A DNA stretch of 64,000 bases from an uncultured Lichenicoccus sp. (GTDB lineage: Bacteria > Pseudomonadota > Alphaproteobacteria > Acetobacterales > Acetobacteraceae). Shown here piece after piece: positions 1-64,000 of the stretch (its first letter is position 1; each line of letters starts with the position of its first letter). The translations under genes and the position numbers were made by a program. Where the stretch lies: NCBI GenBank assembly GCA_963693035.2, contig CAXMMQ010000001.1, positions 2,457 to 66,456 on the forward strand, in the 5' to 3' direction. Below the pieces are notes generated by a model. The model was not told where the DNA came from. It saw only the letters and a list, made by a program, of their open reading frames with translations, and did no database searches.

Positions 1-681
1 GTACGAGGTCTCGAGCCAGACCTCGCGGCCGCTCTTGACGATGCGCCTGAAGCGCGCCGCCTCGAAGCTGCCGCGCCTGAGCTTGTCCCAGAACGCCCGG
101 TAGTCGGCCGTGTCGCGCTCCCCGGGCGGCACGAACATGCTGTGGTGCCTGCCCTTGATCTCGGCGAGCGCATAGCCGGTGAGGGCCAGGAATTTTTCAT
201 TGGCGGTCTGGATCGTCCCGTCCAGGCCGAACTCGATCACCGCCTGCGACTTGTTGATGGCTTCGACCTGGCCCGCGCAGTCGGCATAGTCCGCCTTCTG
301 TTGACTCACGTCGGTTGCGAACTTGACCACCTTGAACGGTTTGCCGTGCCGGTCCAGCACCGGGTTGTAGGAGGCCTCGATCCAGACCTCCCGGCCGTCC
401 TTGCCGATGCGCTTGAACTGCGCCGCCTTGAAGCGGGCTGCCCGGAGTTCGGTCCAGAACGCCGTGTACTCGGCACTTTCGCGATCTTCCGTCGTCAGGA
501 ACATGCTGTGGTGCTTGCCGGCGATTTCTAGAAGCGTGTAGCCGAGGGCGGCGAGAAAATTCGCGTTCGCGGTCAGGATGACCCCGTCCATGTCGAATTC
601 GATGATCGCCTGGGACCGGCCGATCGCGGCGAGCGTGGCCACTGCTTCAAACGCCTCGATGCTGCCGCTCCTGCCGAACAT
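1..681 (-). CDS. PAS-domain methyl-accepting chemotaxis protein (BdlA-like), N-terminal part; runs off the left edge
   Basis: Manual translation from ATG 681: MFGRSGSIEAFEAVATLAAIGRSQAIIEFDMDGVILTANANFLAALGY..GKHHSMF. The PAS/PAC unit (HHSMF..FW..L..FKRIGKDGREVWIEASYNPV) recurs. Absent from the ORF track because it is truncated. Confidence 0.85.
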   Translation of the reverse strand, partial: MFGRSGSIEAFEAVATLAAIGRSQAIIEFDMDGVILTANANFLAALGYTLLEIAGKHHSMFLTTEDRESAEYTAFWTELRAARFKAAQFKRIGKDGREVWIEASYNPVLDRHGKPFKVVKFATDVSQQKADYADCAGQVEAINKSQAVIEFGLDGTIQTANEKFLALTGYALAEIKGRHHSMFVPPGERDTADYRAFWDKLRRGSFEAARFRRIVKSGREVWLETSY

Positions 682-737
682 GTGCGTAACCTCCGACCCT
701 GCGTTGACCACAGGCGCCGGCAGGATGCGGCGGTCAC

Positions 738-753
738 GTTAAGATCGGCTTAA
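738..753 (-). promoter_or_regulatory. CtrA binding site (TTAA-N7-TTAAC)
   Basis: Minus strand reads TTAA GCCGATC TTAAC, an exact match to the CtrA consensus, 57-72 nt upstream of the chemoreceptor ATG. Confidence 0.7.
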
Positions 754-765
754 GCGCAGGCAAGT

Positions 766-2972
766 TCAGCCAAAGACCGGATGTCCGTTGCCGGCGGTGA
801 AGCCGACCAGGTCGATGCGGGTGTTGTCGGTCAGCGTGATCAGGGTGTCCCCGGACGTGGCGACCTCGCTACGCACGGCACTGCCGGAATAGCCCTGCAG
901 GTGGATGATGTCGGCACCGGAATGGAAACCGGTGATGGCCAGCGTGCCGCCGGCGTGGCCCTGGATCAGGTCGAACACCTCGTGGCCGGAGCCGGTCGTG
1001 ATCAGGGCCGCGGCACCCGTGGCCGCCGTGAAGCTCAGCGAACCGGCGCCGCCGATGATGCTCGAGACGCCGCTTCCGGCTAGGATCGTTTCGGTGCCGC
1101 TGCCGGCTATGAACTTCATCGCGCCCGCGCCGCCGACCGCCCTGGTGGACGGTCCGTTCGCATTGATCGTGACGCTGCCGGTGCCGACGTTCACGGTGTC
1201 GCGGCCGAGCGTGGTGACCGTGCCGCCCGCGGCGCCTTCGTTGTAGGTGGTCGACGAGACGACCTTGAACGACTGTGTCCCGCTGCCCATGAGCGACAGC
1301 CGGACGCCGGGCTGCGCGGCGCCGTCGAAGCCGGCGCCGGTGACGTACAGGTTGCGGTCCGTGCTGGCTGTCCCGGCATAGAGGTCGTTCAGGAAGTCGA
1401 CCGACACGGTATGCGTGCCGGCGCCGAAGCTGCCCTCGACCAGGAAATCCTGTGACGCTCCGGCCCGCGTGCGACGCCTGCGCGGTCTGGGTGCCGCCGA
1501 CCTGCCTGCCGTCGACGCTGACGGTGAACAGCGCGTTGCCCAGGTAGGCGTCCTCGGCGATCCTGACGTCGATGGTGTCGGGCCCGCCACCGACGATGAT
1601 GGTGTTGGGCGCCGGAACCACGGGGGCCGGAATGACAGGGGTCGGCAGCACGGGTGTCGGAAGGACTGGTGTCGGAAGGACGGGGGGGCACGACCGGAGC
1701 CAAGGTGCTGGCGACCGGGTTCTCGACCTGCACGATGAGCGGGTGGTCGGTGACCGCGAGCTGGACCGAGCTGACATCGCTCAGGGTGGTGATCGCCGTC
1801 GTCGAGACCAGCGGATCGAACACCTCGACGCTGCCGTAGATTTGGCCGAGCTGGACGGTGACCGGGGTGCTGGCGGCGGTGATCTCGGTGCCGGTCGCCT
1901 CGTTCCAGATCTGCGGCTCGTTCCAGACCGCGATGTCGTAGGTGCCGTTCGACTTCTCGAGCGAGATGCTGTTGCCGGTCGAGGGCAGGCCGGTGACGGA
2001 GTAGGCGAGCGGCGTCGGCGTGAAGCTGGCGGCGTTGGCGCCGGTGTCGGCCAGGATCGAAACCAGGTCGTGGATCGCGGTGGCCGCTTCCTTGGGCGCG
2101 TTGCTCGGATCGAACAGCCCGTAGCCGTCATCGCCCTGCGGCGAGCCCGGCTGGTAGGCATCCATGAGCTGGTAGAGGTAGGTGCGCGAGATGCCGTTGG
2201 CGGCGTCGTCCAGCAGCAGGTCGAGGGTGTATTTCGCCTGCACGTCGGCGTTCACGCCGCCGCTGGTGCCGCCGTTGGTGGTGTAGCCGGTCTCGGTGAA
2301 CACCGCCGGTCCGAAGCCGGTGGCGGCGCTCTCGTTGCCGAGCGACTGGGTGGGCGTGACCCAGGCTTCCGGCGCCTGGCCGTTGTTGGGGTAGGGGTGC
2401 TGGGTGTCGTCGTCGGCAAGGCCCGCGGTCGTGGCCGGGTCGGGGCCCGCGGCGTTGCCGACCGTGTCGTAGCCGGTGAAGTAGTCCACTGCGACGCCGG
2501 CCAGGTTCGGATCGGAATGGACCGCGCTGTAGAGCGCCTCCTGGAGGTTGATGGCGCCCTGCTCGCCGCCGACCCCGTTGAAGGTGATCGGGGCGTTGTT
2601 GATCTCGTTGGTGCCTTCCACCGCGACGATGCTGCCCGGGACCGCCTCGTTGAGCTGGTCGTAGAGGGCGAGCTGCGCCTGCAGGGTGGCCGTCGTCATC
2701 GTGCCGCCGGCGCCGATCACGAAGGTGAACTTGGTGCCCTTCTCGGCGAGCGCCACGTAAGTGCTCAGGGGAGCCGAGCCGTTGACGCCGTCGCTGATGC
2801 CGTCCCGAACGTTGGTGATGCCGAGATCGGCGAGGTCGGCCTCGACGTTGGCAATGTTGGCGTAGCCGCCATCGGTGTAAGGAATATGCGTATCCACGCC
2901 CAGCGTGCCGAGGAACCCCGCCGCGGTGATGGTTCGGCCGGAGAGGCCGTTGACGCTTGCATCTGTTGTCAT
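766..2972 (-). pseudogene. Secreted multidomain protein: clan GH-A-like hydrolase + Pro/Thr linker + CBM60-like module + Gly-rich RTX-like C-terminus; two +1 frameshifts (possibly assembly errors)
   Basis: Three ORF-track frames join into one protein. 1389..2972 gives GVDTH, VEGTNE and FTETGY. 869..1777 gives (PVLPT)n and EDAYLGNALFTVSVDGRQVGGT. 766..1590 gives DFLNDLYAGTASTDRNLYV and Gly-rich repeats. Extra bases lie at G7 1682-1688 and at about 1464-1466. Confidence 0.75.
1611..1690 (-). repeat. Imperfect 15-nt tandem repeat encoding a (PVLPT)n linker
   Basis: Units gtcggaaggactggt / gtcggaaggacgggg / gtcggcagcacgggt on the + strand. Confidence 0.8.
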
Positions 2973-3113
2973 GGCTCGAACTTCTCCAGGGCGAGCCGTA
3001 TTGCGTAAATTATTCGTTACGTATCGACAACGTAAAACATTGCTATAACAAAAGCAAAATGCTCGTTCGGATCGGAGGGGTCGTAAAGATCCCTGTCTTC
3101 AGCCCGACTTCTG

Positions 3114-3989
3114 TCAGGGCTGCAACGCGAACAGCGGCGAATGCGCCTCCGCCGCGGCCTCGGCGGCGCATCGGCCCGGCTCGCCGGTCGCGCCGCCGCT
3201 GCGGGCGGACGCGATCTCGGCGGCCGCCCGCAGCATGTCGGCGCGGAAGCCCGGGCTCGAATGCAGCGCCGCGACCATGGCGGCGGCGTTGAGATAGCCG
3301 GCCTGCACGTCGCTCAGCCAGTGCACGCCGCAGATGATGCGGCTCTCGCCGAAGGCACGGCCACGCGCGAGGATCGCGCTTGACTGGTCAGGCGCCAGTT
3401 CGGCGAGCAGCAGGGCAAGCGTCCAGCCCACCGTGGTATGGCCGGACGGATAGGACGCGCTGGTGTCGAGACTGGTGCCGCGCGCGACGCAGATCGGCGC
3501 GTCGTTGCCGATATAGGGGCGCCGGCGCCCGTAACGGTCCTTCACCGCGTCGGTCTCCGGGCGGCTGTCCAGCGCGATGCGGTCGAGCAGCCGGTACAGC
3601 GTGGGCGCGGTGTGCCGGTCCGGTCGCACCCCCAGGGCGCAGGTGAAGTCCGCCATCAGGTCGTCGGTATCGAGTTGCGCGTCGCCGGTGGCGAGCGCCC
3701 AGCGCTGCGGGTCCTGCCCGCGGACCGTCCTGCTGTGGCGGAACACCGTCTGGTCGAGCCGCAACACCGGCGAGCCCGCAGCCGGAGGCGGCGGCAGCAC
3801 GCGCAGGCCATCCGGACGAGCATCCGCGCCCAGGTAGGGCGTCAGGACGGCCGACGCCTGCGGCATCGCGGGCGGCGGGACGGCCGGTTGCGTGCATCCC
3901 GCCAGCAGGAGGGCGGCGATGAGGACCGGCGGGAAAGGCAGGCGAGGCGCAAGGCCCGGCAGGCGTGGCGCTGCGTGTGTCGGCGTCAC
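3114..3989 (-). CDS. Class A non-specific acid phosphatase (PAP2 family), probable lipoprotein
   Basis: Motifs K-x6-RP (KDRYGRRRP), SYPSGH and SRIICGVHW. Lipobox LLAGC. GTG start overlaps the upstream stop (GTGA). Confidence 0.9.
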   Translation of the reverse strand: MTPTHAAPRLPGLAPRLPFPPVLIAALLLAGCTQPAVPPPAMPQASAVLTPYLGADARPDGLRVLPPPPAAGSPVLRLDQTVFRHSRTVRGQDPQRWALATGDAQLDTDDLMADFTCALGVRPDRHTAPTLYRLLDRIALDSRPETDAVKDRYGRRRPYIGNDAPICVARGTSLDTSASYPSGHTTVGWTLALLLAELAPDQSSAILARGRAFGESRIICGVHWLSDVQAGYLNAAAMVAALHSSPGFRADMLRAAAEIASARSGGATGEPGRCAAEAAAEAHSPLFALQP

Positions 3990-4847
3990 GATGTTCCGTC
4001 CCGGGTCTCGGCGTGCATCCGTGCTCTCCCGCCGAAGAAGCTGCGGAAGGCGGCGGCGACCGCTTCGGGGGCCTCCTCGGCGAGGAAGTGACCGGCCGGC
4101 AGCGGGCCGCCGCTCACTTCGCCGTCGACGCACTCGCGCCACAAGGTCAACGGGTCGTACCAGCCGCCGATGCGGCCGCCGGTGCCCCACATCACCAGGG
4201 TCGGGCAGGTGATCCGGGTGCGCCGGCCGAACGCCACCAGCGGGCCGGCCCCCTGGTCCGGCGGCAACGCATGCGCGGCCACCCCGCCAAGGCCGCCGCC
4301 GACGCGCAGATAGTCGGCGATTGCCTCGGGATGGAAAAACGGCGCATCCTCGCGCGTGGCCGGGCTGCGGAACCAGGCATCCGGCGCCCGCGTCACCAGC
4401 GCCTCCGGCTTGGGATGGAGCTGCCCGAACCAGCAGCTCTGGTAGCCGGCCAGCGCGTAGGCCATGTCGTTGCGGTCGAGATGCTCGGGGATCGGCACGA
4501 TCTCCAGCGCCGCCAGCCGCTGCACCCGGTCCGGGGCATCGAGCGCCATCCGGGCCGCGACATGGCCGCCGACATCGTGCCCGGCCACCCCGAAGCTGCG
4601 ATGGCCGAGGCGGTCCATCAGCGCCAGCATGTCGTCGGCGAGCCGGCGTTCGCTGCGGCCGGGATGCAGGTCCGGGCAGACCAGGCTGAAGCGATCGGCC
4701 AGCAGCCCGGCCACGCCATGCCACATCGCATGGCTCTGCGGCTGGCCGTGCAGCAGCAGCAAGGCGGGGCCGGCGCCCCCGGTGCGCAGCCGTACCCCCC
4801 GCCGCGTCTTGCGGATCCTCGTGCAGGATGAAGCCGTCGAAGAACAT
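3986..4847 (-). pseudogene. Alpha/beta hydrolase, epoxide hydrolase/haloacid dehalogenase family; one +1 frameshift near the 5' end
   Basis: MFFDGFILHE lies in one frame. RLRTGGAGPALLLLHGQP, GHDVGG and GHFLAEEAP lie in the 3986..5068 frame. The extra base falls between about 4795 and 4820 (C6 run at 4795-4800). Confidence 0.75.
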
Positions 4848-4952
4848 CCTGCGTGCATATCCCGGCGAGACCAGGCCGGTCGAGACGCACCGCGTGCAAG
4901 CCACGGGCTTTTGTGGCAGAGCACCATCGACCTGCGAGGACGAGGGTATTCG

Positions 4953-6413
4953 ATGTCGGGCCTGGACCCGGAGGATTGGAGCGGTCTGCGCGCACTCGGG
5001 CACCGGATGCTGGACGACATGATCGACCGCCTCGCCCATCTGCGCGAGCAGCCGGTCTGGCAGCACATGCCGGATGCGCTTCGCGACGAGCTGCGCGTGC
5101 CGCTGCCCGAGGCAGGGTCGTCGCCGGAGGCGATCTATGCCGACTTCCAGCGACTGGTGGCGCCCTACAGCGTCGGCAACACGCATCCGCGCTTCATGGG
5201 ATGGGTGCATGGCGGCGGCACCGGGATCGGCATGCTCGCCGAGCTGCTGGCGGGCGGCCTGAACGCCAATCTCGGCGGCCGCGACCACGCCCCGATCGAG
5301 GTCGAGCGGCAGGTGGTGCGCTGGGCGGCCGAGATGGTCGGCATGCCGGCGGCAAGCTCCGGCCTGCTGGTCACCGGCTCGTCGATGGCGAACATGATCG
5401 CGGTCCTGGTCGCCCGCCGCGGCATGCGGGCGGACCCGACGTGCGGACGCATGGCGTCGGCGGCAGGAGCCTGGTCGGCTATGCGGCGTCGGAGTGCGCA
5501 TGGCTGCATCCCGCGCGCCTTCGACCTGGCGGGGCTCGGCACCGCGGCACTGCGCACCATCGGCTGCGATCCCACGCATGGGCTCGACATCGAGGCGCTG
5601 CGGGCCGCGGTGGCGCGCGACCGAAATGACGGGCTGCAGCCGTTCATTGTCGTGGCGACCGCCGGGACAGTCGATACCGGCAGCATCGACGACCTCGCCG
5701 GGCTCGCCGAGTTCTGCGCCGCCGAGGGGCTGTGGTTCCATGTCGACGGCGCCTTCGGGGCTCTCGCCGCGCTCTCGCCACGGCTGCGCCAGCGTCTCGC
5801 CGGCATCGAGCGCGCCGACAGCCTGGCGTTCGATTTCCATAAATGGGCGCAGGTTCCGTACGACGCCGGCTGCATCGTGGTGCGCGATCCGACGCTGCAG
5901 GCGCAGACCTTCGCGCAGAGCCTGGCCTACCTCGCGCGCGAGGATCGCGGCACCGCCGGCAACGCGCCGTGGCCGGCCGATCTCGGCCCGGACCTGTCGC
6001 GTGGCTTTCGCGCGCTCAAGGTGTGGATGACGCTGCGCACCTATGGCAGCGCCGAGATCGGCCGGATGGTCGAGCGCTGCTGCGCGCTGGCGGCCCATCT
6101 CGAGGCGCGCGTGCTGGCGGAGCCGGAGCTCGAGCTGCTGGCGCCGGTGTCGCTCAACATCGTGTGCTTCCGCGTGCGGCACCTGGACGCATCCCGGTCC
6201 GACCCGGACCGGGTGGATTGGGACCGGTTCAACTCCGAGCTGGTCAAGGACCTGCAGGAATCCGGCATCGCGGTGCCCTCGACGACGATGATCGGCGGCC
6301 GTCGGGCGATCCGGGCCGCGATCGTCAACCATCGCACCGAGACCGGCGACATCGACATGATGGTCGATGCGCTGCTGCGGCTCGCGGCCGCGCGCGGCGC
6401 CTGCGCTCCCTGA
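4953..6413 (+). CDS. Group II PLP-dependent decarboxylase (aromatic L-amino-acid/glutamate decarboxylase family)
   Basis: HPRFMGWV, VATAGTVDTGSIDD, HVDGAFG and FDFHKW (PLP lysine). About 20 codons at 5420-5495 look locally frameshifted. Confidence 0.9.
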   Translation: MSGLDPEDWSGLRALGHRMLDDMIDRLAHLREQPVWQHMPDALRDELRVPLPEAGSSPEAIYADFQRLVAPYSVGNTHPRFMGWVHGGGTGIGMLAELLAGGLNANLGGRDHAPIEVERQVVRWAAEMVGMPAASSGLLVTGSSMANMIAVLVARRGMRADPTCGRMASAAGAWSAMRRRSAHGCIPRAFDLAGLGTAALRTIGCDPTHGLDIEALRAAVARDRNDGLQPFIVVATAGTVDTGSIDDLAGLAEFCAAEGLWFHVDGAFGALAALSPRLRQRLAGIERADSLAFDFHKWAQVPYDAGCIVVRDPTLQAQTFAQSLAYLAREDRGTAGNAPWPADLGPDLSRGFRALKVWMTLRTYGSAEIGRMVERCCALAAHLEARVLAEPELELLAPVSLNIVCFRVRHLDASRSDPDRVDWDRFNSELVKDLQESGIAVPSTTMIGGRRAIRAAIVNHRTETGDIDMMVDALLRLAAARGACAP

Positions 6414-6579
6414 CGAGCCGGGTGTTGTTTTCGCCGGGATATAGCGAAGCGACTGGATTATCACTCAGATTCGACATCGACGCGAAGGTTTGCTCATCTC
6501 CCCGCCGGGACACGATGCGCCGCCGGCCCGTAGGCGAGCCGCACGGGAGACCTGCCCAGGGCGGGTCAAAGGAAATCCG

Positions 6580-7032
6580 ATGATTAAGCTGCTGGTCAAC
6601 GGCGAGAGCCACCAGGTCGATCTGCCCCCCGACATGCCGGTATTGTGGGCTCTTCGCGACGTGCTGGGTCTCACCGGGACCAAGTTCGGCTGCGGGATCG
6701 CGCAGTGCGGCGCCTGCACGGTGCATCTCGGCGGCGAGGCGGTGCGCTCCTGCCTGCTGCCGCTCGCCAGCGTCGACGGCCGTCCCATCACCACCATCGA
6801 GGCGATCGGCGCCACCCCGAACGGTGCCCGCGTGCAGAAGGCGTGGCTGGAGACCGAGGTGGTGCAGTGCGGCTACTGCCAGTCCGGCCAGATCATGTCG
6901 GCGACCGCGCTGCTGGACCGCGTGCCGAAGCCGAGCGACGCCGACATCGATGCCGCGATGGCCGGAAATATCTGTCGCTGCGGCACCTATGTGCGAATAC
7001 GCAAGGCGATCCATTCGGCGGCGCAGGCGTGA
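6580..7032 (+). CDS. 2x[2Fe-2S] small subunit of a Mo aldehyde/isoquinoline-type oxidoreductase
   Basis: [28 protein letters not shown] and NICRCGTY. Confidence 0.95.
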
Positions 7033-7061
7033 GGGGCGTCGCAGCAGAGAGGGAGGGGCCG

Positions 7062-9239
7062 ATGAACGCGATCGCACCGTCGGCCAGCCGCCGCAGCATG
7101 CTGAAGGGCGGACTTGCCATCAGCGGCGGCCTGCTGCTCGGGCTGCACCTCCCCAGCATCGCCAGGGCGGCCGATGCGGCCGGCGCCGCGACTGGCGCTC
7201 TATTCGCACCGAACGCCTATATCCGCATCGATCGCGAAGGCGCGGTCACGCTGATCATGCCTGACACCGAATGCGGCCAGGGCATCTGGACCTCGACGGC
7301 GATGCTGCTCGCCGAGGAGCTCGAGGTCGGCATGGACCAGGTCCGGCTGCAGGCCGCACCGCCCGACAACAAGCGCTATGCGAGCCCGCTGCTCGGCGAG
7401 CAGGCAACCGGCGGTTCGGCCTCGACACGCGCCGACTGGCTCCCGCTGCGCAAGGCGGCGGCCGCGGCGCGGACCATGCTGGTGCAGGCGGCCGCCCGGC
7501 GCTGGAGCGTCGATCCCGCAACCTGCACGGCGGCGCGTGCCGTGGTGACCCATGCCGCAAGCGGCCGGACGCTCGCCTATGGCGCGCTGGTCGACGATGC
7601 GACGCTGCTGCCGGTGCCCGACGGCGTCAAGCTCAAGGATGCCGCCGCGTTCAAGCTGATTGGTACGCCGCAGAAGCGGCTCGACACGCCGGACAAGGTG
7701 AACGGCCGCGCGATCTACGGCATCGACATAAAGCTGCCGGGCCTGAAGATCGGGACCGTGTCGGCGAGCCCGGTGCGCGGCGGCCGGCTGGTCTCCATCA
7801 ACGAGGCGGCGGCGCGCGCGGTGCCCGGCGTGCGCGACGTGGTGAAGCTCGACGACGCCTATGCGGTGATCGGTGACCATATGTGGGCGGCGAAACAGGG
7901 GCTGCAGGCGGCGGCTGCGGTCTGGGATGACGGGCCGAATGCCGGCGTGTCGTCCGCAGGCCTGATCCATGCGCTGGATGTGGCGTCGCAGACCGCGGGC
8001 GTGGTTGCCAAGCACGAGGGCGACGCTGCGGCGGCGATCAAGGCGGCGGCGAAGACCATCGACTTGGTCTACGAGCTTCCGTTCCTGTCGCATGCGCCGA
8101 TGGAGCCGATCAACACCACGATCCATGTGCGGCCGGACGGGGCCGATCTCTGGGTCGGCACCCAGGTGCCGGTGCGCGCGCAGATGACGGTGGCGCACGA
8201 GACCGGGCTCTCGCCGGAGACGGTCCAGGTGCACAACCAGATCATGGGCGGCGCCTTCGGCCGCCGGCTCGACGTCGACAGCATCACCCAGGCAGCGCGG
8301 ATCGCCAAGCACCTCGACTATCCAGTGAAGCTGATCTGGACCCGCGAGGAGGATATCCAGCACGACCTGTACCGGCCCTCGTACTATGACCGGATCTCAG
8401 CCGGCCTGGATGCGAAGGGCGCGATCGTCGGCTGGACGCACCGGGTCACCGGCTCGTCGGTGATGGCCCGCTGGGCGCCTCCGGGCATGAAGCAGGGCGG
8501 CAGGCTCGATCCCGACGCGGTCGAGGGTGCGGCCGAAACACCGTACGACCTGCCGGCGCATCACGTCGAATATGTGCGCGCGGAGCCGCAGGGACTGACC
8601 ACGGCCTGGTGGCGCGGCGTCGGGCCGACGCACAACGTGTTCGTGGTCGAAAGCGTCATCGACGAGCTGGCCGGCGCCGCCGCGCAGGACCCGGTCGCGT
8701 TCCGCACTGGCCTGCTCGGCAAGAATCCGCGCGCGCTCGCCGTGCTCGAACTCGCGGCCTCGAAATCCGGCTGGGGCCAGGCGCCCCCGAAGGGACGCGG
8801 TCGCGGGGTGGCGCTGCAGTTCGCGTTCGGGAGCTACCTCTGCGCCGTGCTGGAAGTCGAGGTCACGCCGGACGGCTCGGTGCGTGTGCATCACGCCGAC
8901 GTCGCGGTGGATTGCGGGCCGGTCGTCAATCCCGACACGATACGGGCGCAGATCGAGGGCGGGCTCATCTTCGGGCTGACGATGGCGCTGTACAGCGAAA
9001 TCACGCTCAGCAACGGCCGTGTCGACCAGAGCAACTTCCACGACTACCGCATGATGCGCATCAACGAGGCGCCGGTGATCGACGTGCATATCGCCGACAA
9101 CCCGGGCGGCTCGATCGGCGGCATCGGCGAGACCGGCACCGCGATCGCAGCCCCCGCCCTGGCGAATGCCATCTTCGCCGCCAGCGGGCGACGCCTGCGC
9201 CGCATTCCGTTTGCCACCGGCCAGTTGACATCGGCATGA
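7062..9239 (+). CDS. Molybdopterin-binding large subunit (xanthine dehydrogenase/IorB family) with Tat signal
   Basis: SRRSMLKGG twin-arginine motif; ECGQG, GGAFGRR, WWRGVG and GGIGETG. Confidence 0.95.
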   Translation: MNAIAPSASRRSMLKGGLAISGGLLLGLHLPSIARAADAAGAATGALFAPNAYIRIDREGAVTLIMPDTECGQGIWTSTAMLLAEELEVGMDQVRLQAAPPDNKRYASPLLGEQATGGSASTRADWLPLRKAAAAARTMLVQAAARRWSVDPATCTAARAVVTHAASGRTLAYGALVDDATLLPVPDGVKLKDAAAFKLIGTPQKRLDTPDKVNGRAIYGIDIKLPGLKIGTVSASPVRGGRLVSINEAAARAVPGVRDVVKLDDAYAVIGDHMWAAKQGLQAAAAVWDDGPNAGVSSAGLIHALDVASQTAGVVAKHEGDAAAAIKAAAKTIDLVYELPFLSHAPMEPINTTIHVRPDGADLWVGTQVPVRAQMTVAHETGLSPETVQVHNQIMGGAFGRRLDVDSITQAARIAKHLDYPVKLIWTREEDIQHDLYRPSYYDRISAGLDAKGAIVGWTHRVTGSSVMARWAPPGMKQGGRLDPDAVEGAAETPYDLPAHHVEYVRAEPQGLTTAWWRGVGPTHNVFVVESVIDELAGAAAQDPVAFRTGLLGKNPRALAVLELAASKSGWGQAPPKGRGRGVALQFAFGSYLCAVLEVEVTPDGSVRVHHADVAVDCGPVVNPDTIRAQIEGGLIFGLTMALYSEITLSNGRVDQSNFHDYRMMRINEAPVIDVHIADNPGGSIGGIGETGTAIAAPALANAIFAASGRRLRRIPFATGQLTSA

Positions 9240-10507
9240 GCCGAAGCATGAGGCGGCATCTGCAAACGCTCGGACCAGCCCTGGGCCTCGCGATGCTGTG
9301 CGCGTCGGCACTCGCCGGTCCGGCCCGCAGCCAGAGCGCCGACCTGGTCCATCGTGGCGAGTACCTGACGCGGGCCGCGGATTGCCAGGCCTGCCACTCC
9401 GCGGCCGGTGGTGGCGCATTCGCTGGCGGACGCGCCTTCACGCTGCCGATGGGCGAGCTGTATTCGCCCAACATCACGCCCGACCGCCAGACCGGCATTG
9501 GCAACTATACCGACGACGAGTTCGTGCGCGTGCTGCACAGCGGTGTGGCACCCGGCGGCAGGCATCTCTATCCGGCGATGCCGTACAATTCCTACACCCT
9601 GATGACGCGCGAGGATGCGCTCGCCATCAAGGCCTATCTGTTCAGCCTGACGCCAGTGCATGCGACGCCGCCTGCGAACCGGATGTCGTTTCCGTACAAT
9701 ATCCGCGCCGTGATGATCGGCTGGAACCTGATCAACAATCCCGACCGCCGCTTCGCTGCCGATGCAGCCAAGTCAGCCGACTGGAACCGCGGCGCCTATC
9801 TCGTCGAGGCGCTCGGCCACTGCGCGCAATGCCATACGCCGCGCACCGCAACCCAGGGGCTCGACACCGCGCACGCCTATGCCGGCGCCGTGCAGCAGGG
9901 CTGGACCGCCTACAACCTGACCAGCGACGCCACCCATGGCCTGAAGAGCTGGAGCGACGCGGCCCTGGAGCAATATCTGTCCACCGGCCATGCCGATGGG
10001 CACGGCCCGGCGTCCGGCCCGATGGCCGATGCGGTGCAATACAGCCTGCGCTACCTGACGCCGTCCGACATCCAAGCCATCGTGGTCTATCTGCGCAGCA
10101 TCCCGGCGCAGCCGGATGGGCCCGAGCCGCCGCCGCCGGTGGTCACCGCACAGGCGCCCGCCGCGATGGGCCAGCAGATCTTCGCCGAGGCCTGCGCCGG
10201 CTGCCACCTGCCCGGCGGCGACGGGCGGCAGTCGCAATGGGCGGCTCTGCGCGGCGACCACAGCCTGGGCGATCCGAGTGCCACCAACATGCTGCAGGTG
10301 CTCGCGCACGGCTCGCAGATCCAGACCGCCCAGGGCCTGATGTTCATGCACGCCTTCACCCGCGCCTACACCGATCCGGAACTGGCGGCGGTCGCGAACT
10401 ACGCGATCGGGCAGTTCGGCGGCCGGCAGGGCGAGGTCACGGCGCAGCAGGTCAAGGCCGCGCGGGACGCCGCCGAGAAGACGGAGAAGATCGGCTCGGG
10501 GTCCTGA
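9236..10507 (+). CDS. Triheme cytochrome c subunit of a membrane-bound dehydrogenase
   Basis: Signal peptide; three CxxCH motifs (CQACH, CAQCH, CAGCH); YSPNITPD; ATGA overlap with the upstream gene. Confidence 0.93.
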   Translation: MSRSMRRHLQTLGPALGLAMLCASALAGPARSQSADLVHRGEYLTRAADCQACHSAAGGGAFAGGRAFTLPMGELYSPNITPDRQTGIGNYTDDEFVRVLHSGVAPGGRHLYPAMPYNSYTLMTREDALAIKAYLFSLTPVHATPPANRMSFPYNIRAVMIGWNLINNPDRRFAADAAKSADWNRGAYLVEALGHCAQCHTPRTATQGLDTAHAYAGAVQQGWTAYNLTSDATHGLKSWSDAALEQYLSTGHADGHGPASGPMADAVQYSLRYLTPSDIQAIVVYLRSIPAQPDGPEPPPPVVTAQAPAAMGQQIFAEACAGCHLPGGDGRQSQWAALRGDHSLGDPSATNMLQVLAHGSQIQTAQGLMFMHAFTRAYTDPELAAVANYAIGQFGGRQGEVTAQQVKAARDAAEKTEKIGSGS

Positions 10508-10606
10508 CGCCGACGCTGCGGCGTTCACGGTCTGGTGCGAGCAAGTTGATGCGACCGTTCGCGGGAGCGGGCGTTGGCTGCGTCCCCACCGTCTAGGAAA
10601 CAATCG

Positions 10607-11119
10607 ATGCCCGCGCCGGAAAGCCTCAAGGAAGTCTACACGGATGAGCTGAAGGATCTTTGGTCGGCGAATGACCAGATGACGAAGGCTATCAGGACCC
10701 TCTCCGAGAAGGTTCATGACAAGAAGCTGAAGGAGCTGTTCGAAGGCTCTCATGCCGGAATCGAGAAGCATACGGAGACCCTGAAGTCCCTCCTCGATTC
10801 CACCGGCGGCGAGATCGAAAAGGAGCACTGCAAGGGCATGGAGGGCTTGGTGAAGGAAGCCCTGAAGCACGGGATCAAGGAGGCACCGGAGGATGGCGAC
10901 CTGCTCGATATCGTGCTGATCGCGCAATATCAGCGGATGTCGCACTATGGTGTGACGGGCTTCGGCACGGCTGCCGCTTATGCAGGTGCTCTTGGTCTCA
11001 AGGACGACGTAAAGAAACTCAAGGCGATCGTCGCAGAGATCTACCAAGCCGACGAATACACCAGCAAGCAGGGCGATCGGCTGGCGAAGCTGGCCGCAAA
11101 GCACGCGGCCGCTGCCTAG
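10607..11119 (+). CDS. yciF: DUF892/YciF ferritin-like stress protein
   Basis: ELKDLWSA, HCKGMEGLVKE and IAQYQRMSHYG. Confidence 0.85.
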   Translation: MPAPESLKEVYTDELKDLWSANDQMTKAIRTLSEKVHDKKLKELFEGSHAGIEKHTETLKSLLDSTGGEIEKEHCKGMEGLVKEALKHGIKEAPEDGDLLDIVLIAQYQRMSHYGVTGFGTAAAYAGALGLKDDVKKLKAIVAEIYQADEYTSKQGDRLAKLAAKHAAAA

Positions 11120-11202
11120 GATCGAGACACTCGTATCTGCTTGGTGAGGCCGGCGCGTCGGCCTGGCGCCGGGCTGTGGGCGCCCTTCAGCAAGGCGCCC
11201 CT

Positions 11203-13287
<2,085 letters not shown>

Positions 13288-13409
13288 GCCGGACGCCTTA
13301 CCCGACCGGCGACGGCGCGCCAAATCCTCGAGCGGACGACCTGTCGACGGCAGGCCAAGCTTCACCGGAACTTCACATAGCGGGATGGCTCCAGAAACTA
13401 AGACAGGGC

Positions 13410-13425
13410 GTCAGGAATTGGTCAG
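13410..13425 (-). promoter_or_regulatory. OmpR-family-type direct repeat CTGAC-N6-CTGAC, copy 1
   Basis: Minus strand CTGAC caattc CTGAC, followed 9 nt later by TAGTTT (-10-like) facing the S9 peptidase. Confidence 0.6.
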
Positions 13426-13432
13426 GTTTCGC

Positions 13433-15682
13433 ATGCCTAAGCTCAGGCGTCTGGGGTCCGTCACGACGGCGGCGTTCGTTGTCGCAGCCTGTGCGCTGCC
13501 CGCCTCGCGCCGATCGTTCGCCCAGGCAAGCGCCGAACAAGCCGCGAGCGCGGACACCTCGCCCCCTGCCGAGAGCGTGCAGGTCAACGGGCACGTCTTC
13601 CCGGGCGCCGCTTCGGCGCAGGCGCCGTCGCAGGGGTCGCTCACCCAGATCCAGCCGAGCGCGGTGATCGGCCAGCGCTACATCCAGGAGAACGTGCCGG
13701 CGACCTCCAACTACGACGACATCATCCGGCTGACGCCGAGTGCGATGGATATCGATCCCAACGGTCCCGGACTGCAGCAGGATTTCGGCCAGAGCATACG
13801 CGGCCTGCAATACACCCAGTTCAGCGTGCTGTTCGACGGCGTGCAGGTTCCAGGCTCGCCGAGCAACCTTTCGCCACAGCCGGCCGCCTATTTCGTGGCG
13901 CACGACCTTTCCGGCATCGTCGTCAACCGCGGCCCGGGGCCGGCCTCGACCGTCGGGTCGGCGACGTTCGGCGGGGATGTCGAACTTTCCTCGCGCGATC
14001 CGTCGACCACGATGCGCTTCAACCCGTATGCAACCTTCGGCAGCTTCGGGACCAAGCTCTACGGCTTGCAGGCGGATACCGGGGCACTCGGCGGCGTGTT
14101 CGGCGACGGCAGGCTGATGATCGACATCCAGCGCAACGAAAGCCGCGGCGCCTCGACCGGCACCAGTGACGAGCGGCGCAACCTGTTCCTCAAATATATC
14201 CAGCCGATCGGCGCCGACACCACGCTGACGGCGGCGGTCAACCTAGACAACGCCGTGACCGACACGCCATACGGCACCTCGCTCGCACTGATCGACACGT
14301 ATGGGCGGAATTTCTCGCTCAACGACGATCCGCGCTCGCAGGCCTACGGCCCGTACAACCGCGACAACTACACGACGGATTTCGAATACATCAAGCTCGA
14401 CCACGATTTCGGCAGCGGGCTGGGCGTGTCGGACCAGGCCTATACCACCGCCTTCTATCACCGCGGCACGCAGACGTCGGACACCTCGCTTACCACGCCC
14501 AACCTCACCACGACGGCGACACGCACGTACTTCCTGAACGGCGTGCGCACCGTGCTGGACAACGACGTGCCCGGCGCCGCCTACAAGAACGACTACCGGG
14601 CGTGGGGCGACATCCTGCGCTTGGCCTACGACACCGGCTTCGGCCAGTTGCGCACCGGCGCCTGGTTCGAGAGCGAGGACAACCCGCTCTACAAGACCAA
14701 TGTCGTGCTGACGCGCAACGACCTGCCGTACACGACGTCGCGGACCGCATCACCATACCAGTACCGCTATTTCGATCGGCTGACGACGGCACAGCCCTAT
14801 ATCGAGTTCGCCTGGCGACCGACTGCGCGCCTGACGGTAACTGTCGGCGTCAAGTACAGCTCGGTGACGCGGGCGCTGAACGGCCCGCTGGTGCGCACGG
14901 TGAAGCGCGCGGCGGATGACCATGCGACCTACAACAAGGCGCTGCCGTCGATCGACCTGAACTACCGTGTCGCGACCGGGCTGTCGGTGTATGCGCAGGC
15001 CGCCAAGGGCTATCTGACGCCGCCACTCAACGTGTTCTACGCCTCGATCGTGAGCAGCGTGCAGCCCTCGACCACCGACAACTACCAGGTTGGCAGCGTC
15101 TATCAGCACCGCTGGCTGTCGGCCGACGCCGACCTGTATTACATCCGCTACCAGAACTACATCGCGGCCACCACGCTCGGCACCAACACGCTTTATACCA
15201 ACCAGGGTTCGGCGCACTTCAAGGGTGTCGAGGTCGAGGCGACGGCACAGGTCGGCTACGGCTTTGCGCTGTATGCCAACGGCTCGCTCAACGATGCCAA
15301 CTACCTCAACGGCGCCTCGGTCGCCCAGGCGCCGCGCCGCACCGGCGTTGCCGGATTGCTGTTCGACCGCACCAACCTTGCGCTCGAAGGGGATCGTGTT
15401 GGGTTCTCGCTGCTTGACAAGGATGTCGGTCCGCAATGGGGCGTGGATACCGGGTTCAAGAACAAGTATCCGATCAAGTCGTACGACACGCTCGATCTTT
15501 CGGTGCACTACGTGCTGCCGGTCCTGCGCGGACGCCATGTCGAACTCGGCATGCAGGCGACCAATCTGCTGAACAATCTGAGCCTGATCGGCTACGCGGG
15601 TGCTGCGGCGGGCAACGGCGAGCCGCTGTACTGGGTCAATCCGGGGCGCGGCCTGTTCTTCAATATTGCCGCGGTCATCTGA
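13433..15682 (+). CDS. TonB-dependent receptor (TBDR1)
   Basis: Signal peptide; TonB-box-like ESVQVNG; plug motifs SIRG and VNRGPG..ATFGG; amphipathic beta strands; about 750 aa. Confidence 0.92.
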   Translation: MPKLRRLGSVTTAAFVVAACALPASRRSFAQASAEQAASADTSPPAESVQVNGHVFPGAASAQAPSQGSLTQIQPSAVIGQRYIQENVPATSNYDDIIRLTPSAMDIDPNGPGLQQDFGQSIRGLQYTQFSVLFDGVQVPGSPSNLSPQPAAYFVAHDLSGIVVNRGPGPASTVGSATFGGDVELSSRDPSTTMRFNPYATFGSFGTKLYGLQADTGALGGVFGDGRLMIDIQRNESRGASTGTSDERRNLFLKYIQPIGADTTLTAAVNLDNAVTDTPYGTSLALIDTYGRNFSLNDDPRSQAYGPYNRDNYTTDFEYIKLDHDFGSGLGVSDQAYTTAFYHRGTQTSDTSLTTPNLTTTATRTYFLNGVRTVLDNDVPGAAYKNDYRAWGDILRLAYDTGFGQLRTGAWFESEDNPLYKTNVVLTRNDLPYTTSRTASPYQYRYFDRLTTAQPYIEFAWRPTARLTVTVGVKYSSVTRALNGPLVRTVKRAADDHATYNKALPSIDLNYRVATGLSVYAQAAKGYLTPPLNVFYASIVSSVQPSTTDNYQVGSVYQHRWLSADADLYYIRYQNYIAATTLGTNTLYTNQGSAHFKGVEVEATAQVGYGFALYANGSLNDANYLNGASVAQAPRRTGVAGLLFDRTNLALEGDRVGFSLLDKDVGPQWGVDTGFKNKYPIKSYDTLDLSVHYVLPVLRGRHVELGMQATNLLNNLSLIGYAGAAAGNGEPLYWVNPGRGLFFNIAAVI

Positions 15683-17300
15683 CCGGGGCGAGCGACGCGA
15701 GCGACCCGAGCCAGGCCTCGTAGCGGCGCCATGCACCTGCGGCCTCCGTGGAAATCGGCCTTCGGACCTGCCATTTGCTCGGCGTGTGCACCGCGCGCGG
15801 GTTCAGTTCGGGCCGCAGGCAGGCATCCGACCAGGAGAGGCCGCAGGCCGACAGCAGGCGCCGGATCACCGCCTCCGGAGTGGCGACCAGCTCCTCGTAG
15901 ACCACTTCGTGCAGGCGCTCCGACGGCAGCACGCGCCGCCAGTGCGCCGCCAGCCGCTCGACTGCGCCGATCGCGGCCACCAAAGCGTCGCCGCCGGTCG
16001 GAAAGGCGACGTGCTGGTTGAAATAGGTGCGGTGGATCGACAGGGCGGTATCGATCGGGCTGCGGCTGCACAGGATGATGGTGGCATCCGGCAGCGCTGC
16101 GTGGATCAGGCCGGCCTGCAGGATGTTGAACGGGCTCTTGTCGGTGACACGCGCCGCCCTGGGCGCAAGCTGGTGCAGCAGCCGCAGGTACTGTAAGGCC
16201 GAGGCCGCCGGATCCTGCGTTTCGGCGTGCCCGGTCCAGAACGGCAGCTCGCCGCCGGCATGCACCTGGGGGTGCGCCGACAGGATATGCTCGACCAGGG
16301 TGGTGCCGGTACGTGGCAGTCCGATGACCAGGACCGGCGTCGCATCGCGCTGTCCGCGCGGGGCAGGCGCGGTGACGCTCTCGGAGGTATGGAGCGCGAT
16401 CAGGCGGTCGATGCGGGCTTCGAAGGCCGCGGCATCGAAGCGGCAGAGGGTGCGGCGCCACTCATCCGCCAGGTCGTAGTGCCGCATCGCGCGGGCAGGG
16501 TCGTCGAGGTCGTCGAAGGCCTTGCCGAGGGCGAGGTGGAGTTTCAGCAGGAGTTCGGTCGGCAGGTTGGGAGTGGCGAGTGCGGCCTGCATGCGCGCGA
16601 TCAGCTCGCCATCGTCAGGTGTGAGGCGGCGGCAGCGCACCAGTTCGTAGTAGCTGCCGGCCAGTTGCGGCGCATCGCGGGTGGCCCGGTCGAGCAGGTC
16701 GAAGGCCTCCTGGAAGCGGCCGGCGCTGGACGCGATCATACCGAGCAGCTCGGTGGCGGAAAGCGCCGCCGGGTCCAGCGTCAGCAGCTGGCGCAGCGCC
16801 CGCTCCGCCTCGGCATCGCGGCCCCCGGCCAGCAAGGCGCGGGCATTGGCCAGCCGGGTCAGGCTGGTCCTCGGCGTGCCGGCGGCCGCACGCCGGAAGG
16901 CGGCGATGGCCTCGGGGGCACGGCCCAGCGTCTCAAGCAGGGCGCCTGCATGATAACGTGCCTCGACCAGCGACGGCTGCAGGCGGGATGCCTCCTGATA
17001 GGCGGCGAGGGCTCGGGCGTCGTCGCCCAGCCCCTGCAGCGCGATGCCGAGATGCAGATGGACAAGGGCAAAGCCTGGATCGCGGGCCAGCGCGGCCCTG
17101 AAGGCTTCCACTGCCTCGTCAGGGCGCCCGGCCTGCAGGCAGACCTGGCCAAGATCGTGCCGGAGGCCGGCATGCCCGGGTGCTGCGGCCGCCGCTGCAT
17201 AGAGCAGAGGCAGCGCGTCGGCCGGTCGGCCTTCCCGGACAAGTTGACCGGCGCGCAGCAGGCGAGGATCGGTGGTGGCAGGCTCAGGTCGGCGTGGCAT
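15675..17300 (-). CDS. TPR-repeat sulfotransferase (Sulfotransfer_3-like)
   Basis: N-terminal TPRs; PAPS 5'-PSB loop GLPRTGTTLVE; TDKSP; RSPIDTALS 3'-PB motif; QVRRPI. Confidence 0.9.
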   Translation of the reverse strand: MPRRPEPATTDPRLLRAGQLVREGRPADALPLLYAAAAAAPGHAGLRHDLGQVCLQAGRPDEAVEAFRAALARDPGFALVHLHLGIALQGLGDDARALAAYQEASRLQPSLVEARYHAGALLETLGRAPEAIAAFRRAAAGTPRTSLTRLANARALLAGGRDAEAERALRQLLTLDPAALSATELLGMIASSAGRFQEAFDLLDRATRDAPQLAGSYYELVRCRRLTPDDGELIARMQAALATPNLPTELLLKLHLALGKAFDDLDDPARAMRHYDLADEWRRTLCRFDAAAFEARIDRLIALHTSESVTAPAPRGQRDATPVLVIGLPRTGTTLVEHILSAHPQVHAGGELPFWTGHAETQDPAASALQYLRLLHQLAPRAARVTDKSPFNILQAGLIHAALPDATIILCSRSPIDTALSIHRTYFNQHVAFPTGGDALVAAIGAVERLAAHWRRVLPSERLHEVVYEELVATPEAVIRRLLSACGLSWSDACLRPELNPRAVHTPSKWQVRRPISTEAAGAWRRYEAWLGSLASLAPVR

Positions 17301-17417
17301 GGAGCGCAGGCGGCTTCATTGGTTGAAGCGGTTATCATAGGCCGACCCATCCGTTTCCCGACAGGCCGCGGGGAGACCGCAACCTGCCGGGCCGGACGCT
17401 GACGTTCGTGATCGGGT

Positions 17418-20198
17418 TCAGTCGTCTTTGTCGACGGTCGGGTGCCGCAGCGCGGCTTCGACCAGCTTGGCGGGCCACTGGATGTGCTGCTCGCCCGGAT
17501 ACGGACGCTTCCAGTCGGTGGCGGAATACCAGATCACGTGGTTGAGGAAATTCTCGTCCACTGAGTCCGCGTGACCCTGCTTGCCTCTGGTCATCCGGTT
17601 GGATGCGACATTCCATGCCTTCTGCATCGGTGTCATGCGAATGGCGTAGTTTGCCGGACCGGTGCCCGGGATCGGCACGCCGCCGGGGCCGATATTGAGC
17701 GGCGTGGTGGCCGGCACATGCGTGAACGGCGTGACATCGGCGGTGTTCTGGAAGCAGTCGAACATCGGCGACGCGGTCAGGTCGAACTGGGTCAGCGGCG
17801 GCAGGTCCAGGATGTTCTCGATGGTGCGGTTGATGTTCTCCTGCGTATAGGTGGTGTGAATGACGCGCCCGATGCCTGACGCTTGCGGCGCCACCGCATA
17901 GGGGCTGATGACGTAGGCCGGCTGGCGATGGCCGTCGATATGGTCGACGCCATCCTGGCTGTCGTCCTCCTCGACGAAGATCGCGGTCGTCGGCCATGCC
18001 CGGGTGTTGCTGATCGCCTCCACCATGCGGCCGAGGGCGAGGTCGTTGTCGGCCTCGTAGTTGTTGGGCAGCGGATCGCCGGTGGTGGTGCCGTTGGTGT
18101 GGTCGTCCGGCAGCCACAGGATGGTCAGGGTCGGCACCGCGTTCGCCGCATCCTGGGCGGCGAGGATCGGCAGGTAGTAGTCCATCCGGTACTGGTCCGG
18201 GATCCCGAGATTGAAGGAGGGATAGTGCGGATCAAGGATCTTCGTCACCGACGGGATGTAGGCCACCTCGGTATCGGCATTGTCCGGCACGATGTTGCTG
18301 CCGGCCTTGCCGCCGCTCTCCTTGAACAGCGAGGTGTTGTAGAAGTCGGCCCAGCTATAGTCGCCGCCGGCAGGCTTGGCCGCGATGGTGTAATGGTTGC
18401 TCCACTCGCCGTACATCTTGACGTCGAGGCCTTTCTGCTCGGCTGCCGACCACAGGAAGCCCTTCTGGGTGTAGGTCAGCGCATCGTTGCTGTTGCCGCC
18501 GGGATAGCTGCGGATCCAGTCCGGCGACAGGATGTCGTTGGAGTAGAACGAGCCGCTCTCGACGATCCAGGGATGCCCGTCCGCCGACTGCCGGCTCGGC
18601 GCATACATGTTGTCGAGCAGCGGGAACCGCTTCACCAGGGCGTGCTGGTTCGGAACGTTGGCGGCGAACACCGCGAGGCTCGGGTCGCCGTGCCCCTGCG
18701 GCAGGTCGCCGAGCATCTGGTCGTAGGTGCGGTTCTCCTTGATGACGAGGAAGACGTGCTTGATCAGCGACGGCTCGCCGACATGCGCCGGGATCGCGAC
18801 CGGATCGGCGTTCGGATTGGCATATTCCGAGCCGACCTGGATGTTCTTCGAATCCCAGTGGTTGTTGCGGATGACGCGCGCGGTCATCTTTGCGAGCTGC
18901 GTCGGGCCGGGCAGCGGGATCAGGCTGACGGTGCCGGTTTCCTGATGGGTGTTGAAGGCAGTCACGCCGTGCGCGGTGCCGAGCGATCCCTGCGCGCCGA
19001 GGCCCTTGTCGTCGGAGACGACGAGCTGTGCATTGGGTGCGTCGTAGGCGATGGTGGTCGGGAAGTACAGCGTCGGGATGTAGCCGATCACCGGGTTGGC
19101 GGAGTTGTTGGCGAGGTCGATCACCGCGACCGCGTTGGACTGGCCGAGGGTGACGTAGGCGTGGTCGCCGGCGATCGCGATGCCGTTGGCGCCGGCGCCG
19201 AACGTGCCGCCCTTTACCGGCACGCCGACCTTGATGGTGCGCACGACCTGCTGCAGGCCGGTATCGATCACCGAGACGGTGTCGTCGTAGGAATTGGCGA
19301 CATAGAGCTTGGAGCCCGAGACCGCCATGCCGGCGGGATGCAGGCCGACGGGGATGGTCTTGGTCACCGTGCCGCTGCGCATGTTGATCACCGAGACCGT
19401 CCCGGTGGTGGCGAACGCATCGGTCGGATCGGCCACGATCGGCGTGCCGTCGGAGAGGTTGGTGAAGTCCGACCCGGTCGCCGGCCGGCCGCCCTCGTTG
19501 CTGACATAGGCATAGTCGCCGCTGACCACGATGCTGTTGGGCGCGTTGCCGACCGCGATCTGGCTCTCCAGGGTGGAGTTCGAGAGGTTCAGCACGCCGA
19601 CGCTGTTGTTCGCGTTCAGCACGACGAGGCCCAGCGCGCCGCCTGCCGCCACGACGCCGCCGGGGTTCGCCGAGGTCGGGTTGTACAGGTTCGGGTTCGC
19701 CGGTGGCGGCGGCACCGGTATGCTCATCGCCGGCGTCAGCTCGCCGTTCGCCGGATTGACGTTCGCGACCGCGACGAAGTTGTTGTCCTGGCTGAACAGC
19801 AGCCTGGATCCGTCCGGCGAGTAGCTGATGCCGGTGAACGAGCCGGTGGTGTTGTTGGTGAAGCTGGTGCCGCTGACGGCGCTCGGGATGTAGCGCTGCA
19901 GCACCGCCCCGGTCTTGGTGTCGAACACGATGACCGGCTGGGCGGCATCCATCAGCAGCACCGCGCCGCTGCGCGTGGAGGGGTTCGGGTTGACGGCGAC
20001 CGCCTTGGCGACCACCGGCGAGCCGAGCTGCACGACCTTGCCGGCGGGCGTGAGCAGCTGGTTGTCCGAGGCGACGATGGAGCCGTTGGTCTGCGGTCCC
20101 ACCGTGCGGGTGGTCTGGTCGGTCTGCGCACACGCGATACCCGGGGCCGCGAGGGCGAGCGCCATCACGCCGGCGAGCGGATATTTCCTCAGTGACAT
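17418..20198 (-). CDS. Secreted YVTN/YncE beta-propeller + phosphoesterase (alkaline phosphatase superfamily) fusion
   Basis: Signal peptide; YVSN/YVAN/YVTL repeats; IKHVFLVIKENRTYDQMLGD; LPDDHT; EDDSQDGVDHIDGHR. Confidence 0.9.
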   Translation of the reverse strand: MSLRKYPLAGVMALALAAPGIACAQTDQTTRTVGPQTNGSIVASDNQLLTPAGKVVQLGSPVVAKAVAVNPNPSTRSGAVLLMDAAQPVIVFDTKTGAVLQRYIPSAVSGTSFTNNTTGSFTGISYSPDGSRLLFSQDNNFVAVANVNPANGELTPAMSIPVPPPPANPNLYNPTSANPGGVVAAGGALGLVVLNANNSVGVLNLSNSTLESQIAVGNAPNSIVVSGDYAYVSNEGGRPATGSDFTNLSDGTPIVADPTDAFATTGTVSVINMRSGTVTKTIPVGLHPAGMAVSGSKLYVANSYDDTVSVIDTGLQQVVRTIKVGVPVKGGTFGAGANGIAIAGDHAYVTLGQSNAVAVIDLANNSANPVIGYIPTLYFPTTIAYDAPNAQLVVSDDKGLGAQGSLGTAHGVTAFNTHQETGTVSLIPLPGPTQLAKMTARVIRNNHWDSKNIQVGSEYANPNADPVAIPAHVGEPSLIKHVFLVIKENRTYDQMLGDLPQGHGDPSLAVFAANVPNQHALVKRFPLLDNMYAPSRQSADGHPWIVESGSFYSNDILSPDWIRSYPGGNSNDALTYTQKGFLWSAAEQKGLDVKMYGEWSNHYTIAAKPAGGDYSWADFYNTSLFKESGGKAGSNIVPDNADTEVAYIPSVTKILDPHYPSFNLGIPDQYRMDYYLPILAAQDAANAVPTLTILWLPDDHTNGTTTGDPLPNNYEADNDLALGRMVEAISNTRAWPTTAIFVEEDDSQDGVDHIDGHRQPAYVISPYAVAPQASGIGRVIHTTYTQENINRTIENILDLPPLTQFDLTASPMFDCFQNTADVTPFTHVPATTPLNIGPGGVPIPGTGPANYAIRMTPMQKAWNVASNRMTRGKQGHADSVDENFLNHVIWYSATDWKRPYPGEQHIQWPAKLVEAALRHPTVDKDD

Positions 20199-20290
20199 CG
20201 TCGACTTAACTCCTGAACATGATCCCGGGCTGCCGCCGGCGAGAGCCGGAGGTGCGCGGGATCTGCTGCGCAAGGTTTTCGAACAGTAGG

Positions 20291-20306
20291 CTGACGGGAA
20301 CCTGAC
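20291..20306 (+). promoter_or_regulatory. Direct repeat CTGAC-N6-CTGAC, copy 2
   Basis: CTGAC gggaac CTGAC in the divergent gap between the phosphoesterase and the response regulator. Confidence 0.6.
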
Positions 20307-20419
20307 TGTCTGCCGCCCCGCGGCGTCCGGGCGCGCATTGTCACAAAAACATCGCCTTGCGCGGTGTCACGGAACGCCCCGATGATTGCGACGCGCTAGC
20401 TGTGCGTGGAGATCGACCG

Positions 20420-21130
20420 ATGCGTGTCCTGCTCGTCGAGGACCACCGCGCGCTGCGTACCATGATGATGGAGCATCTGCGCGCCGGCGGCTTCGTGACC
20501 GACGCGGTGGCGCGTGGCGACGAGGCGCTCGCGGCGGCATCGACCAGCCTGTACGACGCGGTCGTCCTCGATCTGGGTCTGCCCGACATGGACGGGCTCG
20601 AGGTGCTGCGCGCCCTGCGCTCCGGCGGCGCCCCCGACATGCCGGTCCTGGTGCTGACGGCGCGGGATGCCGTCTGCGACCGCGTCGAGGGGCTGGATGC
20701 CGGCGCCGACGACTACCTGCTCAAGCCGTTCGACCTGAACGAGTTCGATGCGAGGCTGCGCTCGGTGCTGCGCCGGCCCGGGCTGCGCCGCATGCCGGTG
20801 CTCGATCTCGGGGTCATGAGCTTCGACACCGAGGCCCGCGAGGCCAGAGTCCGCGGCGTCCTGCTCGACCTGTCGCGACGCGAGCTGTCGCTGCTGGAGG
20901 AGCTCGTGCGCGGGGTCGGCCGCACCGTGGTGCGCGACACGCTGGAGGACCGGCTCTACGGCCTCACCGACGCCTTCAGCGGCAACGCGCTGGAAGCCGC
21001 GGTCTCGCGCCTGCGCCGCCACATGGTCCGGGCCTGCGGCGACGAGATCGCGATCGAGACCATACGCGGCATCGGCTACCGGCTGGTGGTGCGCGCCGCC
21101 GGGCCGCGGGCACCTGATCCCGATGCGTGA
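20420..21130 (+). CDS. OmpR-family response regulator (PmrA/QseB/TctD-like)
   Basis: LLVEDH, VLDLGLPDMDG, LTARD, GADDYLLKPF and the winged-helix IETIRGIGY. Confidence 0.95.
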   Translation: MRVLLVEDHRALRTMMMEHLRAGGFVTDAVARGDEALAAASTSLYDAVVLDLGLPDMDGLEVLRALRSGGAPDMPVLVLTARDAVCDRVEGLDAGADDYLLKPFDLNEFDARLRSVLRRPGLRRMPVLDLGVMSFDTEAREARVRGVLLDLSRRELSLLEELVRGVGRTVVRDTLEDRLYGLTDAFSGNALEAAVSRLRRHMVRACGDEIAIETIRGIGYRLVVRAAGPRAPDPDA

Positions 21131-22154
21131 CCTGCTGCTCTCCAGCCTGCGCCGCCGCCTCATCGGCTCGATGTCGGTGCTGCTGCTCGGTGGCCTGGCG
21201 CTGGTCTCGGCGCTGCATGCGCTGGAGCATGGCCGCGACCTCACCGGCCGCATCGGCCGCCTGCTGCTCGGCGACGAGCTGCCGGAGCCCTGGCAGGACC
21301 TCGCCGTGCTGCTGCCGTTCGGCCTGGTGATGCTGGCGCTGATCGGGGTGGTGACGCGGTGGAGTCTGCGTCCGCTGGATGTCGCGTCGCGCGAGGCCGA
21401 GGCGGCCGGGCCGGGCGATCCGGCGGCCCGCATCTCCACCGGCGGCCTGCCTTGCGAGCTGCGGCCGCTGGGGCGTGCGATGAATGCGGCACTGGATCGC
21501 CTCACCGCCGCCTGGGAAGGCGAGCGCCGCTTCACCGCCGATGCCGCGCACGAGCTGCGCACGCCGCTCGCCGCCCTGAGCCTGCGCCTGCAGCGCAGCC
21601 GGCGGCTGGATGCGCCGACCGACTGGACGGCGATCGACGCGGACATCGCAGCGATGCGGCACCTGGTCGAGGGCCTGCTCGACCTCGCCCGCAAGGAAGG
21701 TGGCGGCGGCGATCGCGCGCCGGTCAATTTCTGCCGGATCGTGCGGGAGGCGGCCGCCGGCGTGCATCCGCTGATCGAGGAGGCCGGCCGTTCCCTGGTG
21801 GTCGAGCTTCCGGATGCGGTCGTGGTGCGGGGCGAGGCCGGTGACCTGCGCGACCTGGTGCGCAACCTGGTGCAGAACGCCCTCCTGCACGGCGCCGGCC
21901 GCATCGCCGTCAGGATGGCGGCGTCGGCCGACGGCGTCGTGCTCGAGGTGGCCGACGAAGGCTGTGGCATTCCGGTGGCCGACCGGGAAGCCATGTTCGA
22001 GCGCTTTCGCAAGGGTCGGACTGCGACCGCGGGGAGCGGCCTCGGACTGGCGATCGCGCGCGCGGTCGTGGTCGCGCATGGCGGCCGGATCGGCATTCCC
22101 GACGGCGCTGGCTCGCTGGTGCGCGTCGTGCTGCCTGCCGGTGGCGCCGCCTGA
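21123..22154 (+). CDS. Sensor histidine kinase (QseC/PmrB-like) with a very short periplasmic loop
   Basis: Two TM helices, HAMP, ADAAHELRTPL, NLVQNALLHG, DEGCGI and GSGLGLAI. Confidence 0.93.
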   Translation: MRDLLLSSLRRRLIGSMSVLLLGGLALVSALHALEHGRDLTGRIGRLLLGDELPEPWQDLAVLLPFGLVMLALIGVVTRWSLRPLDVASREAEAAGPGDPAARISTGGLPCELRPLGRAMNAALDRLTAAWEGERRFTADAAHELRTPLAALSLRLQRSRRLDAPTDWTAIDADIAAMRHLVEGLLDLARKEGGGGDRAPVNFCRIVREAAAGVHPLIEEAGRSLVVELPDAVVVRGEAGDLRDLVRNLVQNALLHGAGRIAVRMAASADGVVLEVADEGCGIPVADREAMFERFRKGRTATAGSGLGLAIARAVVVAHGGRIGIPDGAGSLVRVVLPAGGAA

Positions 22155-22229
22155 CCGGGGTCTGCCGTGCGCATTTCATGGAACTGTCTCAGGACATGAC
22201 CGCGTCGCCCCGCCATAACGCGATCCAAC

Positions 22230-22245
22230 CTGACGGCAGGCTGAC
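22230..22245 (+). promoter_or_regulatory. Direct repeat CTGAC-N6-CTGAC, copy 3
   Basis: CTGACGG cagg CTGACGG upstream of TBDR2. Confidence 0.65.
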
Positions 22246-22289
22246 GGATCGGGCCGGATCAGCGCCGGGGGTGGAGAGGGCCGGCCTGC

Positions 22290-24530
22290 ATGGCCGGAGC
22301 GACGATGGCGATACTTCGACGATGGATGCATGGCGGCAGGCGCGCCATCCTGCTGCGCGCGGGCGTGTGTTGCGTGACGCTGCCGGCGCTTCGGGCTCAA
22401 GCGCAGACCGCGCCGGCCGCAGAGCAGGTTTTGGTCACGGGCGCGCGCGCCGATGCGGTGCCGGTCACGGCCTCCGAGTTCGCGCCCAGCCAGCCCAGCA
22501 TCGACGAGACCGAGCCGACCAGCACGGTGAATGCGGAAACCCTGAAGAAGATCCTGGTGCCGACTGCCGACTACAACGAGGTGGTAGCGCTGACGCCGAG
22601 CGCGATGGATGTCAGCCCAGTAGGACCGGGACTGCAGCAGGATTTCGGGCAGAGCATACGCGGGCTGCAATATACAGAGTTCAGCGTCCTGTTCGACGGC
22701 GTTCCGGTGCCCGGGTTTCCGTTCAACCTCGCGCCGCAGCCAGGCGCCTATTTCTTCTCGCGCGATTTCGGCAGCGTCACGGTCAACCGCGGCCCGGGAC
22801 CGGCTTCCGCGATCGGGGCTGCGACCTTCGGCGGGTCGGTCGACCTGCGGTCGCCGAACGTCTCGGGCGCGCCACAGCTCGAGACCTACGGCACCTTCGG
22901 CAGCTTCGGCACCAAGCTGTTCGGCGCCGAGGAGTCGTCGGGCTCGCTCGCCGATCTCGGCGGTGCCAAGCTCCTGCTCGACCTCACGCGCGAGGAAAGC
23001 GGCGGCGCGCAGTCGGGCTCGTCGACCGAGCGGCGCAACCTGTTCCTGAAATACGAGCAGCCGATCGGGCGCAGCACGACGCTGACCGCCGTCGTCAACC
23101 TCGACAACGACAACACCAAGACCCCGTTCGGCGCCACGCTTGCCAACATGAATATCTACGGCCGCAACTACAGCCTGAACTCGGATCCGACCTCGCTGGA
23201 CTACAGCGGCTACAACCGCGACTACTACACGACGGATTTCGAGTATCTCGAGCTGAAGTCCGATCTCGGTGCAGGCTGGAGCATCGACAACCACGCCTAT
23301 ACGACGGCGTACTACCAGCGCCACTTCCTCACCAACGATCCGGGCGGCAGCTCGCCCAACTTCTCCGGCACGATCTATCTCGACGGCGTCGCCACCCCTG
23401 TCAGCAACGATGTGCAGGGCACGGCCACCCAGCTGGACTACCGCAACTGGGGCGACGTGTTCCGGCTGAGCAAGGCCACGACATACGGCGATCTCAATCT
23501 CGGCGTCTGGGCGGAGCGCGAGGGCTTCACCACCAACGAGGTGCCGGTCGACTTCACCCGGTCCCGGCAGGCGTACTCCCCCAATCCCGGCTATCCGCAA
23601 TATCTCGCGAAGTATTTCGCATCCCTGACTACGGCGCAGCCCTACGCCGAGTATGTCTGGCGTCCGGCGAGCAACGTGACCATCACCGGCGGGGTGAAAT
23701 ACAGCTCCGTCACGCGCTACCTCAACGGCCCCGTCACCCTGACCGGTGCACCGGCCAACGATCATGCGACCTTCAACAAGCCGTTGCCGTCATTCGATGC
23801 GAACTGGCGCGTGCAGCCGGACTGGTCGTTGTTCGCGCAGGCCGCGGAGGGTTTCCTGACGCCCCAGCTCAACCTGTTCTCGACCACGACGCCTGCCTCG
23901 GTGCAACCCTCCACCACCTGGAGCTACCAGGTCGGCACGGTGTTCCAGCGCCGCTGGCTCAAGCTCGGAGTCGATGCCTACGACGTCGAATTCCACAACT
24001 ATATTTCCAGCAACAGCGTCGCCGGCATCACCACCTACTTCAACCAGGGCGGCGCCACCTTCAAGGGTGTCGAGGTCGAGGCCACGGTGACGCTCGGCCA
24101 CGGCTTTGCCGCCTACGCCAACGGCTCCCTGAACGACAGCAACTACGGCAATAACGGCAACAACCTGGCACAGACGCCGAGGCGCACGGCGACGCTGGCG
24201 TTGCTGTATGACCGCGGCAATGTCCTGCGCGACAAGGACGAGGTATTCGGCAACGTCGTGCTGAAGTCAGTCGGCCCGCAATACGGGCTCGACACGGCGT
24301 TCGAAGGCCGGTTCGACCAGTTCCCGATCAAGTCGTACAACGAGGTCGATCTGAATGCCGGCTACCTGCTGCCGCTGTTCGGCAGCCGCATCCGCACCAA
24401 CGTCAACGTCACCAACCTGTTCGACCACCGCTCGCTGACCGGCTATGACGGGCAGACGCTGGAAGGCCAGGCGCTCTACTGGGTGCAGGCCGGCCGCGGC
24501 ATCTTCTTCTCGGTGGCGGCCTACCTGTAG
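22290..24530 (+). CDS. TonB-dependent receptor (TBDR2), paralog of TBDR1
   Basis: EQVLVTG TonB box. Shares long blocks with TBDR1 (GPGLQQDFGQSIRGLQY, ERRNLFLKY, NRDxYTTDFEY). Start may be 22290, 22308 or 22326. Confidence 0.92.
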   Translation: MAGATMAILRRWMHGGRRAILLRAGVCCVTLPALRAQAQTAPAAEQVLVTGARADAVPVTASEFAPSQPSIDETEPTSTVNAETLKKILVPTADYNEVVALTPSAMDVSPVGPGLQQDFGQSIRGLQYTEFSVLFDGVPVPGFPFNLAPQPGAYFFSRDFGSVTVNRGPGPASAIGAATFGGSVDLRSPNVSGAPQLETYGTFGSFGTKLFGAEESSGSLADLGGAKLLLDLTREESGGAQSGSSTERRNLFLKYEQPIGRSTTLTAVVNLDNDNTKTPFGATLANMNIYGRNYSLNSDPTSLDYSGYNRDYYTTDFEYLELKSDLGAGWSIDNHAYTTAYYQRHFLTNDPGGSSPNFSGTIYLDGVATPVSNDVQGTATQLDYRNWGDVFRLSKATTYGDLNLGVWAEREGFTTNEVPVDFTRSRQAYSPNPGYPQYLAKYFASLTTAQPYAEYVWRPASNVTITGGVKYSSVTRYLNGPVTLTGAPANDHATFNKPLPSFDANWRVQPDWSLFAQAAEGFLTPQLNLFSTTTPASVQPSTTWSYQVGTVFQRRWLKLGVDAYDVEFHNYISSNSVAGITTYFNQGGATFKGVEVEATVTLGHGFAAYANGSLNDSNYGNNGNNLAQTPRRTATLALLYDRGNVLRDKDEVFGNVVLKSVGPQYGLDTAFEGRFDQFPIKSYNEVDLNAGYLLPLFGSRIRTNVNVTNLFDHRSLTGYDGQTLEGQALYWVQAGRGIFFSVAAYL

Positions 24531-24574
24531 CGAGGCTGCCGAAGTAGCCTGCCCGGATGCTTCCAAGTCATGTC

Positions 24575-25096
24575 ATGCACCCGCCGCGGATCGAGACGCC
24601 GAGGCTCGTGCTCGACGCGCACAGGCTGGAGGATTTCGAGCCCATGGCCGCGATGTGGGCCGATCCGGATGTGGTGCGGCACATCGGCGGCAAGCCATCG
24701 AGCCGGCAGGAGAGCTGGTACCGTCTGCTCCGCAACCGCGGGCTGTGGCCGATCCTGGGCTACGGCATTTGGGCGGTCCGCGACCGGCAGACCGGCCGCT
24801 TCGTCGGCGAAGTCGGATGTGCCGACTTCCAGCGGGCCACCGAGCCGTCGATCAGCGGGACACCCGAGGCAGGCTGGGTCATTGCCGCCTGGGCGCAGCG
24901 CCGTGGCTTCGCGAGCGAGGCGGTTGCTGCTGCACTCGCCTGGCTGGATCGAAGCCACCGGTTTCGCAGGACCATCTGCCTGATCGACAGCGAAAACGTC
25001 GCCTCGCTGCGGATCGCAGCGAACAACGGCTTTCAGCCCGCCGGAGCAGTCGGGCTGGACGGGAAGCAGGTGCCCCTGTTCAGTCGGGACCGGTAG
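24575..25096 (+). CDS. GNAT N-acetyltransferase, RimJ/RimL type
   Basis: IETPRLVL, PEAGWVIA..QRRGFASEA and NVASLRIA..NGF. Confidence 0.9.
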   Translation: MHPPRIETPRLVLDAHRLEDFEPMAAMWADPDVVRHIGGKPSSRQESWYRLLRNRGLWPILGYGIWAVRDRQTGRFVGEVGCADFQRATEPSISGTPEAGWVIAAWAQRRGFASEAVAAALAWLDRSHRFRRTICLIDSENVASLRIAANNGFQPAGAVGLDGKQVPLFSRDR

Positions 25097-25826
25097 AAGC
25101 ACGGCGGCCGCGCAGGATGCCGGCGCTGACCACAGAGACCAGCAGGAAGGCCACCGCCAGTGCCGGCATCGCAAGGTCGCCGCCCGGCCAGTGGAGACCG
25201 GCGCCCCCGCCGATCCAGAAGCTGCCGAAACCGCACAGCAAGGCGCCGGCGACCTGCTTGAGGGTATTCTCGGGCACGCGCGTGATCGGGCGGTGCAGGA
25301 CCAGTCCCAGCAGGGCGACCACCCCCAGGGCCAACGCCGCGCCGGCGCCGGCCGGGAGCCAGAGCCCGGCGCCGCCCGACCCGACCGCCACCACGATGAA
25401 CACGACCTCCAGGCCCTCCACGACGGTCGCCTGGAAGCTGGTGGCGAATGCCGCGCCGTCCCATCGACCCAACTGCACCGGAGCGGATGCGGCACGCCGT
25501 CGATGACGCTCGAAGGCGACGGTTTCGTCGCGCAGCGCGATGATGCCGGCCGCGCGCCGGGTCGCCTTGAGCAGCCACCGCGCGCCGAACAGGAGCAGCA
25601 ACAGGCCGAGGCCGAGACGCAGCGGCGCCAGCGGCAGATGTCGCAGCGTCGGCCACAGCAGGGCCACCAGCAGCAGCAGGACGCCCAGCGCGGCGGCGGC
25701 GCCGGCGAGCGCTGCGCGCCAGCCGCGCGTGGAGCCCACCGCCAGCACGACGGTCAGCGCCTCGATGCACTCGACCAGCGAGGCCGAGCCGGAAGCGAGC
25801 AGCGCCGACACCGCGTGCGGGCTCAT
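25080..25826 (-). CDS. COG4280-like membrane protein with duplicated ExxE motifs (FTR1/EfeU-like permease)
   Basis: About 7 TM helices; internal repeat ECIEALTVVLAVG / EGLEVVFIVVAVG; ATGA overlap with the OPT gene. Confidence 0.65.
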   Translation of the reverse strand: MSPHAVSALLASGSASLVECIEALTVVLAVGSTRGWRAALAGAAAALGVLLLLVALLWPTLRHLPLAPLRLGLGLLLLLFGARWLLKATRRAAGIIALRDETVAFERHRRRAASAPVQLGRWDGAAFATSFQATVVEGLEVVFIVVAVGSGGAGLWLPAGAGAALALGVVALLGLVLHRPITRVPENTLKQVAGALLCGFGSFWIGGGAGLHWPGGDLAMPALAVAFLLVSVVSAGILRGRRASTGPD

Positions 25827-27808
25827 GCCGGCGCACGCACCACATGGCGGACGAAGCCGGCGCAGACGGCCACGAACGCCGCCAATCCGAGCCAGGCGGC
25901 GATGCCCGCATAGCCCGGGCCGGTCAGTGAAAGCACGTCCTCGCGGCCGCTGGCGCCGATCACCGCCGCCAGGGCCACGCCCATCAGGCTCTCGCCGGCG
26001 ATGAAGCCTGACGCCAGCATCACGCCGCGCCGGCGATGCGCGTCGAGCATGCTGTCGCTGGCGACACCGCCGTCGCGACGCTGCAGCCGTCCGGTCAGCC
26101 AGGACAGCAGGGCGCCGATCACCAGCGTCACCGTCACCGTCGGCGGCAGGTAGAGCCCGAGGCCGACCGCCAGCACCGGCAAGCCCGGCCCGCGCCGCTT
26201 CAGCACGGCGTCGCCGGCCACCAGCAGCACGCCCAGGCCGATGCCGATCAGGATCATGGTCCAGTCGAGCTGGTGCAGAAAAATCCCGCGCGCGATCGTC
26301 GCCATCAGGGTCGCCTGCGGGGCGGCGAGCGCCTGCGCCGGGTCCATGCCGGCGCGCGGCATCGCCCCGGTGAAGCCGTAGGCGGAGTACAGCAGGTCGA
26401 GCACCGGCGGGATCACCGCGGCCCCCACCACGACGCCCACCATCAGCACGAGCTGCTGCCGCCAGGGTGTCGCACCCACCAGCTGGCCGGTCTTGAGGTC
26501 CTGCAGATTGTCGTTGGAGATGGTCGCCGCCGCCAGGATCGCCGAGGTCACGAAGAGCACCGAGGCGATGGCCAGGCCGCGATGATCGGCGGCGAATTCG
26601 CGCGGCAGGGCGCCGATCGCGTCGAGCGCCAGCAGCAGCAGCGATACCAGCACCACGGCGAGGATGGCGATGCCGGAGATCGGACTGGAGGACGAACCGA
26701 CGATGCCGGCCATGTAGCCGCAGGCCGCCGCCACCAGGAAGCCGAACAGCAGGCAGACCAGGGTGCAGGCGAGGCCGAGCCCGATGGCGGCGCCCAGATG
26801 CGGCGCGTCGGCCAGGAAGAAGCTGCAGAAGCAGGCCAGCAGGCAGAGCAGCATCAGCAGGCCGAGGCCGATGATCACCGGCGGTGCGAGGTCCCGGTCC
26901 GTGCGTTCGTCCTCGGCAGGCCCGCCGGCGCCGCTGCTGCGACGCGAGAGGGCGGCACGCAGCCCGCCGGCGACCGGGCCGATCAGGCCGATCAGGGTCC
27001 AGATGGCGGCCACCGCGATGGTGCCGGCGCCGATGAAGCGCACCTTGTGCGACCAGATCGCGGTGGCGAACGCCGCGGCACCGACGCCCGCCGGATGCGG
27101 CGTGATCGCAGTGAGCGCCGGCACCGCGACGCCCCAGCCGATCACGGCGCCGAGCAGGATCGCCAGACCCCCGCCGATGCCGACCAGGTAGCCGGCGCCG
27201 ACGAGGGCGAGCGAGAAGCCGGTGGAGAGCCGGAACAGCGCGAAGCCCGCGGCGAGCGTCACGCTGACGCTGTCGGCGAGCAAGCCGAGGCCGCCGCTGG
27301 CGAGGCTGAAGGCTGCCGCAATCAAGCCGCCCGCGACCAGTTCGCGCAACCCGCTACCGCCGCCCGTCATGTCGCCGGCGCGCAGGATCTCGGCCGCCGC
27401 GGTGCCTTCCGGGTACGGCAACGCGCTGCCGGTGACCAAGGCGCGACGCAGCGGGATGGTGAACAGCACGCCGAGGATGCCGCCGGCGGCGCAGATCGCC
27501 ATCACCCACACATAGGGAAAGCCGTGCCAATGCCCGATCATCAGCAGCCCGGGCAGCACGAAGATCACCGAGCTCAGGGTGCCGGCGGCCGAGGCCTGGG
27601 TCTGCACCATGTTGTTCTCGAGGATGCTGCCGTCGCCGGCGAGACGCAGCACCGCCATCGAGATCACCGCCGCCGGGATCGAGGAGGCGAAGGTGAGACC
27701 GACCTTGAGGCCGAGATAGACGTTCGACGCGGTGAACACGACGGTGATCAGCGCACCGAGCACCAGCCCGCGGAAGGTCAGTTCCCGGACCGAGGCGGTG
27801 CCGCGCAA
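25823..27808 (-). CDS. OPT family oligopeptide/metal-chelate transporter
   Basis: ELTFRG, NVYLGLKVGLTFASSIPAAVISM, ENNMVQT, YPEGTA and SNDNLQDLKTG. TTG start uncertain. Confidence 0.93.
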   Translation of the reverse strand: MRGTASVRELTFRGLVLGALITVVFTASNVYLGLKVGLTFASSIPAAVISMAVLRLAGDGSILENNMVQTQASAAGTLSSVIFVLPGLLMIGHWHGFPYVWVMAICAAGGILGVLFTIPLRRALVTGSALPYPEGTAAAEILRAGDMTGGGSGLRELVAGGLIAAAFSLASGGLGLLADSVSVTLAAGFALFRLSTGFSLALVGAGYLVGIGGGLAILLGAVIGWGVAVPALTAITPHPAGVGAAAFATAIWSHKVRFIGAGTIAVAAIWTLIGLIGPVAGGLRAALSRRSSGAGGPAEDERTDRDLAPPVIIGLGLLMLLCLLACFCSFFLADAPHLGAAIGLGLACTLVCLLFGFLVAAACGYMAGIVGSSSSPISGIAILAVVLVSLLLLALDAIGALPREFAADHRGLAIASVLFVTSAILAAATISNDNLQDLKTGQLVGATPWRQQLVLMVGVVVGAAVIPPVLDLLYSAYGFTGAMPRAGMDPAQALAAPQATLMATIARGIFLHQLDWTMILIGIGLGVLLVAGDAVLKRRGPGLPVLAVGLGLYLPPTVTVTLVIGALLSWLTGRLQRRDGGVASDSMLDAHRRRGVMLASGFIAGESLMGVALAAVIGASGREDVLSLTGPGYAGIAAWLGLAAFVAVCAGFVRHVVRAPA

Positions 27809-27811
27809 GGT

Positions 27812-29686
27812 TCAGGCCACCAGCGCGCTGCGCTCCTGGCGCAGCCAGGCACGCCGCGCATCCTCGTCGAACAGTTCGGACAGCTTCGCCATCATGGTGC
27901 CGCCCAGCTCCTCGGCATCGGTGATGGTGACCGCGCGCCGGTAGTAGCGGGTGACATCGTGGCCGATTCCGATCGCGATCAGCTCGACCGCCTGCCGGCT
28001 CTCGATGTCCAGGATCACCTCGCGCAGGTGCCGCTCCAGGTAGGAGCCCGAGTTCACCGACAGCGTGCTGTCATCGACCGGCGCGCCGTCGCTGATCACC
28101 ATCAGGATACGCCGGCTCTCGCACCGGCCGAGCAGCCGCTTGTACGCCCACAGCAGCGCCTCACCGTCGATGTTCTCCTTGAGCAGGCCCTCGCGCAGCA
28201 TCAGCCCCAGGTTGCGGCGTGCCCGGCGCCACGGCATGTCGGCGGACTTGTAGATGATGTGGCGCAAATCGTTCAGCCGGCCTGGCTCGCGCGGCTTGCC
28301 CTCGGCGACCCAGCGCTCGCGGCTCTGGCCGCCCTTCCAGGCGCGCGTGGTGAAGCCGAGCACCTCGACCTTGACGGCGCAGCGCTCCAGCGTGCGCGCC
28401 AGGATGTCGCCGCACATCGCCGCCACCGTGATCGGGCGGCCGCGCATCGAGCCCGAGTTGTCGATCAGGAGCGTCACCACGGTGTCGCGGAAATCCGTGT
28501 CGCGCTCGTGCTTGTACGACAATGAAAGCGTCGGATTCACCACCACGCGGGCGAGGCGGCCGGCGTCCAGGATCCCCTCCTCGAGATCGAACTCCCAGGC
28601 CCGCATCTGCTGCGCCATCAGCCGACGCTGCAGCCGGTTGGCAAGCTTGGAGACCACGCCGGAAAGATTGAGCAACTGCTGGTCGAGCTGCTGGCGCAGG
28701 CGGGCAAGCTCCTCGGCGTCGCACAGGTCCTCGGCGGCGACCTCCTCGTCGAACTGCCGGATGAACGCCTTGTAGGTGGGACCGGCCTCGATCTCGTGCG
28801 GCGGGTGCCGCGGCTGCGGCCCGCCGGGCCGGTCCTCGCCCTCGGCGGACCCCTCCTGCTCCTCGCCGGGCTCCTCGTCCTCCTCGGCCGCGCCCGAGCG
28901 GGCGAATTCCGGGGTCGGCGAGGGCTGCATGTCGCTGCCGTCGTCGCCGGCGCCGTCCTCGGGCGTCGGCGGCTTGTCGCCACCCTGCTCCTCGCTGTCC
29001 TGGTCGGACTGCGCGCTGTCGTCCTGCTCCTCCTCGGCCTCCACTTCCGCTTCGGCAAGGTCGTAGGCGGCGAGCAGCCGGCGGGCGGCGCGAGTGAAGT
29101 CGCCCTGGTCGTCCTGCGCACGCGCCAGCTCGTCGAGAGCCGCATCGGCGTTCTCGCCCATCGCATCGCGCCACTGCGCCAGCACCGCCTGCGCCGGGCG
29201 TGGCGACGGCCTACCCGACATGCGCTCGCGCGCCAGCAGCCCGAGGGCGGCGGCCACCGGCAACTGCTCCCTGCGCGTCATGCGGTCATAGCCGCCCTGC
29301 TCGCATTCCTGCGCGAGCCGGTCCTGCAGGTTGGCGGCGACGCCCGCCATGTGCCGGGCGCCGACCACCTCGATGCGGGCCTGCTCCAGCGCGTCATACA
29401 CCTCGCGCGCCTCGCGCGGGGCGGGCGTGCGGGCGGCATGCACGCGGCTGTCATGGTGGCGCAGCCGCAGCCCGGCGGCGTCGGCGGCGCCGCGCAGGCG
29501 GGCAATGTCGGGCGCCGACAAGGCACGCGTCGGTTGCGGCAGTCGCACGCGGTTGCCGACCACGTTGCCGGGGCCGGCCTGGAAGGTAACCTGCACGTCC
29601 GGCTTGCCGCCGATGGCACGCAACGCGCCGGCGGTGGCGCGCTTGAAGCTCTCGGCGCGGCCGTTCGGGTCGTTGCGTCCGCTCAT
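27812..29686 (-). CDS. cobT: Cobaltochelatase subunit CobT (VWA)
   Basis: Acidic linker; [16 protein letters not shown]; [10 protein letters not shown]; [12 protein letters not shown]. Confidence 0.96.
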
Positions 29687-29687
29687 G

Positions 29688-30755
29688 CTAGCGGGCGCGC
29701 GCCTGCATGACGGCCGGCGTCGGCAGCGACGTGGCGAGTTCCTCGTTGAAGCAGCGCTGGTAGTATTCGGCCACCGTCGGCCGCTCCGCCTCGTCGCACT
29801 TGTTGAGGAAGGTAAGCCGGAACGCGAAGCCGAGATCGTCGAAGATCTGCGCGTTCTCGGCCCAGGTGATGACAGTGCGCGGCGACATCACCGTCGAGAT
29901 GTCGCCGTTGATGAAGCCCGCCCGCGTCAGGTCGGCCAGCGCCACCATGCTCTCGACCCGCCGCTTGGTGGCGGAGTTGCGCCCGTCCCAGCCCATCTTG
30001 GACAGCACGATCGCGGTCTCCTGCGCGTGCGGCAGGTAGTTCAGCGTGGTGACGATGTTCCAGCGGTCCATCTGGCCCTGGTTGATCTGCTGGGTGCCAT
30101 GATAGAGCCCGGTGGTGTCGCCGAGCCCGACCGTGTTGGCGGTGGCGAACAGCCGGAACGCCGGATGCGGCCGGATCACCCGGTTCTGGTCGAGCAGCGT
30201 CAGTCGTCCCTCGACCTCCAGCACGCGCTGGATCACGAACATCACGTCCGGACGCCCGGCATCGTATTCGTCGAACACCAGCGCGCAGGCGTGCTGCAGC
30301 GCCCAGGGCAGCAGTCCCTCGCGGAACTCGGTGATCTGCTTGCCATCCTTGAGCACGATGGCGTCCTTGCCGACCAGGTCGATGCGGCTGATATGGCTGT
30401 CGAGGTTGATGCGTATGCAGGGCCAGTTCAGCCGCGCCGCCACCTGCTCGATGTGGCTGGATTTCCCGGTGCCGTGATAGCCCTGGATCATCACGCGGCG
30501 ATTGAAGGCGAACCCCGCCAGGATCGCCAGCGTGGTCTCGCGGTCGAATCGATATGCGGTGTCGATCTCCGGCACATGCTCGGTGCGCATCGAAAAGGCA
30601 GGGACGTCGATGTCGCTGTCGATGCCGAAGGTTTCTCGCGCCGGCAGCCGGATGTCCGGCAGGCCGAGCGAGGAGGTGGCGGCGAAACCGGGCTCACCCC
30701 GCCCTCCGGCTCTTGCCTCGTTGCCGGCTCCCGACAGGTCGGCGATCTCATCCAT
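29688..30755 (-). CDS. cobS: Cobaltochelatase subunit CobS (AAA+)
   Basis: [32 protein letters not shown] and [11 protein letters not shown]. Confidence 0.96.
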
Positions 30756-30823
30756 GAGGCTGTCCTGCTACCCTGTGCACACAATCGCCACGCTCGCCCC
30801 GGAAGGCCGCGGCCGATGATGGT

Positions 30824-31447
30824 TCAACCCGCCTCGGCGAGACCGGTTTGCCGCTGGCCCTGAAGATGGCTGCGCAGCGTTGTGTACGCCACGTTGATGG
30901 TCTTGAGCCGCTCCTCGGCCGCGCGGTCGCCGCCGTTGGCATCCGGATGATGGCGCCGGGCCAGCGTCTTGTAGCGGCTCTTGAGCTCCTGCATCGAGAC
31001 CGGCCAGGGCAGGCCGAGGGTGTCGAGCGGCTGGCGCAGCTCGGCCGGTCGCTGGTCGGCCGGTCTCGCATTCGCACGTCGCGCCGCGTGGCCGTTCAGC
31101 AGCCCGAGCGGGTCGAGGATCGCCTCCTCCTCGAAGGCCCGCGCCGCATGGCCGCCGCCGAGATGGCCGAGCCGCCAGGACGGCCGGTTCCACGACACGT
31201 CGGCGCGCAGGTGCGCCTCGATCTGCCCGGGATTCATGCCCTTGTAGAAGTCCCAGCGCGCATTGTACTCGCGGACATGCGCCAGGCAGAACCACCAGTA
31301 TTCGTTCAGGCTGTCGCGGGAACGCGGCGCACGGTAGCCGGCGGCCTCGGTGCAGTCCGGCATGTCGCAGAGCCGGCCCGGAGCATCCGGGTCGGGGTCG
31401 AAGGCCCTGTGGCGCGCAGTCCGGTGTCGCGGGGTCCTGGGGATCAT
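30824..31447 (-). CDS. J-domain (DnaJ-type) protein with N-terminal Cys motif
   Basis: CDMPDC..WFCLAHVREYNARWDFY; C-terminal J domain with HPD; usual position upstream of cobS. Confidence 0.9.
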   Translation of the reverse strand: MIPRTPRHRTARHRAFDPDPDAPGRLCDMPDCTEAAGYRAPRSRDSLNEYWWFCLAHVREYNARWDFYKGMNPGQIEAHLRADVSWNRPSWRLGHLGGGHAARAFEEEAILDPLGLLNGHAARRANARPADQRPAELRQPLDTLGLPWPVSMQELKSRYKTLARRHHPDANGGDRAAEERLKTINVAYTTLRSHLQGQRQTGLAEAG

Positions 31448-31503
31448 CAGGGCGTTTATGTGCGCCCGTCGGCATGGGGTGCAAGAGGCAACGGGGGATG
31501 ATG

Positions 31504-31818
31504 ATGGGCTTGACAGGAACCACGCGCGAGCAGCGGCTCCGGGCAGTGATCGAGCAGCGTTTCCAGCCGCGAACGCTGGTGATCGAGGACCAGAGCGCAC
31601 GCCATGCCGGGCATGCGGGCGTACGGGAAGCAGGGGTGCGGGAGGGCGGAGGCGGGGGCGAGACGCACTACGCGTTGCTGCTGGTCAGCGCGAAATTCGA
31701 AGGCGTCAGCCGGGTGCAGCGCTCGCGCCTGGTGCACGAGGCGCTGGAGGCGGAGTTCAGCAGCGGACTGCACGCGCTGTCGCTGACCCTGAGGAGCCCG
31801 CGGGAAGCGGACAAGTGA
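31504..31818 (+). CDS. bolA: BolA family protein
   Basis: EDQSARHAGH, ETHYALLLVS..F.G.SRVQRSR and GLHALSL. Three consecutive ATGs make the start ambiguous. Confidence 0.92.
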   Translation: MGLTGTTREQRLRAVIEQRFQPRTLVIEDQSARHAGHAGVREAGVREGGGGGETHYALLLVSAKFEGVSRVQRSRLVHEALEAEFSSGLHALSLTLRSPREADK

Positions 31819-31821
31819 GCG

Positions 31822-32841
31822 TCAGGGCCGGATCAGCAGCTTGCCGAAATTGCGGCCTTCCAGCATGCCGATGAAGGCGTCGGGCGCATTCGCAAGTCCG
31901 TCGACGATGTCCTCTCGCGTGCGCACGTCGCCGTTCCTCACCCAGGCCGACATCTCGGTCTGGAACGCGTCATAGCGGTCGATGAAGTCGTGGTTGATGA
32001 AGCCCTGGACGGTCAGGCTGCGGCGCAGGATCGCGCCAAGCAGCGCCGGCACCCGGTCCGGGCCATGCGCGTCTGCGCCGGCGCCGTTATACGTCGCGAC
32101 CACGCCGCAGACCGGCACCCGCGCGAAGCGGTTGAGCAGCGGGAAGGCGGCGTCGAACACCGCGCCGCCGACGTTCTCGAAATAGACGTCGATGCCGTCC
32201 GGGCAGGCGTCGGCCAGCCTGGCCGGGAAGTCCGGCGCGCGGTGGTCGATGGCGGCGTCGAAGCCGAACTCCTCGATCAGCGCCGCGCATTTGCGGGCGC
32301 CGCCGGCGATGCCGACGCTGCGCGCGCCACGCAGCCTGGCAACCTGGCCGACGGTGGCGCCGACCGGACCGGTCGCGGCCGCCACCACCAGCGTCTCGCC
32401 GGGCTTCGGCCGGCCGATCCGGTCGAGGCCGACCCAGCCGCTGAAGCCCGGCATGCCGAGCACCCCGAGTGCGTTGCTGACCGGGGCCAGCGACGCATCG
32501 ATCCGGTGCAGCCGGTCCGCCGGCAGCACCGCATGCGACTGCCAGCCGGCATGGCAGCGCACGACGTCGCCCGGGGCAAAGCCCGCGATACTGCCCTGCA
32601 CGATCTCGGCGACCGTCTCGCCCACCATCACCTGGCCGATCTCCACCGGTGCTGCGTAGCTCTTCGCGGTGCTCATGCGGCCGCGCATGTACGGGTCGAG
32701 CGACAGGTACAGCACCCGCACCAGCACCTCGCCGGGGCCGGGCTGCGGGATCGGCATGGTCTCGATGCGGAAGTCCGCCGGCACCGGGGCACCGGACGGA
32801 CGTCGCGCCAGCACGATGCGGGTGGGGGCCTCGGCGCTCAC
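31822..32841 (-). CDS. NADP-dependent oxidoreductase (CurA/YncB, PTGR-like)
   Basis: YLSLDPYMRGRM, LGMPG, AATGPVG, YFENVGG and GRNFGKLL. Confidence 0.93.
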   Translation of the reverse strand: MSAEAPTRIVLARRPSGAPVPADFRIETMPIPQPGPGEVLVRVLYLSLDPYMRGRMSTAKSYAAPVEIGQVMVGETVAEIVQGSIAGFAPGDVVRCHAGWQSHAVLPADRLHRIDASLAPVSNALGVLGMPGFSGWVGLDRIGRPKPGETLVVAAATGPVGATVGQVARLRGARSVGIAGGARKCAALIEEFGFDAAIDHRAPDFPARLADACPDGIDVYFENVGGAVFDAAFPLLNRFARVPVCGVVATYNGAGADAHGPDRVPALLGAILRRSLTVQGFINHDFIDRYDAFQTEMSAWVRNGDVRTREDIVDGLANAPDAFIGMLEGRNFGKLLIRP

Positions 32842-33716
32842 GCCGGGCGCTCCTCTCCAGGTGGCGTCGGCGGTGGCGCCGCGGCCTGCGTCGCCGCCAT
32901 CGCGACTGCCACCTGGCGCGCCATGCTGTCTGCCATCGAGGTGGGAAGCAGGATGGTGGCGCCGCGATCCTTGTTCATCTCGTAGATGCGGTTGATCTGC
33001 AGGATCTGCAGCGCCGTCGGCGAGCGGTCGTAGGTGCGCGCAGCCTCCTCGAGCTCGGTTGCGACCTCGCGCTCGGCGGCGGCCAGCGTCACCCGCGCCA
33101 TCCGTTCGCGACCGGCCTGCGCCTGGCGGCTCATCGCATCCTGCAGGCTGCGCGGCAGCATCACGTCACGGATCTCCACACCCTGCACGGTGATGCCCCA
33201 GTCGCCGATCTTCGCCGCGATGCTGTCGCGCAGCACGGTGTCGATATGCTTGCGGTCCTCCAGCAGGGTGGCGAGGTCGGTGGCGCCAATCATTTCGCGC
33301 AGGCTGGTCTGCGCCACCAGCGACACCGAGCCAACATAGTCCATCAGCACGGTGATCGCGCGCTCCGGATCGGCCACCTTCCAGAACACGATCGCATCCA
33401 CATCCACCGGCGTGGTGTCGCGCGTCAGCGTCTGCTCGGTGGCGATCGGCGTGGTCTGGATGCGCAGATCGACCATGCCGGCGACACTGTCCACCACCGG
33501 GATGATCATGAACAGGCCGGGGCCGCGGGCACCCTGAAGCTTGCCGGCGCGCAGCACGACCGCGCGTTCCCACTGGCGCGCCATGCGCAGGCTGGACGGC
33601 GTCAGAAAAGCGGTCAGCGCCAGCAAGCCAGCGAGGACCGGCTGGTGCAGCAGCGCAAAGCTGGCGGCCGCGGCGGCCAGCAGGACGACCGCGATGCCAG
33701 TCGCAATCGGGTTCAC
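32838..33716 (-). CDS. SPFH/stomatin-like (slipin) protein
   Basis: WERAVVLRAG, VDLRIQT, TLTRDTTPVDVDAIV, QTSLREMIG and WGITVQGVEIRDV. Start 33716 or 33728. Confidence 0.9.
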   Translation of the reverse strand: MNPIATGIAVVLLAAAAASFALLHQPVLAGLLALTAFLTPSSLRMARQWERAVVLRAGKLQGARGPGLFMIIPVVDSVAGMVDLRIQTTPIATEQTLTRDTTPVDVDAIVFWKVADPERAITVLMDYVGSVSLVAQTSLREMIGATDLATLLEDRKHIDTVLRDSIAAKIGDWGITVQGVEIRDVMLPRSLQDAMSRQAQAGRERMARVTLAAAEREVATELEEAARTYDRSPTALQILQINRIYEMNKDRGATILLPTSMADSMARQVAVAMAATQAAAPPPTPPGEERPA

Positions 33717-33757
33717 GCTGGTCCGCACCCGCGCCCGGGACCGGTCGCGACCTGTCC

Positions 33758-34375
33758 CTAGCTGCCGCCGAAGCCGAGAAAGCCGATCTCGGGCCTCGCG
33801 GTGCCGCCGTTCTCGGCGAGGCGGTGGGCGCGCAAATCGGCCGCTTCCTGCAGCGGTGAACGGCGGCGCGCGGCGCTGGCCTCGACCGCCACGCCGCCGG
33901 CATTGCCGCCCTGCGCCGAGGCGATCTGGGTGCCGCCATCGGCGCCTTCGGTGCCGCGCATCGACAGCAGCACGAAGGTGATGTCGTTGCGGTTGAGGTC
34001 GATCGCCATGTCGAGCGGCTTCTGGCCCAGGATGTTGACCGCCTGCAGGTCGGCGCCGCGTGACAGCGCATCCTTGGCGGCGGTGAGGTCGCCGCGGTTG
34101 ATCGCGTCGAACAGGGCGGCATTCGGGTTGACGTCGAGCGCCGCGTGCCCGCGCGGCGCCGCCTCGTCGCTCGGCACCGCGCCCGGCAGCGCGGGCGGGG
34201 GTGCCGCGGCCGCAGCAGCCGCCTTGGCCTCCTCGGCGGCGGCCTCGTCACCGCCGCCGCCGCCGCCGCCGCTGCCGACGCTCATCTGCGCGTGCGCCGC
34301 CAGCGGCAGCATGCCGAGGCAGGCCAGGGCGCCAACGAGCAGCAGCGGACGGGTCAGGCGGGTCTGGCGCATCAT
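33758..34375 (-). CDS. Secreted ankyrin-repeat protein
   Basis: Signal peptide ending AHA; poly-Gly/Ala-Pro linker; ALFDAINRGD..GADLQAVNILGQKPLDMAI. Confidence 0.75.
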   Translation of the reverse strand: MMRQTRLTRPLLLVGALACLGMLPLAAHAQMSVGSGGGGGGGDEAAAEEAKAAAAAAAPPPALPGAVPSDEAAPRGHAALDVNPNAALFDAINRGDLTAAKDALSRGADLQAVNILGQKPLDMAIDLNRNDITFVLLSMRGTEGADGGTQIASAQGGNAGGVAVEASAARRRSPLQEAADLRAHRLAENGGTARPEIGFLGFGGS

Positions 34376-34620
34376 GGGCATTCCGGTGGCTCGGATCGAG
34401 ATCCTGGCGGGTGCCCGCTGGTGCGGGCTTCCGGCGGGCGCTCGCGTCGGATCCAGTAAAAGTGGCTGCCGGACAGTGCAACCGAACCGCTTCGACCGCA
34501 ACCCTCGCACGCCGCCCTCAAAAACAAGACCGGCTGCGTGGTTGCCTGTCGCGATCGCCCGCGTCGATACTCGGCGACCCACCCGCCTCGCCGCTCCGAT
34601 CACGACAGAAGGCCGATGCC

Positions 34621-35787
34621 TTGCCGCCAGATAATGCGACGAACATCGGGGCGATCGACCGTCTCGGACGGCACGAACTGCCCGCTCTGACCTCGATTCG
34701 CGGGCTGCTGGCCTGGTGGGTGGTGCTGTTCCATTTCGCGCCGACCGCGCCGTTCCATCTCGACCCGCATGCTCCGTTCATCGCCAAGGGCATCGTCGCG
34801 GTCGATGGCTTCTTCGTGCTGTCCGGCTTCGTGCTCTGCCATGTCCATCCGGTGATCATCGACCGCGACCGCCCCTACGGCACGGCCGACTTCCTGGTCA
34901 GCCGGCTTGCCCGCATCTACCCGCTGCACCTCGCGATGCTGGCCGCCTTCGTCCTTGTGGTGGCGGCCTTCAGGCTGACCCATCCGCATCAGTCCGGCGC
35001 CGGCGTGCCGTTCTCCGCCGATCGGTTGCCGGGCCTGCTGCGGCAATTGGCGTTGCTGCATGGCTGGTTCCGCTGGGGCCGCGAGGCCGCCTGGAACGTG
35101 CCCTCCTGGTCGATCAGCAGCGAGTTCGCCGCCTACCTGCTGGCGCCGTTGCTGTTCCTCTCGCTGTCGCGCCTGCATCCGGTGCGGGCCTGGGCCGCAG
35201 CCGGGCTGCTTGCCGCCGTCATCTTCTGCCTGGCGGAGGCGCACCTGCTGTTCAGAGGCACCATGGTGCTGCCGCGGGTGCTGCTGGAGTTCTGTCTCGG
35301 CGCGCTGCTGCGGACGGCGCTCCGCCATGGCCATGCGGGGCTCGACCGCTCCCGAGATTTGGGCCTGGTCGCGGGATGGCTGGCGGCGGTGGGTTTCGCC
35401 TTTACCAGCCAGGTCGCACTGTTCCTGGCTGCGATCGTTTGGCTGCTGCTGCTGCTGTCGCTGCGGACCCGCCGCGCCACCGGCGCCCTGGGACGGATCG
35501 AGCGTGTGTGCCTCTATCTCGGGGAGACCTCGTTTGCCGTCTACATGTGCCACGCCTTCATCCTGATGCTGTGGGGACCGGAGATCTCGAACCGGCTCGC
35601 CCTGTTCCGGCATCCGGTCCCGGCGGCGCTTTGCCTGTTCGTGGTGATCCAGGGGTGCGCCAGTCTGCTGCATCATCTGGTCGAGGTGCCGGCGCAACGC
35701 GGCATGCGCCAGCGGTTCCGGGCCTGGACCCAGGCCCGTGCGCTGCGCGACAGTCCGGCCGCAGAGGCGGTGCAGCGCCCCGCATGA
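34621..35787 (+). CDS. Acyltransferase family 3 (OafA-like) membrane O-acyltransferase
   Basis: LTSIRGLLAWWVVLFH, AVDGFFVLSGF, RLARIYPLH, WSISSEFAAY and LGETSFAVYMCH. Start approximate. Confidence 0.9.
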   Translation: MPPDNATNIGAIDRLGRHELPALTSIRGLLAWWVVLFHFAPTAPFHLDPHAPFIAKGIVAVDGFFVLSGFVLCHVHPVIIDRDRPYGTADFLVSRLARIYPLHLAMLAAFVLVVAAFRLTHPHQSGAGVPFSADRLPGLLRQLALLHGWFRWGREAAWNVPSWSISSEFAAYLLAPLLFLSLSRLHPVRAWAAAGLLAAVIFCLAEAHLLFRGTMVLPRVLLEFCLGALLRTALRHGHAGLDRSRDLGLVAGWLAAVGFAFTSQVALFLAAIVWLLLLLSLRTRRATGALGRIERVCLYLGETSFAVYMCHAFILMLWGPEISNRLALFRHPVPAALCLFVVIQGCASLLHHLVEVPAQRGMRQRFRAWTQARALRDSPAAEAVQRPA

Positions 35788-36453
35788 GGCCGGCATACGA
35801 ACCCGGCAACCCGCCGCATCCGGTCCTCGACGAAGCCTGGCTGCGCCGGCGCCTGACCGACCTGCCGCCGGCGGACATGCCCGGGTGGGACACGCTGCTG
35901 CGGCGCAGCCCGGGCGACGCGCCCCCGCATAGCCGCCTGCCGCGCCACGCGGCGGTGCTGGTGCCGATCGTGCCGGCGCCGGAGCCGGTGGTGCTGCTGA
36001 CGCGTCGCTCGGCGCTGCTGCGCAGCCATTCCGGGCAGGTGAGCTTCCCCGGCGGCGGTCTCGATGCGGTTGACCGCACTCCCGCCGAGACCGCGCTGCG
36101 CGAGGCGCAGGGAGGAGATCGGCCTGGATCCCGCAACCGTCAGCCTGCTCGGCCGGCTGCCGGTGCAATGGACGCATGCGAGCAACTTCCTGATCACCCC
36201 GGTGGTGGGCGTGCTGTCGGCGGAGGCGCGATGGTTGGCGTCGCCCGCCGAAGTCGACATCATCTTCGGCATGCCCCTGCAGCAGTTGCTGGACCCGGAC
36301 GCGCCGCGGCTGATCGAGGGCGGGCTGCGACACGGCTCCTGGTCATGGCCGCATCCCGACCATGATATCTGGGGCGCGACCGCGGCGATCCTGCTCAGGC
36401 TCGCGCGGCTGTTGCGTGGCTCCGAGAGACCGTATGAGAGTGCGCTGGGGTGA
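35784..36453 (+). pseudogene. Nudix CoA pyrophosphatase (NudL-like) with one +1 frameshift
   Basis: AAVLVP, LLTRRS..HSGQVSFPGG and TALREAQ continue as EEIGL..IWGATAAIL in another frame. Extra G at GGG 36110-36112, inside the Nudix box. Confidence 0.85.
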
Positions 36454-36570
36454 GCCAGAGGCGCATCTTGGCGCCGCCCGGCGTGACTTTCCGAGCACCG
36501 GAGCCGGGGTAAGCGGGCCGGCAGACCACCCTAGTAGCATTATCAGACGGTCTCCAGGGAGGTGGTGGTT

Positions 36571-37902
36571 GTGGTGGATCCGGACCGGCGGCGTCGGCAG
36601 TTCTCGCAGGCGATGTCGGCGATGTACCGACGCGAGGTGCCGCGCTACGGCGAGCTGGTCGAGCTGGTCTCGACGATCAACGCCCGGGTGCTGGACGCCG
36701 ACCCGGCACTGGCCGCGTCGTTCGACGAGGACGAGCGCGCCCGGCTCGACCAGGAGCGGCACGGTGCGATCCGGGTCGGCACGCCGGCGGAACTCGGACT
36801 GTTGCGGCGGCTGTTCGCGGTGCTCGGCATGGTCCCGGTCGGCTATTACGATCTCGCAGCCGCCGGGGTGCCGGTGCATTCGACCGCATTCCGGGCGATT
36901 GATCCGGCATCGCTGGCACGCAGCCCGTTCCGGGTGTTCACCTCGCTGCTGCGCCTGGAGCTGATCGCGGATGCGGACCTGCGCGAGACCGCCCGGGTGA
37001 TCCTGGCGCGGCGCCGGATCGTGACCCCGGGGGCGCTGGCGCTGATCGAGCGGTTCGAGCACGAGGGCGCCCTGGATGCGGCGGCCTCCGAGGCGTTCAT
37101 CCGCGAGGCGCTGGAGACCTTCCGCTGGCAGGCGGACGCCACCGTCGATGCCGCGACCTACGCCGCGCTGCGCCAGGCGCACCCGCTGGTCGCCGACGTG
37201 GTCTGTTTCAGCGGCCCGCATATCAACCACCTGACGCCGCGCGTGCTCGATATCGACGCGGCGCAGGCGGCAATGCTCGAGCGCGGGCTGCCGGCCAAGG
37301 AGCAGATCGAGGGGCCGCCGACGCGGCGATGCCCGGTCCTGCTGCGACAGACCAGCTTCAAGGCACTGACCGAGCCGGTGCGCTTCAACGGCAGCGCGGG
37401 CCTACATACCGCCCGCTTCGGGGAGATCGAGCAGCGCGGGGTGGCGCTGACCGAGACCGGGCGAGCGGCCTACGATGCGTGGCTGGCCTCTGATAAACAC
37501 AACACAATCAGCCAATTGCCGGATGATCATGCCGCATTACGTGAACATGGCCTGGCCTTCTATCGCTACCGGAAGACGGATCGTCCGGCGGCACCGGGCG
37601 CGGACCTTCCAACCGCCCTGGCGCAGGGCGCCATGGTGGCCGAGCCGATCCTGTACGAGGATTTCCTGCCGGTCAGCGCCGCCGGCATCTTCCGGTCGAA
37701 CCTGGGCGACAGCGCCCGGGAGGGCATGAAGCCGGCGCCGCGCCGTGCTGCTTTGGAAGCGGCGCTCGGCTGCGCGATCCTGGACGAGGTGGCGCTCTAC
37801 CGGCAGCAGTCCGATGCCTCCGCGGCAACCTGCCTGGATCAGGGCGCGCCGCCATCGATGTCGAACTTCACTCCCTGCGCCAGCGGCATCGTCAAGCCGT
37901 AG
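36571..37902 (+). CDS. hglS: 2-oxoadipate dioxygenase/decarboxylase HglS (YdcJ, DUF1338)
   Basis: FSQAMSAMYRREVPRY, ERHGAIRVG, HSTAFR, GPHINHLTPR and YEDFLPVSAAGIFRSNL. RBS GGGAGG 8 nt before the GTG. Confidence 0.88.
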   Translation: MVDPDRRRRQFSQAMSAMYRREVPRYGELVELVSTINARVLDADPALAASFDEDERARLDQERHGAIRVGTPAELGLLRRLFAVLGMVPVGYYDLAAAGVPVHSTAFRAIDPASLARSPFRVFTSLLRLELIADADLRETARVILARRRIVTPGALALIERFEHEGALDAAASEAFIREALETFRWQADATVDAATYAALRQAHPLVADVVCFSGPHINHLTPRVLDIDAAQAAMLERGLPAKEQIEGPPTRRCPVLLRQTSFKALTEPVRFNGSAGLHTARFGEIEQRGVALTETGRAAYDAWLASDKHNTISQLPDDHAALREHGLAFYRYRKTDRPAAPGADLPTALAQGAMVAEPILYEDFLPVSAAGIFRSNLGDSAREGMKPAPRRAALEAALGCAILDEVALYRQQSDASAATCLDQGAPPSMSNFTPCASGIVKP

Positions 37903-39380
37903 TTGATCGCGCTGGTGCTGCGCCGCATGTAGGCCTTCCAGGAGTCCGAGCCCGACTCGCGACCGCCGCCGGTCTCCTTTTCGCCGCCGAAAGCGCCGCC
38001 GATCTCGGCACCCGATGGCCCCATGTTGACGTTGGCGATGCCGCAGTCGGATCCGACGGCGGACAGGAACAGCTCGCTCTCGCGCAGGTCGCGGGTGAAG
38101 ATGGAGGATGACAGCCCCTGCGGCACGCCGTTCTGCAGCGCCAGCGCCTGCTCGAAATCGTTGTATATCAGCACATACAGGATCGGCGCAAAGGTCTCCT
38201 CGACCACCGGGCCGGCCTGTTCGGGCATCAGCACCAGCGCCGGGCGCACGTAGTACGCGTCCTCGCAGCCCTCGACCGGATGACGCTCGCCGCCATAGAC
38301 GGTGCCACCCGCCTTGCGCGCCCGCTTCAGCGCCGCCTGCATCCCCTTGTAGGCGGCATGGTCGATCAGTGGCCCGACCAGCGCCTCGTCCACCAGCGGA
38401 TTGCCGACGCTGACCTGCTCGTAGACCGAGCGCAGCCGGGCGATGAAGGAGCCGTGGATGCTCTCATGCACGATCAGCCGCCGCAGCGTGGTGCAGCGCT
38501 GGCCCGCCGTGCCCATCGCGGCGAACGCCACTGCGCGCAACGCCAGCTCCTGGTCCGCCGACGGGCAGACGATCGAGGCGTTGTTGCCGCCGAGTTCAAG
38601 GATGGCGCGGCCGAAGCGCTCGGCCACCGCCCGGCCGACGATGCGGCCCATTGCGGTCGAGCCGGTCGCCGACAGCACCGGCACCCGGCGATCCTCCACC
38701 AGGGCGCTGCCGGCCTCGCGGTCGCCGAGCACCAGGCCGCACAGGCCTGGCGGGGTCTCGCCGAACCGCGCCGCCGCGCGCTCGAACAGAGCGATGGTGG
38801 CCAGCGCCACCAGCGGCGTCTTTTCGGACGGCTTCCAGACCACGGCGTTGCCGCAGACCAGGGCGAGGGCGGCGTTCCACGCCCACACCGCGACCGGGAA
38901 GTTGAACGCCGAGATCACACCGACCACGCCCGCCGGATGCCACTGCTCCATCATCCGGTGCTCTGGGCGCTCGCTGGTGATGGTCAGGCCATAGAGCTGC
39001 CGCGACAGTCCCACCGCGAAGTCGCAGATATCGATCATCTCCTGGACCTCGCCGGCACCCTCGGACGGGATCTTGCCGGCCTCGATCGAGACCAGCCGCC
39101 CGAGCGCGTCCTTGGCCGCGCGCAGCTCCTCACCGAACAGCCGCACCAGTTCGCCACGTCGCGGCGCCGGCACCCGGCGCCAGTGCAGGAACGCCTCGTG
39201 CGCCTCGCCGACCACGGCGCGCACGGCATCCGCATCGAGATGGTCGACATGCGCGATCACCTCGCCGGTCAGCGGCGAGCGCACCTTGTGGGCGCCTTTG
39301 GCAATTCGCGCGCGCGGCACATCCAGGGCAGCGAGGATCGCGCCGGTCTCGTAGGGCAGGTCCAGAGTCGCAGCGCTCAT
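37839..39380 (-). CDS. amaB: ALDH7 family aldehyde dehydrogenase (piperideine-6-carboxylate/aminoadipate semialdehyde dehydrogenase)
   Basis: SERPEHRMMEQWHP, SAFNFPVAVW, LELGGNN, GQRCTTLRR and GGRESGSDSWKAYMRR. Confidence 0.9.
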   Translation of the reverse strand: MSAATLDLPYETGAILAALDVPRARIAKGAHKVRSPLTGEVIAHVDHLDADAVRAVVGEAHEAFLHWRRVPAPRRGELVRLFGEELRAAKDALGRLVSIEAGKIPSEGAGEVQEMIDICDFAVGLSRQLYGLTITSERPEHRMMEQWHPAGVVGVISAFNFPVAVWAWNAALALVCGNAVVWKPSEKTPLVALATIALFERAAARFGETPPGLCGLVLGDREAGSALVEDRRVPVLSATGSTAMGRIVGRAVAERFGRAILELGGNNASIVCPSADQELALRAVAFAAMGTAGQRCTTLRRLIVHESIHGSFIARLRSVYEQVSVGNPLVDEALVGPLIDHAAYKGMQAALKRARKAGGTVYGGERHPVEGCEDAYYVRPALVLMPEQAGPVVEETFAPILYVLIYNDFEQALALQNGVPQGLSSSIFTRDLRESELFLSAVGSDCGIANVNMGPSGAEIGGAFGGEKETGGGRESGSDSWKAYMRRSTSAINYGLTMPLAQGVKFDIDGGAP

Positions 39381-39515
39381 CGGGTCTCTCGCCAGGTTGC
39401 GGGCGATGCATAGGCCGAGCCCGGGACGCGGGAAAGGCGGCCGGTTGACCCGGTTCACTTGCGCTGGAAGTTTCTGCGGATCCGTCACACGCTGGCTTGG
39501 CCGGGAGGCAGCTCC

Positions 39516-40487
39516 ATGCGTTATGTGGTCGGAGTGATCGTCGGTGTCGTGCTGCTTGCCGTCGCGGCGCTCGCGGGCATTGTCGCGCTCGACAGTCCGA
39601 CGCCGCCGCCGCCGCTGCTGAGCGTCAGCGCGCCGTTCGAGACGGTCGATTTCTCCGACCTGCCGCCGGTCCTGCACTACACCGCCCGAGACGGCGCCGA
39701 CCTCGCCTACCGCCGCTACGCAGGCGATGCGGATCGCTTGGTGGTCCTGATCCACGGCTCGGCTGGCTCCTCCAGCAGCATGCACGCCGTGGCCAAGGCA
39801 CTGGCGGCGGCGGGTGCCACCGTCATCGTCCCGGATGTCCGTGGCCACGGCCGCTCCGGCCCGCATGGCGACATCGGCTATATCGGCCAGCTCGAGAACG
39901 ATCTCGACGACCTGATGAGCAGCCTCGAACGCGCCCATCGCCCGCGCGAGACGACGCTGATCGGCTTCTCGTCCGGCGGTGGCTTTGCGCTCAGGGTCGC
40001 CGGCGGCCGTCTGGGTCAGCACTTCAGCCGCACCATCCTGCTGGCGCCATACCTGCGCCATGACGCCCCGAACACCCGGACCGGCACCGGTTCGGGCGGC
40101 TGGGTGTCGGTCGCGGTGCCGCGCATCGTGGCGCTCCTGCTGGTCAACCATCTTGGCGTCACCGCCTTCAATGGCCTGCCGGTGGTCGCCTTTGCGCTCG
40201 AGCCCGGCAACCCGCACCACCTCGTCGCGCACTACTCGTACCGGTTGCTGATGAATTTCCAGCCGGACGACGACTATCTCGGCGACCTGCGCCGCATCTC
40301 GCGGCCAGTGATGGCGCTGGAGGGCGCGGATGACGAGATCTTCCTGGCCGGCAAGCTGCAGGGCGCCCTGGCTGCCGGCCGGCCCGGAATACGGGTCGAC
40401 ATCGTGCCGGGCGTCAGGCATATCGGACTGATCACGAAGCCGGCCGGGACTGCCGCCATCGTCAGGGCATGGGCCAGCCGCTTCTGA
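39516..40487 (+). CDS. Membrane-anchored alpha/beta hydrolase
   Basis: N-terminal TM; IHGS, DVRGHGRSG and GFSSGG nucleophile elbow. Confidence 0.85.
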   Translation: MRYVVGVIVGVVLLAVAALAGIVALDSPTPPPPLLSVSAPFETVDFSDLPPVLHYTARDGADLAYRRYAGDADRLVVLIHGSAGSSSSMHAVAKALAAAGATVIVPDVRGHGRSGPHGDIGYIGQLENDLDDLMSSLERAHRPRETTLIGFSSGGGFALRVAGGRLGQHFSRTILLAPYLRHDAPNTRTGTGSGGWVSVAVPRIVALLLVNHLGVTAFNGLPVVAFALEPGNPHHLVAHYSYRLLMNFQPDDDYLGDLRRISRPVMALEGADDEIFLAGKLQGALAAGRPGIRVDIVPGVRHIGLITKPAGTAAIVRAWASRF

Positions 40488-40493
40488 GTGTGT

Positions 40494-42047
40494 TCAGCGC
40501 CGGGGGCGTAGCTCGCGGCCCAAAGTCGAATGCCGCATGCCGTAGAACAGATAGCAGAGCCCCCCCAGTGCCGCATAGCCGAACAGCAGCAGGGCCGGCA
40601 CCGGGTTGCCGGTGAACAGCTCGGTGACCAGGTCGATCAGCAGCGGTGCCGCCATCACGACGCAGAACAGGATGCCCAGCGACGGCACGATGCCGATCCA
40701 CACGCCGCGTACGCGCAACGCCCCGAGCGGCACCCGGAACGGCGGCACCAGGTCGGGGCGGGCATTGCGCTGCCAGATCACGGTGAAGCTGACGATGCCG
40801 AAGGCGACCGTGGTGCCGAGGCTGACCAGGTCGCTGATGATGTCGATCGGCAGGGTGGCCGCCGCCGTCGCACTCGCCACGCCGACGATGATGGTGCCGA
40901 TCCACGGCGTGCGGTATCGCGGGTGCAGGGTGTGGAAGGCGCGCGGCAGCAGCCCGTCGCGCGACATCGTGTAGAAGATGCGCGACTGGCCGTAGAGCAG
41001 CACCAGCATCACCGAGCACAGCCCGGTGACGGCGCCGATCTTGATCAGGTAGGCGAGCCACGGCCGGTGCATGGCGTCGACCGCGATCGCCAGCGGGTCG
41101 GCGACGCCGAGCTCCCGGTACGGCACGATGCCGGTCAGCACGGCGGCGACGCAGAGATAGGTAAAGGTGCAGATCGCCAGCGAGGTGAGGATGCCGATCG
41201 GCACGTCGCGCTTCGGGTTGCGCGCCTCGGCGGCAGCGCACGAGACCGCCTCGAAGCCGACATAGGCGAAGAAGATCACCGAGGCGGCACGGAACACGCC
41301 CGGCACGCCGAAGCGGAAACCACCCTGGCTGGGCGGGATGAACGGCACCCAGTTGGCCGGATGCACCGCCGAGATGCCGAGGGCCACGAAGATCACCAGC
41401 ACCGAGACCTTGATGAACACGATGACGGTGTTGACGGTGGCGCTTTCCGTCACGCCGATCACCAGGATGCCAGTGACCAGCAGGCTGGCGAAGGCGGCCA
41501 CGAGATCCAGACCCCCGCCCATCACCAGCGTGGTCAGCGGCCCGTCATGGCTGGTCAGCAGCAGCGGCGTGTGCAGCCAGAGCGGCACGTCGACGCCGAA
41601 ATCATGCAGCAGGCTGGTGGCGTAGCCGGAGAACCCGGCCGCCACCGCCGCGGTCGAGATGCCGTATTCGAGCAGCAGCAGCCAGCCGGTGGTCCAGGCG
41701 AACACCTCGCCGACGGCGGCATAGGCGTAGGTGTAGGCCGAGCCGCTGACCGGCATCACCGAGGCCAGTTCGCCATAGGAGAGGGCGGTGAACACGCAGG
41801 CGAGGCCCGCGATCAGGAACGAGATCAGCACCGCCGGCCCGGCATAGTTGGCGGCAGCACTGCCGGTCATGACATAGATGCCGGCGCCGATGGTGGAGCC
41901 GACGCCGAGCATGGTGAGGTTGATCGGGCCCAGCGTGCGCTTCAGGCCGTGCGAGGCGATCTCGGCCTCGATATGAGCGGTCGGTTTTCGCAGCATCATG
42001 CGGCTGCCGGAGCGGGCGCCACCATCAGTGGTCTGAAGCTTTTGCAT
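40494..42047 (-). CDS. APC family amino acid permease (CAT-like)
   Basis: GSTIGAGIYVMTG, ELASVMPVSGSAYTY, FFAYVGFEAV and SRDGLLP. Start 42047 or 41999. Confidence 0.93.
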   Translation of the reverse strand: MQKLQTTDGGARSGSRMMLRKPTAHIEAEIASHGLKRTLGPINLTMLGVGSTIGAGIYVMTGSAAANYAGPAVLISFLIAGLACVFTALSYGELASVMPVSGSAYTYAYAAVGEVFAWTTGWLLLLEYGISTAAVAAGFSGYATSLLHDFGVDVPLWLHTPLLLTSHDGPLTTLVMGGGLDLVAAFASLLVTGILVIGVTESATVNTVIVFIKVSVLVIFVALGISAVHPANWVPFIPPSQGGFRFGVPGVFRAASVIFFAYVGFEAVSCAAAEARNPKRDVPIGILTSLAICTFTYLCVAAVLTGIVPYRELGVADPLAIAVDAMHRPWLAYLIKIGAVTGLCSVMLVLLYGQSRIFYTMSRDGLLPRAFHTLHPRYRTPWIGTIIVGVASATAAATLPIDIISDLVSLGTTVAFGIVSFTVIWQRNARPDLVPPFRVPLGALRVRGVWIGIVPSLGILFCVVMAAPLLIDLVTELFTGNPVPALLLFGYAALGGLCYLFYGMRHSTLGRELRPRR

Positions 42048-42132
42048 AGGACCCATGCTAAAGACGTATGAACAGGCTGCCATTGCGGGTCAAGGCCGCC
42101 ACCCGGCCGGTGATCTGCGCAAGGTTCGGCTC

Positions 42133-43025
42133 ATGATCCAGGACGCGGTTCGCGCTCCGCTCGCAATCGTCACGATGGTCTATAACGAGGCGGACTTCCT
42201 GCCGGTCTGGATCCGTCACTACGCCGCGCAGGCAGGCTCCGCGCGGTGCTATGTCGTCGACCATGGCAGCGACGACGGCAGCACCGATGCCGAGCGACTG
42301 CCGCCGGAGCTCAACCTGTTGCGCATCCCGCGCTCGCCGCAGGACGACGACCGGCGATCCGGCTTCATCTCGCGGTTCTGCGCATCCCTGCTGACCTGGT
42401 ACGAGAGCGTCGTCTATGTCGACGTGGACGAGCTGCTGGTGGCCGACCCGACGCTGCACGCGTCCCTGATCGAGTTCGCCGCGCAACTGAGCCGGGATGC
42501 CGTCGTCACCGCGATCGGCCTCGACGTGGTGCACCGGCCGGACGACGAGCCGGGCCTCGACTGGCGCCGGCCGGTCAGCCGGCAGCGACGCTGGCTGCGG
42601 TTCAGCTCCTCGATGTGCAAGCCGGTGCTGATCCGCCGCGCCGTCGCCTGGGCGCCCGGGCTTCCACAATATCGATGCGGGGCCGGACTTCGCGACGCTG
42701 TTCCTGTTCCACCTGCGCTACGCGGACATGCGATCGGGCCTGCTGCGGCTCGCACGGACCCGGGCGCAGGCCTGGAGCCGGCCGGATGCCGGATCGCACC
42801 AGCGCGTCGACGATGCCAACTGGACCGGAATGCTGCACGGCATCGCCGGCCCTGCCGCAGCGCACCGACGTGACGCTGGCACCCGACGATGCCACCCTGG
42901 CGCACTGGCAGGCGCTGGTGATCGAGAGTGCGGCGAGCCGCCGCGGTGCGCTGTTCCGCATCGACCTGCATCTGAGCGGCGACGAGCTGTGGCGCCTGCC
43001 GGATCGCTTCGTCGGCAGCTACTGA
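42133..43025 (+). pseudogene. Glycosyltransferase family 2 (GT2_4-like) with two +1 frameshifts
   Basis: TMVYNEADFLPVW, VDHGSDDGST and YVDVDELLV. Continues as APGFH..LFLFHLRY after an extra G at 42658-42660, and as ALPQRTD.. after an extra base at about 42848. Confidence 0.75.
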
Positions 43026-43094
43026 AGCGGGGCAACCGCCGCACCCGGCCCGTCGTTGGCACCCAGGATAGGCAAGTGGCCGGGAGGCATCCGC

Positions 43095-43346
43095 ATGGTG
43101 ACGTTGCGACCGGGCCGGTATGTAGTGCCGTTGCTCCTGGCGGGAGTTTTCGCGTCGCTCTGCGGAGTGGCGGCGGCGCAGACGGTGCCGAAGACCAATG
43201 GGATGCCGCCCTCCGGTGTCGTGAAGCCGCCACGCCGGGTCGATCCGAAGATGTCCCGTCCGGCGCCTGCAATTCCGGCCAAGAGCATGCCGGTAATCCA
43301 CCCGGACACCACCACCAAGGACGGGACGGTGGTGGTTCCGCGCTAG
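43095..43346 (+). CDS. Small secreted Pro-rich hypothetical protein
   Basis: Signal peptide ending AAA-QT; VVKPPRRVDPKM..MPVIHP; GGAGG upstream. Confidence 0.65.
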   Translation: MVTLRPGRYVVPLLLAGVFASLCGVAAAQTVPKTNGMPPSGVVKPPRRVDPKMSRPAPAIPAKSMPVIHPDTTTKDGTVVVPR

Positions 43347-43359
43347 GCTTCGCTTAGTG

Positions 43360-43796
43360 CTACTTGGGCTTGGCTTTTTTTGCGGTTGGAGCTGTCGGCG
43401 GCTTCGCCTTGCCGCCTCTGTTCGCGGCAGATTCGACCTTCTTTGCCGGCTTCGATGCAGGGACCGGCTCGGACTTCGCCTTGTGGCTCGGTGGGCGCCC
43501 CTTCGGCACCGGTGGCTCTCGCCCTGGTCGGCAAAGCGGTCGGGGAACTCGCCGAGATTATCCTGCAGGAACGCCTCCTCGACCGGATCCTCCAGCAGCG
43601 GATCCGCGCCGGCCGCGATCGGGTTCTGCAACTGACCGGTCTCGCCCGCGGACTCCATGCCGTCGAGTTCGCGCGCCCGCTCCCAGTAGTCGGCCTCGCG
43701 GCCGGGCGGTCGGCCCTCGGCCTCCCACAGATGGTAGGCGCGCTCGCGGATGCGGTGATCGCGTTCGTGGTCTTCTTCAAGTGGGTTGCTGGGCAT
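43360..43796 (-). pseudogene. DUF2934 protein with Lys/Pro/Ala-rich tail; one -1 frameshift
   Basis: RIRERAYHLWEAEGRPPGREADYWERA. The plausible tail PPVPKGRPPSHKAKSEP..AKKAKPK* lies in another frame, with the break at about 43516-43520. Confidence 0.7.
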
Positions 43797-43822
43797 CGCC
43801 ACGTCTCCTGTCATATCGCCTC

Positions 43823-43848
43823 ATCGTCTGATCCATCCAGGCGGTTCC
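43823..43848 (-). promoter_or_regulatory. Putative EcfG (general stress sigma) promoter
   Basis: Minus strand GGAAC-N17-CGAT upstream of DUF2934; one mismatch to GGAAC-N16/17-CGTT. Confidence 0.4.
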
Positions 43849-43964
43849 GGCGCCCGCTTCGAATGCCCCCGGCCATGCATGACCCGCGCCGTCGCCGTCG
43901 AAGCCGGGACTTTTCGCGCCCGCCCAGGATCGCCATGTAGAGCCGCACTTACAAGAAGGGGGTC

Positions 43965-44507
43965 ATGATGGCCGATGCGGTACTGGGCGGCGGCTGTTTC
44001 TGGTGCGTCGAGGCGGTCTACAAGGATCTCGAGGGCGTCAGCGCCGTGCTCTCCGGCTATGCCGGCGGCCGGACCGAAAATCCGAGCTACGAGGCGGTGT
44101 GCAGCGGCACCACCGGCCATGCGGAGGTGGTCCGTATCACTTACGATCCGGCGGTGCTGAGCTATGCCGACCTGTTGCGGGTGTTCTTTACGATCCACGA
44201 CCCGACTACCCCGAACCGGCAGGGTAACGATGTCGGTACGCAATATCGCTCTGTGATCTTCGCGGAGGGCGACGAGGAGCGCCGGATCGCGCTAGCCGTG
44301 CGCGACGAGATTGCGGCGACGGGCACGTGGGACGCGCCGATCGTGACCGAGATTGCGCCGCTGCCGACATTCTATCCGGCCGAGGCCGAACATTTCGACT
44401 ACTTCGCGCTGCATCCCGGCGCCGGCTATTGTCGTGTGGTGATCGCCCCCAAGGTGAGCAAGTTCCGGAAGGCGTTTCGCGACCGCCTGAAGCAGGGCGC
44501 GGCCTGA
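43965..44507 (+). CDS. msrA: Peptide methionine sulfoxide reductase A
   Basis: GGGCFWC, GYAGG, TGHAEVV and GNDVGTQYRS. Confidence 0.96.
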   Translation: MMADAVLGGGCFWCVEAVYKDLEGVSAVLSGYAGGRTENPSYEAVCSGTTGHAEVVRITYDPAVLSYADLLRVFFTIHDPTTPNRQGNDVGTQYRSVIFAEGDEERRIALAVRDEIAATGTWDAPIVTEIAPLPTFYPAEAEHFDYFALHPGAGYCRVVIAPKVSKFRKAFRDRLKQGAA

Positions 44508-44649
44508 AGCCGGGCGCTGCGAGGCCCTGGAATATCGGCCTTGTCCGTTGTAGTTGCGGTTTAATTTGTCGGTTGATGACGGAAGCGATACCAACTGGCG
44601 GCGGGCTGGACTAGGATCGTCGGCGGACCTGACCAGGGGTGACTTGACG

Positions 44650-45636
44650 ATGATCAGGCGGCAGGTGGAGCAGCCCGCCCCAGCCTCCGCTCCGCAGTTG
44701 ACCCAGGTGGGCGACAGCCTGCGCCGGCAGCGCGAGCAGCTCGGATGGGATCTCGGCGAGGTCGCGGACTGGCTGCGCATCCGGCGGTCCTACCTGCAGG
44801 CGCTGGAGGAAGGGCGCTCGGACGGCCTACCCAGCGGCACCTACACGATCGGGTTCCTGCGCAGCTACGCGGCCGCCCTGGGTCTCGATGCGCAGGAGGC
44901 TGTCGAACGATTGCGCCGGGAGAGCCGCGGCTCCCTCGGCCACCCCGACCTCAGCTTCCCGTCCCCGGTGCCCGAGCGCGGCGTGCCGGCCGGCGCCGCC
45001 ATCCTGCTCGGCGTCGTGCTGCTGATTGGCGCCTATGCCGGCTGGTATGTGTTCAGCGCCCGCGACGCGGTGACCGTGCAGGCGGTGCCGCCGGTGCCGG
45101 ACGCCATGCTGTCGCCACCAGCTCCGCCGCCCGCGCGGACATCTGCGGCTGTCCAGATGCCCGCAAAGATGGCCGCGGTGCCGCTGCCGGCTCCGACAGT
45201 GGCGCAAGCGGCACCGCAGCCGGTTGCCGCACCTGCGCTACCGACGCCCGAACCGAGGCCGGCCGCGGCGCCCGCGGCCGCCTTGCCATCGCCGATCGTG
45301 CCGGCGGTGACTGTCGGGGTGACCCTGAAGGCGCTGGCGGCGACCTGGGTGCAGGTCCGCAAGGCCGATGGCACGGTGGTCTATGACCATGTGCTGGCTC
45401 CGGGCGACACCTGGATCGTGCCCGTCGCGACGCCGCCGCTCACGCTCACCACCGGCAATGCCGGTGGCCTGGCGCTCGCGGTTGGTGACGTCATCGGACC
45501 CGCGCTGGGCCGCTCCGGCGCGGTGCGGCGCAACCTCTCGCTCGATCCCGCCGCCGTGCATGCCCTGGATGCCGGCCTCTCCGGACCTGCCGGCGCGTCC
45601 GGGGCGTCGCCCTCCGGCCACAGACCGGCGCCGTGA
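44650..45636 (+). CDS. rodZ: RodZ-like protein (HTH + TM + DUF4115)
   Basis: LRIRRSYLQALEEG, GFLRSYAAALGL, one TM, WVQVR and LTTGNAGGL; lies upstream of ispG. Confidence 0.85.
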   Translation: MIRRQVEQPAPASAPQLTQVGDSLRRQREQLGWDLGEVADWLRIRRSYLQALEEGRSDGLPSGTYTIGFLRSYAAALGLDAQEAVERLRRESRGSLGHPDLSFPSPVPERGVPAGAAILLGVVLLIGAYAGWYVFSARDAVTVQAVPPVPDAMLSPPAPPPARTSAAVQMPAKMAAVPLPAPTVAQAAPQPVAAPALPTPEPRPAAAPAAALPSPIVPAVTVGVTLKALAATWVQVRKADGTVVYDHVLAPGDTWIVPVATPPLTLTTGNAGGLALAVGDVIGPALGRSGAVRRNLSLDPAAVHALDAGLSGPAGASGASPSGHRPAP

Positions 45637-45793
45637 CGGCGCCGACAGCACGCGCCCCTGGCCAAGCCGGGCGGTTCCTGGCAGGAAGCCGCGCAGGACC
45701 ATCTGCCATCCGGGCGATCACCCGGGCGGTCCCATCCGGAGTCCAGGCTGATCGTGTCGGCCGGCGGCTCCGTCGCATCCGGAGCAACGCGCC

Positions 45794-46948
45794 ATGAGCT
45801 ACCGTCCTTACCAGCAGATCGAGCGTCGCAAGTCACGCCAGATCCATGTCGGCCGCGTGCCGGTGGGCGGCGATGCGCCGGTGACCGTGCAGACCATGAC
45901 CAACACGCTCACCCACGACGCACAGGCCACCATCGCGCAGATCCGCCGTGCCGAGATCGCCGGCGTGGACATCGTGCGGGTGTCGTGCCCGGACGAGGAG
46001 AGCACCGCCGCACTCGCCGAGATCGTGCGCGAGGTGAACGTGCCGATCGTCGCCGACATCCATTTCCACTACAAGCGCGCCATCGAGGCGGCCCGCGCGG
46101 GCGCTGCCTGCCTGCGCATCAATCCCGGCAACATCGGCAGTCCGGAGCGGGTGCGCGAGGTGGTGCGGGCGGCACGCGAGCATGGCTGCTCGATCCGCAT
46201 CGGCGTCAATGCCGGGTCGCTGGAGCGCCACCTGCTGGAGAAATACGGCGAGCCGAACCCGGAGGCGCTGGTCGAAAGCGCGCTCGAGCACGCCAAGATC
46301 CTGCAGGACCACGACTTCCACGAGTTCAAGATCAGCGTGAAGGCGTCCGACGTGTTCCTCGCGGTGGCCGCCTACCAGCAGCTCGCCGATTGCTGCGACC
46401 ACCCGCTGCATATCGGCATCACCGAGGCCGGCGGGAAGCGCGCCGGTACCGTCAAGTCCTCGATCGGGCTCGGCGCGCTGCTCTGGGCCGGCATCGGCGA
46501 CACCGTGCGGGTGTCGCTCTCGGCGGAGCCCGAGGAGGAGGTGCATGTCGGCTGGGACATCCTGAAGTCGCTCGGCCTGCGCCATCGCGGCGTCAAGATC
46601 ATCTCCTGCCCGTCCTGCGCACGGCAGGGCTTCAACGTCATCCAGACGGTCGCGACCCTGGAGGAGCGGCTCGCGCATATCGAGACGCCGCTCTCGCTGT
46701 CAATCATCGGCTGCGTGGTGAACGGCCCCGGCGAGGCGCTGATGACCGATATCGGCGTCACCGGCGGCGGCTCCGGCCGGCACATGGTCTATGCGGCCGG
46801 CAAGCAGGACCACACCATGCCGGCCGAGGCGATGATCGAGCACGTCGTGGAACTGGTCGAGGCCAAGGCGAAGATCATCCAGGCCGAGATGGACGCCGCC
46901 AAAGCCGCCGAGGCTGCTGCCAGGACTGCCGCGGTGGCGGCGGAATAA
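45794..46948 (+). CDS. ispG: 4-hydroxy-3-methylbut-2-en-1-yl diphosphate synthase
   Basis: [28 protein letters not shown] and GCVVNGPGE. Confidence 0.98.
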
Positions 46949-46966
46949 CGGAGGCAGTCGAGTATC

Positions 46967-48210
46967 TTGGCAGAGGCACCGCAGCCGGTACGCGGCACCC
47001 GCGACCTGATCGGCGAGGACCAGCGCCGCTTCGCGCACGTGGTGGAAACCGCGCGCCGGGTGTGCGGCCTGTACGGCTTCGACGAGTGGGCGACGCCGAT
47101 CTTCGAGGAGACCAGGGTGTTCTCGCGCACCCTGGGCGAGACCTCTGACGTCGTCACCAAGGAGATGTACAGCTTCACCGATCGCGGCGGCGACAGCCTG
47201 ACGCTGCGTCCCGAGGGGACGGCGGCGATCTGCCGCGCGCTGGTCAGCAACGGCCTGACCCAGTCGCTGCCGCAGAAGGTGTTCTATGCCGGGCCGATGT
47301 TCCGCTACGAGCGGCCGCAGAAGGGGCGCTACCGGCAGTTCCACCAGATCGGCGCCGAGCTGATCGGGGCCGCCGAGCCGCTGGCCGACGCCGAGGTGAT
47401 CGCGCTCGGGCGCGACATCCTGGCCGCACTCGGCATCGCGGACGCCACCGTGCTGGAGCTGAACACGCTCGGCGATCCGGAAAGCCGTGCCGCCTGGCGC
47501 GACTCGCTGGTCGGCTATTTCCGCGAGGTTTCGGGACAGCTTTCCGACGACAGCCAGGCGCGGCTGGAACGCAACCCGTTGCGCATCCTGGACAGCAAGT
47601 CGCCGTCCGACCAGGCGCTGGTGGCGGAGGCGCCACGCATCGACGCCCACCTCACGCCACAGGCGTTGGCGTTCTGGGACGGGCTGCGGCGCGGACTCGA
47701 CCAGTTCGGCGTCCCGTTCCGGGTCAATCCCGGCATCGTCCGTGGGCTCGACTACTACAGCCACACCGCCTTCGAGTTCGTCACCGACAGCCTGGGTGCG
47801 CAGGGCACGGTGCTCGGCGGCGGCCGCTATGACGGGCTGGTCGCCGAGATGGGCGGCCCGCAGACACCGGCGATCGGCTGGGCCGGCGGCATCGAGCGGC
47901 TGGCGATGCTGCTGGCCTCGGCGCCGGCGACACCGGCGCCGGTGGCGGTGCTGCCAACGGGAGAAGCGACGCAGCAGGCCGCGATCGCCGTGCTGCGCTC
48001 GCTGCGCACCGCCGGGCTGCGGGCCGAGCAGTCCTGGCGCGGCAACCTCAAGCGTCGCATGGAGCGCGCCAACCGGATCGGCGCCGGCTGGGCGGTGATC
48101 CTCGGCGAGGACGAACTCGCGCGCGGGGCGGCGCAGGTGAAGCGGCTGGCCACCGGCGAGCAGGCCGAGGTGGCGCTCGACGACATCGCGGCCTACATCG
48201 CCGGCCGCCA

Positions 48211-48214
<4 letters not shown>
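46967..48214 (+). CDS. hisS: Histidyl-tRNA synthetase
   Basis: [35 protein letters not shown] and GGGRYDGL. Confidence 0.98.
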
Positions 48215-49269
<1,055 letters not shown>

Positions 49270-49740
49270 CTAGGAAACTGCAGCGTGGCACAGGCCGGAC
49301 CGCCAGGGAGCGTGGGTGGCTGCCCCGGTATTGGTCGGGTCGGCCAAGTAGAACAGGGTAAAATTGTCCGCCGCAAGCGCCTCGAAGTTGCGGCCGGATG
49401 GGTCGAGCAGGATGCCGGTGCCGTTGACCTCGTGCACCTCCGGCGCGCCGCTGCCGTTGCGCACGGTCACCAGCCCGCAGAGGACGTAGCTGTGCCGGTC
49501 GGCGCTGCTCTGCCCCGGCAGCGGCGGCACGGTGACCGGCAGGCTGATCTGGTCGTGCGCCGCATCGAGGGCAAAGGCCGCCACCCGCTGGCCGTCGACA
49601 TACAACTCGGTGGTCTCCGACAACTCCCGGTCGGCCCGCTTGTCATGCACGGTGAACGTCGCAGCGCGCGCCGGGGCGGGCGCCAGCGCGGCCAGCAACA
49701 GCGTCAGCGCGAGACTCGACAGGCGAACGGCTTCAGTCAT
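49270..49740 (-). CDS. Secreted hypothetical protein lying antisense between prfA and prmC
   Basis: Signal peptide MTEAVRLSSLALTLLLAALAPAPARA; beta-rich mature part with two Cys; GC3-rich codons. Confidence 0.7.
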   Translation of the reverse strand: MTEAVRLSSLALTLLLAALAPAPARAATFTVHDKRADRELSETTELYVDGQRVAAFALDAAHDQISLPVTVPPLPGQSSADRHSYVLCGLVTVRNGSGAPEVHEVNGTGILLDPSGRNFEALAADNFTLFYLADPTNTGAATHAPWRSGLCHAAVS

Positions 49741-49761
49741 CTGGCGGCAGGATAGGACGCG

Positions 49762-50619
49762 ATGGACCCGCACGACGAGAGCCTGTCTGTGCTGATCGGG
49801 CACGGCCAGCGCCTGTTGCAGGCGGCATCGATCGAGGATGCTCGTCACGAGTCGCGGCGCCTGCTCGCGCATGTGCTCGGAGCATCCCCGATGGCGTTGC
49901 CCGGCCGGCGTGCGGTTTCGGCGGAGCAGCGCGCCCGCTTCGAGGCCCTGCTGCTGCGGCGGGCGGCGCACGAGCCGCTGGCCTACCTCACCGGCAGCCA
50001 GGGTTTCTGGACGCTGGAGCTGGACGTCAGCGGCGACACGCTGATCCCGCGCAGCGACAGCGAGACCGTGATCGAGAGCCTGCTGCGGCTGCGGCCCGAC
50101 CGCGGCCGGGTGCGTCGCGTGCTCGACCTCGGCACCGGCAGCGGCTGCCTGCTGCTGGCGGCCCTGGGGGAATACGGACAGGCGATCGGGGTCGGCGTCG
50201 ACCTTTCGCAGCAGGCGTGTCGCCTGGCCGCCGGCAATGCCCGCCGCAACGCTCTCGCGGAGCGGGCGATGATGGTCTGCGGCCGGTGGCTCGACGCGCT
50301 GTCCGGACCGGGGTTCGATGTCATCATCAGCAACCCGCCCTACATAGCGACCGACGAGATCCCGCTTCTCATGCCCGATGTGGCCCTCTACGAGCCGCAC
50401 CTGGCGCTCAACGGCGGCGCGGATGGACTGGACGCCTACCGGATCATCCTCGGCGACGTCGACCGCCTGCTGACGCCTGGCGGGATCATCCTGCTCGAAA
50501 TCGGCCAGGACCAGCAGGCGGCGGTGATTGCACTCGGTCTCGATGCCGGCTTCCAACTGCTGGACCTCCGGCCTGATCTCGGCGGAATTGTCCGCGTTGT
50601 CGCCCTGGCGAGGGCCTGA
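49762..50619 (+). CDS. prmC: Release factor glutamine methyltransferase
   Basis: TLIPRSDSE, LDLGTGSGC, ISNPPY and GGADGL. Confidence 0.96.
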   Translation: MDPHDESLSVLIGHGQRLLQAASIEDARHESRRLLAHVLGASPMALPGRRAVSAEQRARFEALLLRRAAHEPLAYLTGSQGFWTLELDVSGDTLIPRSDSETVIESLLRLRPDRGRVRRVLDLGTGSGCLLLAALGEYGQAIGVGVDLSQQACRLAAGNARRNALAERAMMVCGRWLDALSGPGFDVIISNPPYIATDEIPLLMPDVALYEPHLALNGGADGLDAYRIILGDVDRLLTPGGIILLEIGQDQQAAVIALGLDAGFQLLDLRPDLGGIVRVVALARA

Positions 50620-50944
50620 GCCGGGCGCAGGGATGACCCGGTTGACCGGGGCAGCCAGAAATTACTTGGCAGAGCAGCCCGGGATAGCTAGATAAGTATC
50701 GTGCCGTTGTCGTCCTGAGACAGGAACGCCTCCACATAATAGTCGGGAACCGGTCATCTGATCGTCGCAGCGCCCGGATGGGTGGCAGCAGGTCCTGGCC
50801 GGAGGGCTGGCCCGGCGCTCGTAGCCGGGAACTCCGAACACGATGGCGCCCATCCGGGGCGAGACACAGAGCAGGTGGCTTCCGGGACAGCCGGATCATG
50901 CCGGGCTTTGGCAATCAGGAAAGCGCTGTGACAGACTGATGAAC

Positions 50945-51862
50945 ATGAAACGCATGCGAGGCCGCAATCATCGTCCAGGTGGCGGCGGTGGCGGCGGCAG
51001 CCCGATCCGTCATCATAACGGTCAGATCCCGCTCAATCGCAACCATGTCTTCGACAGCAACGGGCCGGACCTGCGCATACGCGGCACCGCCCAGCAGCTT
51101 TTCGAGAAATATCTGCAGCTTGGTCGCGATGCGACCAGCTCAGGCGATCGCGTCATGGCGGAAGGCTACTTCCAGCACGCAGAGCATTATTTTCGTATCC
51201 TCAACGCCATAGCCCAGGCCGCCCAACAGGGGCCGGGGCAGCAGCCCGGCCAGGGCGGTGGCCAGTACGCACAGCCCAACCAGCAGCGCCGGTCGCCGCT
51301 GGACACGGACCAGGACGATCGCGGCGAGGATCCGCTGATCACCGGCTCGACGCCGCAGCCCCCGGATCGCAATGGGGAGCGCAACGGCGATCGCTACCAG
51401 GAGCGCCAGCCGGAGCGGCAGTTCGAGCCGCGTGGCGAGCGCTACCAGGGCGACGGCAACCGCAGCGACGGCAATCGCAATGACGCCAGCCGCACTGACG
51501 GGAGAGGCGAGCGCTACCAGAACGATCGCTTCCAGGGCAATCCGGATGTCCAGCGCCCCGAACCTCAGCGCAACACCCAGCCCGACGATGCGGCCGAGGG
51601 CGTCAGCCAGCGCGGGCGGGACTTCGCGCCGCTCGAGCCGCGGCTGCCGGGCATCGAGGGCTACGGCGCGACGTCCGGCCAGCCGCCGGGATCGGAGGCC
51701 GTGACCGAAGCGGCTGGCCAGCCGGACGGTGACACCGCGGCGCCGGTGCCGGCGCCGGTCCGCGAGCGGCGGGAGCGGCAGCCCAGGCGCGAGCGCCAGC
51801 CAAAGGCGGAGCGTCCGCAGCCCGAGGAGCCGAATTCGCAACCCGAATTCTCCGACGCCTGA
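50945..51862 (+). CDS. DUF4167 domain protein with long disordered Arg/Glu/Gln/Pro-rich tail
   Basis: FDSNGPD..RGTAQQLFEKYLQLGRDA..GDRVMAEGYFQHAEHYFRI; typical position after prmC. Confidence 0.9.
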   Translation: MKRMRGRNHRPGGGGGGGSPIRHHNGQIPLNRNHVFDSNGPDLRIRGTAQQLFEKYLQLGRDATSSGDRVMAEGYFQHAEHYFRILNAIAQAAQQGPGQQPGQGGGQYAQPNQQRRSPLDTDQDDRGEDPLITGSTPQPPDRNGERNGDRYQERQPERQFEPRGERYQGDGNRSDGNRNDASRTDGRGERYQNDRFQGNPDVQRPEPQRNTQPDDAAEGVSQRGRDFAPLEPRLPGIEGYGATSGQPPGSEAVTEAAGQPDGDTAAPVPAPVRERRERQPRRERQPKAERPQPEEPNSQPEFSDA

Positions 51863-51887
51863 CTGGCATCGGGCCGCCGTTGCCGCG

Positions 51888-53045
51888 CTATGGCGCCGAA
51901 GCCGGCGGTCCGTGCTGTGCCGGGCGGTGCGGCATCGGCCAGGCGGCGTTGCCCGCCCCATCCTGCGGCGAGGTGTATTCGACGCGGGTGCGCGGCAGGG
52001 CTTCCGGGCATTCCTGCTGCAGGTAGACCAGGATCTTCTCGCGTATCTCGCAGCGCAAATCCCAGGTCTGCGGCGCGTTGCGCGCACTCACCAGCATGCG
52101 GACCTGAACCGTGTGCTCGGTGACGTCGCTGACCTGCATGTTGACGACCTTGCCATCCCAGAGCGGGCTCTCCTTGACGATCTCGAGCAGCCTGGCGCGC
52201 AGGCCGTCGAGCCGCACGCGATAGTCGAGGAAGAAGAACACCGTCCCGATCAGCGATGCGGACTGGTGGGTCCAGTTCTGGAACGGCTTTTCCAGGAAGT
52301 AAGAGATCGGCAGGATCATCCGGCGCCAGTCCCACAGCCGCACCACCACGTAGGTGGAGGTGATCTCCTCGATCCAGCCCCATTCGCCTTCGACGATGAC
52401 CGCATCCTCCATCCGGATCGGCTGGGTCATGGCGATCTGCACGCCCGCGATCAGGTTGGTCAGCAGCGGCCGGGCGGCGAGGCCGACCACCAGCGAAGCG
52501 GCGCCGGCGGAGGCGAACAGGCTGACGCCGTACTGCCGGACCGGCTCGAAGGTCATCAGCGCGGCCGAGACGGTCACCATGAAGATCAGGATGTCGCCGG
52601 CGCGGCGCAGGATGCCGACCTGGGTGAAGTGCTTGCGCGCCAGCAAGTTGTCTTCCTCGCCGGTCTTGAAGCGGGCGAGATAGACGTCGCACAGGATGCG
52701 CACGGCAATCGCCGCACCCCAGCCGATCAGCAGCACCAGCGCCACCAGCAGGCCCTGGCCTATGGCTGCGAACCATTCATACGGCAGCCCGGCCGCCGGC
52801 AACGAGGAGCCGACCGCGACCACCACCACGAAGCCGCGCATCGGGCGGCGGATCGCGCGGGTGAAGGAGCGCACGAAGGCGCCGCGTTCGCCGGGAACGC
52901 GCAGCAGCAGGTCGGTCACCAGGCGCGAGGCGACCAGCGCCACCAGCGCCACCAGCATCAGCACGGTGGCGGAGGCGAGCGGCGCCGGCGCCCAGTCCAG
53001 CCACTCGCGCATGTTGACGATGTAGATCAGCACCTGGTCGGGCAT
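51888..53045 (-). CDS. MscS family mechanosensitive channel
   Basis: ASAGAASLVVGLAARP, NLIAGVQIAMTQPIRMED, GWIEEITSTYVVVRLWD and FQNWT. Confidence 0.92.
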   Translation of the reverse strand: MPDQVLIYIVNMREWLDWAPAPLASATVLMLVALVALVASRLVTDLLLRVPGERGAFVRSFTRAIRRPMRGFVVVVAVGSSLPAAGLPYEWFAAIGQGLLVALVLLIGWGAAIAVRILCDVYLARFKTGEEDNLLARKHFTQVGILRRAGDILIFMVTVSAALMTFEPVRQYGVSLFASAGAASLVVGLAARPLLTNLIAGVQIAMTQPIRMEDAVIVEGEWGWIEEITSTYVVVRLWDWRRMILPISYFLEKPFQNWTHQSASLIGTVFFFLDYRVRLDGLRARLLEIVKESPLWDGKVVNMQVSDVTEHTVQVRMLVSARNAPQTWDLRCEIREKILVYLQQECPEALPRTRVEYTSPQDGAGNAAWPMPHRPAQHGPPASAP

Positions 53046-53217
53046 CGCGCGATCCGACCACTCCGCACGCCCGAAGGCAAACCTCTGGAAAAGCAGGCGG
53101 GGCTACGGCGAGGCCGGGAAGTGGGGCATCATGTTGACTTGACCTGGACCGGACTATATCTGACCGCCTCCCGGCGCGGTGGACCGGGCCGCCTGCGCAG
53201 GGTGGTCCTGATCCCGA

Positions 53218-53292
53218 GGCGGCGTAGCTCAGCGGTAGAGCAGGGGAATCATAATCCCTTGGTCGGCGGTTCAAATCCGTCCGCCGCTACCA
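53218..53292 (+). tRNA. tRNA-Met(CAT), elongator type
   Basis: Cloverleaf: acceptor GGCGGCG/CGCCGCT + ACCA; D arm GCTC/GAGC; anticodon stem GGGGA/TCCCT with loop ATCATAA; T arm GGCGG-TTCAAAT-CCGTC. Confidence 0.95.
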
Positions 53293-53435
53293 TCGCGCCG
53301 GGACTGCCGGCCCCGAGACGCCGTCCCCCCCGCTGGCCGACGTGGACGGTTGAGTGCATTTCGTGGACGTCTGGTCCGGAACCGGTCATCATACCACCGG
53401 CCGTAGAACGCTTCGCGACCCTTACCGGAAACACG

Positions 53436-53651
53436 ATGAGCGCTCTGTCTTGGCTCGCGACGGGATTGGCAGTCTGGGGTGGCACAGGCCTCGCGGTGGC
53501 GTTCGGGCTCGGGCTTCTCATCCGGCGCGCCAACCGCAAGGCCGTCATGCTGCGGCGTCGCACCCTGCTCGTGGGCAATGTCGGCGCCCCGGCCGTGTCG
53601 GCAACCGAGGTGCAGAAGCTCGAGCCGCAGGGTCTTGCCGGGCGGCCCTGA
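53436..53651 (+). CDS. Small hypothetical membrane protein (71 aa)
   Basis: MSALSWLATGLAVWGGTGLAVAFGLGLLIRR: one TM followed by a basic stretch; fills an otherwise empty gap. Confidence 0.5.
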   Translation: MSALSWLATGLAVWGGTGLAVAFGLGLLIRRANRKAVMLRRRTLLVGNVGAPAVSATEVQKLEPQGLAGRP

Positions 53652-53680
53652 CGGCCCGGGAGCGAACTGCATCCACGGCT

Positions 53681-55528
53681 TCACCCCGCCGCGCTGCCCT
53701 CCCGCGCCGTGAGTGCCCGATCCAGGTAGTGCGCCGCCGAGATCAGCGCCATGTGGGTGAAGGCCTGCGGGAAATTGCCGAGATGCTCGCCCGCGGCGCC
53801 GAGCTCCTCGGCGAACAGGCCGAGATGATTCGCATAGCCGAGCATCTTTTCGAACAGGAAGCGCGCCTGCGCGAGGTCGCCGGCGCGCGCCAGGCACTCG
53901 ACATACCAGAACGAGCACATGGTGAAGGTGCCCTCGTCGCCATGCAGCCCGTCGGCGCCATCGGCGGCGTAGCGATAGACCAGGCTGTCATCGACCAGGT
54001 GCTCGCCAATCGCCCGCAGGGTGGACAGCCAGCGCGGGTCGGTCGGGCTGATGAAACGCACCAGCGGCATCAGCAGGCAGGACGCGTCCAGCGCTGTGCT
54101 CCCCTTCGACTGGACGAAGGCCTGCTGCTCCGGGTCCCAGAACTCCTCGTGGATCTCCCGGTAGATGGTGTCGCGGGTCTTGAGCCAGTCCTTGATCGGC
54201 GCCGGCAGTCCGCGCTTGCCGGAAAGCCGGATGGCGCGGTCGAAGGCGACCCAGCACATCAGCCGTGAGTGCAGGAAGTGCTGGCGACCGCCGCGGGTCT
54301 CCCAGATGCCCTCGTCGGGCTGTTGCCAGTTGCAAGCGAGCCATTCCATCGAGCGGGTGATGCCCTGCCAGCCGCGATACGAGACCTGCTCGCCGTATTT
54401 GTCGGACAGGTAGATCGCATCCATCAGCTCGCCATAGATGTCGAGCTGCAACTGGTTCCAGGCGCCGTTGCCGATCCGCACCGGGACCGAGCCGCGATAG
54501 CCGCGCAGATGCGGCAGGTCCTGTTCGTCAAGCTCCTGGTGCCCGTCGAGGCCGTACATGAGCTGCAGCGGCCCGTTTTCGCCGCCGGCGTCGCCCGCAT
54601 CGTCGCATGCGTCGCCCTGCCGCTCCGCCAGCCAGCGCATGAACGCGCCGGCCTCGCCGGTATGGCCCAGGCGCAGGAACGCATAGATCATGAAGGTGGA
54701 GTCGCGCAGCCAGGTGTAGCGGTAGTCCCAGTTGCGCACGCCGCCGATCTGCTCGGGCAGCCCGAAGGTGAGGGCTGCGACCATCGAGCCATGCTCGACA
54801 GAGGTCAGCAGCTTGAGCGCCAGCGCCGAACGGTTCACCACGTCGCGCCAGCGTCCGCGGTAGCTCGAGCGGGCCACCCACGACCGCCAGGCATTCAGCG
54901 TGGCCTTGAAGTGGATGACCACGCAGTCCTCGGCCTCCGTTTCGGGCACCGGATGCGACGCGTCCTCGAGGATGAAGGCGGCTGTCTCCCCAGCCTCGAG
55001 GTCGAACTCCGCGATCACCCCGTCCGTGTGCAACTGCAACTGCACGGAGCAGCGCAGCCGCAGCGCGAAGTGGACGCCCTCGGCGCGGAAGATGGCGTGG
55101 CCGTCCTCGATGGCTGCGGTGGTGGTGGCCCGCCCGTAATCGAAGCGCGGCGCGCAGACCATGCAGAACCGGGTCGGGCCGCGCACTGCCTTGGCGCGCC
55201 GGATCAGTCGCTGCGGCGCGTGGCTGTCGCGGAACGGCCCGGGTTCGTCCATCGCCATCAGGTCGGAGACCTCGGCCACTCCCTCGTGCGAGAGGAACCG
55301 GGTCAGCAGCACGTTGGTGTCGGGCAGGTAGAGCTGGCACTGGCGGGCGCGGTCGAGGGTGGGCGAGAGCCGGAAATGGCCGCCACGCTCGTCGTCGAGC
55401 AGGGAAGCAAAGATGCTCGGGCTGTCGAAACGCGGCCAGCACAGGAAATCGACGGTGCCGTCCAGCGTCACCAGCGCCGCGGTGCGCAGGTCGCCGATGA
55501 TGCCGTGATCTTCGATCGGTTGTGCCAT
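53681..55528 (-). CDS. Glycoside hydrolase family 15 (trehalase/glucoamylase)
   Basis: IGDLRTAALV..CWPRFDS, WDYRYTWLRD, QLDIYGE, DEGIWETRG, CSFW and GNFPQAFTH. Confidence 0.95.
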   Translation of the reverse strand: MAQPIEDHGIIGDLRTAALVTLDGTVDFLCWPRFDSPSIFASLLDDERGGHFRLSPTLDRARQCQLYLPDTNVLLTRFLSHEGVAEVSDLMAMDEPGPFRDSHAPQRLIRRAKAVRGPTRFCMVCAPRFDYGRATTTAAIEDGHAIFRAEGVHFALRLRCSVQLQLHTDGVIAEFDLEAGETAAFILEDASHPVPETEAEDCVVIHFKATLNAWRSWVARSSYRGRWRDVVNRSALALKLLTSVEHGSMVAALTFGLPEQIGGVRNWDYRYTWLRDSTFMIYAFLRLGHTGEAGAFMRWLAERQGDACDDAGDAGGENGPLQLMYGLDGHQELDEQDLPHLRGYRGSVPVRIGNGAWNQLQLDIYGELMDAIYLSDKYGEQVSYRGWQGITRSMEWLACNWQQPDEGIWETRGGRQHFLHSRLMCWVAFDRAIRLSGKRGLPAPIKDWLKTRDTIYREIHEEFWDPEQQAFVQSKGSTALDASCLLMPLVRFISPTDPRWLSTLRAIGEHLVDDSLVYRYAADGADGLHGDEGTFTMCSFWYVECLARAGDLAQARFLFEKMLGYANHLGLFAEELGAAGEHLGNFPQAFTHMALISAAHYLDRALTAREGSAAG

Positions 55529-55551
55529 GGTCGGGGTCCGTGGGTGTTGCT

Positions 55552-55995
55552 TTAGAAGCCGGCGCAGACCGGCATGCTGACGACGCCGACCGCCTGCTGG
55601 TCGAACCTGGTGCGGTAGTGCGTGCTGATCTCGGCGACCCTTGCAGCGAGCCCCGGAGACGCGGGTGCCACCAGCAGCAGGATGCGCGACGGCTCGCGGC
55701 TGATGCGGTTGCTGACCCGGTCGCGCCACTGGCCGCCGGCCTCGATCTCGGTGAGGCCGTCCGGGAAGCGCTGCGTGACCTCGCGCGAGACGAAATCGCG
55801 CCACTCCGCCCGGGTGATGTCGGGGCCACGCGGCCGGGTCAGCCCGAAATACAGCTCGATCCTGACCTGCGCGGTCCCGCCGGCGAACGGGCAGGCCGTG
55901 AGCGAACTGGCGGTGGTCGCAGGCGCCGGTGGCCGGGCCGCACAGGCCGCCAGGGTGGGCATCGTCGCCAGCAGTGACAGCAGCGTTCGCCTCAC
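55552..55995 (-). CDS. DUF3574 lipoprotein
   Basis: Lipobox LAAC; ELYFGL, FVSREVTQRFPDGLT..GQWR and FDQQAV. Confidence 0.8.
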   Translation of the reverse strand: MRRTLLSLLATMPTLAACAARPPAPATTASSLTACPFAGGTAQVRIELYFGLTRPRGPDITRAEWRDFVSREVTQRFPDGLTEIEAGGQWRDRVSNRISREPSRILLLVAPASPGLAARVAEISTHYRTRFDQQAVGVVSMPVCAGF

Positions 55996-56837
55996 AGCGG
56001 CGATCGCAGGCCGTCGCGCAACGCCCGGCCGTCCGGTGTATCGGCGTCGATCAGGCCGCGCCGCAGGAACAGGTCGATCAAGACCAGGTTGACGTTGAAC
56101 TTGAACTCGTCGGTGTCGCGGACCAGGCCCACGATCCCGGCCAGCGGAAACAGCCTGAATTCCGCCACCTCGCCGTCATTGGGCACCGGCCTGAACTCCG
56201 CCGGCAGCACCAGGTCGAAGCATTCCAGCAGGTCGCGGCGCAGGCCCTCCGGCCGCTGCATGGCGTAGGTGATGTCGCCGACCGGCACCGCGCGCGCCGC
56301 CAGCGCCGGGGGCAGGCTGCATTCCTCCTCGCCCTCCTTGTGCAGGGTGGCGGCGGCATCGTAGCCGGCGGGAATGCCGCCCGCCACCAGGTGGTCGAGC
56401 TTGTCCGGGTCCAGCGCCTTGTCGGCGGCCCGCCGGCCGATCCAGAGCGCCGGACCCTCTGGGCGCTCGACGAGGCCGTTCACATGCACCCCGGCTGCGA
56501 TCAGGCCGAAGGCGGGCAGGGCGCCGCGGTCGATGGTGCCGAGGCTGGGACCGCGCGGCACGATCCGCACGTCGAACGCCTCGTTGCGGTACCGGTAGAG
56601 GCCGGCTTCCGCCAGCGCGCGGCCAAGCCGGGTGAGCACCGCGACCTCGGCGATCCGGAACGCGCCGGCCGCATCGGGCGACAGCCCATGCCGGGGAAGC
56701 TGGCCGGCGACGGTGGGATCGATCCAGCCCAGAGCCTGCGCGAAACCCTCCAGCAGCAGCGGCGCGCGGCCACCTGGCAGCGTCGTGTTGTTGCAGGCGG
56801 CGAGGTGGCGCAGGAACGGTGCGGCGGCCTCGCTCAT
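55992..56837 (-). CDS. DUF4743-containing Nudix hydrolase (thiamin pyrophosphokinase-related)
   Basis: RNEAFDV, IDRGALPAFG..GVHVNG, LDHLVAGG, KEGEEEC Nudix box and FKFNVNLV. Confidence 0.85.
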   Translation of the reverse strand: MSEAAAPFLRHLAACNNTTLPGGRAPLLLEGFAQALGWIDPTVAGQLPRHGLSPDAAGAFRIAEVAVLTRLGRALAEAGLYRYRNEAFDVRIVPRGPSLGTIDRGALPAFGLIAAGVHVNGLVERPEGPALWIGRRAADKALDPDKLDHLVAGGIPAGYDAAATLHKEGEEECSLPPALAARAVPVGDITYAMQRPEGLRRDLLECFDLVLPAEFRPVPNDGEVAEFRLFPLAGIVGLVRDTDEFKFNVNLVLIDLFLRRGLIDADTPDGRALRDGLRSPL

Positions 56838-56892
56838 CCGCGTCGCCCCGGGTTTGTTTGCAATCCCGCTTGTGCATGCCACATCGGCAGAT

Positions 56893-58773
56893 ATGACTTC
56901 GTCGGCATCCCGGTCCTCTTCGATCAGACAGACTGCTGCGGTCGGGCAGGGCGTTCCCGACCCGACCACTTCGCGTCCAACGGCATTCACCACCATCAGT
57001 GGCCTGCTGCCCTATCTGTGGCCACGCGGCGACCTGCGCACCCGGCTGCTGGTCGCCGGTGCCGTGCTGCTGCTTATCGCCGCCAAGGTTGCCACGGTCT
57101 ACGTGCCGATCGTCTACAGCCGCGCCATCGACCGCCTCTCGCGGCACGACCCCGGTCACCTGATCGTGGTGCCGGTGGCGTTGATCGTGGCCTACGGGCT
57201 GCTGCGGATCGCCTCCGGCGGCTTCGGCGAGCTGCGCGACGCGGTGTTCGCGCCGGTCAAGCAGCGGGTGATCCGGGTGGTGGCGATGCAGACCTTCCGG
57301 CACTTGCATGCGCTGTCGCTGCGTTACCATCTCGACCGGCAGACCGGCGGCGTAACCCGGGCGGTCGAGCGCGGCACGATTGCCATCGAGCTGATCCTGC
57401 GCCTCGGCGTGTTCAACATCGTGCCCACGCTGCTCGAGACGCTGATGGTGACCGCGATCATCTGGCGCATCTTCGACTGGCGGTTCGCGCTCGCGACCCT
57501 GCTCACGGTGGTCACCTATGTCGGCTTCACCGTGCTGTTCACCAGCTGGCGGATCGGCATCCGGCGGCGGATGAACGACATCGACAGCGAGGCGAGCGGC
57601 AAGGCGTTGGACAGCCTGCTGAACTACGAGACGGTGAAGTATTTCGGCAACGAGGGCCACGAGGCGCGGCGTTACGACGAGGCGCAGGCCCGCTACGAGC
57701 GTGCCGCTGTGCATACCCAGGTCTCGCTGAACGTACTCAATATCGGTCAGGCGACGATCATCGCGGTGGCAATGGCGGTCATCATGCTGATGGCGGCGCG
57801 CGAGGTGGCGAGCGGACGGCTGACGGTGGGCAAGTTCGTGCTGGTCAACACCTACCTGATGCAGCTCTACCAGCCGCTGAACTTCCTCGGCTTCGTCTAT
57901 GCCTCGCTGCGCCAGGGCGTGGTCGATCTGGAGCAGATGTTCCGCCTGCTGGGCCAGTCGCAGGACGTGTCGGACCGGCCCGGCGCCTCTAGCCTGCCGG
58001 CTCGGCTGGAGGAGGCCCCACCGGCGGCGCTCGAGTTCCGCGACGTGCGCTTCGGCTACCGCGAGGACCGCGAGATCCTGCACGGCATCAGCTTCCGGGT
58101 ACCGCCCGGCGGCCGCACCGCCATCGTCGGCCCCACCGGCGCCGGCAAGTCCACCATCAGCCGCCTGCTGTTCCGCTTCTACGATGCCTGGTCGGGCAGC
58201 GTGCTGGTCGATGGACGCGATGTCGGCCTGTATGCCCAGGCCAGCCTGCGTGGCGCCATCGGAGTGGTGCCGCAGGACACCGTGCTGTTTAACGACACCA
58301 TCCGCTATAACATCGCCTATGGCCGGATCGGCGCCAGCCAGGACGAGATCGAGCACGCCGCGCGCCTCGCGCAGGTGCACGAGTTCGTCATGCGGCTGCC
58401 GGACGGCTACGACACCCGGGTCGGCGAGCGCGGCTTGAAGCTCTCCGGCGGCGAGAAACAGCGGGTCGCGATCGCGCGCACCATCCTCAAGAACCCGCGC
58501 CTGCTAGTACTCGACGAGGCGACCAGCTCGCTTGATACCCATACCGAGCAGGAGATCCAGTCGGCGCTGCGCCAGGTCTCGGCGCATCGCACCACGCTGG
58601 TGATCGCACACCGGTTGTCCACCGTCGTCGATGCCGACGAGATCCTGGTGCTGGATGAGGGCCGGATCGTCGAGCGCGGCACGCATCGCGGTCTGCTGGC
58701 GATGGGTGGCCGCTATGCCGGCATGTGGGCGGCGCAGGCCGAAGAGGAGCGAGCGGCGATCGAGGCCGTCTGA
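56893..58773 (+). CDS. ABCB half-transporter, Atm1/HMT1 type
   Basis: DRQTGG, LNYETVKYF, YQPLNFLG, GPTGAGKST, LSGGEKQRV and LDEATS. Confidence 0.95.
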   Translation: MTSSASRSSSIRQTAAVGQGVPDPTTSRPTAFTTISGLLPYLWPRGDLRTRLLVAGAVLLLIAAKVATVYVPIVYSRAIDRLSRHDPGHLIVVPVALIVAYGLLRIASGGFGELRDAVFAPVKQRVIRVVAMQTFRHLHALSLRYHLDRQTGGVTRAVERGTIAIELILRLGVFNIVPTLLETLMVTAIIWRIFDWRFALATLLTVVTYVGFTVLFTSWRIGIRRRMNDIDSEASGKALDSLLNYETVKYFGNEGHEARRYDEAQARYERAAVHTQVSLNVLNIGQATIIAVAMAVIMLMAAREVASGRLTVGKFVLVNTYLMQLYQPLNFLGFVYASLRQGVVDLEQMFRLLGQSQDVSDRPGASSLPARLEEAPPAALEFRDVRFGYREDREILHGISFRVPPGGRTAIVGPTGAGKSTISRLLFRFYDAWSGSVLVDGRDVGLYAQASLRGAIGVVPQDTVLFNDTIRYNIAYGRIGASQDEIEHAARLAQVHEFVMRLPDGYDTRVGERGLKLSGGEKQRVAIARTILKNPRLLVLDEATSSLDTHTEQEIQSALRQVSAHRTTLVIAHRLSTVVDADEILVLDEGRIVERGTHRGLLAMGGRYAGMWAAQAEEERAAIEAV

Positions 58774-58786
58774 AGGAGATGAGGCG

Positions 58787-59086
58787 ATGAGCAGCGAATC
58801 CACGATCGGACAGGACGGCACGGTTCCGGCCGAGCTGAGCCATGCCGGCGCGGTGGTGGACAAGGCGATCGAGTACATGCTGGGCCAGGAACTGCCGCCG
58901 CTGGCGATCGCCTCCGCCCTGCTCGGCGGCTCGCTGGCCTTGCTGGCGCGCACAATGGACACGACTGCCATGCTGCGCATGCTCGACAATGCGAGCCGCA
59001 GCGTCCGCGCCGGCGAGCTGAGAAGCGCCTCTCTGACGTCAAATCCGGCGGCCGTGAAGCCGGGGGACTTCGGGCGCGGCGCTTGA
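58787..59086 (+). CDS. Hypothetical helical protein (99 aa)
   Basis: GAVVDKAIEYMLGQELPPLAIASALLGG; RBS-like GAGG/AGGAG upstream. Confidence 0.7.
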   Translation: MSSESTIGQDGTVPAELSHAGAVVDKAIEYMLGQELPPLAIASALLGGSLALLARTMDTTAMLRMLDNASRSVRAGELRSASLTSNPAAVKPGDFGRGA

Positions 59087-59111
59087 CGCAGGCCGGTGCT
59101 AAGGCCATAAG
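59083..59111 (+). promoter_or_regulatory. Putative sigma70 promoter of rpmB
   Basis: TTGACG-N17-CATAAG. Confidence 0.5.
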
Positions 59112-59182
59112 CCGCCGCTCCAATGCAAGTCGATGCCGGGAAGCCATGCCTGCCCGGCCAGTGTCGTATCGAGGGTGAACAG

Positions 59183-59488
59183 ATGTCTCGCCGCTGCCAG
59201 ATAACCGGCAAGGGCGTGCTGACGGGCAACAACGTCAGCCATGCCAACAACAAGACCCGCCGCCGCTACCTGCCGAACCTGCAGGAGACCTCGGTGCTGT
59301 CGGACATCCTCGGCGGCTCGATCCGGATGCGCGTGACCACCAACGGCCTGCGCACCATCGAACATAATGGCGGCCTGGACGCGTTCCTGCTGTCGACGCC
59401 GAACCGCCGGTTGCCGGTCGAGGCGCAGGTGATCAAACGCCGCATCAAGCGCGCGCAGGACAAGAAGGCCGCCGCCCCGGCAGCCTGA
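59183..59488 (+). CDS. rpmB: 50S ribosomal protein L28
   Basis: [29 protein letters not shown]. Confidence 0.97.
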
Positions 59489-59494
59489 CGGCCT

Positions 59495-59526
59495 CAAGCC
59501 CGCTTCCCCACGGAGAGCCGGGCTTG
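59495..59526 (+). terminator. Imperfect hairpin after rpmB (weak terminator or processing stem)
   Basis: CAAGCCCG..CGGGCTTG arms; no good U tract. Confidence 0.4.
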
Positions 59527-59537
59527 TAATGCCGCCG

Positions 59538-59567
59538 GTCCTGACGCTAGTCAGGACGAACTTATAT
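59538..59567 (+). promoter_or_regulatory. Perfect inverted repeat overlapping an RpoH-like promoter upstream of fusA
   Basis: GTCCTGAC-gcta-GTCAGGAC (59538-59557); CCTGAC-N15-CTTATAT. Confidence 0.4.
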
Positions 59568-59704
59568 CCGCCGGTCGGCGTCGCGCTGCATGAACCCGCC
59601 TCGCGGGTGAGCGGCGGATACCATTCGGCCCCCCGGGCGGGCGCACGGAGCGGCGAGGCTCCGAGAGCGCCCGCTCGCCGTCGCCAATCCCGTGGGAGGT
59701 CCGC

Positions 59705-61795
59705 GTGTCCGTCATTTCCGAGCTTTCGAAGATCCGCAACATCGGGATCACCGCGCACATCGATGCCGGCAAGACAACCACCACCGAGCGCATCCTGTAC
59801 TACACCGGCGTGTCGCACCGGATCGGCGAGGTGCACGAGGGTAACACCACGACCGACTACATGGACCAGGAGCGCGAGCGGGGGATCACCATCACCTCGG
59901 CGGCGGTGACGTGCGAGTGGAAGGACCACCGCATCAACATCATCGACACCCCTGGCCATATCGACTTCAACATCGAGGTGAACCGCTCGCTGCGCGTGCT
60001 CGACGGCGCGGTGTTCATCATCGAGGGCGTGGCCGGTGTGCAGCCGCAGTCCGAGACCAACTGGCGCCTTGCCGACCGCTACCGCGTACCGCGCATCATC
60101 TTCATCAACAAGCTGGATCGCACCGGTGCCGACTTCTACCGCGCGTTCGACACGCTCAAGGAGAAGCTCGACATCGTGGCGTTGCCGCTGCAACTGCCGA
60201 TCGGCATCGAGGAGAACTTCATCGGCGTCGTCGACCTGGTCGAGATGAAAGCGATCGTCTGGGAGGGCGGCGAACTCGGCGCCAAGTTCGGCTACCAGGA
60301 CATTCCCGCCGACCTCAAGGAGCGCGCCGCCGAGGCACGCCAGCTTCTGCTCGACACCGCGCTCGCCACCGACAACGCGGCGATGGAGGAGTATTTCGAC
60401 AAGGGGGACGTCTCGGTCGCGACCCTGAAGCGGGCGATCAAGAAGGGCGCCATCTCCGGCGAGTTCCGCCCGGTGCTGTGCGGCACCGCGTTCAAGAACA
60501 AGGGCGTGCAGCCGCTGCTTGACGCGGTGCTCGACTACCTGCCGGCGCCCGACGATGTCGAGGGCATTCGCGTCGCCGCCGAGGAGGGCCACGAGGACGA
60601 GGACCCGACACTGCGCCGCCTGATCAAGATCGATCCGAAGGGACCGTTTGCCGGCCTCGCCTTCAAGATCATCAACGACAAGTATGGCACGCTCACCTTC
60701 GTGCGGGTCTATTCCGGCACCCTGAAGTCCGGCGACATGGTCATGAACACGACCAAGGACCACAAGGAGCGCATCGGACGCATGTTCCAGATGCACGCCG
60801 ACAAGCGCGCCGAGATCAAGGAAGTCACCGCGGGCGACATCGCGGCGTTCGTGGGGCTGAAGGATACCGGCACCGGCGACACGCTGGCCGCCGCCGAGGA
60901 CCAGGTGATCCTGGAGCGCATGGCGTTCCCGGTGCCGGTGATCGACATCTCGGTCGAGCCGCGCACCAAGGATGCGGTCGAAAAGATGACGCTGGCCTTG
61001 CAGAAGCTCGCAGGCGAGGACCCGTCGCTGCGTCTGAAGACCGACCAGGAGACCGGCCAGACCATCCTGTCCGGCATGGGCGAGCTGCATCTCGAGATCA
61101 TCATCGACCGGCTACGCCGCGAGTACGGCGTGGACGCCAACATCGGCGCGCCGCAGGTGGCGTATCGCGAGACCATCAGCAAGTCACATACCGAGACGTA
61201 CACCCATAAGAAGCAGTCGGGCGGCTCGGGCCAGTACGCCGAGGTCAAGATCGTGTTCGAGCCACTGGAACGCAACGCTGGCATCGTGTTCGAGAACAAG
61301 GTGGTCGGCGGCACGGTGCCAAAGGAATACATCCCGGCGGTGGAGAAGGGCATACGCATGCAGTCCTCGACCGGCGTGCTGGCCGGCTTCCAGACGGTGG
61401 ATTTCAAGTACACCCTGACCGACGGCAAGTACCACGACGTCGACTCATCGGCCCTGGCTTTCGAGATCGCGGCCAAGGCCTGCTTCCGCGAGGGCATGAA
61501 GAAGGCGTCCCCGGTCATCCTCGAGCCGATCATGGATGTCGAGGTGACCACGCCGCAGGACCATGTCGGCGACGTCGTTGGTGACCTGAACCGTCGCCGC
61601 GGCATGATCCAGAACCAGGAGAGCTCGGGCTCGACAATCCTGGTGCGCGCCCAGGTGCCGCTCAAGGAGATGTTCGGCTACATCTCGCATCTGCGCTCGA
61701 TGACCAAGGGCCGCGCCTCGTTCACCATGCAGTTCCACCACTACGATCCGGTGCCGCGCAACATCGCCGACGAGATCATGTCGAAGTCGGCCTAA
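59705..61795 (+). CDS. fusA: Elongation factor G, not in an rpsL-rpsG-tuf context
   Basis: [34 protein letters not shown] and [10 protein letters not shown]. Confidence 0.97.
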
Positions 61796-61822
61796 TCCAC
61801 GATCCTGGCGCAGCGAACGAAG

Positions 61823-61850
61823 AAGCCGGTCCCTCGGGGCCGGCTTTTTT
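61823..61850 (+). terminator. Rho-independent terminator of fusA
   Basis: AAGCCGGTCC-ctcg-GGGCCGGCTT followed by TTTT. Confidence 0.9.
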
Positions 61851-61917
61851 CATGCAGGCGCACCGTAGCCGGATCGTGACGTCCGGACGGGCCGGTTGCT
61901 CGAGCCTGTGAAGATGG

Positions 61918-63162
61918 CTATCCGCTGAAGCGGCCGAGGCCACCCGAAGGGCGCGACCACGGGATGAAGGCGTAGATCCCGACGATGGCAGCCGCGAAGC
62001 CCGAAGCGGCACCGATGCCAAGCGCCCAGCGTGGCCCGAACGCGTTCGCCACCCAGCCGACGATCGGCGCGCCGATCGGTGTCGCGCCGAGCGCCACCCC
62101 GACTCGCAGCGCCATGACCCGCCCGCGCATGGCGGGCTCGGTCGAAAGCTGCACCAGGCTGTTGGTGGTGCTGGTGAAGGTCAGGGTCGCAACGCCGATC
62201 ACGACGAGGGATGCCGCGAAGAACCAGGTGTCGGGGGCGAGCGCCGCCAACGTGCAGCCGACCCCGAAGGCACCGGCGCCGGCCAGCAGGAGGCCGGGCC
62301 GCGGCCCGCTGCGGCCGGCACACATGAGGGCGCCCGCCACCGTGCCGATCGCCATGATCGAGGAGAGCAGGCCGTAGCCGCGCGCATCGGCATGGAAGAC
62401 GCCGACCGCCATCGTCGAGATGAAGATCGGGAAGTTGAGCCCGAAGGTCCCGATCAGGAACAGCATGAGCAGGATGGCCTTGAGGTCCGGCCGCCGCCAG
62501 GCATAGCGCAGTCCGGCGGTGAAGCTGCCGCGGGTGCGGTGCGCTCGCGGGTTCGGACGCAGTTCGGCGACCCGGAGGCAGGCGAGCGAGGCCAGCACCG
62601 CGAGGAAGGAGGCGCCGTTGAGCAGGCAAGCCCAGCCGGTGCCCGCGGCCGCAATGACCAGGCCGGAGATCGCCGGCCCGACCATGCGCGCGACATTGAA
62701 CGAGGTCGAGTTGAGCGCGACCGCATTATGCAGATCGGCGTCGCCGACCAGCTCGCCCACGAAGGTCTGGCGCACCGGCGCATCGAAGGCGGCGGCGGAG
62801 CCGAACAGCAGGGCGAAGACGTAGACATGCCAGAGCCGCACGACCCCTGAGACGGTCAGCACGCCGAGGACCAGAGCGAGGCCGCCCATGGTCGCCTGGG
62901 TCGCGATCAACAGCCGGCGCTGGTTGAGATGGTCGGCGGCATAGCCTGTCCATGGCAGCAGGACGAGCTGCGGCCCGAACTGCAGCGCCATCACCGTTCC
63001 GACGGCGGATGCGTCACGATGGGTGAGCTGGGTGAACACCAGCCAGTCCTGCGCCGTCCGCTGCACCCAGGTGCCGATGTTGGAGACGAAGGCGCCGGCG
63101 ACCCAGACCCGGTAGTTGAACCCACGCAGGGATCGGAACACGCTCCCGAGTGGGACAGTCAT
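61918..63162 (-). CDS. MFS transporter (MFS_3/EntS-like)
   Basis: SNIGTWVQRTAQDWLV, FDAPVRQTFVGELV, NAVALNSTSFNVARMVGPA and MRGRVMA. Confidence 0.93.
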   Translation of the reverse strand: MTVPLGSVFRSLRGFNYRVWVAGAFVSNIGTWVQRTAQDWLVFTQLTHRDASAVGTVMALQFGPQLVLLPWTGYAADHLNQRRLLIATQATMGGLALVLGVLTVSGVVRLWHVYVFALLFGSAAAFDAPVRQTFVGELVGDADLHNAVALNSTSFNVARMVGPAISGLVIAAAGTGWACLLNGASFLAVLASLACLRVAELRPNPRAHRTRGSFTAGLRYAWRRPDLKAILLMLFLIGTFGLNFPIFISTMAVGVFHADARGYGLLSSIMAIGTVAGALMCAGRSGPRPGLLLAGAGAFGVGCTLAALAPDTWFFAASLVVIGVATLTFTSTTNSLVQLSTEPAMRGRVMALRVGVALGATPIGAPIVGWVANAFGPRWALGIGAASGFAAAIVGIYAFIPWSRPSGGLGRFSG

Positions 63163-63488
63163 CGGCGCTCCGGCGTACTGCCGCCATGCAGGCGGCCGAA
63201 CTGCCATGCGAGCAGCAGCGCCATCAGCAGCACGCCCAGCCCGACGGCAATCGCGTCGACGGTGTCTCGCAGGCGGAACTCGCCGACACGGCAGACCAGG
63301 ACGTACCCGACGACGATGTTGAGGAACCCCCAGAGCACGTTGACGGTCGAGGAGGAGAGCCCTTTGCCGGGCGGGGTTGCGAACGGGCTCTGGAACGGCC
63401 GCCCCATCACGCCACTGACGAAATGCGGTATGGCGTTCGTCAGGAAGGCGCCCGCGAAGACATACGACAAGAGCTCAAGCCACGGCAT
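63159..63488 (-). CDS. Small conserved-looking membrane protein
   Basis: FAGAFLTNAIPHFVSG..FQSPFA..SSSTVNVLWG; three TMs; overlaps the MFS start. Confidence 0.75.
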   Translation of the reverse strand: MPWLELLSYVFAGAFLTNAIPHFVSGVMGRPFQSPFATPPGKGLSSSTVNVLWGFLNIVVGYVLVCRVGEFRLRDTVDAIAVGLGVLLMALLLAWQFGRLHGGSTPERR

Positions 63489-63535
63489 CTGGACGGTTCC
63501 TCCGGCGGAAGGCCGACACTGTGTGGCAGGTACCT

Positions 63536-64000
63536 CTAGCTGAACAGCGCGAGCAACGGGTTGGAGCTGCCGGACGAACCCCCTGACGAAGCCCCGCTCG
63601 GATAGAGCGCCGCCAGGAACGGGTCGGTGCTGCTGCCGCTGTTGCTCGAACCCGGATACAGGATCGAGAGCATCGATGTGTCAGAGCCGTCGGCGCTGGC
63701 GCTCGAGGCGTCGGATTGCGCGGTCAGCGCCAGGAACTGCTCGGAGGCCTGGTTGATGCCGGCCGGGGTCTCGTAGTCGGACAGCTTCACCTTGGCGGTC
63801 AGGTAGCTGACCTGCTGGTCGTACGGCATCGAGTTGTAGGTGTCCGAGACGCCGAGATTGGTGGTCACCACCTTGAGCAGGGTCGGATCCGCCATCAGCC
63901 CGGCGATACTGGTGATGCCGCCGATGGTGCGCGCGAAATACAGCGCGCCGTCCATGCCGTCGATCTGATGGCCCTCCTGCGCCTCGTACTGAGTGGTCTC
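63536..64000 (-). CDS. DUF1217 family protein (flagellar-associated), C-terminal part; runs off the right edge
   Basis: ALYFARTI..LMADPTLLKVVTTNLG..DQQ, then a Ser/Gly-rich tail ending LLALFS. Confidence 0.7.
   Translation of the reverse strand, partial: ETTQYEAQEGHQIDGMDGALYFARTIGGITSIAGLMADPTLLKVVTTNLGVSDTYNSMPYDQQVSYLTAKVKLSDYETPAGINQASEQFLALTAQSDASSASADGSDTSMLSILYPGSSNSGSSTDPFLAALYPSGASSGGSSGSSNPLLALFS

What the first reader, a model, noticed from the sequence alone, without database searches (positions are those of the whole stretch)
13410..22245. Three copies of CTGAC-N6-CTGAC mark a mini-regulon
Seen: exact 11-bp-period direct repeats at 13410-13425 (minus, facing the S9 peptidase and next to the TBDR1 start), 20291-20306 (before the response regulator, divergent to the phosphoesterase) and 22230-22245 (before TBDR2). 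All are intergenic. A hand estimate at 70% GC gives about 0.1 chance copies per 64 kb on both strands. I noticed no others but did not scan exhaustively. Known: OmpR-family regulators bind 11-bp-spaced direct repeats. The reverse strand, GTCAG-N6-GTCAG, resembles a PHO box (GTCAT-N6-GTCAY) with an altered last base. Inference: this is the site of the local regulator, including autoregulation.
Basis: partly seen in the sequence, partly recalled or inferred. Interest (0 to 1): 0.7.

Follow-up and report, generated by a model that had tools for sequence, protein, structure and literature searches.

The report
Conserved binding site of local regulator
Three exact copies of CTGAC-N6-CTGAC are real, far beyond chance, and conserved next to the same kind of two-component regulator in many Alphaproteobacteria, so they are most likely that regulator's DNA-binding site; this is a solid but fairly ordinary regulatory prediction.

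Summary
CTGAC-N6-CTGAC occurs exactly three times in the 64-kb window, all three copies are intergenic, and 0.18 copies are expected by chance.

Every locus fetched that encodes a relative of the local OmpR-family regulator with the recognition helix E-A-x-V-S-R carries the motif beside the regulator or its neighbour genes. There are 16 such loci (46-100% identity), from Acetobacteraceae, Sphingomonas, Azospirillum, Bradyrhizobium, Methylovirgula and metagenomes. Fifteen carry exact copies and one has a single mismatch. That is 28 exact sites in 292 kb against 0.6 expected. In orthologous positions the pentamers are kept while the spacers change.

The 152 paralogous regulator loci have none upstream. 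Their top repeated pentamer is instead the known PmrA/BqsR box, TTAAG-N6-TTAAG.

The motif tracks the regulator, not the cargo genes, which are phosphoesterase plus TonB-dependent receptors here and RND efflux or PepSY genes elsewhere.

PhoB is an unlikely binder. In two related loci the pstS promoter has a canonical TGTCAT-N5-CGTCAT box and no CTGAC motif.

Binding, the direction of control and transcription starts remain untested. The TBDR1 site sits a fixed 7 nt before the start codon, which suggests repression there.

Verdict: a new member of a known kind.

The parts
13410..13425 (-). Site 1: CTGACCAATTCCTGAC. On the + strand it reads GTCAG-N6-GTCAG and ends 7 nt before the TBDR1 ATG. In the CTGAC orientation it faces the S9 peptidase ATG, 122 nt away.
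   Evidence: The same position (7 nt before the ATG) is kept in the TBDR1 orthologs of L081, L084, L087 and L088.
20291..20306 (+). Site 2: CTGACGGGAACCTGAC, in the divergent region between the phosphoesterase-like gene (92 nt to its ATG) and the regulator (113 nt to its ATG).
   Evidence: Exact copies with different spacers occur in the same intergenic region of L081, L082, L083, L085, L087 and L173.
22230..22245 (+). Site 3: CTGACGGCAGGCTGAC, between the kinase stop and TBDR2, 44 nt before ATG 22290 or 59 nt before ATG 22305.
   Evidence: L081 has the orthologous site, 11801-11816; the pentamers are conserved and 5 of the 6 spacer positions differ.
20420..21130 (+). OmpR/PhoB-family response regulator (receiver plus winged-helix domain) with recognition helix GNALEAAVSRLRR. 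It is the proposed binder.
   Evidence: Pfam. It scores below every NCBIfam equivalog cut-off. Helix class against motif.
21123..22154 (+). Cognate histidine kinase (HisKA plus HATPase_c) with two transmembrane segments around an extracytoplasmic loop of about 25 residues.
17418..20198 (-). 926-aa secreted protein: an N-terminal YncE-like 7-bladed beta-propeller plus a C-terminal PF04185-type phosphoesterase. Likely target of site 2.
   Evidence: (NCBI name: bifunctional YncE family protein/alkaline phosphatase family protein). It lies divergent to the regulator in L081-L083, L085, L087, L088 and L173.
15675..17300 (-). TPR plus sulfotransferase protein downstream of the phosphoesterase gene on the same strand. 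Possibly co-transcribed with it.
   Evidence: The same order is found in L081 and L082.
13433..15682 (+). TonB-dependent receptor TBDR1.
22290..24530 (+). TonB-dependent receptor TBDR2, a paralog 50% identical to TBDR1.
11203..13287 (-). S9 (Dpp5-like) peptidase. A possible but uncertain regulon member.
   Evidence: In L082 it directly follows the phosphoesterase and sulfotransferase genes on one strand. In L081 it is absent from beside TBDR1.
20338..20361 (+). Conserved block TTGTCACAAAAACATCGCCTTGCG between site 2 and the regulator ATG. It may be a Pho-box-like half-site or part of the core promoter.
   Evidence: Alignment; compare the pstS box.

Best explanation
CTGAC-N6-CTGAC is the operator of the local OmpR/PhoB-family response regulator (20420-21130). 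More fully, it is two 11-bp units of the form A-n-S-CTGAC-R-n-n.

Inferred mechanism, by analogy with PmrA, BqsR and PhoB: the kinase (21123-22154) phosphorylates the regulator, and a head-to-tail dimer then places one winged-helix domain on each pentamer, one helical turn apart.

Proposed roles of the three sites (inferred from position):
- Site 2 serves the divergent pair, the YncE/phosphoesterase gene (with the sulfotransferase gene behind it) and the regulator-kinase operon. This gives autoregulation.
- Site 3 serves TBDR2.
- Site 1 lies over the ribosome-binding region of TBDR1. It more probably blocks TBDR1, or drives the oppositely oriented S9 peptidase, than activates TBDR1.

Shown here: the motif is non-random, intergenic, conserved in orthologous positions and specific to one recognition-helix class. 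Inferred: the binding itself, the direction of control, and the signal.
For: 1. Three exact sites against 0.18 expected, all intergenic.
2. Footprint. In the phosphoesterase/regulator intergenic region, six loci are 59% identical on average, yet the pentamers are kept while the spacers differ: GGGAAC, AAAAAC, AGAAAC, GGCAGG, GACAGC, CGCAGC. The same holds for site 3 and site 1.
3. In the 15 loci analysed that encode helix-class relatives, 292 kb in all, there are 28 exact sites against 0.60 expected. In 157 other loci, 1.83 Mb in all, there are 4 against 3.46 expected.
4. The motif follows the regulator while the cargo changes. The neighbours are phosphoesterase plus TBDR in the Acetobacteraceae-type loci and L173, an RND efflux operon in Sphingomonas L089 and L090, PepSY genes in L001 and L172, and cytochrome c or a hemolysin-like gene in L094.
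5. An unbiased count of every repeated pentamer, with spacers of 0-12, in the 600 bp upstream of the regulator genes ranks CTGAC-N6-CTGAC first in the E-A-x-V-S-R helix class: 10 of 16 loci against 0 of 152 others (Fisher p = 2e-12). The same count recovers the published TTAAG-N6-TTAAG box for the E-V-H-I-H class, which serves as an internal positive control (box from PMC4358008 and PMC10927774).
6. No sigma-70 consensus promoter is found at any of the three sites, which is compatible with activator-dependent promoters. This is weak evidence.
Against: There is no binding, expression or transcription-start data; no RNA runs hold this sequence. The invariance of the pentamers across the pooled site list is partly by construction, because sites were collected by exact match; only the orthologous-position comparisons are unbiased. 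L084 and L088 lack a site before the regulator gene, and L174 has only a one-mismatch copy. Both orientations occur relative to target genes. Site 1 lies 7 nt before a start codon, so a single activation geometry does not fit all sites. The pentamer differs from a PhoB half-site by one base, so cross-recognition by PhoB cannot be excluded.
Confidence: 0.8

Rival explanations
1. The sites are PHO boxes bound by PhoB. The cluster would then be part of the phosphate-starvation regulon, and the local regulator would be irrelevant to the motif.
For: GTCAG-N6-GTCAG differs from GTCAT-N6-GTCAY by one base per half-site. The main target is a phosphoesterase. In L083 and L085 the cluster lies next to pstSCAB-phoU-phoB. 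A conserved TTGTCAY block lies near site 2.
Against: The pstS promoters of L083 and L085 carry TGTCATcgaacCGTCAT and have no CTGAC-type site within one mismatch. No canonical box within one mismatch occurs in the window or in six other loci. The motif also flanks relatives of the regulator where the cargo has no link to phosphate, such as RND efflux, PepSY or ferritin genes. The local regulator scores 137 bits against the PhoB model, whose cut-off is 296.
Confidence: 0.07
2. The three copies are a chance coincidence in GC-rich DNA.
For: The motif specifies only 10 bases, and one-mismatch variants are not enriched.
Against: None of 100 shuffles reaches 3 copies. The sites are conserved at orthologous positions in about ten further loci. 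There are 28 sites against 0.6 expected in related loci and 4 against 3.5 in controls.
Confidence: 0.01
3. The motif is bound by another factor that is inherited along with the cluster, or it acts as a promoter or RNA element (an alternative-sigma -35 element, an mRNA leader or a ribosome-binding structure) rather than as the regulator's operator.
For: Site 1 abuts the TBDR1 ribosome-binding region at a fixed 7 nt in five loci. A GGAAC (GGAAA in L088) lies exactly 38 nt upstream of the site in four of those five loci. CTGACG resembles a TTGACG -35 hexamer.
Against: The only genes common to all motif-bearing loci are the regulator and its kinase. The orientation relative to downstream genes varies, which argues against an RNA-level element. 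There is no Rfam match. The 11-bp direct-repeat form is the hallmark of winged-helix regulator dimers.
Confidence: 0.1

Closest known systems
BqsR (CarR) box of Pseudomonas aeruginosa, TTAAG(N)6TTAAG (PMC4358008)
   Same: [quoted passage not shown] The regulator is of the OmpR class and its operon is autoregulated. PepSY genes lie beside relatives of the present regulator in L001 and L172; that the bqs operon also has PepSY genes is my own knowledge.
   Different: The pentamer is CTGAC, not TTAAG. The recognition helix is E-A-x-V-S-R rather than E-V-H-I-H. For BqsR, binding and overlap with the -35 element were shown by gel shift and cRACE; nothing has been tested here.
PmrA/BasR box: YTTAAK direct repeat, CTTAAT/CCTAAG half-sites, TTTAAG-N5-TTTAAG (PMC10927774)
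   Same: BasR/PmrA is among the closest solved structures, second after DrrD of Thermotoga maritima (8jo2, 4s04), and is the best NCBIfam model. The repeats have the same 11-bp period. CTGACR and CTTAAT share positions 1, 2 and 4.
   Different: The regulator scores 175 bits against the PmrA model, whose cut-off is 330. Six helix positions differ (T/A, V/A, H/A, I/V, H/S, N/R). The sequence specificity and the target genes are different.
PhoB PHO box, CTGTCAT-N4-CTGTCAY (own knowledge; the local version TGTCATcgaacCGTCAT was read)
   Same: Direct repeat with an 11-bp period and a shared GTCA core. The cargo is linked to phosphate metabolism.
   Different: The fifth base is G in every site collected and T at pstS. 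The motif is absent from the pstS promoters. The regulator is not PhoB (137 bits against a cut-off of 296).
Caulobacter UzcRS and UrpRS two-component systems (PMC8963506)
   Same: These are alphaproteobacterial OmpR-type systems. UzcR controls TonB-dependent receptors, peptidases and efflux pumps, and UrpRS controls a phosphate-releasing enzyme, a phytase.
   Different: The UzcR site is CATTAC-N6-TTAA, which is unrelated. The UrpR site could not be retrieved because the primary paper is not held, so identity with this family remains untested.

Membership tests
Operator of an OmpR/PhoB-family response regulator | An adjacent regulator with a receiver domain and a winged-helix Trans_reg_C domain, plus a cognate kinase | tested here: met
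   Pfam: PF00072 plus PF00486 in the regulator, and HisKA plus HATPase_c in the kinase.
Operator of an OmpR/PhoB-family response regulator | Direct (not inverted) repeats with a period of 10-11 bp | tested here: met
   CTGAC starts are 11 bp apart in all 28 collected sites. The flanks repeat as A-n-S-CTGAC-R.
Operator of an OmpR/PhoB-family response regulator | Sites lie in promoter regions of target genes, often including the regulator's own operon | tested here: inconclusive
   All sites are intergenic and upstream of genes, and 10 of 16 loci have one within 600 bp upstream of the regulator. No transcription start is known. Site 1 lies 7 nt from a start codon. L084 and L088 lack an autoregulatory site.
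Operator of an OmpR/PhoB-family response regulator | The motif varies together with the regulator's recognition helix | tested here: met
   E-A-x-V-S-R class: 10 of 16 loci have the CTGAC repeat upstream and none has TTAAG. E-V-H-I-H class: 0 of 51 have CTGAC and 7 have TTAAG or CTTAA.
Operator of an OmpR/PhoB-family response regulator | Sequence-specific binding by the phosphorylated regulator | not testable with these tools
   Needs EMSA, footprinting or ChIP.
PHO box / PhoB regulon | Consensus CTGTCAT-N4-CTGTCAY | tested here: not met
   No match to TGTCAY-N6-GTCAY within one mismatch in the window. The sites end in G where the consensus has T or C.
PHO box / PhoB regulon | The same motif lies in front of pstS | tested here: not met
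   The pstS promoters of L083 and L085 have TGTCATcgaacCGTCAT and no CTGAC-N6-CTGAC within one mismatch.
PHO box / PhoB regulon | The regulator is PhoB | tested here: not met
   TIGR02154 PhoB scores 137 bits against a cut-off of 296.
PmrA/BasR or QseB regulon | The regulator reaches the equivalog score and the box is YTTAAK-N5-YTTAAK | tested here: not met
   PmrA scores 175 against 330 and QseB 160 against 345. No TTAAG-type repeat lies upstream in any E-A-x-V-S-R locus.

The most novel reading that the evidence does not exclude
A change in the recognition helix (E-V-H-I-H to E-A-x-V-S) within PmrA/BqsR-like regulators has shifted the same 5-N6-5 operator from TTAAG to CTGAC across Alphaproteobacteria. 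This would define an uncharacterised, widespread regulator subfamily. In this locus the regulator would control two paralogous TonB-dependent receptors in opposite directions, blocking TBDR1 at its ribosome-binding region and activating TBDR2. It would also induce a secreted YncE/phosphoesterase fusion, possibly together with PhoB.
Probability: 0.25. Interest if true: 0.55.

Novelty: new member of a known kind. Interest (0 to 1): 0.45.

Why it matters
The result gives a concrete, testable operator sequence and a helix-to-DNA specificity pair for a regulator subfamily that no NCBIfam equivalog model names. It also gives a route to the regulons of these systems in lichen- and moss-associated Acetobacteraceae, Sphingomonas, Azospirillum, Bradyrhizobium and other groups. 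It ties a widespread but unstudied secreted YncE/phosphoesterase fusion and its TonB-dependent receptors to a dedicated sensor. The repeated-pentamer count also recovered the known PmrA/BqsR box as a by-product, so the approach could be reused for other orphan regulators. The mechanism itself, a winged-helix dimer on an 11-bp direct repeat, is textbook.

Tried and rejected
- The genome-collection scan with the regulator returned mostly paralogs, because the peptide patterns chosen were generic.
- The metagenome scan with an alignment had the same problem. Its loci were reused as a control set.
- Looking up the window's regulator by exact sequence found nothing.
- Sigma-70 promoter scans found nothing at any site.
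- No RNA sequencing runs hold the locus, so transcription starts could not be mapped.
- Literature searches for the motif strings returned nothing. The UrpRS primary paper is not held.
- The UzcR motif was checked and is unrelated.
- The AlphaFold model of the 926-aa protein had a mean pLDDT of 64. Its phosphoesterase half was poorly modelled, and Foldseek returned only beta-propellers (YncE 7seu), so it added little beyond the sequence evidence.
- An ExxE metal-sensing motif in the kinase loop was considered and dropped, because the first E is not conserved in the orthologs.
- A TGTCAC repeat 26 bp apart near site 2 is not conserved in L081 and was dropped.
- L091 (51% identity, helix E-V-H-V-S) has a single site in a convergent gene gap and was treated as a probable chance match.
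Full report
OBSERVATION. A search of both strands finds exactly three exact copies of CTGAC-N6-CTGAC in the window, at the stated coordinates: 13410-13425 (-), 20291-20306 (+) and 22230-22245 (+). Dinucleotide-preserving shuffles expect 0.18 copies, and none of 100 shuffles reaches three. One-mismatch copies are not enriched (8 against 4.6), and the extra ones lie in coding DNA or at gene ends. The window is 69% G+C.

Genes around the sites, from GC3-supported ORFs and Pfam:
- S9 peptidase, 11203-13287 (-)
- TBDR1, 13433-15682 (+)
- TPR-sulfotransferase, 15675-17300 (-)
- 926-aa phosphoesterase-like protein, 17418-20198 (-)
- OmpR-family regulator, 20420-21130 (+)
- histidine kinase, 21123-22154 (+)
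- TBDR2, 22290-24530 (+)

All three sites are intergenic. TBDR1 and TBDR2 are paralogs, 50% identical. The rest of the window is ordinary chromosome, with CobST, IspG, HisS, EF-G and others, and has no pst or phoB genes.

WHERE IT COMES FROM. The closest relatives of the regulator (85%) and of the 926-aa protein (90-92%) are from Lichenicoccus, in the Acetobacteraceae. The sequence is held by lichen and moss metagenome runs.

CONSERVATION AT ORTHOLOGOUS POSITIONS. I fetched the contexts of a graded series of regulator relatives and scanned them.
- L081 (85%) has all three sites at the same places: 7 nt before TBDR1, between the phosphoesterase gene and the regulator, and between the kinase and a TBDR2 that a Tn3-family transposon has truncated.
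- L082 (84%), L083 and L085 (77%), L087 (71%) and L173 (63%) have the site between the phosphoesterase gene and the regulator.
- L084 (73%), L087 and L088 (69%) have the site 7 nt before the TBDR1 ortholog.
- L087 and L173 have further sites before a second phosphoesterase paralog and before a TBDR.

The phosphoesterase/regulator intergenic regions are 59% identical on average. The pentamers are kept while the six spacer bases differ from locus to locus. The site 3 region shows the same pattern. This is a phylogenetic footprint, and it does not depend on how the sites were collected.

THE MOTIF FOLLOWS THE REGULATOR, NOT THE CARGO.
- Sphingomonas sp. 10B4 (L089, 63%) and L090 (65%) carry an inverted pair of the direct repeats, 57 bp apart, between an RND efflux operon and the regulator.
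- L001 (55%, 58% G+C) has two sites between a small PepSY-like gene and the regulator.
- Plasmid loci from Azospirillum, Bradyrhizobium and Methylovirgula (49-50%) all carry exact sites. In Methylovirgula a pair 51 bp apart lies between a ferritin gene and a PepSY-cytochrome b-regulator-kinase operon.
- L094 (46%) has two sites in 7.6 kb.

In the 15 such loci analysed, 292 kb in all, there are 28 exact sites against 0.60 expected. In 157 other loci encoding paralogous regulators, 1.83 Mb in all, there are 4 against 3.46 expected.

SPECIFICITY CLASS. Every motif-bearing regulator has the recognition helix N-x-x-E-A-x-V-S-R-L-R-(R/K). The paralogs have E-V-H-I-H-x-L-R or other helices. To avoid cherry-picking, I counted every repeated pentamer, with spacers of 0 to 12, in the 600 bp upstream of each regulator gene.
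- In the E-A-x-V-S-R class the top dyad is CTGAC-N6-CTGAC: 10 of 16 loci, against 0 of 152 others (Fisher p = 2e-12).
- In the control set the top dyad is TTAAG/CTTAA-N6. It occurs in 7 of 51 E-V-H-I-H loci and in none of the E-A-x-V-S-R loci.

TTAAG(N)6TTAAG is the experimentally proven BqsR box (PMC4358008) and matches the PmrA boxes (PMC10927774). The method therefore recovers a known answer as an internal control. The pooled sites extend the motif to an 11-bp unit, A-n-S-CTGAC-R. The invariance of the pentamers in that pool is by construction.

WHAT THE REGULATOR IS. It has receiver and Trans_reg_C domains and falls below every NCBIfam equivalog cut-off: PmrA 175 against 330, TctD 168 against 337, QseB 160 against 345 and PhoB 137 against 296. 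The closest solved structures are DrrD and BasR/PmrA. Against BasR, the recognition helix differs at six positions. The kinase has only about 25 extracytoplasmic residues, with a conserved (E/D)P(W/Y)QD at the edge of the second transmembrane segment. The signal is unknown.

THE PhoB RIVAL. GTCAG-N6-GTCAG does resemble a PHO box. In L083 and L085 the cluster lies next to pstSCAB-phoU-phoB. There the pstS promoter carries TGTCATcgaacCGTCAT, the only match to TGTCAY-N6-GTCAY within one mismatch in the eight sequences scanned, and it has no CTGAC-type site. PhoB's own box in this lineage therefore ends in T, and the two motifs are kept apart. Together with the motif's presence beside regulators whose cargo has nothing to do with phosphate, this makes PhoB an unlikely primary binder. 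Weak cross-binding cannot be excluded. A conserved block, TTGTCACAAAAACATCGCCTTGCG (20338-20361), lies between site 2 and the regulator. Its first half equals the pstS half-site, so PhoB may still contribute separately.

THE CARGO. The 926-aa protein has a signal peptide and a confident 7-bladed YncE-like propeller. Its C-terminal half carries the PF04185 signature and invariant ENRTYDQ, DDHTNG and EDDSQDGVDHVDGHR blocks. NCBI names its relatives bifunctional YncE family protein/alkaline phosphatase family protein. Its pairing with TBDR1-type receptors recurs in L084, L087 and L088 (a different TBDR in L173). A role in releasing and importing a phosphorylated substrate is a reasonable inference but was not tested.

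GEOMETRY AND WHAT REMAINS UNEXPLAINED. Both orientations occur relative to the downstream genes.
- In the CTGAC-to-gene orientation, the distance to the regulator start codon is 98-116 nt in the closest six loci (window, L081, L082, L083, L085, L087) and 54-78 nt in L173 and L001; the site is 122 nt from the S9 peptidase start and 44-59 nt from the TBDR2 start.
- In the GTCAG-to-gene orientation, sites lie 25-92 nt from the starts of the phosphoesterase, PepSY, ferritin and efflux genes.

Site 1 is the oddity. In all five TBDR1 orthologs (72-89% identical) it ends exactly 7 nt before the ATG and overlaps the AGG of the likely Shine-Dalgarno sequence. In three of those loci it lies in the short gap between the phosphoesterase stop codon and the TBDR1 start. 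That position cannot replace a -35 element for TBDR1. It fits a roadblock or repressor site. In the window it could also serve the divergent S9 peptidase. A GGAAC (GGAAA in L088) lies exactly 38 nt upstream of the site in four of the five loci and could be a -35 element, which would put the site just downstream of the transcription start. This is speculative. No sigma-70 consensus promoter and no Rfam family occurs at any site. No RNA data exist.

KNOWN OR NEW. Searches of the held literature for the motif strings found nothing. The Caulobacter UzcR site is different. The UrpR site could not be checked. In mechanism this is a standard OmpR-family operator, so I rate it a new member of a known kind. 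The sequence specificity, its link to a helix class and the predicted regulon appear to be undescribed.

VERDICT. PhoB is unlikely to be the binder. The direction of control, the signal and the role of site 1 are open. Interest is moderate, 0.45.

Noticed in passing
window 20338-20361: A conserved block, TTGTCACAAAAACATCGCCTTGCG, lies between site 2 and the regulator start. It is kept in L081, L082 and L087, and appears as GGTTGTCATCAAACCATCTCGCC in L083 and L085. Its first half equals the pstS Pho-box half-site TTGTCAT. It could be a PhoB half-site or part of the core promoter.
   Followed up: partly
window 13367-13371, with L081, L084 and L088: GGAAC (GGAAA in L088) lies exactly 38 nt upstream of the TBDR1-type site in four of five loci. 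In the window and L081, TCCAGAAACTAAGAC is a second conserved block. Together they may form a -35/-10 pair, which would put site 1 just downstream of the TBDR1 transcription start.
   Followed up: partly
window 21123-22154: The histidine kinase has an extracytoplasmic loop of only about 25 residues. A conserved (E/D)P(W/Y)QD motif sits at the edge of the second transmembrane segment in the phosphoesterase-type and Sphingomonas-type loci. Kinases in L001 and L170-L172 have large periplasmic domains.
   Followed up: partly
window 17418-20198 (-): A 926-aa secreted fusion of a YncE-like 7-bladed beta-propeller and a PF04185 phosphoesterase. Thousands of homologs were retrieved, and the 120 listed share 63-92% identity; they include Acetobacteraceae, Steroidobacteraceae and Bryobacteraceae. 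No solved relative exists for the catalytic half.
   Followed up: partly
L081 11894-15482: The TBDR2 ortholog is truncated after about 228 codons by a Tn3-family transposon with its resolvase. The upstream CTGAC site is still intact.
   Followed up: no
L089 9889-9961; L090 5552-5624; L172 4985-5051; L170 8878-8944: In the more distant relatives the direct repeat occurs as an inverted pair of sites, 51 or 57 bp apart start to start, in divergent promoter regions. This suggests that two dimers serve two promoters.
   Followed up: partly
L082 3111-9800: The phosphoesterase, TPR-sulfotransferase and S9 peptidase genes form one uninterrupted string on one strand. The S9 peptidase may therefore belong to the regulon through operon membership there. 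In the window, TBDR1 is inserted between the sulfotransferase and the S9 peptidase in the opposite orientation.
   Followed up: partly
window 22151-22166: A one-mismatch copy, CTGACCGGGGTCTGCC, overlaps the kinase stop codon and starts 79 bp upstream of site 3. It is not in helical phase with site 3 and is not conserved in L081.
   Followed up: partly
window 53218-53289: A tRNA gene, the only Rfam match in the window.
   Followed up: no
control loci L003, L010, L019, L046, L109, L110, L126: Regulators with an E-V-H-I-H-type helix carry TTAAG or CTTAA-N6 repeats upstream of their own genes. This extends the PmrA/BqsR-type box, and autoregulation, to Alteromonas and other gammaproteobacterial loci.
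   Followed up: no
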